The notes under the pieces are model-generated. The model was not told the origin of the DNA, made no database searches, and worked only from the letters and a program-made list of their open reading frames with translations. Shown piece after piece: positions 1 to 64,000 of a stretch of 64,000 nt of DNA. This DNA comes from Podarcis erhardii (taxonomy: Eukaryota): assembly GCA_964252035.1 (NCBI GenBank), contig CAXUOO010000189.1. One strand, written 5' to 3'. The position numbers were made by a program, and so were the translations under genes. Within the stretch, counting starts at the first letter, position 1. Each line of letters begins with the position of its first letter.

Positions 1-99
1 CGGCGTCGAGACCGCTGCATTTGCGTTCTAATCAAGAAGTTCGTGTAGCTGCAGCAGAAACAGCTGTCATCGCTTGAATTTGTTTGCTAAGTTCATAAT

Positions 100-1279
100 T
101 CACACACTTCCATTTTCAGTAGTAGCAACAGCAACAGCAGAGCCTTTTGCTTTTTTCCTTTCTTGCTGAAGACGGGAGGAAGAGCGTTGTGCCTCAGTCA
201 CTGCATTTACCAGCTCTCCTCTTCTAGCCAGATGCCTATCAAATAGTCGTAACAAAGCAAGCAAACAAATGACGGCAAGCTGAACACAATTATGGTTAAT
301 CAATATAGTTACAGTTTTTTATATATATAGAGAGAGAGATATACGTATATGTATACGTTTTATACGTGTGGAGTTCATGCAAAATGGTTTTTAGTAGAAT
401 TTCATTATCGCATGAAATCAGCAATTTATATGCTACTACAGCTACGATTGCTATTGGAAGGACAAGAAACCACGTATATTTATGTATGTATATATATATA
501 TATATATTTGAGGTAGATGCATACACAGCAGAACTCTGTGTGAAGAGCTGTAGTGCGTCATACGCGAGAGGACATCGTATATAAGCTAATACATTGAGTA
601 TACCTAAAGAAGCCGTTTGTGCATGCGAAATACAAGTCAATTCTATTTCATCATTTGCAGTTTAACACCAAGAGACGTTGTTCGCTTCACGAAAAAAGAC
701 TGGATAGAGCATGCAAAGAATAAGTGGATAAATCCTATGTGTAGCAAACTGTGACTCACATTCACATATACATAAAGAAATACATATATATATATATATA
801 CGTATATATACGTATATATACGCATGTGTACGTTTGGGGATTTGCTTGTGAGCACATCCTACATATGCATGATGAACATACATATGAAAGTACATCAAAT
901 AGTGTGCATAAGTCTACGTGTAACTGTATGCATTATAGAAATTTATTCTTACCGCAGTATGCAGAGAATAAAGGGAACAAAGTCGTGGCGACGCCGGACA
1001 TTTTCTTTATGCCATCTCTGCAGCAGCAAATGGACCATTCTACGCTCAGTTGGTGCATGCAACTGTTCACGCTCAATTGAAACACAAGTATCTACACATA
1101 TACGTACATACCTATATGCGCGCCTTAAAATCCATATGGATGTTCACGCAAGAGGCTGAATACGCACTTTTCACATTTTTGCAGACGCACTTTCACCCAC
1201 CAACTTTAACAAAGAATACATATATATATATATACTTTATTGTCTAGATAATTCGTAGATACCGATGAATACACATTAC

Positions 1280-1311
<32 letters not shown>

Positions 1312-4300
1312 GTAATCAGTGCCCATATGTTCGTTCGACAAGCACACATACGCACATGTAAGATTCAACGCATGTGAAATCAATTATATGTATGTTTGAT
1401 TACAATCGACAGAAGAATTTGTATAGCTGCAAGTTTTGCGCAAAGCCTACCTATGGAATACATAGATATACATATAGACATATATAATTGAAAAAATTTA
1501 GACATAGTCTGGTACAAACATGATATACGTACACATCTTCATATATACGCACCATTTCGGCTCAGAAACTACATCTATATGTATATAATAAAGTTGACAG
1601 AACAAGGACGTTTCCTCAACGACGTTGTATTCGTACTGTTTGATGTTGATCACAGTCATCAATAATACTGTTTGGCCTTCCGTACTTGCACATGTAAATT
1701 GAAGTAAATACATTTATATACATATATATATTAACATCCAGATGCATAGCTTTGCATTACCTCAGTTCACATTACACTCAACACTGATGCGCGTAATATT
1801 ACGTATATGTATACAATTCTGGTATTTCAAAATTCGTGGAAATATATGCTGATATGCAATTGCAGCTAAACTCTATAAAATGTAGAATCAGATTGGTGCA
1901 CAGACATTATCACATAAACTATCTTGATATAATATGGTAGCCGTGCATAGTTATTCATACATATTTCTAGGGCTGTATCTGTTACCTCGCTTTCTTGTTG
2001 CTCATTATGTATGTCTCCAAATCACATATTACATTTTGGAATGGCTTATATGCTACATATACATATAACATTTTTGACAGGCCTATATAATATAATTACT
2101 GATATTGCTTGAATACGTATGTAGCTACATATGATGTCAAAAGACATATATGTATCTACGCATGAAGGAGACAAACTTATATATGCATATATAAAGAGAG
2201 AGAGACGGAGACATAGAGAGGGAAATCGAAGCATGCTTGCTTTCATATATGACATCTCAGTCTCGAAAATACATATATATATATATATATATTTACATAA
2301 TTATAATTTTTTTTTTTCTACACACACATTCCATCCATAGACTTCCAGTTGTTCATGTCCAGATAATCACATACATATAGAAATACATAATTGAATATAT
2401 GTATATATGTAGAATTGTCACTTACATAAGTATACAGCTCTGGTGTATCCTCTGTTCTGTTGATCTTTCCAATTCGTGATATTGTATGCTGGTATGCAAT
2501 CACAGCTGAATTGTATCAGAGTGTAAACTCAAAATGATGCATATATGAGTACATCTATTTACGTTTATATATATATATGTTTTCGAGTAGAGATGGGTGT
2601 CACTCTCCGCAATTGCTCATTCTAAATATATGTATTATAAATCTTTTATTATTAATCTCATACATAAATTCCAGAGCTGTGTCTGATACCTCGCGTTTTT
2701 GTTGCTCTTCCATTTCTTGTAACTTCAAAAAAGCCTTCTGCTCTTCAGCAACTCGAACGACCTGAAATGAATTTCAATGCACGCTCTGCATAAGCATGAA
2801 GAAGTATATATATGTCTCTCTCTCTCTCAATATATATTCTTCGACTGTGTATATGCATGCATTGACACAAATATATATATATATATACATACGTAAGTAT
2901 ATATATGTAAGTCACATATACAGAAACACATGCTGTGTTGGTTTTTTGTCCCTCACATCCGGTATATGTACATACATACAAGTATTTAAACACACAAATA
3001 GTTACCTATCTACGTCTACGTATAAGTTCCTTCCAGGTGTACAGACACCCTCGAGTAGAAAGTTCGCCGAAACGTACGCATATATTTCGTGTCAGAAACC
3101 ATGTGACGAAACTATACAACGATTCAAAACATGAGCATCATATACGTAGGAAATCAGCAGAGTAGATTATAGACAAGTACAGATATGTATTTGTAAAGAC
3201 TGAGTTTGAAACAGTAAATCACGAGAGTATATACTTCTTTCAAAGCTTGAATATCTTCAGGCAAATCCTCGATTGTAATTGCTTCAGGAGAAGTTGCATC
3301 ATCTTCGACTTCATCAAACAACTCCAAATCTTCACCAAGGCTAATGCGCTTTACATTTGCTCGTTGAATCACCAGTCTGTTCGCACACACCCACACACTC
3401 ATTCACACACTTGTCATGATATGCATGCACAAGACAAGCACTTCAATATTTGTCCAAACATATACAGAAATTCAAGAAAACCAGCTAGTGGATCAGTCAG
3501 AATTTACCTATAGAGTACACGCTCTCATCTTCATACACATACCATTCGAATCTCTGAGTGTTAACTAGACCCACATACAAATCTGTACAAAAACGCGTTT
3601 ACATATAAAGTTATTTCTACTCTACCAAATTTTCAAACTTCTCAAATAAGACATCCACACACACCACATTGGCCTAGAGTGACATTCATCTCTACTCACA
3701 AACATATATATATATATAATGAGCAACTGCGTAGAGTGACACCCATCTTCACTCAAAAACATATAAATATATAGATTTTATATACATATATATATATAAT
3801 GAGCAATTGCGTAGAGTGACACCCATCTCTACTCGAAAACATATATATATATACATATATGCAGATATATCTATATATTGATATATAGATATATATATAT
3901 ATATATAGAATGAGCAAATGCAAAGGAAGTCTTCACTATCTTAGCGGCAGAAGCATCAACAAAGCAGTAAAAGCAGCAAAGACGTCCGTAGCCTTTGTAC
4001 AGGAGAGAAGGCATGACTGCATGCAAAAAGCGAGTAGCTGCCGCATGCAACAAAGGAGTAGCAATAGAAAGAGTAGTCGCCTCGAGCGAAGAAAAAGAGA
4101 CATTGCATGCAAAAAGAAGCCGTGATGACTGCACATGCAGAGGAAGAAGAAGACGCAGCAGCCTTTTTGCTTGCAGGAATTGGAGTAGTAAGTGCATGCA
4201 GTTCGTAATTACATGCAGAAGAAGAAGCAGTCGCAGGCAGTTTCGACGACGACTGCTGCATGCAAAGAAAGTGGGAGAAGCTTCATGCAGAAATGAGAAG

Positions 4301-4685
4301 AAGGTCGATGGAAAAGAAGTAGCTGCATGCAGTAGCTACAGTAGTAGCTAAGAGTAGTTCCACCACAAGACATATATATATAGAGAGAGAGGGGAGAGTA
4401 GTAGTTGAAAAGCGACATGAAAGCTCAGAAGTTTGAGGAAAGAGTGGCAGAGCAGCCGCAGAGCTCACGAGAGAAGGCACGTCAATTTCTTCAATATGAG
4501 CGTGAAAAACCGAAAACGATCTATTCAACATACTGGAATTCCAGCATCCTGAGAAGCCGGTTTTTTCGCACACAAAGAGATAAACAGCTGCATCGACATC
4601 GACTTCAGCAGGATTGGATATATATGTGTGGATTATGTGTGGGTGTAAACACATCAAAGAATTGGAACCAAGTTCCCACATATAC

Positions 4686-4720
<35 letters not shown>

Positions 4721-5080
4721 TGGATAGGGTCGAAGCACACATACCGTTGACGCAGCAATTCCTCTTGAATTTTGGGCAGAGAGTCTTCAACCACCGCCAT
4801 CAAGTTGAACCGAAGCTCTCTTGAAGCTGTTCCCTGAATTCTAAGTCAGAAACCCTCAATAAATCACAGCAGCGAATCCTCCAATGGCAGACTCACAGCT
4901 CTACTGTGTGCAAGTGTTTTATCGTGAAAAAACGAAAGTGAAGGCCACCACAGAGCAAGTCGTTTTAGCCATAAAACAGCCACATATGTAACCATAAAGC
5001 AGGCATAATAGCGCACACTCATCATAGTATAGCACCAACTAGAGCAGTCATAGCAGCCATCATACTAGTAATACTAGTAC

Positions 5081-5152
<72 letters not shown>

Positions 5153-6345
5153 GCATACTAGCAGCATAGTGGAAAAACTACAGCAAAACAGCCCTACTAC
5201 TAGCAGTCATACAAGCAGTCCTACTAATAGCAGCCATAGTAGCAGTCATAGCAGCAGCTATAGTAGAAGTTATAGCAGCAGCTATAGTAGCAGTCATAGC
5301 AGCAGCTATAGTAGAAGTTATAGCAGCAGCTATAGTAGCAGTCATAGCAGCAGCTATAGTAGAAGTTATAGCAGCAGCTATAGTAGAAGTTATAGCAGCA
5401 GCTATAGTGGAAGTCAAGCAGCAGGTATAGTAGAAGTTATAGCAGCAGCTATAGTAGCAGTCATAGCAGCAGCTATAGTAGAAGTTATAGCAGCAGCTAT
5501 AGTAGAAGTTATAGCAGCAGCTATAGTGGAAGTCAAGCAGCAGGTATAGTAGAAGTTATAGCAGCAGCTATAGTAGAAGTTATAGCAGCAGCTATAGTAG
5601 AAGTCGTAGCAGCAGCTATAGTGGAAGTCGTAGCAGCAGCTATAGTGGAAGTTATAGCAGCAGCTATAGTGGAAGTCATAGCAGCAGCTATAGAAGAAGT
5701 TATAGCAGCAGCTATAGTAGAAGTTATAGCAGCAGCTATAGTGGAAGTTATAGCAGCAGCTATAGTGGAAGTCGTAGCTGCACAGCTGAAGCAGTAGAGA
5801 AAAAGGGATGCAGCGTAGGATAAGAGCAAATGCTGAGAAAGTGCCAATAAGCAGCAGTAGTAGTTCAGAGAACAACGGTTGAAGGTGCGACGATACGAAT
5901 GAGGAGGAATGGAAACGTTGAAGCAGTGACAGAAGCACTTGTTGAGGCAACAACATTTAGTAGAGGAGTAGCGCCTATAGTTGTAGGCTTTTGAACGACT
6001 GCTGCAGCACTTTTTTATCATAAAAAAAACGTGCAAACAAAAGCAGATACGAGCATTCCATATTTCTTCTGCAGATTCCAGTGAGAAGCGTACTATACTT
6101 AAAAAAGAAGGGAAAAACTTCATGGTGAAGAAATGAAGGTTTCAAGCAGTTATTTTCGATCATGCAGCGATACGTAGGAAACACGAATGCAGTGTATTTC
6201 TTGGAACATCATAGACATCACAATCATGTACCTGTACGTATACGTAAAGAGATTGTTCAAAAAAGGATGTATTGTAGTCAAGCTTACCGTCCTTCTATAT
6301 ATTAATGTAGAGCATGGTATACATATATAAATGTATGTCTGCCCA

Positions 6346-6394
<49 letters not shown>

Positions 6395-7008
6395 GATGCT
6401 GCACTGTACACATAAATCGCGCCCTCTTTTGGATAAATGATGCACATGTCGTCGAGAAAAATTTTCAGTATGCACTCATTATTACATGTCTCTATATCTG
6501 AGTAATCTTAGATGCTCAAACTGTCCCTCTTTCACGCAGGAACTCTTCTGTAGAATCCAAAAATGCTCCCTGTTTCTAAATATATATATATATATATATG
6601 TATATGCAGTAAAGCAATACGTATCTCAAATCGTATAGAGTCTTCTCATCAACTCTTCACATCTTAATCTGTGTGAGTTTGCATACATCACCCTTCTTAC
6701 TCCATTTATGCATATATATATATATATATACACGTGAATATACAAATACGGTGCTTTTTTTTAAAAATGTTATTATATATGTACATACGTATTGACACGT
6801 CCTCTGAGTGTCTCCAATGTAAATTCATGGAAGACTAACACGAGTAATTGTGTCTGTATACACATGTATTTAGCAAGCATTTGCATGAGTGACAGCAACA
6901 AGTAAATGTTGTTGATATTGTGAAAAAAGAAGATGAAAAACTTGCACAGGATTCAATATATATAGGCTATACAACCTTGAGTATATGTGCATACTTGCAA
7001 GAATATAT

Positions 7009-7075
<67 letters not shown>

Positions 7076-7443
7076 GTGACTGGTCATACATATTCGCTAC
7101 AGGTGAGTACTCCACGGTTTTATATGTACACATATTCGGAGTTTGACATTGCTGACGAAAAACAATCAAGAAGATAACCAATGTTTGTCTCAGCTCCAGT
7201 ATAAGACAAAAAAAATAATATATATATATATGTATCATTGTCTATAAACTTATACTATGTAGACGTACACAGGGTGAAGACTACACATATTTGAGTACAT
7301 ATATTCAAGTACACATACATATTTTGTAGAAAAATTGAGTGCTTAGTCGAGACCACGGCCGAGGCTCGGTGGCTGCTTCGAGACTTGGTAAGAAAGGATT
7401 ACAATCAAAAGCAATAATCTAAATAATTCAGCAAATGCGAAAC

Positions 7444-7515
<72 letters not shown>

Positions 7516-8158
7516 GCATACATATATTCTTATAGTGGGGCACAAAACTAGATACACCCAATGTATACGAGTATATCAATGCAGCCATTTTATACTATAT
7601 ATATATATGAAACAGCTGATCGAGCGGAAGAGAGAGAGAGAGATTGGTCCGGTTTACTATAATCAGGAACAAAAATATGTATGAATATGTACACATATAT
7701 ACTCAACATGTGTAGTGGATATACCTGGCTACGCGTTGCTTCACTCGCTTTCGCACAAGTTCATACCAACTGTCTTCCGTGCAACTTCCTAAACAATGCG
7801 GTTTCTGCAATCAAAGAGAGGAAAGAGCGCATGCACTTATCAATACCCACAATGAATACGAGGTGTTTTTTCAATTGATGTCGATAGTAGGGTAGGTAAG
7901 GCAATTTTATACTCCATTCATATATATATATATATATATGCATATGTTCTTACATATGTATTCGACTTTACGGGCTCTTTTCAGTCAGTGAAATAAGATA
8001 GCAGTGTAAGTGTAATATTCTAGTTCAGACTTCACACACTTAGCGAGGCATCAAAGCGCACTTAAAACACAACAAATGCACCATATCCTACCTGTCCATT
8101 TGTACCGCTACACATTGTATACATATACATATATATATATATATATATATATGTATGA

Positions 8159-8202
<44 letters not shown>

Positions 8203-8941
8203 TTACGTATATTTAGAGAGAGAGAGAGGGGGTATATACACTAGGGGAATGCAAAAGAACTCTTAATAAATAGTTTACGTATATGTAAAGAGAAATCGAG
8301 TCCTTCGTGTCTGAACTGAAAAACTGAAACAGCACACAATCATGCACGGAGGATGAGATCACGCTCAGAGGCACATGCAAATGCTTGCTATTTATATGTC
8401 TACAAACACATACACACATATATGACTGTACATAGCTACATAGGGCGTATATAGCTTGCATGCCAGTATTCACAATATTTGCAGCATACGTATAACATAC
8501 GTCGAAAGGAAACTTGTGAGGCGATCAAAGTTGACAAATTGCAGTTTTTCGAGATACAGAAGAGTGCATGGAATCATCATCCTATGCGTTCACGAGCTGG
8601 TATATGATTTAGCATTCGAGAGAGACAAATTATGCATAAATACATATTTACTCGCATTCTACTTATGCCTATTCGACACATCATCATTTACATATGAAAT
8701 ATATAACTTGTATATATATATATATATATATATATAGATAGGTGAAGATCAGGATAGAAGTCTGATGTAAGCGCATGGATGAATTGCCTCGTAGAAGGGA
8801 CAGACGATTATCTAAGTTAGGTGCAGATATGCACATAAATCATTATAAGTTGTGCTGCATATCCAACACCTTTTAGCTAGCAGCCACCCAATTCGTTGTT
8901 TCATATATGCATCGCTATGCATAAGTGCAACTCTATGGATT

Positions 8942-8981
<40 letters not shown>

Positions 8982-11705
8982 TAGATAGATATATATATAT
9001 AGAGAGAGAGAGAGTTGCACGCACAAAAAATGAAATGCAGCGTATACACAGGCAAACACGTAGACATAGAGCGAGATGTATACAATGTTTACACCTCTGT
9101 ATATATCCATATAAGAAAAGTCGACATACGTCTTGTAGTCCATCAATTTCGTAAGCTTTTCCCTTGAAGAAAAGATAAGAAACAAAATGGAAGGCATCTT
9201 CCTGACCTTTGTCAGAATCGTCTGTTGTCCAGTCAAATGGGCTTGCGCTTTTGAAAGAGTTGTGTGCCGCTCTTATCGTTTCCCTAAAAAAGATTGAGCG
9301 AAGGTTTTTGAAGCGCATGTATTGAAGAAGTAGTCTCATCTACATCTTTCGTATTTGTCGACTACTCCGGCGCTAAAAAATATATATATATATGTATATA
9401 TATAGTAGGAAGCTAGTTATGATACGTGCGAGGTTTATACAAAGTGAGGTAGATTGATGGCTTCAAACACAGAGCAGATAGGATCTGCAGAGTCATAGTT
9501 GATGGATGAAATCAGCGAATTAATGCCGCTTCCTCATTGCATACCATCGGAAATTCCATGATACACTAATATATATATATATATATATATGAATATTATT
9601 AAATCATGGACGTACGTAGGCTTTGATTGTTCAAAATGGAGTTTACATAGAGTGTAGGAATTTCTATAGCTAACGGATCGAGGAGTCGTAGACCGTGCCT
9701 GATCTTCCTTACACTATTTGTCAGGCATCGTACACACCCAGCATTTTACTTCTATCCTTCATCTCTCCAGCTAGACAAAATACAAGCATATAAATATACA
9801 TATATTTATATATATATATATATATATTATGGGGTATATTAGTGCCGGACTACTGTACCTGTTGTGAGACGCGAGTTGCAAGACTGAAGTTACGAGTAAG
9901 AGATAGAATACGCACGAGCTGTATCAACAGGAATGATATAACTTGAAAGAAACGATGCAAACAGTGAAAACCACGGATGCGAGTAGAAAGAATCTTACTA
10001 GAAAAGAAGCGATTTTTCAACAAGATTACGTGAATAATTTAGAAACACATTTACATTAGCACAAATATACATATATATATATATTGTGTATATGTGAATG
10101 ATAGGATTGAGAAATTTCTGATCAGCAACAGCGTAGTTGAAAAAAACGTAATTGAAAGGGAAGTATAAAAGAACTGAAGAGGTAGGTCCTTTTACCGCTT
10201 TTCCACGCATGTGAAAGTCGAGAAATCAACTCAACAGCCGTTTATGTGTAACACAGCTCTAGCCCCCGCTGAAGAACACATTCAAATTGTGTCTCCGTGC
10301 ATGTGAGCAAGAAACTGTTCCTACTCTGTACCACATATATCCGAATACAGATACACTTCTGCAGGTACAGACACACATATATACCACAGAAAATAACTAA
10401 ATATATGTGTATATGACTCCTGCAGCGCTGGTGTGTATTTGTTAGCCCCTCTGCTCGTCAATCGAAGAAACCTACGAGTTCCCTATCGCCTCTCCACGCA
10501 TGTGAGGATCGCGGAAATCTTTCGTGAACTCTACAAGAGACTCTACAGTAGGTCCGAGTCCTGCAATTTCCTCGCGTTTGTTGATCAAAACTGAGAGAAT
10601 GGCTTGACTTGCACATGCGTTCGTAATCACCTGTTGTCCCCATATGCGCACAAAAACCAGATTTTAAACGAATAAGACTTTGCTGAAGGATACAGAGAAG
10701 GCAGAAGCAACACTGACGAGTATTTCGTCTGTTCAACACTCTCCACTCTGCTGCTGCATGGTTCGCTGTCAGCCAGCTGCAAAAAAACGAGGGCCACTGC
10801 TGCGAAAATTCGCACATACAGACATCTGCATCTTGTCTCTCGAAACACACACCAGCACCTGACGCATACGAATTTTGTGAACCGCACCCTTCAATCAGAC
10901 CCTTAGTTTCGCTTACACTTATGTCTAGAGTCTGTCTCTACAAACGTGGCCACTAAACACACGGACTTGCATACCGCCTCTTTCCACCACCCCAAAAAGG
11001 TACTCCTGGAAACTCTGTTTTGCGCGAAAAAGACAGACAAGAAACTGTGGCTGTCTCTGAGTCGCAGAGAGTGAATAAGCAGTGCTTTTTCCACGACTCT
11101 CTCTCTCGAACTGTAGACTAACACTGCGCTGATGAGACTCTCGTCGGTGGCTGTACCTGTTTGGCGAAGAAAAGCCCTTCAGGAAAGACGTCACTGGCGC
11201 TCTGTGAGTCAGTTTCGACGCCCATATCAAGAGCAGCGCAGTTTGGAGTGGACTCCACCAAGTTTTCCACCTTTTCTCCCTCTCTTTTTTCAACTCCTGC
11301 GCCCTCTTCCTTGGTTTTCTGCTGAAGCTGCTGCCGCCTTTCAGCAGCTGCAGCGGCAGCCGCAGCAGGTCGAGTCTCGGCCCCAACTGCAGTGGGGGCA
11401 ACTCCGCCTTGATCTTTGCTCCAATTGTAGAGGAAAATGAAGCCAAACACTTTGCGCTGCTTCTGCTGGGGGGAAATGTTCTGCTGCAGCGGACAGCGAT
11501 TGCGAACTGCAGCGAAGCTTTCTTCGTCGAGGCCAAACACTTCTTCGAAAGCCACGCCACGCACTCCTATTTTCTCCACCAACTCGGTGAAAACTCCTGG
11601 GTCGCTCTCTATGAGGCACCACCGACTGCTGCTGTTGTGTTCGCTGCTCCTGTTGTTCAAGCCAGCCATTGCAGCTCCTCGCTTTTCTCTTCCGCCTGAA
11701 CCCAT
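100..11705 (-). CDS. UCHL5: Ubiquitin C-terminal hydrolase UCH37/UCHL5 (peptidase C12), 9 exons, about 482 aa
   Basis: Phase-consistent GT-AG exons: 11705-11157, 10630-10476, 9283-9130, 7804-7725, 4840-4745, 3376-3235, 2761-2690, 1017-953, 235-100 (1449 nt including stop). Motifs: WCLIESDPGVFTEL, FFAKQ|VITNACASQAILS (oxyanion Q, catalytic C), AHNSF, AFHFVSY...YEIDG (catalytic H, D), ELRFNLMAVV, and the UCH37-type tail WHKENVRRRHDFVPFILCILRHL. An alternative ATG lies 12 codons downstream. Confidence 0.96.
3675..3922. repeat. Three-copy intronic module TAGAGTGACACCCATCT(C)TACTC-(TA)n-AATGAGCAA(C/T/A)TGC
   Basis: Copies start at 3675, 3732 and 3812. A conserved core is separated by (TA)n tracts of different length. 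Lies in UCHL5 intron 5. Confidence 0.85.
5082..5151. repeat. (AGT)n microsatellite, about 23 units
   Basis: Perfect trinucleotide run, directly visible, inside UCHL5 intron 4. Confidence 0.97.
5230..5780. repeat. 24-bp minisatellite (consensus AGCAGCAGCTATAGTAGAAGTTAT), about 23 units
   Basis: Tandem units with variants ...GTAGCAGTCAT and ...GTGGAAGTCGT. It produces the SSSYSRSY / AAAIVEVI / TSTIAAAI / CCYNFYYS ORFs in the track. Lies in UCHL5 intron 4 (4841-7724). Confidence 0.95.
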
Positions 11706-14700
11706 ATCGACTCTGCTTCGACTGAACTCGCACTTTATTTCCTCTCACATACTTTTTTTTCACACGAAGCGCCAATTTGTGCACGATCAGCCTCTCACAG
11801 TGCAGCCGTGATAAAAACTTATACGTACATAGGTGGGTGTGTACTTGCAGGGACGATTCGCGGGACTCACCAAGTGTACAGACACACGAATTTCGGGTTC
11901 ACGTTTTACGAGTGTGTGCGTTTGAGTCAGTCACCACGCAGCATGGGGAAGCAAGTCCATGTGCTGCTCACATGGAGTCAGTAAAAGGGGTCGACTGAAA
12001 TTTTACCACGCCCAACTTTGCTCGAGGGCTGTGCTGGGCGCTTCTCTTTCTTCACTCTCAGAGCAGCAGTGAAAAAAGGCCTGCTGCCCAGGAGTGATTG
12101 TGCACCGAAAGAAAAGCCAGTGGGAGCCCGACTCAGGACAGAAAAAAACCTAAATTGTGCTCCTCTGCAGTTCAAGTTTCAATTTAGAGCGAAAAAAGAA
12201 ACACGAGGCTTCTTGACAAGTGCACATCTCCAAGAACACTCAACATAAGGGGGCGTCGAACTGCACAGGGACACTGCGAGCAGTCTAGTAGTCAGCGCAA
12301 AAAAGACATGAAGACGCTAAAGACATATACATATATATATACGTACATATGTATTACGCTATTCGTGCGTGTATATTATATACATTCATACAAGTATTTT
12401 ATATACTGCTCTCTACATGCTTACACGACGTCAGCGTCCTTTGCTTTCATCTAAATTTTTTGGAAGGACTGGCTGGCTCTTTATATCTTCAAAGTGAAGG
12501 CGCAACAAAGAAAAAGGATGAAGTTAAAAACAAAGAGAAAGGAGAGAGTGAGGAGATCAGCTATATGGGTAGATTCATTGATGGTGCTGCTGGGTATTAC
12601 TACACAGTGTCTTTGGACGCTCTACAAAGCTTTGAGAAAAGAAATAAGAGAAGAAATCTATGCAGTCTATACTAGTGGTCGCCAGATATCAAAGCTCACT
12701 TTCCCTCCACAGACATCAGTGGAAACCCGCATCCCAATTACTTAGCGCACCTTTTATGTAGGTTTCCACTATAACTTCAGGGGCGCCCCACGCTGCGTGG
12801 ATGTAACTTGGTATCAAACATTTTCTCTTAGATTATAGTTCACACATTTAGGTTATATCTGCCCATATATACATATAAGTATACATACATATAAGGTGAT
12901 AAATAACAGTTCCTTACATAAGTATACAATATATGTACATATACATATATTATCTACAAGTATATATGTGTGTGACGCTTTTTGACAGGGTATTCAGAGG
13001 TTGGTTTGTTGTAAGGAAGAAAAGAAATTTTTTGTATGCCAAAAATACTTTTTCGTTTCGGTGAGCCGCGCTTTGACGTCGACGATAAAAGGAAATCGTT
13101 CTCCTATCATTTAAATAAAGTAAACTTCTTAGCATCGACGCTAAATTCAGTGTAGTTGCCTCTTTCACAAAACAGAGATATGTTAGAAAGGTCAGTTAGC
13201 TGAGACGCTTGAAGACAGCCCTACCATAAAAAAAAATCCAGAACGATCGAAAAGCTACGCTACTGCTATTGCTATCGCATAAGTGGAGAGCGACGATTTC
13301 CAAGGTAGGAACAACAGCGGCAGCAAAAGGACGTGTGGAATTGCAGCCAGTAGAAAATACAGCCTTAATGCATGGGATACTTATCAGCTGCAGCAACACT
13401 TCCAGGAAATAGCTGCAGGAACACTTCCAGGAAAGAGCCGCAGCAAATACTTAACAGCATTACCAGCTACATGTAAGGGTACTTGAAGACCCAAACAACT
13501 GCTGCAAAACATTCTCTAAAGCAGCCGCATCAGCAAAGGCAACAGCAGCATATGCAGCATGATTTACTGAAAAGATATGATAGACCGTCCTGCAGCTAAG
13601 ATAGAACCTTATCAAATGCAACGCTACCGCGACACACCAGCGATACGCTTTGGAAAAAACGGAAGCGCCAGCAAAAAGTGATCGGAAGCAAGGAAACAAG
13701 AAGACCCGCAGACATCGCTCAAAAACAATAAAAAAAGAAACGAGAGGACTTGAGGAGACGTTAAAGTTGCAAATTACTGAAAATCACTGGAAGAGAAGGA
13801 GAGGAAAAACATCATAAATTTCCTTGTAGTGCAGGGCACACGAGACTGCTCTCGATATATTGGAAGAAAGGATACGTAAAAAGGGAAAGAAAAACTATCC
13901 GTGTGTGATATGAAAAGAATTTGTCGTTGAAATGTACGAAGGAGTAGAAAGGCAGGAATATCGTCTATCACGAAAATATACTGCAGAATGTGAGTGTGTT
14001 AAAACCCTCCTCTCACGCGCCTTCTGAGCATGCAGCAGTGGGAAAGTTCTAGATAGCAATGGCGTTAAACCTTACGAAAATATGTCCCAAGTCTGCAATT
14101 GTATGATAAAAAGGAGTTCAAGGAGTTTGTTCAAACGTAAACATAAAGAAAATGTACGATTTTTTAGAAAGAGATAGTGCCAGAAGAGCGACACGAAAAA
14201 GTTTACGTGCAGTGGTCGGCAGCTCTTGTAAAAAACACAAGATACGAAGACATCGACGTTTTTTACTATATCGCAAAGACTTTTTAGCTTTGTGCAGTAG
14301 TTGCTGCTATGCAACTGCCACTGCTGCTGCTGAGCTTGTGCATTTCGGACAAACAATTATAATTATTCCTCTGAAGATTAAGCAGAACAAGCGCTCTCTT
14401 GATCAAGTTTACCAAATGTGCCTGTGTAAGTGTTGTCTTTTCGTGGACGGTTCTACTGAAGCTGTCGCAGCTGCTGCCAAAATTTCAAGCGCTCGAAACA
14501 GACCTACAGAATGCATGTTTTTTTCCTAACTCAGTCTAAAGTGATCCCTCTTGGTTTAGAACACGCGAACTTGCATCTCCAAGAGTTTGAGTTTTGAGAA
14601 ATGAAGGTATGGAGAAGAACTTGTAGTGAAGGCTTGCAATACCATTCCAGTACCCGACTTGCTCAGAGAGGGGTAGAAAAAGAATGGGTATCCTGCTTCT

Positions 14701-15608
14701 CTACAGCGAGAAGTAGATTTTGTTTCCGAACTGTTTCGTTTGGTGTTTAGCCCATATACACCTTTTGCCGGATGGCATTTTAGCTATATGGTGGTAGCAA
14801 GTAGTTGCAGCCTTGTAAAAAGATTACTTCATTTGTTCACTGTGTCCTTTCAACGACCACTGAAATCAGCTGCACTGTCTGATTGTAGCTCGTATACAGC
14901 TGGATTTCGAACTTGCTGCAAACGGAAGGAACTAGACTGTGCCATCGTCAACGTACGATATGTCAACACTGTGCTTTGATATGCTCATCAGCATGTATGG
15001 GTCGTTGAATGGCATGATTACGAAAGCAGCTGCTGCACGCATATACGGAGATGACATCATTCGGCAGAAACCGCAATATAGATTTCTCAGAATGTAGTCT
15101 CATGAACGTAAGAAAAAATGCCTACAACCCGCCACATATGTACGCGCGAATATGTTAATTTCAATGCAACTCTCAGAACATATATTCTTCCACATACATT
15201 ATATGTATTATCAGTGTAGACCTATAGTCATGTGTAGGTAAAAAGAAAAGAAGAGGAGACTGCTGCTGCACATCTCTGTGACGACACATATGAATACGCA
15301 TATACACTACATATATATATATATATATATTTATTTATTTATATAAATATATACGCGGCCAATTTTGCTCCAACCTTACTGCTTTTAGCAGCGCTGGAAA
15401 CCTTTTTCCCGCGTGGAGACAAGGTGTATGATAGTGTTCGTGCACGAACATGTCAGTAAAAAACTGAAGAGATTATCAGGATGCACGTGAGGAAAAATTG
15501 CCTACGTAAAAAAATAGCAACACAATGAAAGGAAACGGCAGATAGTTAGAAGGATATGGACTCACGATAGCGTTCTCTGTTGTGCAGTTGTACCTTTGAG
15601 TTTTTAAG

Positions 15609-16332
15609 GAGCCGTTCAAAACTACATTGGCGTTCTTTCTGAGGTCGACTTATGAACAGCGAGGAGCTAGTGATGTTGTGGATGAAAGTGCGAGTATGTC
15701 ACGAACAGACGCATGCACGCAAAGAGAGAAGTTAGCAAGCTATAGCCTAAATTTTAGAATAAGGTACGCAGGCACCGACTCCACGAAAAAAGAGAGAAGA
15801 CTTGTGCTATGCAAGTGGACTGGTACTAAATTGTCTTTCTAAAGATGTAAAGGAAGGTGCACAGTGCCAGGCAGGTGAACCAGTGCAGACAGGACTCGCA
15901 TAGACGGAGGTTTGTGCCCGGATGCTCAGACGACCACCGCAACACCGTAGATGACTAGACAAGAACGGGTTTCACTATACGTTGCTTTTTATGTACTGTA
16001 TTTATTAATGTGTATGTATATATAGATATGTGTACGTAAGAGTTCATGGTAATTCTCATACACAGATGCGCAAGCACCGGGCACGTGTTAGCTGGTGACA
16101 AGCGAGAATACTTTGGGAAAACTTTTGAAACGGTTTCGAAAAAAAGCTGGCCAGTGTTGAGTATGACGGACGGCGTAACGTTACATATATACCCACACGT
16201 CAGCGATGGAAGAGGTGAAAGTGTAAATGTGTTCGAGAACTTCGTTTCTACATGGTCTATGATTGAAGTGTGACGCACTACACGTCAAAAACTCGAAGGG
16301 ATCCGTCTGTGATTTGAACGGATCTGATGTGT

Positions 16333-16377
<45 letters not shown>

Positions 16378-17250
16378 GTTCCTTCTTTTGGGCGGTACAC
16401 TCCTTTCATAAAATTGTGCTATAGAGTAAAAGCGCGTTGAACACACTCGTAAGGTGGATGCAGACGAATGTGCTGAAGTAGTAGTATATGCGTGTGTACG
16501 TGTATATATGCATCACATGAATAAGGATTTATTGTTAAAAAAAAATAGATTGGTCATATTTCGTCTATCATCATGAACGATGCGTTGTTACATATCATGT
16601 GAATAAGTTAACTCTATGAATTCTGATGTAAATTTTTTCTCAACACATCTCTGTGACTCGAGCTTTACTACTAGTTGTCCTAGCAGTTTGCAATTTTCGC
16701 TGAAGTACATACACGCGTATACGAATGGGTTATCTGTTTTTATGCATGTACTATTCTACACTACAGTATTTCAAAGTCAACCCAGCTGAGGGACCCACGA
16801 TAACCACGGCTTCGTAAACTGTTTCGTTTACGACATTTTTGCGATGTAGTGGTCCAGATGCATTCGTCCCCGGATGATTCAAATCAAGTGAAGTTGAAAG
16901 AATAGTTTACACACTATAATTAGATATCTGAATGTAGCAGCACGGTTTGTAGCTCTATGCATTTGCGCTCCATGTTGGAGGGGAACTAGATAAGTCGAAA
17001 CTGTCTGGTTACACTGAAGTTTTCACGATCGAAAATTCTTCCTCGATATCTAGGCCCGCCTCCGCGCCCGAATGAACAACAACGTCATATGATACAATAG
17101 CTTGAAGGTGTACTGTTGAGCAATATTCTGATCCAGTCTATTCTGCAGGTGCCCATTTGAATTTGATTTTGGGACCTCTCAGTGGAAAATTACCCTACGG
17201 CGTCGAAGTGCGGTTTATAGAGCAGCGGAGTCGGCGCATCTGGATTTGAG
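15609..17250 (+). CDS. Candidate internal exons of an unidentified spliced gene (hypothetical protein)
   Basis: Phase-consistent AG/GT chain 15609-15763, 16066-16267, 16767-16813, 17149-17250 gives EPFKTTLAFFLRSTYEQ...YSLNFRIR|CASTGHVLAGDKREYFGKTF...FENFVSTWSMIE|YFKVNPAEGPTITTAS|CPFEFDFGTSQWKITLRRRSAVYRAAESAHLDLR. Family not recognised; start and stop not located. Confidence 0.35.
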
Positions 17251-20200
17251 GTAAAAAGGTGGTGCAAGGGGTTTTGGAAGTAAACGCTACACAGTAGAGA
17301 AAAATCTATCATGAAAAGCAACTTATTCATCATCATGGCGCATATCGGTACGGGAGAGCGTTATACGCAGTGCAAAAGTTGTTCAGAAACTGCGCCTTAT
17401 AAAGTAAATGTGGTTGATCTTCTGGCTGAACACATTCTCTACTGACTGGAAGTTGTTCCTTGTTTCTGCATATTGATCAAGTAAGCTGATGAATTCGTTT
17501 GCGCATATCGTTGGCCCACGGTTGGTAGAAACACCGTCACGAGGAAACAGCGTAGGGAGGAAATTTGAGCGGGTCACTGTGTGTCCTCGATGACAGTCAT
17601 TGAACTCGTGTTACTTGTGAAACTCTCCAATTGATATTCAAGCAGGCCAGAATATGGTTGATGCACGACGTGTAAAATCAGGAACTGTCTCGTCTAAAGG
17701 GTCGCAGGTGCTTACGCGAATTAGATAATGCCTTTGCATTTGCGATAGCTCAGTCGACTTGTGGCAGTTCACACTCTCTGCCTGTTGTTTGGTAATATAT
17801 GTACGTACGTCATTTATGAAAATGTACGGAGCGTGGAATACGCTGTGAACCTACTGGCTGGTTGTCATGTTTCTGCGTTCCTGTTACTCTTCCATGTATA
17901 TATTTCTCGTTTAATAAAATAATATTCCACAAAAACGAGGAGTATAGCATTTGTGAACGTTATTTTGAGATTGAAGTTCTGAGCTGCAAAGCAATTCCGT
18001 ACCTGTTAGTCGTGAAGATTTGAGAATATGGGCACACGTATATGAAAAAAGCGTATCTACGATCTGCTTATAGATATATACTAGTATGTATATATATATG
18101 AAAATATAGGAAGAGTTTCTAAAAAGCAGAACGCAATGAATTCATCCTGTTTGCGCAGATAAGTAGAAATTGTAGTTTTACGAGTAACTTCGCATCCCTG
18201 AAACAGCCTTGGAGGAAAAGCATATGCCGCCTTCGTATACAGTATGCTAGCCAGTATACATGTTCCTCCACTGGGAATCCGTTGAAGAGCATAATTGAAT
18301 ATACATCGCATTACTAGATTACATCTGAGAATTTTAGTACTTGGATATATTTACCGATTCTAAAATATTGGTGCAGAAACACACAATCCCAGCGCTTCTC
18401 TTTTGGCCAAATGTTCTTGCAAGCATATACCACCGTTCCTTCACGTATACAAAACATATTGTAAAAAGCATGTACCAAACTCGATATCCGACCCTTTGAA
18501 TTCGTGCATTTCTCAAGATTGTCGTGGGGCTTGCGCTCGCTATTGCAGCGCAAGTTTCAAGTACGTCGAATAAAGCAACAGCTGCAGTACTATGAAACAA
18601 AAAGCAACAAGCAGCAGAAGCGGCCGTCCTTGAGCATTTCGCAGCGACCGAAACCGTTATCGACCATGTTGCTATTGAATTCTTCCCAATCAACAGCTAC
18701 TCCAGTACTAAAAAATTTGCTGGCTACAGCAGATGCTGCTACAATTGAAAAAGAAAAGCATTTGTGGTACACTGAGCTTCCTACAAAACTGTGGCGGTCT
18801 ACACAAAAGAAGCTACAGTTTGTGAACTGAATCATATTGTGAAGTAGCGCATGAAAGGCAAGAAGGAGTGGCAGTTTTCGCTCTACTTCTACAGAGCTGC
18901 AAACCTCATCGCGTGACACGAAAATGTACATGCTCAATCGTCGTTACACCGCACGGACTCAAGCGAATAGGATTTGCGAATACAACAGTATGCAACCACG
19001 AAAGCTCTAAAAGACACATTTTGAGCACAATAAAATCCTGATTTCCTGTAGACGTTTGTACGCTTCAAAATTCACCGGTGCATGCAATGCGTTTTATAGC
19101 AACCGCTGCAGGGACTTAACTACCATTATGTACTACTGTTGCGCGGTCCTTGCCGTTCGTATTGGTCAGCTGTTTATGAAGCTATTCGGTTATCTAGTCG
19201 CTGCTTGGCGCTGTAGCTTGCTGCGACAGTAGCAGCTGCCGCCCTGCCCCGATAAGCTTTCGGCACTACTCCTTTCTTCCACTGCTGCTCCTGCAGGTTT
19301 GCAGGAGCAGTAGACAAGAACGAACTTGCTGCTGTTGCAGCTGTTGGTGTTACTTGCTGCTGCCTGTTCTCGAGAGCAGGAGCTGCAAAATTCATGAACG
19401 AAAGGTGAAACTTGTGCTTCAAATGCAGCAGCTGCAGCAACAGCGAACAATTCTGTAATTTATAGAGGCGCAGTACTTTTGCCACCGTTGTTGACGAAGC
19501 GGGCTCCAGTTTCCACTCATGGTGCTGCTGGAGTAAAGATTTTGCACTTTATTGTATATCGGTGCTTGTTTTTAATTATATCTGCGTCTGCTTTATCTGC
19601 GTTTGATTGTGTAGTCCAGTCCTAGATGCAGCAGCTGTGCTTTCACCGTCCACTCGAGATGCTCGCACTACATACTGCTACAGTCGTCGTATCAATGCTC
19701 ATTCGTCAAATTTGCAGCTTTTTTGCGGCGTTTGCTGCTGCTGAATTCGAATTCGCAGCTGATGTTCCTGGTGCAGTGTTGCATTTTTCCGGAAACGAAT
19801 ACTGAGTGAAAAAGCGTGTTGCGTTCGTTGCCATTTTTGCTGCTGTTGCGACTGTTGAATTTTATGCATGATTAGCACTCTTCTATGCGCTATGTAGTTC
19901 TTTGCTTCCTTGCTCTTACTTCTTCCTCTTGCAACATACAGCATTTGTTCCAGGAACGGCGTTCAAGCAGCACCAGCGTCAGCAGCTCTAGCAGCAGCAA
20001 CAGCAGCAGCGGACGTGCTGACATGAGTGGAAAATTTTTTTTTTTCGGAAAAAGAGACTTTTTTTGTACTGTCGTACATGCAAAAAATTTAGTAGATTTG
20101 CTCCGCATAACGAATTTTAATTTCTTATCAGTACGGCTGTTGCCGTGGCGGGCTTTCAGCCCATTCTGTTGATGCCGTTCGAAGATTTTCGCAGCAGTTC

Positions 20201-23200
20201 CCGCAACTTTTTTTATCGTGTTGTTGCGATTCGCGCTGGTGGTTTTTTTCCTTGCCACTGCTGGTGCCTGAGCTCTGGCTGTTGGTTCTTTTCAAGCGTC
20301 TACCCACGCCTGGTAAGTAAACGAGTAATTACTGCTGTTACATACGTTAGCCGTAGGAGCAGCGTATACGATTTTTTACGGAGACATTTCTCCTGCGACA
20401 GTGGCACCAGCCTAAATTTTAAGAACGTATGTACAGCAGCAGCAGGTGGTGGTGGTGGTGAGCTTGCACGAGAGCTTGAAATTTGCTGACTGCAGCTGCA
20501 GCAGAAAGAGCAGCATCTACGCTCATCCTCTGCATTGGTAAATGAAGTGTGCTACTGATCAAGCAGCATCACTCACACGAAGAGAAGCAAACAACGTAAC
20601 ACCTTGTAAACTAGACAAGTATATGTTGTTGCATGTCTCCCTAAATACATACGTTTAGATATGCTGAGTTTCTCAAAAAAAAACTCCACGGCATCTCTCT
20701 TCAAGTCGTTTTCCACATGCGCTTATGAAGAAGAGAACCTAGCCAGTAAGAATCGCTGCTGCCAGATTTTGACGCTGTTGCTACCACGAAGGTGTTCGCT
20801 GTCGATTATACAATTGTTGCTGTTATGACTGTAACTGATGGGGGGTGTTTACCGCTGGTCTCGGTATCAGAGGTGCTTTTGTTGCTGCAGTTCAGGAGGC
20901 TCTGCTGGATATAAATATACATGTTCTCTAAGTACTTTCGTATACGTGCATAAATGTTTACGTAGATACTTGTACTGTTTGTGGCTGCTTCGCGCTCACC
21001 ATCGTGTCTTCTGCTTCGGCTGCAGCTGCTGCTGTATTCCTGCAAGTGCTGTTGCAATTGCTCTAGTTGCTCTTGCTGATCCTGCTGCAGCCATTACTGG
21101 AGTGGTACGTGATGCTGCTTGTTTTCTGCTACAGAAATAGACGTATTCCTGTTATTGAATATTGCATGTACTGCATGCAATTAAACCTTTTCAAATTTGG
21201 TAGTATGGGTGTATTCGCGCTGTTGCCTTTTCAGGAAAGCTGGAACGAGTCAATGAAGGAGCGGCTGCTTTGATTGGAAAGAAGCAAGTTTTTCCAGCAG
21301 TCATTTTCCCGGTGTCGCTACAGCAGCCGTTCAAATACTCGTTCAGCCGCAGTTCAGCTGGCGCAGCTGCTGCCTTTCTTGCCGTAGCGCTCAGTTGCCG
21401 ACTTTGCTGCTTTTTTGTTAGTGGTGCTTTCAGTGCATGCAACTCGTTGCGCTGTTCATATTTTCCATTTTACACGATTCGTTTGTCACGTAAATATATG
21501 TCAGACTCTCTCTTTTTAGTCCGGGCTTCATTACAAGTTGTTCGAGCCAGCATCACATAATTTGAGGACTCGAAAGATGGTTTCTCAGATTTTCCATTTA
21601 ATGGGCATTCACAACGAAACCCAGAGATTCTCTTTCTGCGTTGGTGAACAAAGTACTCAAACTTTACCTTCTTCTTCTAAGTAGTAGATATCATCAATAC
21701 ACGTATGAAACGAAACATAAAAGCAGCTGCTGCAGAATGCGGCTTTAGCGGCTTCAGAAAGGAAGAGACAGAAGCAGCTGCAGTCGCAGCAGCAACAGGA
21801 AAGATGTGAGATGTTGTAAGATTGCCTGTAACGTAATTGAATATATTGATATTTTTTGAGTGTATCTGTTGTATTTGGAGCACAGCCTCAGCGGCAGTTA
21901 CAAACGCAGAAACAGCTGCAACTATAGTAGTAGGAACTGTAGGAGGAGTAGTACACAGTTTTTTGTTGGGAGATCTAGCACAACTGCAACGCCAGTTGCG
22001 AACGAAAAAACAACAGGTTCTGCAATTTTTTGAGTTTAGGTGCAATTTGGCTGTCGGTGGAGGAGCCGAAGCAGCATGAAAGCAGCGGGCTTCATAACAG
22101 CAGCGGAGCATGCAGCGCGCTTGTGTAGCAGCAGCGTTTCCATTCAAGTTACAAAGCGGTAGTTTACAATTTGGGTGCCACTGAAAACAATTTTTTCATT
22201 CAAATGTTTAGACACTGACATTTTCGGGTTTTCCTTATCTAAGTGTCTGTCAGTATTTGTTTATCGTGTTCTCAACAAAGTCCAAATTTGTGAATCAGAC
22301 GAGTGAACCACGTATACAACAAGGAAGGAGGAGAGTCTTGCAAATGCGTCGAAACCTTGATTTGAATGATGCGTATTGCAGCAGCTTGTCGCTTCCTCAC
22401 TCTCCTCGTCTCCCCTTCGCTCTAAGTGGTTTGCTACCGCGTGAAAAAAAGAAGGCCCCCCTACCCACTACCCTATACATAATATATGTGTAATCAGGCG
22501 CCATTTTGTGCTCAGTGTGTCGTAAATGGTGGTGTCTCTTCATTTATCTGTGGATTTTTTGCTCTCCATATATGATTTCTAACTTTGTGCATTTTCTCTG
22601 TGTGTGTCTATCTGAAGTCGTAACAAACGTATATAGCCTCCTCTATTAGATCCTTTCTCTTTCTCGCAAAAAGTACATTTTCTGCAAGTAGTCCCTAGAG
22701 ACTCTGTGGCTGCTTCGTTTCTTGCATGTGAGTGTGTCAACTGTACCTACAAGAGCATCTGTCTATCAACGAAGATAAGAGCGACTCTGTGTGTCGTCGG
22801 CCAGCCTTATTCTGCCCTTTTCTAAATTGCTGCTTGTCTATTTCGATAACTGAAGCTGTTGGTTTTTGTGAGCCACAGTCACACCACTACCACTGGTTTT
22901 TTGATTTCTTCACCAGCGCAGCAGCCCCCCCACTTCTTCAAGCTCAATAAAGCAGCACTCACTCACTCAAACATGCAAATTCAGTAAGTAGCAGAGTTCA
23001 GACACACACACATAGTGGTGATCAGAGCAGTGAAAAGTCGAGGCATTAGACCAGCTCCCGAATCGCAAAGTAGAGCCGCCTTTTTTCATTTTTTCAGCGT
23101 AATTCTTTTTCAACTTGTGGTTGAGACAAGGAAAAATCACCGACACAGGGGAGCAGCTCGTCGAGCAGTGCAGAAGCAGAGAGAGTGAAAGGAGCGGGGT

Positions 23201-23246
23201 GAAAGCAGAGAAAACTGAACTGAGCCAAACTAGCAGCTTGATAATC

Positions 23247-25228
23247 ATGTCGTTCAGCAGCGAAGTTTCGCGGATGCTGCTGAGTGGAAAGACAGCCTCG
23301 CCAGGCCTCCAGCACAACCACGCGCACCACCACGCAGCGCTGAGCAGCAACAGCGCGAAAAGTTTGCTGCTGCATGCAAACCAGCTGCAAACTCGAGTTG
23401 GAGCGCTTTCTCCAGTTTACTCCTCAGGAAGTGGTGGAGGAGGTGGGGCGCGTTCAGATCCTGGGGGAAGAAGTGCCTCAGCTGTGAGTAGTGGTGGTGG
23501 GGGCTCCAGCAGCAGTGCAGTGTTGAGGGGGGGTTTGGTGGCTGTGGGTGGCAGTGTGCAGAAGAAGCGAGCTGCAGCAGCTGCAGCAGCTGCAGCTTCT
23601 TCTCTCGCTTCAGGAGTGGTGGCTAGCAGCAGCACTCTCAGCAACTACAGTGGCAGTAGTAGTGGCAGCAGTAGTCGCTCTTTCCTGCTTTCTGCAGCTC
23701 CTTCTTCTTCTTCTTCTTCTTCGGTAAGTGGCGGTTTCTTTGCTGCAGATGGGCAGCAGTTGCTCGTGCGCTTTCGCGGACAGCAAACTTCAGTCGGCTT
23801 TTTGCTGAACAAGTTAGTTGAGTTGCTCAAGCAACATGCGGGGCGCAGTCTGCATGTCAAGGAAGTCGAGAAACACCTCATTCAGGCTGGCTTCAGTTCT
23901 CTGCATCTCTTCTTCGCTGCTCGTACGTTTCCGTCGAAAAGTCTCTCATTCGATTCACTTTTTGGGAATTCGTCTCTTTTTCAACTGAAGCAGAGGAAGT
24001 TTTGACTTGCAGTGTGGTTGCTGCTGCATTGGTTGATCTTTCTTTGTTGCAGATCATGCACACACACAGACGCTTCCCGAGACGTTTCTTAATATATATA
24101 CTTTATATGTGTGTCTGCACGCATGCAGGGTGATGTCGATATTTTACTCTTCAACAAGTGTGCGTGCAATTTGGCGTTATTAGTTCTTCCACTCCACCCA
24201 CTGCTGCTGCACATAAATGTAGAGAGCCTATATCCATATATGCCTCTAGCACTCTCATATTCGCATACTGATTATACGGATGTACGTATAATATACATAT
24301 ATGGATGAATATATTGTTTGTCTCGACACGAAATCCAGCAGTGCAGGAACTCCTCAGTTCACGTATACGATATATAAAGAGATTTTTCTATGTGTTTAGA
24401 TTCCTATGGCTAGTAGGTTCTGAATTTCGCGCATGGCTGTGACAGGTTGGTATGCGACCTACAAGTTGTNNNNNNNNNNNNNNNNNNNNNNNNNNNNNNN
24501 NNNNNNNNNNNNNNNNNNNNNNNNNNNNNNNNNNNNNNNNNNNNNNNNNNNNNNNNNNNNNNNNNNNNNNNNNNNNNNNNNNNNNNNNNNNNNNNNNNNN
24601 NNNNNNNNGTAGTAGTAGTAGTTTTAGCTTGAAGATTTTGCAGCGGCAGCTGTATAGGGATGACTGTGCTTCGAGTGGATTTCTGCAGGAGAAAGATTTG
24701 ACAAGAAACACTCAGCATCGCTTCACATGCATTTTTAATAGTCGTTTAAACGGTCGATGTATGCATGCGTCAACGTGAAACCGCAGAAATATACTGACGC
24801 ATATGTTTATGGATACAGGCAGAATTTACGACAAAAATACTTCATTTGTTTCTGCTTGCAGCGACTTCAATAAAACACACACGAGTATGTCGCATGTATA
24901 TCATCCTAAATAGTACGACACACGGTCATGAAAACATAGATGTCGCCTCATATTCAAATATTCAAATACACATGCAGCAACCAAAATATACTCGCAGCAC
25001 TTCTGAATAGTGTAGAAAGGTGTTCCTTCTATTTTCACCAACAGTATCTGTATGTACACTGACGCATCAACAACCGTATGTACATAAATATATATATAAA
25101 TATATATATATGTAGCTTATGCATGCGGAACAGTATCATAGGAATGGGTCTGTTTGAGTTTCAAGCTACGCAGCACGTCTCGTATATATGAACTTGTAAA
25201 CAGGTAAGTTGCAACAAGCGTGTGCTGG

Positions 25229-25283
<55 letters not shown>

Positions 25284-25582
25284 CTCTCTACAGATAGTCT
25301 CTCAGAATAATAAATAAGCTGAATGCTGGAATTCAAGGGATATGCAGCAATAGTTTTTAGGGCTGATCGCTGCAACGCATTCATATATGTCCACATTGAC
25401 ATAATTACATGCAGCAGTGCATCTTTGAAAGTAGCTTTTTATGCGTGCATGCAAGGACAGCAATATGGAAAAGGAATTTCGGCACTTGAAAACCTTACTC
25501 TTTGCTTGACCTTCCTGTCTATATCCACCTTTGTAAAGCACCTAAGCAGTCATAAAAAAGCAGTGCGGTCTTGTATACATTG

Positions 25583-25635
<53 letters not shown>

Positions 25636-26486
25636 GCATTTATGTATGTCTGCGTTAAAAGGGAGTGAATTTGCGAATCTGAGGGTTCTTTAAACATGAG
25701 AAGAGATTGGAACATATGAAAACCCGCCAAATTTGTCTAAAATAGGTTGTTTAGATGTGTGGATATTTTGCATGCAAATATGTGCGAGTGTGTGTATCGC
25801 GCGGGTCCGAGTTCACAGCTTCTACTACTAAAGACGGAAAAGCGTGAATTTTAGGTTTCTGAACACTTACAGAAGAGTATTCTGGCTTGGGAGTCTGAGA
25901 TTTCAAATTTCGATAGCTTTGAAGCAGAATTAAATGTCCACTTTACTATACGCACTAAAATATATTGATGTAGAGCACACCACTACGATATTGCTAGTAC
26001 GTCTTTTAATGTAAAACTCGGACAAAGAATCGTTTTTCTTTGTTTTTTTGTATCTGGGTGGTTGCGTTTCTGCAGAATCTGAGTTCTTGAAGTTTCTGAG
26101 TAGTAGCGAGAGAGTTGCCTATAATCCTATGAACAGAACGCTTGCTTACCACAATCCATTTCAAGCAATTACTTCTTCAAGCGCTTTACTTGCCAAAATT
26201 CAATATGACGGAGCTCTCACAGGTCGGTCCTCAACAGCCCCACCCTAGCAGCAGAAGCTCAATCTACAACAAATACATACATATATATATATATATATAT
26301 ATTCATATATATGCAGGCCTCCTAGCTTACTACAGAGTTCCAGCCTTTTCACCCACTTTTGCAATGACTAACAAGTAATTCTCTGAACATTTTCACCTAG
26401 CTTCCACTCTACATATATTCACTACGTGTCATTTCAATACACATATGCTCTATCTAGCTATCTATCTATACCTATATCCACATATA

Positions 26487-26534
<48 letters not shown>

Positions 26535-40733: not shown

Positions 40734-41807
40734 AGAGAGAGAGAGAGAGAATACGACGGAGATGTCAACGCATTGTTCGTATAACGACATATGGAAATAC
40801 GTATATAAACATGTAGATATACGTATACGTGATCCAGATATATATGGCTTGCTCATCAGAATTCGACGCACTGCACGCTAACTCATTGGAATATACGTAT
40901 ACATGAAGTTACGTTCAGTGAGTATTAATAAGTCCGATTTATAGCTTACTTGGGCTTCAGCGCGGTGTACAACAGTGAGAACGATGATTCCAATAAGGCA
41001 GCACAGAAGGCCAATACAAAAGGCAGGCCAGTTTCCTGGTATCTCGTGAAGAACGAGTATTGAGCCTATAGTTCCGGAAGCAACTAAACAGCTGTTCACA
41101 GTAGGCACTACATACACTGCTTCATACCTGGAAAAACGAAACAAACATCCACATACAAGTGCATTGGGTAATACTACACGTATCTTATAATATCTATATC
41201 TATAGATCTACAAATATGTATTTATAGATCTATATATATGTATGGTAATGAGGATACGTATATGTATGCCACTAACGGCTGAAAAAAAGCTGTATATACA
41301 TTGCAATGTATATGTAAAGCTTGTAATCGAGGCAGAGTTGAACCGTAAATCAGTTTCTTTCTTGTTACGTCTCACCCTCTATTATCTGCCAGCTATTTCA
41401 CTGCTAGCTAAGGTATACATGAAAATGTACATGAACAAACATTTACGGAAGTATACAAAATTACCTGTATCTACTGCTACAGTTTCTTTCCACCCTCGTT
41501 CAGTGTCTCTGAACTAGTAATGTATTGAAACATATATTTGTAGTCGACGTTCTCTCATGATTCCTCCCTCTTACATTATGCTTTTTTTTTTACACTTTTA
41601 TATACCTTTGTACACATTCAACAGGCAAAAACATGTACACTCCAGCTCATTTGAATATAGAAATAAATATAAATATACTTCTGTTGCAAGCTTATTAAAG
41701 CTTGAATAGACATATATTCTTATTGATAAAGTCACCAGGTGCATGCGGCATGTGCATGCATACACCAATATAGAGGAAAAAAAAGAAGGAAAACGGCTGG
41801 CTGCTAC

Positions 41808-41839
<32 letters not shown>

Positions 41840-44800
41840 CTTGCTTTCTATCTATTGTATACGTTCATATGTACGAATGTTTTGGAAAGACGCCTCTGCA
41901 AATCTGCATAGTGTGTAAATCTTATGAGTAAAAAAAAGATTAGATGAAATGGCGTATAACGATTCATGTAGATGATATCAAAGTTAAAGCAATGATAGTT
42001 TTTGCTAATACGATACAGCCAAAATGAAAAAGAACAATGGAGACAGGAAACACTTTTTGCAGCCGCGTCTACGTTGGCATACAGTTACCATCAAACATAC
42101 GTACGTAAGTTGTACAAATACCCATTTATATATATATATACATATATATTGGTGATCAAGGTTTGTTATGGGCTCAAGTGAAGAGGAGGACAACACTCTT
42201 CGCACGAAGCGTATATGTAGTATATATACGTATACACATTGAACTTGTAACATCCTATTTCCGAATACTCTGTATATATATATATATGTATATTTTTACA
42301 TATATGGAGAGAAAGAGACATTTGTATCCAGCTGATTGTATATACATATGCATAAAGAAGTCAGAGTTTCTTTTTTTTTGGCTCAGAACTTACCGTTTTA
42401 GAGCGAGATTGAGGAAAATGAGCTGCGAAATCACCAGCATTCCTGTGCAAATAATCACTACATATGTGCGCCAGCTGCAGCACAACGGGTAACAAATGCA
42501 GCAAAGAAAGCTTTGAAAATGCTTTATCATTCAAAGTCGGCAGGAAAACACTAGAGCTTCAATCTACACCTGAAGCAAGAAAAGCAGCAGCTGCATACAA
42601 CTGTAGCAGCAGCAGAATTACATACAATGAGCGAAGTTGATTACAAAGAAGAAGAAGCTCGCATATTGAGAGCAAAAAAACAGCAATGAGGAAGCAGAAA
42701 TCGCAGGCAAATACACAAGGCGCAAGCGACATGCAAATATAGAGCAGAAGCATACAGTGGCGAAAACAGAAACATCCATGTAGAACACCGATGAGACAGA
42801 GGGAAAAGCGCCATATTGCTGAAACAGCAATTTGTAAAAATTCAAGTTCGGACACCTTGGGCCATACAAGTATAGGCACAGAAGTAGCAGAAAAGCGCAG
42901 CCGAAACGTCTCAACGGTCATATATCGAGAGTCGAAAAAACAAGCTTGATAGAAGCAGCAGGTTGATTTGAAAGCAGCAATTCAGCAACAGAAGCTGGTA
43001 TCGAAAGGAAGCAGCAGTAGTACCAGCTGCACTTTGTTTGGAAAACAGCACCTATGTAAGGCGTCTTACTTGGAAAAGACGGAACTTCGTCCAGCAAAAA
43101 GGTCCACAGCAATGATTGAAAAAAACTTTGCTGCGACGTTGGTGTTGCCTCCCAATAAACCAGAAGCCAACGCAGTGCCCAGTCTCTACAGCATCAAAAA
43201 CCGCACCAGCAAACCAGCACAGTTGCGCACTTTAGTGAAAAGTTGGATCTTTGCTGTCTGCCGTGTTTGCAGTTAAAAAGTAGTTCAGTGATGTACACAT
43301 CTCGATTTATATAGAGAGAAAGAGAGTTCTCTGATGTCTAACAACACGACCAGTGGCGGTGTGTACTTTTCAATTAGATATATGTAGAGAGACAGAATCG
43401 ATACACGCCAGCCGTACACGGCTTTATATATAGAGCGACTGCACTACGAATATAAGACACAAAGAAACCAGGAATACGGTAGAGCACACATCGCTCCAGT
43501 GCTGTAGAAGCAAGTAGCATACATGGCAGAGCTGTAACAGCAAGAAAAGCAGTTTTAGACCGACCGCAATAATATCAACAGCAAGCAGAGCTACTATCAG
43601 AGCTGACCGCTCAGAAACAGCATTGTAGCAACACAAGAAGCAGCAGCTCAGCAGCAGGAAATCAGTATGAGCGACCATAACAGTCTTTGCTCGACTACTG
43701 CAGGAGCAACTTAGCAGAAATTTGTCACAAGAATATTGCCTTTTTGGGCTCTACAAGAGAAAGCCAACAGCCCCGCATTGAAACAAGACCTACATAACAC
43801 TGCAGTAGCAGTAGTAGTCGCTACAAGACAACATACCTATATACAGCAAATACTTACATATATATAATCAGTGCTGCTGACTTATTGCAATGAAGATAAA
43901 TACTTGCAGTTGCGTGAGAATCTGCCTTTTGCACAGAGAGGTGGGAGACTCAGTCTTGCAACAGTCAGCGGTCTATAGAAAGCTTGGGCAGCAGCACTTA
44001 GCGGAGGCAGTGCAGGAAGACAAATTTTACAAAGAAGTACAGAGACATAGGCACAGAAATACAAGCAGTGACAGCGATTTCAGACTAGAAGCAATGCAGC
44101 AATAACACGCTGTGAAACAGCAAGCAGCCGCAACGCTTTCGTACGTCTATTTGGCATCGAATGGATGGCTTATCAGACTTTCTTTGCTTCACCACATCTG
44201 CAGCTGCAGCGCTACGAGCGAAAAAAAACCACAAGAAAACGTGAATGATAATTTGATACACTTTGCAGTGCAAGCAGCTGCTCTTATGCAAGACTGGTAG
44301 AAGCTGCTTAGCAGACGAGGCAGCGGAAAAAACCCATGCGTGCACCAATGCTACCAACAGAAACAGCAGAGCGCAGTTTCACGGCAGAAAGCAGCGATAG
44401 ACCGAGAATGTAGCACCAACACAGCTTTTCAGAGGCCTGTATTGAACTCGGAGCTCGATCGCGTCCCTTAAAAAGCACCACGAAAGAGTAGGAGCAATCG
44501 CGGAACTTGAAACCACAAGAAAGAGCACGATGGAGCAAGCAATGACTGCAACAGCAGTATTTTTCGACAGCAAGCACACCGTCACGTTCAGCACAAGAAA
44601 CAAGAGCGAATTCAGCGACGGCACAGCCAGTAGTAGCCGCACAAATGCAAAAGCTGAACTAAACAAGCAGCAACATAGTCACATCGCAGCAGCAACACCG
44701 ACCAGAGGTGTTTTACCATGAAAGTCGAAAAGCAAAACAGCAGATGCACCTGTCTAATAGCAAAAACTTACTCGTACGGAATACTCCCAGTCACCGAGAC

Positions 44801-47752
44801 TGCAGGGGTAGAGAGAGAACGCAGCCAAGAGAATAAGGAGCAGCAATACAGCCGACACAGATATGTAAGCGATCGCCTCTGGCGTGCGGGCGTAGGAATC
44901 AAAGACCGAAATATTCTCGATATCCGCCTGTTTACTGGAGAAACAAACAATCAAAATCACTCCGACCACCACTCCCACTGCGCCTAGGGCTTGCCACAAC
45001 CCCATTGGCTCTTTGAGCCAGAAATGAGCGATCAACACTGCCCAGAAGATGTGAACTCCCGCAAACGGAGTTACTATTGACTGAATACACATGCACATAT
45101 AATCAAAACAAGGAACAGTGGATGAAGCAGAGCAGCTCGGTAATTCTGCGGCGACGTTGAAACAAATGCAGCTATCAATACGTAGGTAAATGAATCGTGT
45201 CGCTACGCGAATATGTGTGTGAAAGTATTTCTGTGCTAGACGCACCCGCAAATGTAGATGTTTGTCGCTGCTCGAGTTTGTGTGAGATAGTATCAATATG
45301 CTAGACGCAGCCGCACCAGTAAGAAAAGTGCGTGTGACGTGCGAGCTGAGTGTTTTAGCAGGAAGAGCAGCACGCCAGTAGGATCGACTGCTACCCAACA
45401 AAACGCAGCGGCAGCTATAGCAGCAACAGGGCAGTAAAAAAGCAAAGAAATAGAAAACTGATTTTATTGAAAAAATCGTTGCAGCTGTGGTGAGGTAGAC
45501 GCAGCAACCATAGCAGGAGTACATCTGAACTAAATTAACAGCAGCTTTGGTCCCTCTCCACTGCAGCAGCTGCAGCACGCCCGCTGCGCGATACAGGTTT
45601 TAACGCACGGTAAAAACCAGCAAAACTGCAGCATACTAGAAGCGAGACTGCAACCACTCTTCTACCACTCAATAGCATCAGTAATAATAAGCTTGCGGAT
45701 GTCAAATATATAGCTCCAGCAGGTTCGGTATAAACAAGGGACATAGGATACAAAGTTGAGATTTATAACCATGCAGCGTCATCCGCATCAGCACTAAAAC
45801 TACTACTACTACTACTACCTGCAGCAAGACCACAACCACAAGCCTTTACCAGATTTCATTTTCAGCAAAAGACAAACAGCCTAGCACTGCATGCGAATGA
45901 GCACCTGCAACAAGAATATCCTACAGCACGCTACCTTCATAATATAATGTTACAACAGTGGCACACGCTCGAAGATTACCTAGTAGAAAAAAATAACGCG
46001 GTTATGGTGGTTGTCCTTTCAGGGTATATATCTATATACAACATGAGCAGCAAAACTCACGTGTTCAGTCACTGACAGGCAAAAGCAACAGCAGCCATTC
46101 AAGAGCACCACAAGTAACTCTGGCTATAAAATTAGAACAACAAGGAGTAAAGAGGGATTACGGAGACACCCTTACAACGTAAATTGATGCACTAACGGAC
46201 TTGCCCTTGTATAGTACATACACGTATATATATATATATATGAACACATGCAGTTACGACTTGTGTGTATCTCCGTGTTATCTTTGTCGAGACAGAGACG
46301 GCCGAAGAAGATCTATATACATATAGACAGCCACATTCAGCAGAGACAGACGATCAAACCTATATAGATCGGCAGTTGGCTCAAAAAAACCCCAATACCA
46401 GAGATACACGACTACGGTTTGTGAAACAAAAGCGATCTTACAGAAGGAGCAAACAAAAGGCCTATGAAAGTTAGGAGCGGATCCAGTATGATCGTCAAAC
46501 ACATGCCTATGACGAAAATAGGATTCTCAAGCATCTTCCTCGCCTTCACCACTGCCCCTGCGTCCACGTAGGAACGCCGCACCATGGTGTCTGCAGCAGC
46601 ACCAGCAAAAATAGCAGCAACAGCAACAAAGGTCTCATTAGCTGTCTGCCATAAACAAGCCTCAATAACTCATGCAGAAACATGCGATGGCAAAAACAGC
46701 GGCAAACTCGCAGCAGTGAAAACAGCAGCCTCTATAACAACTGCAACAAGTTCTCCAAACCAGCAGAAAAGGCGACAGCAAACATGAAGAGAGGCAGTCG
46801 AACTACGGTAAGAAATCAGCTGCAGCAACGAAGCCGCATCTGAGCAATTATCTATAGCAGCAGCATCACTTCAAAACACGATCTTGGTGCTGCAGCACTC
46901 CTAGCGGACCACGGAGTGAGATGTGCGAAGAAAGATATATAGGCAAAACGGGACCACTGAAAGAAGATAAACCTGATGCTTTTTAGTGTTACGATTGTTC
47001 TATATACACGCGTAGAAGGCGTTCATACATATGTATATATGGAAGTATACATTTGAAGTCATATGTTCATCTAAAGGGCCAGACATATACGCAACACTGC
47101 ACAAAGGAGAAGGACTTCAGAAAAATATTACGCAAGAACTCAGGACAAAGGATTTAGTATGGCCGAATGCCAAATTTGAGGAGGGGGAAAGTATAGTACA
47201 AAAAGAGCGTAGTGGGGAATAAATAGATGGAACTTTTATAGCAGAAGCGTGATTTGAGGGAGACAAGGAAAAAATATTTGCAATGGCGTAGCGTCTGTGA
47301 AACTCGGCTTATCAACAAACTCGGATTTCGTAATAGCAGAGAAGAGACGGAAGAAAGCATGGTTTCCACCTGCTAGTCCAAATAAGCATGTAAACAAGAA
47401 TTGGAGAATACCTATACTAGATAAAATATGAAGTGATAAGAGAGAGATATGCACACAGGGGGTGATAAAGGGACGCAAAAATGAAAAGAGCGGGGCTTAC
47501 AGATATATTAAACATAGTGAGAGCCATAAACACACAGGACAAATATGCTGTAGACGAAGATGAAAACTAGATGTCTGAACACAATGTGACAGAGACAAAA
47601 ATTGTCGTTGAGGTAGCTTGAAGTTACTGCAGTGGAATGTGTTTGCGTTTTGGATAGAAAAAGGTAGTTTTCTTGCCTCCTAGTGCGCCTCCAAAAGAGC
47701 CGAAAAAGACAACGATGACTCCCACATACCACAGACGACTAAATTCTCCCAT
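36973..47752 (-). CDS. NIPA: NIPA-family (DMT superfamily) magnesium transporter
   Basis: Confident exons: 47752-47677, 46590-46442, 45080-44772, 43185-43070, 42474-42394, 41127-40950. They give GSFGGALG|DTMVRR, LLFAPS|SIVTPFAGVHIFWAVLIAHFWLKEP, SGLLGGNTNVAAK, SQLIFLNLALKR|YEAVYVVP and multiple TM helices, matching NIPA motifs. A tentative phase-consistent C-terminal chain follows: 40877-40829, 40529-40481, 39397-39334, 38755-38622, 37330-37230, 37064-36973 (lower confidence, about 0.4). Confidence 0.88.
38091..38266. repeat. 88-bp direct tandem duplication
   Basis: GGTTCGGTGTTCCCGACTATTTTTCATATGTAAAGTATGCACATGTCTAC-(TA)n occurs at 38091 and 38179, in an intron of the NIPA gene. Confidence 0.93.
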
Positions 47753-49827
47753 ATTGTAAATCTGGATGAGAACCTTGAGATCCTTGCGCTCAGGGAGCAA
47801 GTCAGAAAAACGATCAGCGAGCGACCTCACCGCTACCTCAAATTTTAACGAGACTTTGCACCCTCATACTGCCACTAGAGACCAGCCGAACCCCTGTGTG
47901 TAGCTGTTATTCCCCATCGTTTGTCCTCCACGTTAAAATTTATTGTGCATGTCTTCTCTAGTACGCGTACATATCAAAATCGCCGTAATATGCGAAATGC
48001 AATGCTACTGCTGCTACCTTGGCCACTCAACCTGAGACACCACGCGAACTTGAGTATTCAGCAAAGCAGAAAACGCAACTGTACTGCAGCCTAAATCATG
48101 TGTTATATTTTTTCTCCTTTTCCTCTCTCTACTCCTTTCAGTAAATATACCACTTGTTAAGGACAGACTTTCCAGTCGAACAGGACTAATTTGGAAAGGC
48201 AGAGTGAAGCGCTCCTTGCACAAAGCTAATGGGGATGGCTCCTCGCGTTACTTTTTCCGGAAGGCGGTGAAAAAAAAGAACGATCTTCCTGATAAAGAGT
48301 ATCAGCGTGTGCCAAAGGAATTGTGAATTGATTTCAATCTTCATGGAAGAAAGGTGGGATTCGGTCTTTGACAGGAAGACGGAAGACAGTATTACAGCAG
48401 TGCTTCCACAAGAAAACGCAAGAAACGTGCCCAGAGAAGCTCCATTGTACTCCTGTAGCGTGGGAGGCCCGTTTTACGTGACAGAGACTTAAAAAACTTA
48501 GCAAAGGCGGCTTTCAGTCTCTTTCAAAATATCAAGGTCAGCGGTCTTGAGTAGCTGGGCTGTGCCCAAGACGAGTTCAGTATGAGGGTGGCAGTGCAGC
48601 GGAACACATGTTTAAGGCCAGAGAAGGATATTCTACCATATTGAGGTATGCGCAACAACCTGAAAGAAAGTTGGCTATACCTGGCAAAAATCCTCTCTAC
48701 AGAGTCAATTTACTTTCACCACAACGCAAGAGAGAACAAGAGGAAATCGAACGGGACTATACGTTAACACAGCCTAAGACGGGAGGAAATAGAAGTCAAC
48801 CGGAAAAAGCTGGTGTCTACATACCAAGAAACGGTAGACGAGAAGTGAGAGTGAAATCTAGTCTTTTTAGACAAGAGTCGAGTGGAGAACCTGCGAACCT
48901 GTATCAAGACGCAAAGGCCGATTCGGATAAAATTGGCAAGCTGTGAAGCCTATAAAGCGTGAAAAAAAGTTTCTTGTGCAACCAATCTTTCGAATAATCC
49001 GTCGCGATTGAAGCGCTCTTTGCAAACCTGTACGTTCGAAAAAACAGCGGCGGTATTCCTGCTACAAAATCAAGCGGTAAAGACACAGGGGAGGAAGTCA
49101 CTATCGTACATCCGGACGTTCGTTCGAGCAAAACTTGCTCAGGAGACCTCTACAAAACTGCACCCAAAAAAAGACTTTCAATTGAATGTACTCAACTAAC
49201 GATAGGTAACTCGGAGTTGTCGGAACACTTTACAAAAACCCCGGAATTGCCTTGATTGATGCGCTGAGAGAAAACAAGGGCAACAAAGAAACAGTAGACA
49301 AACTCCAGCGTGTGAAGGATGTCGTGTGCAGTGTGAGAGTAATCTCTGACGCATCACGTATCCCATATGAATTGTGTGTGCGTACCTAAATTCAAGACAC
49401 TTCATGTATCTAACACACATCTATGAGCTTTTTTCACGTCATTTATGCCGTAGTACTTTTCGTACGCTGTAGCACATGCAAGAACACAGTGAATTGCGAG
49501 AACAGCCGCAGCGTCCAGCATGGCGCAAAGGTGTTATCGAACACCATGCGCTCAACAGCAGAAGCATTTTCGGGCATGTTTTTCCCCGCTATGCACATGA
49601 GGGAAGTAAAGAAAAAAAGACTTACTCTTGTTGTTTACAACGGGAGGAAATGGAATTGAAGACGCTCTTGATCAACGAGTTATACACATTGCATGGAAGA
49701 ACGACAATGCGCGAGCGCGCGCGTCAAATTTTTCCATTCGGAACAAGAGTTACACTAAAAAAATGCTGGATTCATGCTGCATGGAGTTAAGGTCACATTC
49801 TTGCGTTTCGCAAATGTCACTTCTTAG

Positions 49828-51405
49828 CACAATGCAAATTTTGAGAAAGTATTTGACAAAGGAAGTAGCAGCGTAAACGCCGCGTACAGTAGTATACTTC
49901 ACATATTGCAAGTGTGTATGAGTTAACAGTTGAGCTGTGTTTGATCCGGCTACTAGCTGTACTGGATTAACGGACACGTATAAAGTATCTTGCAGAACGC
50001 TATGCCATGATGTCTAACAGGTTTTTGCTGAACTGCTCAACACCAGCTCTCGTCTACTATGCGTGGAAACTATACTTACTGTATGTACATTATCACGCAA
50101 CACATGACTTAAAATCGTCCTTAACCCTGCCTGGGGCAATTCGAAAATACTGAAAGCGACATATCTACATTCAAAATAATGCACGCTGCCAATATGAGCA
50201 TCACATACTCTTACCACCGCTCCTTCACACATAGCCTATTTGTATGCACTACAACACCGACTTGGTTACAAATGGAATACTAACATAAGGCATGCACTAC
50301 GGATTTGTAGCTGTTATAGTTTACCAAGTTAGCTTTACTCCTGTACTCTTGTAAATCTTCTCGCTTTTGATTTTCTATTTCTGGATATTTTCCTCGTATG
50401 TTAGAGAGTGTTTAGCTCCAGTTCTAGACAAAAATACACAAATTAAACGGGTCGAGTAATTTTTCTACAGTAGGCACCGTTGTTTTTCTAAATTAGGCAC
50501 CACTGTGTGGTCAGCGTAATATAAGTATTACTTTTCCACTCGCCACCCTTGACGTCTACTATTATCAGAATCTGCTCAAAAGGCGGTATGGATGCAATAC
50601 AAATATTTGAAATACAATCGTATCACTGCTTACACGAGCATTTAAGTCCATAAATATTTAATCTGACGAAGTGTCTTGGCGTACTTACCCTAAGACCTGG
50701 CTACTTTGATTTGTAATCGCATATCATGCTAAATCAGTTCAAGGTATATTTTCATGCACTGTAGCACATCAAATTTCAAAGCGCTTCTATAAGCACATCG
50801 CATTCAATAACTCATCTTATATATTAGTAGAACTGATGTCTGCGGAGAAGGCACTTAGAATTTTGGAAGTGAGCTGGCATCCTTGATCGAGGAAAGCAAC
50901 TTTTGTATAAATAAACTAAAGCTGAGCACTCGGTAGAACTTGTGTGTTTGCGCCTGCACCTGTCCACCATCGAACGACACCACTATATATAGAACTATAT
51001 GTGATCGAATTCTTGAAACGTTATCAATGCTGTGGTTCTACCGTTCCTAGCAAGCACGTTGCTTCTCAATATTTCTGCATTTAGTACGAAGTAGTAAAAT
51101 TGAGTTTACTTGCTGTATTGTTGATTATTCATTGCAGAACTGCTGATAACGCTGGTGTAAATTATTGCGTACCAACGTATGTGACCTTATAAAAGATTTT
51201 GATATAACCTTATCAGAAGCTGTTTCCACTTACTATTATGATCTATTGACTACTCGCAGTAGCACCACAACTGAATAAGCCTTTTATATATATAGGGAAC
51301 GGAATCATGTAATCTGTCAGCCGCTGTCGTATCTTATTATATAACCTACCGCATCATATGATTTCCAATATGTTTGCTTGTTTATATGTATGAATAAACA
51401 CGGTT

Positions 51406-51452
<47 letters not shown>

Positions 51453-52213
51453 AACGTATAAGGTAACCTAAGCCTTTTAATTCGTAGAACATCAATAACG
51501 ATAAAGAAGGAATAGAAGAGAAGGATTGGTAGTGACTTGCTTACATCAAGGAAATAGAATCTCTATACGTTTTCCCGGGCATCGTTTCAAAGTTAGCGTC
51601 TCGTATCATAAAAGGCATTTATTGCAAATATGAAATATAAAAGTAACGCGCCCCTTGGCTCAATGTGCAGCGTCAGAGCGTTAGTAAAGTACTGATGAAG
51701 CTTTTCCGAAACTGTCCGCACGTCCACAGGAATGTTTTGAACAGTACGAAGTTCGAAAACTTCAAAAACTCAATTTCAATCGGCTATCTCTTTGCCGGAC
51801 CTAGAAAATTTTCACCGGACCGAAGCTGAAGAACTAGCATATCTCATGGGTGACTCGGAAGAGATTGCGCAGATTAGCGCAGTGCGTAATTCCCTGGTGA
51901 GCATTTAGGCCGGGCGCGGCTAGGCAAAAACAAATACGGCTGCTGATGAGTAATTTGCAAGATGCGAAAGATTGTTGACTTCTTTATAATGTCAAACGTT
52001 GGAATTTCAATAAAATATCTTTTAGGGCACAAGTATCAAAACTTCAGCTTTCATGAATCGGGTATACTTTCTTCTCATAACCAACGTATCAATTGTCAGA
52101 ATATCGTAGAATGCTGGACACGCGAACAGGACGCCAAGCTCCTGACATCTTCAAACACTATTGCAGGTGGAAGTAGAAAGCTTTGTAGCCTCTTTCAGCC
52201 CACCTGAAATGAA
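49828..52213 (+). CDS. Candidate exons of an unidentified gene (or upstream exons of the alkyl sulfatase)
   Basis: AG/GT-bounded, phase-matched pairs: 49828-49911 with 50021-50080 (HNANFEKVFDKGSSSVNAAYSSILHILQ|VFAELLNTSSRLLCVETILT), and 51745-51896 with 52167-52213 (RSSKTSKTQFQSAISLPDLENFHRTEAEELAYLMGDSEEIAQISAVRNSL|VEVESFVASFSPPEM). The middle exons are unresolved and the family is not recognised. Confidence 0.35.
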
Positions 52214-53307
52214 GTGTATACGAAGGAAAACAAAATTCTACACGAATCTGAAATTTTAGAGGTCACTTGTATGTTTTTTGGTGCGGGCGGTTAAAGATAA
52301 CTGTAAAATATATAACTTCAATTATTTTGGCGATTCCAATCCTTCTCTTAAAGAGAATGAAAGCGCAGTTTTTCTGCGCTTGTTTTTCGTTTGACGCGGG
52401 GCCTTTATTCCCACTCCTGGCCGCTTTTCACTGACTTAGTAGGGACTCCGAACCCTTTGTCCAAAGTCTCCCTTCATGCTGCGGCTCATTCCCTCATCGA
52501 AAAAACCTGTTAGGCTAAAGACACGTTTTTCTGATGGATTCCAAAAACTTTTTCAAAATCCGTCGACTTCGATGGGCCTCATAAGTTTGACTCAGAGTGT
52601 CTCTTTGACGCAGACATCACGCTGGAGATATCACAATTAACTTTCGCCTGCTTTCAGTTTGTAACGAACTTGAGCCGAAACCAAACATAAGAATAGAGGC
52701 AACAGAAGGATGTGAATACAATTAGCCACATATGACTGCACAACAATCAGATCACTTTCAGTTTTCCGCGGCACAGTTTCACTTGTGCGATTTTCACCTC
52801 AAACTGACGCGCGCTTGTACTTAACCGATGGTATCCCAAGCTTCTGACGTTGCAGTTGTACGCCTACTATTGCTATATGGCTCTATTTTAGTACCATTTT
52901 CCTGAAGCGTGGCGTCCCAATTGTCGGTTTCGAATACTTACATGTTGCTGAAAAGAAGTTTCTACAGAGGATATGTGGAGAACCACCAAGCTGCTCAATA
53001 AATGATACATCTCGATTCCTTGATGGTCCAACGTCTCCCTTAGCGTCATAGACAGCCGTGTCGTTGGTGTGCATGTTTGGTGTAGGTGCCAAGCAGCGCC
53101 TTCCAAACTTCGTTGGGGTTGTGCCCGTTTGACCAGGTATACTAGGTGTTGTGGCCGTGTAGAACCTTGGTGAGTGCTACGCAGAAACTTTGAGGTTTTC
53201 GTACGACGCATTGCCAGAGTTCGACTAGAACTGCAAGGAAGCTTTACGGAGATTCGTCTTTTCAAATCAGCAAAAAAAACCTAAAGACTTCGTTTACGGT
53301 TCGTACC

Positions 53308-56300
53308 ATGGAGACATTTTCAGAAGATAAACCCTCAGCAAGCTCCCCGCTGGTCACTCCTCGGTGCCTATCCAGTTCGTCGATGCCTCGTCGACGACGC
53401 CTTTCTACCTGTGTACCGCCAGAATCCCTTTCAAATTCTGTTAGCGATAACCTCGGAGGAAGCCAATCAGGTCCAAAAAGCTCTCTTTTACTTTCTGAGA
53501 CAAACGTTTCCACTGATACAACGGTCCTCGATGATTTGACGAGGAAAATTTGTTGGACAAAGAAGTCTACAGTGAAAAGGTTGTCAGCAGATCGATGCTT
53601 TCCCGGAGCTGCAGCCTGCGGCAAGGTGGAGGAAGCGGAGATCCAGCATTACGTCCCAGCGGACGTCGTTGAAAGCGATGTGAAGTCCAAGGAGATTGAA
53701 GAAGTTGTTACGTCCGGAATAGGCTCCATTGGCGTGCAATCTAAAGTTCATTCGGAAAAGGCGCCTTTACAAAAGAGCGCATCAAGGGTTGTCAAGGCGT
53801 CTGATACACAGGGCGTCCATACAAACGAGGTATTTAAAGTCAATGCTGCTTGCTCGAGCGGTGTTGGCGCATACCCAGAAGCTTCGTCTGGTGTTACCCA
53901 ACCTCAATTTAAAACAGGCTTGCGTCATTCACGCTTGCAAAAAGTTCGTACCCTTGTAAAGCACTTGTACTTCCTGCTTCCTGCTCTTTCAAGCATCGCA
54001 ATGCTTCATTCGCTTTGGTATCCACTGCTTCCGATATGCATTCGGAGCTACACCGACCAGCTTATTCCGTCCCGCATCATCTTCACTTCTCAAAACCCGC
54101 CCCTCCACGCTTTTCACACTAGCGTGCAGAGTCCTTTCGATACCACCTCTACTAATGGCAAACACTCGCGAAATCAACAATATGATCATGGGAATTTGGA
54201 CAAAATTGTCCAAGCTGCGAACCCAGCTGCAAGTGGAACATCAAGTTTATCTTGGTATTCCGCTGAAGCGCTAAAGGGCGAGTTTCCACAATACGCAGCA
54301 CATAGCGTTCCCACGCCTGCTGCGCTCATCGCTCACTCTAATGAATTTAAGAAAGAAATAATTCGCGTGGTAGAGGACGTGTACGTCGCTGTCGGATACG
54401 GCTTGGCAAACTGTGTGATTGTGAATGCGACAGAGGGTCTAGTGATCATTGACGCAATGGAAAGCACTGCCACAATGAGCGCTGTTTGGGACGCGTGGCG
54501 GCAATTGCCCTACAGCGACAAGCCAGTGAAAGCTCTCATATACACTCACTTTCATACAGATCATGTATTTGGAGCCGCTGCAGTGGTTCAACCAAATGTA
54601 ACTGAAATCCATGCGTACTGGCTCACTGATGCAGAGATGAGCAAAGTGTTTACACTCACAGCAGGTTCGACTTACAGACGCTCAATGAGACAATTCGGTG
54701 TATTCATTGACTCCCCAGATTTTGTAAACGCTGGAATAGGTCCTACATTACACTACAGCAGCAACGAAGAGATTGGTACCGTGCTGCCTACGCATATCAT
54801 GCGTGAGGAGAGGAAAACTCTGCATATTGCGGGTGTTTCAATTGAGCTGATTCACGCTCCTGGAGAAAGCAAAGACCAACTTGTCGTATGGCTGAAAGAG
54901 AAAAAACTGCTCGTAGGCGCCGATAACTTGTACAAATCCTTTCCAAACATCTACGCCATACGGGGAACAGAGACGCGCGATTGCAACGATTGGATAGCTT
55001 CGCTTGATCTTATGCGTTCTCTTGAACCTGAGCACTTAGTCTTAGGTCACACCCGTCCGCTCGCGGGGAAAGACTATATAAATGCAACGTTGATGGCTTA
55101 CCGAGATGCCATACAATTCATACATGACCAGACTGTACGGTTCATGAACAAGGGTTACTACGCAAACGACATTGCACATATCATAAAGCTTCCGCCGCAT
55201 CTAGCTTCTCACCCCTTCTTACAACCTTTTTACGGAACCGTTCCGTGGGCTGTGAAGGCGATTTTCACACAATATGTCGGGTGGTATAGCGGCAACCCAG
55301 AAGACCTTGCTGTCGTGAGCACACGAGAGAAAGCTGAGCTTTTACTCAGTTTGGCGGGAAGCCTCCAAAACCTTTTAGCTCATGCACTCAAAAATTTGAG
55401 AGAAGATCGAGTTCAACAAGCTCTTGAACTTGCTAGTGCTGCTCATATTATAGCACCGCAATCTGAGGAGGCAAAGACTCTGAGAATACTCGCTCTCAGA
55501 GCTTGCGCTGCTAAACAAGAAGCGGCCACAGGTGCGCGACGTATAGAAAGAATACTGGCAGGTCAGGGGGGGGGTTTATGTAAGTTTGAATCCAGCTCAA
55601 CCTAGCGATGCAAGCAACCTGTTGTAGGATAATGCAATTGCGCGTGAAGTTTTTTTTAGAATATACTCGAAGGCACTCTCCTGTCGACAGTACACAAGCA
55701 CCATTAAGCAAACTATATATATGATAAATCATGAAAACACACTCGTACAGAGTTAGTTTGAAAGGGAATCACAAACGCTGTTGTGCAACTAATGCAAAAA
55801 CGACACATGAAAAAGAAGGTTCATCGAAAAAAATGCACTTTGGCTCTTATGCTTCGCATCGAATTTCTTGTTTTTTTTTAGTGCGCCGTCAGGTCAAATC
55901 TCTTCCTTGCATGATGTTTCCAATTCTGACGTTTATGTGCATAGACTACAATCCAGTGCGATGCTAGAAGCATTTTACAGAGAGACGCCTGATATACCCG
56001 ACATTTACACCCGAGCGTACTAGTTAATTACTTCCATGTAATTGGACGGTGTGCAAGTTTACTGTAGCCGCATGCGGTTCAGATTTCTACGTGTGAAAAC
56101 CTGCTGTTAATCTGTGTCGACAGCTCTAGTTCTCTTCCCCTTTTTCCTGCCTGTGTTACTGCGGTGATGCTCAATGGTCATGTTACTGACACTATTTCAC
56201 TGAGGCGTTTGAGATTTTCGTTCTTTGTAAAGACATTTCCGAAGTTATGCTCACCGATTTTCTAGCTTCAGCACAGCAGCGTTGATAGTATTACACCATT

Positions 56301-57296
56301 GCGGATATCAACTGCACTATGGCATATTTGATGTTATTGTACACCCGTGAAACCTCACAGGCGGGACGACGTCTCTGCAGTTTGTCTAATAAGCCCCCGG
56401 ACTACTCAGTGATTGGTATGCAGTAGTGTATTCGGGTGTTCGAGCGGCGCTGAGGAACGAGAACCCAACTCAGCACTCTAGTAGAAGTGGAGAATTTTGT
56501 ATCGATTGGAAACAACTAACCTTGCAGCTGAAGCTGCCACAAACACTCCCTGCCCTAAACTGTCTATGTCATTTATGCTTGATTCGCGTTAAGATAGAAA
56601 GAATTCTTTTTTAGCAGGATCATACAACAGCAAAGCGTGCGCAGAAAAGCGTGCTGGTCGGATCTACAGGCGTACCAGAACGGGTCTGCTCATTGTGGTA
56701 TAATTCTACATGAATTCTCAATTTGTGGTGTCGAGCAGCTTACTAGTTGAGAGAGATGCCAAAACTTTGTAGAGCAGCCAAGGTTTAGATGAATCAACAG
56801 CGTCGACACATGAGTGTATGCGCGTATATGAATGTTTCAACAAGTTGTTTGAAAATGCATGTTTCGTTTGCTTTCTTCAGGTCGCAACTGGCTTTTGACT
56901 GCAGCCCTTGAATTGGAGGGAAGGGCGAATTTAAAGCTAAGTGACTCTCAGAAACGCGAAACCTTGTCGAAGCTATCCATGCAGCAAATGTTTGAATTGC
57001 TCCCAGTGCGGCTAGTAGCTGAGAAAGCACTCGACTTTTCTTGTATACTAGAATTCAAGTTTACTGACGTAAATGAGCGCTTATGTGTTCACTATCGCAA
57101 AGGTATAGCTTACCAGCGCTGGCCTTGCGAATCAGATCCTGACGCAATAGTGCAGAGCTCTAGGAATGTTTGGCTTGGCATTGTCAATAATGAAAGAAGT
57201 CTTCCCTTTGCAGTTCTAAAGGGAGATGTCAAGCTAAGTGGCTCGATTTTCACGTTGTTGAAAGCTCTACAATACGTGGAGCTTGATGCTGATTGA
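53308..57296 (+). CDS. sdsA: Alkyl/aryl sulfatase of the SdsA1/BDS1 family (metallo-beta-lactamase fold, dimerisation domain, SCP2-like C-terminal domain), 2 exons, about 879 aa
   Basis: Exon 1 53308-55531 and exon 2 56881-57296, joined by a phase-1 GT-AG intron giving EAATG|RNWLLTAALEL. Motifs: VGYGLANCVIV, VIIDAME, YTHFHTDH (HxHxDH), HAPGESKDQ, GADN, IYAIRGT..RD..DW, LGHTRP, YRDAIQFIHDQTVRFMNKG, FYGTVPWAVKAIFTQYVGWYSGNP. The C-terminal ...WLGIVNNERSLPFAVLKGDVKLSG resembles SCP2. Confidence 0.93.
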
Positions 57297-58030
57297 ACGG
57301 CACGTTCGGTCGTTCAGTGGCAGCAGATGAGAGACAAAGGCGGAGCACAAGCTCGCAGTCCGCAGATGTCTAGGTTCACCTTAGAACTTAAAAGAACGTT
57401 TCAAGTCGAAAGAATAGAAATCAATATCGGTGCACTTACTGCTCTAGCGCTTTCGCTATTAGAAATGCTGTAGGGGTCTGCTGCCTAAAATTAAGCGGCC
57501 GGTTCGATGAGTTGAAGTGATTTTATTTTGATGCATTGCAAAGTGTAAAATTCTTGAATTAGAAAAGAAACGAACTTGACCTCTTGAAAATTTCGAGGGA
57601 AGTTTGCTTGCGAGCTATCACAGCAAGAAGAGCTCTGCTACGCAATTTTCTCCCAATCCAGCATTCTCATAATGAAAGTTGCCGTTCTGTGGGTCAACAC
57701 TCAGCGTTACGATTTGTTGTGGATACTGGAGTTGTCCGTAGAGAGCCACTGCGAGGAACAGTCAGTAGATGCCGTTTGACGAAGCTTGGTATAACGTGGC
57801 TACACCGGATTATACAGCCGTTCTGGTTGTTTGAATAAATAGATTGAATTTTGCTTTGCAACCTTTGCCTTGTCAGCTCAAGTTTGCGTGCACATCTTTT
57901 TCTTGTACCATGCACAGGTCCATATAAAACTAAACGTACAAAGGTATTCCAATTTTGAACAATCGTCCAATAATTCTACTACTTTCTTGTTAACGAGGTG
58001 ATTTGTTAGTGTTGTGTTCCAGTGTTTCTT

Positions 58031-58233
58031 CCTCAAATTACACTAAAAACTACTTGGGCAGAGTTGACGCATTGGAAGTATAAACACTCCTTTCCTACGC
58101 TGAGAGCGTTGCTTGAACGTAGTCTTCAGCATTTTATCCTCAAAGTACACTGAAAACTGCTTAGACAGAGTTGACGTATTGGAAGTATAAACACTACTTT
58201 CCTACGCTGAGAGCGTTGCTTGAACGTAGTCTT
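58031..58233. repeat. Diverged tandem duplication, about 96-bp unit, 107-bp period
   Basis: CCTCAAA(T/G)TACACT(A/G)AAAACT...GGAAGTATAAACACT(C/A)CTTTCCTACGCTGAGAGCGTTGCTTGAACGTAGTCTT at 58031-58126 and 58138-58233, with several substitutions. Confidence 0.92.
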
Positions 58234-58668
58234 ATGCGAACAATCGTGTACGACAGAAAGTTTCACTCTTTTTACAGGCTTGCGTATGCGTAGCGTTCCA
58301 CAGGTTTACATCATGAGCAAGTGGAAAACAGTTGATTATAAACGCTATGTAGAGTATTACAAAGCGGACTACTTAGCTTGTATCTTCGATTTCTCCTCCT
58401 AGTCAGGCATGTGCATTGACAGTTGTGGTGCATACAACGTTTGGTGTGCTTTACCGGGCCAAGACTCCATTTTTATTGTACGATGTTGACTGAACAGCCA
58501 CACTAGGGGTTCGTTACAACGACAGTTACGACGATCGACGTCCGACGACGACAATCATTTCCTCACTGTGTAGACGATGACTGGTCCTTTCGAGCAATAA
58601 ATCCTTATTTTCAACAACGTATATATATATACTCACAAGCTCAGGAATCGCTCATGGATGCAAACTTA

Positions 58669-61600
58669 TCAAACAAGTTGAGGCTTGTCCTCTATGCGCA
58701 AAATAGAGAGAAATTCTTCTTCGGAGAAACTAAGGAGGCGCGCGGCCTCCATGTGCGCCTTTTGCTTCTTGAGAATGTCTATCAATTTCATTTGTTTTTT
58801 GAACCCTATTATGAGATCATTCCTCTGGCTTTGTAATCGCTTATTCTCTACTATGAGCTTGTCTATCTCCTTTTGTAGAGTTGAAGACTCGTCCTTGTTG
58901 CGGCTCGTATGATTCTGCAGCTTGTCTTTCAGGGATTGAGCTTCTTCTGTTAATCGATTCAACCGAACATCTTTACTGCTGAATTCCGCAGCAGTATTTT
59001 TGGCTGCTATTGCCAGCCTGGATTAGAAAACAAAAACCATCCAGAACAAACCATATAGATGGGAGACACGCGAACATATCATCGTGTGCGCAACTGTACA
59101 GCAGAAGGCAAGCATGTGGTTTTGAAGCCAGCTAGGATGTTCGGCACAATAATAAGCGTGCCTTTTACGAACGGGTTCATACGCATGCGATTCACCAACG
59201 CATTGTAATTTGAAGGGTTTTGATGAAAGTTGTCCAAGGAACTTCGATTTTGCTGTTCACGAGTGATCATGCATTCTGAAGCGGAATAGCATACCCGTCA
59301 GAATATCGCTAATTGTGCATCCGTATATCAGATATTCATGTATATATATATATATATATATATGTGGATTTGTTCATATGCGAGTTGTATGTTGTTGTAG
59401 AGTTGTACAATATGGTAATGGTTCTACGAAAATTACTTAAGGTAGAGGAAATAGCTTAAAAGGCTTACAGATTCGTCCGGATATCTGTTTATATATATAT
59501 ATATACATATATATATATGAAAATATCTATACAAAATTCTAGGACAGATACAACTTTAACGTCTCTATATTTATACATATATATATATAGTAGGATCTGC
59601 ACAAGCTCGTAAACACAAAATCCAATTTGAATGAATGACTATATAAAGAGTATATGAATATATATATTTATATGTATATATATATATGTTTATATTTATA
59701 TACATACATGCATATATCCGTACAAGCCTTACAGCATCAGGTTTGATTACAATCAAAAAAAGTGTACGCGCTCGCAGATTTTAGAATGAGCATCTGTATT
59801 GTACAACGCTTGTGAATTTGTGCTTTTCTTCTTGGCGGCAGGACACAGGTTTAGAATGGACATGATGCATCACACACGAATACAGGCGTCTTGTCGCTGG
59901 AAATTCACACGCGCGATACGATACGAGAAGAAGGCCGTCCACTCAGGTTGACTTTGCTTCTACACAATCACCTCTACGCACTCCCAATTAGGAAAAATTT
60001 TTCAAATATACCTCCGGCAACAGAGTCCCACCCTGCAAATGAAAGAGCTGAAGCTACAGCGGAAGTTGAAATCTAATCTTTGCAATTCCGTCGTGGTTTC
60101 CGCAAATAGGAAAATTAATACGAGTGTTCCTGAAAGTCGCCGTTTTGGCGTCTATGAATGAAAAGTTCAAGCAGAATGTTGAGTAGACTTTATCAGAAGT
60201 TGCAGCATGTTTTAGGGATTTGCAACTGCTGCAAAGAAAATTGCTTCTGCTTGAAAATCATGTGTTGCTGGCATGTCAGCCTAGTCTGCACTATTTTTAC
60301 CTACCCATCCGTTCAACTCTGCTTCAAGGATCTCTTCAATACATTATGCAAAATGTGCCCTTTTCGCAAAAAATCGACTAGTGACACACGCAGTTTCCTT
60401 CTGCTTCCTTCCTCGATATGCATGTCAAGACCCTTTACTGTGTGTAGAAGTTGCTGACTTTTTGTTGAATAGCAACCTTTTATACTGGCATTCCAGCGCT
60501 CACAAGAGACCAAGATTTTTGAAGCAAGAAGCTGGCGTTTTAGTGCTCCAGGAAGAAAGAACAATGAAGTGCTTGGAAACAAATTACTCAGTTACCTCTG
60601 ACCTGCAACGTTAACCGTGTGTTAGCACCACTTTCATTTTTCTCCTCAACATTTAACGCGAATAGACTTGATTTCACGAATGTTACACTCCTTCAATAAC
60701 GAGTTTTTCAAATATAGATCAAGCCATGAAATCTTAGGGGTCTCTCTCAAGAACTGAAGTCAAATACTTAGATCTAACTAGACGCTCAAATCAAAAGTAC
60801 AGAGAAAAAGCAACAAAGCAACACAACCTACTACATGTGTTGTGCGGCACGCACAGAACGGACTGCAAATGAATATATGACTATGGAGCGAACATGGCCG
60901 CCGTGACAACTTAAGATGCTCATCCCTCTTCTCCACTCCTACCTGTCATTTTCGGCCTGCAGTGTGCTCAGGCTATTTTCAAAGTCTCGGTATCTGCAGT
61001 ACATTCCGCATGCAATTTTTTCAGTCGATCAACTTGGCTTTGCAAGTTGTTAATATGTTTCTTCTGCTCCTCATTCTCCTCGATCAAGCATCGGTTTTCA
61101 CTTTTGCTTTGGTGGAGCTCTTCTTCGAGCCTCCGCATTTCTTTGAGCCTTGCGTCAAGTTCTTCTTGTAGGGACAGCATGCGGCTTCTCTGGATTCGCA
61201 TGGCAGAAGTCAAACTTTCTACTGTCTCACCGACAAGAAGCCCAGTTTTGCTCGATGCGCTGTGCGTTCTCCGATGGAATGTCCTCATGTACTCATCCCG
61301 CACTTTACTACCTACTGAACAGGCAACGTACGGATCCTTCAACACGGCTTCTCGCATTACAAGACCATGCCGTTTTGCGGCAGCCTCTTCGCTGGGTGCG
61401 CAGACGAAAAATCTTGCTTTTCACTGTGTTTTTGGTTTTCGCAAGAGGTGACGTCCAGATTGCCCAAAATACTGTTTTGCTTAGATAAAGGCGCAAATGC
61501 GGCTCCTTCAACCTGGTTTTTTGCGGAAGCCGCTGGAGATAGTTTGAGCGTGCCGTGCGAGCACGCCGCGAACTGCTTAATTTGCAACACTCTGCTTCAG

Positions 61601-61964
61601 AATATGCACGGCCGTTTGTAGACCCCGACGTGTGTAAAGAAGACGTTGCAATGCTTGACTGGTAATTGTTATCGACTGCTTCTTCACCTGAAATCTCTCG
61701 ATGAGAATCTGCAGCAGCAGACTTGGATCTGTTGCTTCCACCTGAGTAGTGCACAGGAAATTTCACTACTGTTTCAGCGGCCCTTGCCAAGTTTCTCGTC
61801 CGTTCCTCAGCAACAGCCAGCTTGTGTTTTTTTTGACTTTCTAATTCGTTGTTCAGTTGCAGTAGCTGTTGCTCCCTTATTCGGAAGTGGTCAAATGCTT
61901 CGGGGGGTAAACATGACGGCAGTAGAAAATCTGCTTCGGAAGAGCTGCTGTCTACATCTGCCAT
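58669..61964 (-). CDS. TEX9: Testis-expressed protein 9 (coiled-coil, centrosome/cilium-associated); apparent 1-nt frameshift at about 60995
   Basis: The last exon 59017-58669 encodes DVRLNRLTEEA...ENKRLQSQRNDLIIGFKKQMKLIDILKKQKAHMEAARLLSFSEEEF, the diagnostic TEX9 C-terminus. The middle exon (about 61391-60943) contains MRIQRSRMLSLQEELD. The first exon runs from ATG 61964 to a candidate donor at 61512 (uncertain). The frame breaks at about 60995; see findings. Confidence 0.88.
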
Positions 61965-63791
61965 CTTGTAAATGGGCCAGTTAGAGAAGTGACACACAAA
62001 GCAGTGCAAGTTGACCAGCTACAGCAGACTATGGCCCATAACTGCAGCTTTTAAAGAATATTTTTCAAAGGCTTGTTTCTTGTGTCTTAATTTGATAAGT
62101 GTATTGTTCGTTTGTGCCTGCGAAACCGAAACAAGTTATATCATATATAAAACCTGGAAGACACAAGTAAAAAAGCATTTTCGAGTTTGCATGAAGCGTG
62201 TTTCACAGTCGATGTCAGCTCTAGCGCTTCATTCATTTGTATGCGCCGCTTTGTCCTACGTATCAAGGTTGTTAATATATGTATACTACAACCATATAAG
62301 CTACTTAAAAAGGGCACATTTGATTATTTCAAACAATGCAGAGGTTGTGATCATGAGCCTACACATCATCACGTGATACTCAGTACAGATACGCATAACA
62401 AAATAAAAGTATATCCGGATCAACCCAATGTGTAGATCATAAAATGTATTATCGTAGAAAGCATGTGTAAACTTCTAAAAGGATCCACAGGAAGTCTCGC
62501 CAATCTGTTGAGAAAAAGCGCATGGCTTGAATGCAAGTGTTCATTCACACTGTTAAAGATTCAACCGAAAGTGTGCATAGACAAAAGCGAAAACTTGGTG
62601 TATCTTTACGTTTATTAAAATTGCTATTTGTGGCTTGTTTGTTTTTCAAATACACGTGCTGACGCGTACAAATTTTTCTTTCGTCGAGCGAATATACATG
62701 CAACCTGAATATGACTAATAACAGTCTCTGAGAATCTGGGCTAGAGCTTCACGAATATTTTTCCAGCAAGATACGAGGAGTGTGCTCTGCAAGGATAGAT
62801 GTCAAATAATTGTATAAGCCTATATCGCATATGTGCTTAGAAAATTTACATCTGTTGGGGAGTCTGGCCCCACCAATTAAAAAACATCCTCTGCTTGATC
62901 AGAGGAAGAGAGGCATCATTGTGAAAAGTATTTATACTTGATGTCATTTTATGACTTAAAAAAAATGTGTGCACAGGTTCATTTGCTCTATCGGATTTTA
63001 ATGAATCTGCTACGTATATTGGATTTGGCAGAGCGAGAACTGAGCCAACGACTTACTCGCAGGCCGCATTAATCGAACTAGCAAGTTCATTTCACTGTCA
63101 ATACAATGTCGCTTCTCAGCTGTATTTATTTGAATACGTTAGCGCTTGAGAAAAGCTAGTCTCTTTCCAGTCGTTAATATGGTACCGAAGCGTTCCCACC
63201 CCCCTACATTCAGCCTGCCATTTGCATGTGAAAAACACAGGAATAACCATGAAAACGAAGCGCAATACTTTTGCCGGGTATAACAACGTGTTATTTGCTT
63301 AGTGTCGTATCAGTATGCAAACCCGTACAAATATTTTACAGATGGGTTGCTTAAATGTAATGGCAAGGCAAGCAATCCTACTCATAATACTACTCTACTA
63401 CTCTCACCTCAAGACTCGAATAGCTGAAAATGCAAGTATCAACGGCTAGGAAACCACAGTCGAATACGGGGGAGCCTTTTCTGTCTATTAATTACGCTTA
63501 ATATCTACGCACGTTCAGCTGTGTTTACCCTTGTGTTACAAATTCATAGGTCTGTTGAACCATGCAAAAAGCCGATTTAGCGCTGTGAAAATGACGATGA
63601 AAACGATTCCTTATCTAAAGAGCAAATTCTTTTTCTTGAATTTCTCTGTTCCGATATAATCTGCGGATAGTAAACAAATTCCCTTGATGTTTGTCTCAGC
63701 ATCTTTCATCGTTGGATTTTTTTTGCACTGCGATCTGACTGTGATACCTCGGTTGTTCAAGAATACTTGAATCCACTTACTTATGTATAGC

Positions 63792-63826
<35 letters not shown>

Positions 63827-64000
63827 AATATATTTATGTATCCAGTTTATTCATGTATATACATGTGTGTAGAAAATATATGAACTTTCTAATTCACATG
63901 CGTGTTTGTGTAGATGATGTATGTATACGTGTCTAAGTCTACAAAGGGTGAATAGTCCATAAATACTTTCATTGCTTATGACTCGACCTCTACAGCAACG

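What the first reader, a model, noticed from the sequence alone, without database searches (positions are those of the whole stretch)
53308..57296. Bacterial-type SdsA1 alkyl sulfatase in a coccidian genome: probable horizontal acquisition
The protein has the full three-domain architecture of Pseudomonas SdsA1, with intact HxHxDH and downstream metal ligands. The yeast member BDS1 is an established bacteria-to-eukaryote transfer. Here about 740 codons are uninterrupted and there is a single intron in the sulfatase coding region, against 7-12 exons in the neighbouring genes to the left, which fits a transferred gene with later intron gain. By inference, it could scavenge sulfate or detoxify sulfated lipids and surfactants in the gut or during environmental oocyst stages. 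I am not aware of such an activity being characterised in coccidia.
Basis: partly seen in the sequence, partly recalled or inferred. Interest (0 to 1): 0.75.

Follow-up and report, generated by a model that had tools for sequence, protein, structure and literature searches.

The report
Coccidian alkyl-sulfatase-like gene, vertically inherited
The window holds a real, intact two-exon gene for a zinc-dependent alkyl-sulfatase-like enzyme in a Toxoplasma-related parasite. It is the ordinary counterpart of a gene already annotated in Toxoplasma and Eimeria, and it belongs to a group shared with other eukaryotes, so it is not a fresh bacterial acquisition.

Summary
ORF 53308-55531 plus last exon 56881-57296 (GT..AG intron of 1349 nt) encodes about 879 aa. 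It has a metallo-beta-lactamase domain, an alkyl-sulfatase dimerisation domain and an SCP2-like C-terminal domain. HFHTDH, the other metal ligands and the sulfate-binding loop are intact.

The claim of horizontal acquisition by coccidia is not supported:
- Orthologues at 75-77% identity exist in Toxoplasma (TGME49_203340, "alkyl sulfatase, putative"), Neospora, Hammondia and Besnoitia. More distant ones occur in Eimeria, Selenidium, Siedleckia and Cardiosporidium.
- The locus is syntenic with T. gondii.
- The intron has the same position and phase in Toxoplasma and Eimeria.
- In a mixture-model ML tree the apicomplexans form one clade. It sits inside a clade (95/91) that also holds amoebozoans, tunicates, spiralians and an alga-like eukaryote, and no named bacterium.
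- An AU test rejects joining the apicomplexans to the nearest bacterial clade (p 5e-7).

The protein is only about 25-28% identical to SdsA1, SdsAP and YjcS and forms a separate subfamily (ADN/FPN signature). Coccidian members carry a long N-terminal tail followed by a transmembrane segment, which predicts a type II membrane protein. Substrate and activity are untested. Published proteomics places the Toxoplasma and Eimeria proteins in oocysts.

The parts
53308..55531 (+). First coding exon as read here (741 codons plus 1 base). The ATG at 53308 is the first start after an in-frame stop. The true 5' end and any 5' intron are unverified.
53308..53961 (+). Hydrophilic, poorly conserved N-terminal tail (aa 1-218). 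Predicted cytosolic because basic residues cluster just before the membrane segment.
   Evidence: No Pfam or NCBIfam match.
53962..54042 (+). Hydrophobic segment (aa 219-245), the predicted single transmembrane anchor. Homologous segments lie 90-125 aa before the domain in other coccidia.
   Evidence: tblastn conservation with Toxoplasma, Besnoitia and Neospora starts at 53947.
54400..55050 (+). Metallo-beta-lactamase fold catalytic domain (Pfam PF00753).
   Evidence: AlphaFold model best matches SdsAP, YjcS, SdsA1 and Pisa1.
54547..54564 (+). HFHTDH metal-binding motif (HxHxDH).
54919..54978 (+). Sulfate-binding loop ADNLYKSFPNIYAIRGTETR. It matches the SulfAtlas S3 pattern. It has Asp where SdsA1 and YjcS have the bridging Glu, and Pro where they have His.
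55165..55530 (+). Alkyl-sulfatase dimerisation domain (PF14863).
55532..56880 (+). Intron, GT..AG, 1349 nt, phase 1, inside the Gly codon before RNW(L/F/Y)LTAALE. Same position and phase in T. gondii and Eimeria stiedai.
56881..57296 (+). Last exon: SCP2-like alkyl-sulfatase C-terminal domain (PF14864, about 56952-57272). Stop TGA at 57294-57296.

Best explanation
This is the vertically inherited orthologue, in a sarcocystid coccidian, of the gene annotated in Toxoplasma gondii as TGME49_203340 ('alkyl sulfatase, putative' / 'metallo-beta-lactamase domain-containing protein') and in Eimeria tenella as ETH_00036640.

Shown here: it encodes an approximately 879-aa protein with a poorly conserved N-terminal tail, one hydrophobic segment, an MBL-fold domain with a complete binuclear-metal site and sulfate-binding loop, a dimerisation domain and an SCP2-like lipid-binding domain.

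Inferred:
- It is a type II membrane protein whose catalytic part faces the lumen of the secretory pathway or the outside.
- It forms a dimer.
- The SCP2-like domain recruits an aliphatic sulfate ester, and a metal-activated water cleaves it to alcohol plus sulfate, as in SdsA1.
- By analogy with its Toxoplasma and Eimeria orthologues, it is probably made mainly in oocyst and sporozoite stages.

The gene belongs to a distinct subfamily, about 25-28% identical to SdsA1, SdsAP and YjcS. The eukaryotic members of this subfamily (Apicomplexa, Amoebozoa, tunicates, spiralians, an alga-like lineage, Chromera/Corallochytrium) cluster together apart from the named bacteria. It was therefore not acquired by coccidia from bacteria.
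For: - Domains and ligands.
- Fold: AlphaFold model (pLDDT 79.5) best matches SdsAP, YjcS, SdsA1 and Pisa1 at E about 2e-24 and TMq 0.73, well ahead of other MBLs.
- Orthologues: Toxoplasma, Neospora, Hammondia and Besnoitia at 75%, E. stiedai 53%, Selenidium 50%, Cardiosporidium 48%; Siedleckia.
- Synteny NIPA - sulfatase - CCDC39-like with T. gondii, and sulfatase - CCDC39-like with the coccidian contig in the pika assembly.
- Shared intron position and phase.
- Careful IQ-TREE (LG+C20 PMSF): apicomplexans form one clade (90/92). They sit inside a 44-row clade (95/91) with Stygamoeba, tunicates, Tubulanus, Capitella, Mytilus and an alga-like contig, and no named bacterium.
- Smaller tree: Api + Stygamoeba + an unnamed EukProt protist at 100/98.
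- AU test rejects Api + nearest bacterial clade (dlnL 64.7, p 5e-7).
- Hydrophobic segment conserved before the domain in all members.
- Oocyst proteomics for the orthologues: PMC3616887, PMC10707475, PMC12784848.
Against: - No enzyme of this subfamily has been assayed, so the sulfatase activity is inferred from conserved residues only.
- Identity to characterised enzymes is low: 27% to YjcS over 403 aa, and the C-terminal exon gives no BLASTP hit to YjcS.
- 18 rows inside the 'eukaryotic' clade are unnamed metagenome or Logan sequences that could be bacterial.
- One true bacterial sequence (P0157) floats near the clade on a long branch.
- Chromera's homologue does not group with the apicomplexans, so simple vertical descent from a myzozoan ancestor is not shown.
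- No RNA data exist for this organism.
- The membrane topology is a hydropathy and positive-inside argument only.
Confidence: 0.8

Rival explanations
1. One reading: a bacterial SdsA1-type gene was transferred into coccidia, or this coccidian lineage, and later gained one intron.
For: The family is predominantly bacterial. After the apicomplexans, the best named hits in the first search are bacterial MAG proteins at 46-49% identity. The gene is intron-poor next to an intron-rich neighbour.
Against: - Orthologues occur across Apicomplexa, well beyond coccidia.
- Synteny and intron position are conserved.
- The clade nests with other eukaryotes.
- The AU test rejects the bacterial sister grouping.
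Confidence: 0.03
2. An ancient, independent transfer from a bacterium into the apicomplexan stem lineage. On this view the apparent 'eukaryotic clade' is a set of separate transfers, from closely related and poorly sampled bacteria or between eukaryotes, as proposed for tunicates and spiralians.
For: - Distribution among eukaryotes is patchy.
- No named Plasmodium, piroplasm, Cryptosporidium, ciliate or dinoflagellate sequence appeared in the lists shown.
- Chromera does not group with the apicomplexans.
- Deep branches inside the clade are short and partly unresolved.
- Unnamed metagenome rows lie inside the clade.
- PMC13390645 argues for HGT in the tunicate and spiralian members.
Against: - No named bacterium lies inside the 44-row clade (95/91).
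- The sister of the apicomplexans is a pair of protist sequences (100/98).
- The N-terminal anchor architecture is shared.
Confidence: 0.15
3. The protein has the sulfatase fold but another job: hydrolysis of a different ester (phosphodiester, lactone, thioester) or mainly lipid binding through its SCP2-like domain.
For: - It is about 25-28% identical to assayed enzymes.
- The subfamily-wide changes Glu to Asp at the bridging ligand and His to Pro in the sulfate loop.
- No member of the subfamily has been assayed.
- MBL-fold enzymes are functionally diverse.
Against: - All metal ligands, and the Asn, Tyr and both Arg of the sulfate loop, are invariant or nearly so across the subfamily.
- The loop fits the SulfAtlas S3 pattern, which allows D and P at those positions.
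- Clade-mates from tunicates hit the SulfAtlas S3 HMM at 1e-109 to 1e-125 (PMC13390645).
Confidence: 0.25
4. Bacterial contamination or mis-assembly placed a bacterial gene on this scaffold.
For: The scaffold sits in an assembly that mixes a lizard host and a parasite.
Against: - A spliceosomal GT..AG intron lies at a position shared with Toxoplasma and Eimeria.
- Flanking genes are colinear with T. gondii.
- Identity to sarcocystid proteins is 75%.
Confidence: 0.01

Closest known systems
Toxoplasma gondii TGME49_203340 (formerly TGME49_003340) 'alkyl sulfatase, putative', with its Neospora, Hammondia and Besnoitia orthologues and Eimeria tenella ETH_00036640
   Same: 75% identity over the catalytic and dimerisation part. 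Same three domains, same last-intron position and phase, same flanking genes, and the same N-terminal tail plus hydrophobic segment (in the 914-931-aa models).
   Different: The intron is 1349 nt here against 283 nt in T. gondii. The N-terminal 210 aa are not alignable. The locus is about 2-3 times more spread out. One T. gondii model (798 aa) splices out the hydrophobic segment.
Type III / SulfAtlas S3 alkylsulfatases SdsA1 (P. aeruginosa), SdsAP, Pisa1 and YjcS (E. coli)
   Same: MBL catalytic domain, dimerisation domain and SCP2-like domain. HxHxDH, a further Glu and His ligand, and the Y-x-x-R-G-x-x-x-R sulfate loop. They are the best structural matches.
   Different: Only 24-28% identity. 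Asp replaces the bridging Glu (ADN versus AEN) and Pro replaces the loop His (FPN versus LHN). The window protein is membrane-anchored with a long N-terminal tail instead of a cleaved periplasmic signal peptide. It forms a separate clade.
Tunicate and spiralian S3 'linear primary-alkylsulfatase-like' genes (Ciona KY21.Chr4.175 and others; PMC13390645)
   Same: They fall in the same eukaryote-rich clade in my trees. They share the ADN/FPN signature and an N-terminal hydrophobic segment about 25-30 aa before the domain.
   Different: About 590-625 aa, without the long N-terminal tail. They were interpreted in that paper as HGT candidates without protist sampling.
Saccharomyces cerevisiae BDS1
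   Same: Same overall family. It is cited as a bacterial-to-yeast transfer in several papers found.
   Different: From background knowledge, not tested here, it belongs with the SdsA1/YjcS-type branch rather than with the subfamily described here.

Membership tests
Type III / SulfAtlas S3 alkylsulfohydrolases (SdsA1-like) | MBL-fold catalytic domain with HxHxDH | tested here: met
   PF00753 at 3.5e-19. HFHTDH at aa 414-419. The model matches SdsAP, YjcS and SdsA1 at E about 2e-24.
Type III / SulfAtlas S3 alkylsulfohydrolases (SdsA1-like) | Remaining metal ligands (Glu after PG, bridging acidic residue, distal His) | tested here: met
   E (PGE), D (GADN; Glu in SdsA1 and YjcS) and H (GHTRP) are invariant across the subfamily.
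Type III / SulfAtlas S3 alkylsulfohydrolases (SdsA1-like) | Sulfate-binding loop pattern of Barbeyron et al. 2016 | tested here: met
   ADNLYKSFPNIYAIRGTETR satisfies every fixed position of the published pattern (pattern read, sequence; checked by eye).
Type III / SulfAtlas S3 alkylsulfohydrolases (SdsA1-like) | Dimerisation domain and SCP2-like C-terminal domain | tested here: met
   PF14863 at 2.2e-30 and PF14864 at 1.2e-10.
Type III / SulfAtlas S3 alkylsulfohydrolases (SdsA1-like) | At least 30% identity over about 600 residues to SdsA1 (the operational recruiting rule of SulfAtlas 2016) | tested here: not met
   27% to YjcS over 403 aa. 24-25% to SdsA1 and 28% to SdsAP in Foldseek alignments. 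Clade-mates from tunicates nevertheless hit the current S3 HMM strongly (PMC13390645). I therefore file it as a separate subfamily of the S3 kind, not as an SdsA1 orthologue.
Type III / SulfAtlas S3 alkylsulfohydrolases (SdsA1-like) | Hydrolysis of alkyl sulfate esters | not testable with these tools
Coccidian TGME49_203340 orthogroup | Orthology: closest relatives, conserved neighbours, shared intron | tested here: met
Gene acquired by coccidia through HGT from bacteria | Nested within, or sister to, a bacterial clade to the exclusion of other eukaryotes | tested here: not met
   AU test p 5e-7 against grouping with the nearest named bacterial clade.
Gene acquired by coccidia through HGT from bacteria | Absent from related eukaryotic lineages | tested here: not met
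   Present in gregarines, blastogregarines, Nephromycida, Amoebozoa, Metazoa, Chromera and Corallochytrium.

The most novel reading that the evidence does not exclude
The membrane-anchored ADN/FPN subfamily of S3-like sulfatases may be a single old eukaryotic gene family. It is shared by Apicomplexa, Amoebozoa, Holozoa/Metazoa and algae, and was recently read as separate HGTs in tunicates and spiralians. On this reading it was lost many times, and in coccidia it was rebuilt with a long cytosolic tail and used in the oocyst stage to turn over natural alkyl or lipid sulfates.
Probability: 0.3. Interest if true: 0.45.

Novelty: new member of a known kind. Interest (0 to 1): 0.25.

Why it matters
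As an HGT claim it does not stand, which removes a false lead. Three smaller points remain.

1. An uncharacterised enzyme that looks catalytically competent is conserved across tissue-cyst and intestinal coccidia and has been detected in oocysts. It could be relevant to oocyst biology, with no homologue reported in deuterostomes other than tunicates (PMC13390645).
2. The tree indicates that the tunicate and spiralian "HGT" sulfatases share a clade with several protist lineages. This bears on how those animal genes are interpreted.
3. It is another case where a bacterial-looking gene on a parasite scaffold inside a vertebrate assembly could be misread.

Tried and rejected
- Literature search for TGME49_203340, for localisation or fitness data: nothing in the held library.
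- NCBIfam scan: only generic MBL models far below their cut-offs, and nothing for the N-terminal tail or the C-terminal exon.
- RNA evidence: the only run holding the stretch is a DNA-type holder kept as contigs, probably the source sample.
- AU test on the 80-row set did not finish in two attempts. It was repeated on 34 rows.
- Context look-ups for unnamed clade members. P0145 is eukaryotic, with FancD2 and ABA4-like neighbours. P0157 is bacterial, with hrcA-grpE-dnaK-dnaJ neighbours. P0140 and P0126 are uninformative.
- Bacterial contamination was rejected on intron and synteny evidence.
- The exons were handled separately.
Full report
**What is there**

The region holds two ORFs on the + strand: 53308..55605 (765 aa) and 56859..57296 (145 aa).

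- Pfam places a metallo-beta-lactamase domain (aa 365-581, 3.5e-19) and the alkyl-sulfatase dimerisation domain (aa 620-741, 2.2e-30) in the first ORF.
- It places the alkyl-sulfatase C-terminal/SCP2 domain (1.2e-10) in the second ORF.
- The nearest solved structures by sequence are E. coli YjcS (5.8e-43), SdsAP (5.5e-42), SdsA1 (7.5e-39) and Pisa1. The second ORF matches the C-terminal domains of Pisa1 and SdsAP.
- An AlphaFold model of the catalytic plus dimerisation part (mean pLDDT 79.5) finds these same alkylsulfatases first (E about 2e-24, TMq 0.73). Ordinary MBLs follow at E about 1e-12.

**Gene model**

tblastn of orthologues ends the first exon at 55531-55533 and starts the last exon at 56874-56881. 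The sequence shows G|GTGCGC at 55531/55532 and TTCTTCAG|G at 56880/56881.

- The intron is therefore 55532-56880 (1349 nt, GT..AG, phase 1).
- The CDS is 2640 nt, giving 879 aa plus stop.
- No RNA run holds this stretch, so the 5' third is unverified. One T. gondii model has an extra intron there, and the pika-assembly relative has an extra intron further downstream, opposite window position about 54522.

**Active site**

- HFHTDH lies at aa 414-419.
- Glu in PGE, Asp in GADN and His in GHTRP align with the metal ligands of SdsA1 and YjcS.
- The bridging Glu of SdsA1 and YjcS (AEN) is Asp here, and the loop His (LHN) is Pro (FPN). Both changes are invariant across the named members of the subfamily, bacterial and eukaryotic alike.
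- The loop ADNLYKSFPNIYAIRGTETR satisfies the SulfAtlas S3 sulfate-loop pattern, which allows D and P at those positions.
- Identity to YjcS is 27% over 403 aa. The C-terminal exon gives no BLASTP hit to YjcS.
- This is an S3-like enzyme of a separate subfamily, not an SdsA1 orthologue.

**Who else has it**

The word search returned these hits:

| Source | Identity |
|---|---|
| Protein labelled Ochotona princeps | 77% |
| Neospora, Hammondia, Toxoplasma, Besnoitia | 75% |
| Eimeria stiedai | 53% |
| Selenidium serpulae | 50% |
| Cardiosporidium cionae | 48% |
| About 570-aa bacterial MAG proteins | 46-49% |

Two EukProt transcriptomes (TSA prefixes GHVT and GHVS) also gave hits.

- An exhaustive HMMER search with an apicomplexan profile gave 6546 hits. 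The apicomplexan clusters scored above 600 bits and the next hit scored 498.
- Names for 30 representatives show that the next relatives are largely eukaryotic:
  - Amoebozoa: Stygamoeba, Thecamoeba, Pelomyxa.
  - Blastogregarine: Siedleckia.
  - Tunicates: Ciona, Styela, Clavelina.
  - Spiralians: Tubulanus, Capitella, Mytilus.
- A second word search with a eukaryote profile added many molluscs, Owenia, Corallochytrium and Chromera velia.
- One unnamed member (P0145) lies on a 36-kb contig beside FancD2 and ABA4-like genes, so it is eukaryotic. Another (P0157) lies in an hrcA-grpE-dnaK-dnaJ-dapB row, so it is bacterial.

**Trees**

*80 rows, 397 columns, IQ-TREE LG+C20+F+G4 PMSF.*
- All 17 apicomplexan rows form one clade (90/92).
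- Their sister is Stygamoeba plus an unnamed EukProt protist (90/69).
- These lie inside a 44-row clade (95/91). It holds the metazoan rows, the alga-like group and 18 unnamed rows, but no named bacterium.
- The named Desulfobacterota/Pseudomonadota MAG proteins form their own clade (100/99).

*34 rows.* Apicomplexa + Stygamoeba + the unnamed protist has 100/98 support.

*AU test.* It rejects holding the apicomplexans together with the nearest named bacterial clade (dlnL 64.7, p 5e-7). The group was chosen after seeing the tree.

*Caveats.*
- Deep branches inside the eukaryote-rich clade are short.
- Pelomyxa and Thecamoeba fall outside or at its edge.
- P0157 floats on a long branch.
- Chromera groups with Corallochytrium and the alga-like rows rather than with the apicomplexans.

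**Vertical inheritance inside coccidia**

- The T. gondii locus (L001) is colinear with the window: NIPA-type Mg transporter (window 37.2-47.7 kb), then the sulfatase, then a CCDC39-like gene (58.6-61.4 kb).
- The 'pika' contig keeps sulfatase - CCDC39-like.
- The last intron sits in the same Gly codon, in the same phase, in T. gondii (L001 12331/12615) and in E. stiedai (L002, G|GTATTT ... TTCAG|GG).
- Intron poverty is thus an old, shared feature of this gene and not a mark of recent arrival.

**Architecture and likely mode of action**

- Every member examined has a hydrophobic segment before the domain.
- In bacteria, amoebozoans, metazoans, Chromera and Siedleckia it lies at the very N-terminus, 20-30 aa before the domain.
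- In most coccidian members examined it lies 90-135 aa before the domain and is preceded by 130-250 hydrophilic residues.
- In the window it is aa 219-245. Five Lys/Arg occur in the 15 residues before it, against two after it.
- I infer a type II membrane protein with a cytosolic tail and a luminal or extracellular, dimeric, metal-dependent sulfate-ester hydrolase. Its SCP2-like domain would hold the aliphatic chain, as described for SdsA1 (PMC5066984; PMC5426288).
- These steps are inference. Nothing of this subfamily has been assayed.

**What is already known**

- TGME49_003340 (now TGME49_203340), 'alkyl sulfatase, putative', is among the 154 putative oocyst/sporozoite-specific proteins of T. 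gondii. Its mRNA is 8-fold higher in unsporulated oocysts (PMC3616887).
- ETH_00036640, 'alkyl sulfatase', appears in E. tenella oocyst proteomes (PMC10707475, PMC12784848).
- A 2026 paper treats the tunicate and spiralian members as S3 alkyl sulfatases and HGT candidates, linking them to natural alkyl sulfates of ascidians (PMC13390645). As far as I read it, it had no protist sampling.
- SulfAtlas called eukaryotic S3 members 'very rare'.

**Context**

Earlier notes of this scan say the genome is a wall-lizard assembly with a co-assembled coccidian. In my tree the window is sister to the 'Ochotona' sequence and lies outside (P0007, (Toxoplasma, Besnoitia)). That makes it a sarcocystid. The stretched introns and spacers would fit a Sarcocystis-like genome, but that is a guess.

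**Verdict**

- The family assignment is supported, as a distinct subfamily.
- The HGT-into-coccidia interpretation is not supported.
- The gene is a new member of an already annotated, uncharacterised coccidian orthogroup.

Noticed in passing
L007 (GCA_030435755.1, contig JAUDYK010000317.1, 48 kb), protein P0001: A RefSeq-style protein named 'linear primary-alkylsulfatase-like [Ochotona princeps]' is the window protein's closest relative (77%). Its contig keeps the coccidian sulfatase - CCDC39-like gene order. It is almost certainly a sarcocystid parasite contig inside the pika assembly, mislabelled as a mammalian gene.
   Followed up: partly
proteins P0358 (Chromera velia) and P0357 (Corallochytrium limacisporum): The homologues attributed to an alveolate alga and to a holozoan protist are 81% identical to each other. 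They group with an alga-like metagenome lineage, not with the apicomplexans. Possible causes are contamination of one data set or a recent eukaryote-to-eukaryote transfer.
   Followed up: no
L001 10700-11032 (T. gondii MAS) against window 53947-54258: The 798-aa T. gondii model (P0004) splices out the stretch that encodes the conserved hydrophobic segment. The 914-aa VEG model, Neospora and Besnoitia keep it. One of the public T. gondii models is probably wrong, or the anchor is alternatively spliced.
   Followed up: partly
window 37200-47750 (-) and 58600-61400 (-): The flanking genes are a NIPA-type magnesium transporter and a CCDC39-like gene. They are colinear with T. gondii but spread over about 2-3 times more DNA. 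The window-wide G+C is 40%, against 49% at the T. gondii locus.
   Followed up: partly
window 24470-24608: A run of 139 N (assembly gap or masked).
   Followed up: no
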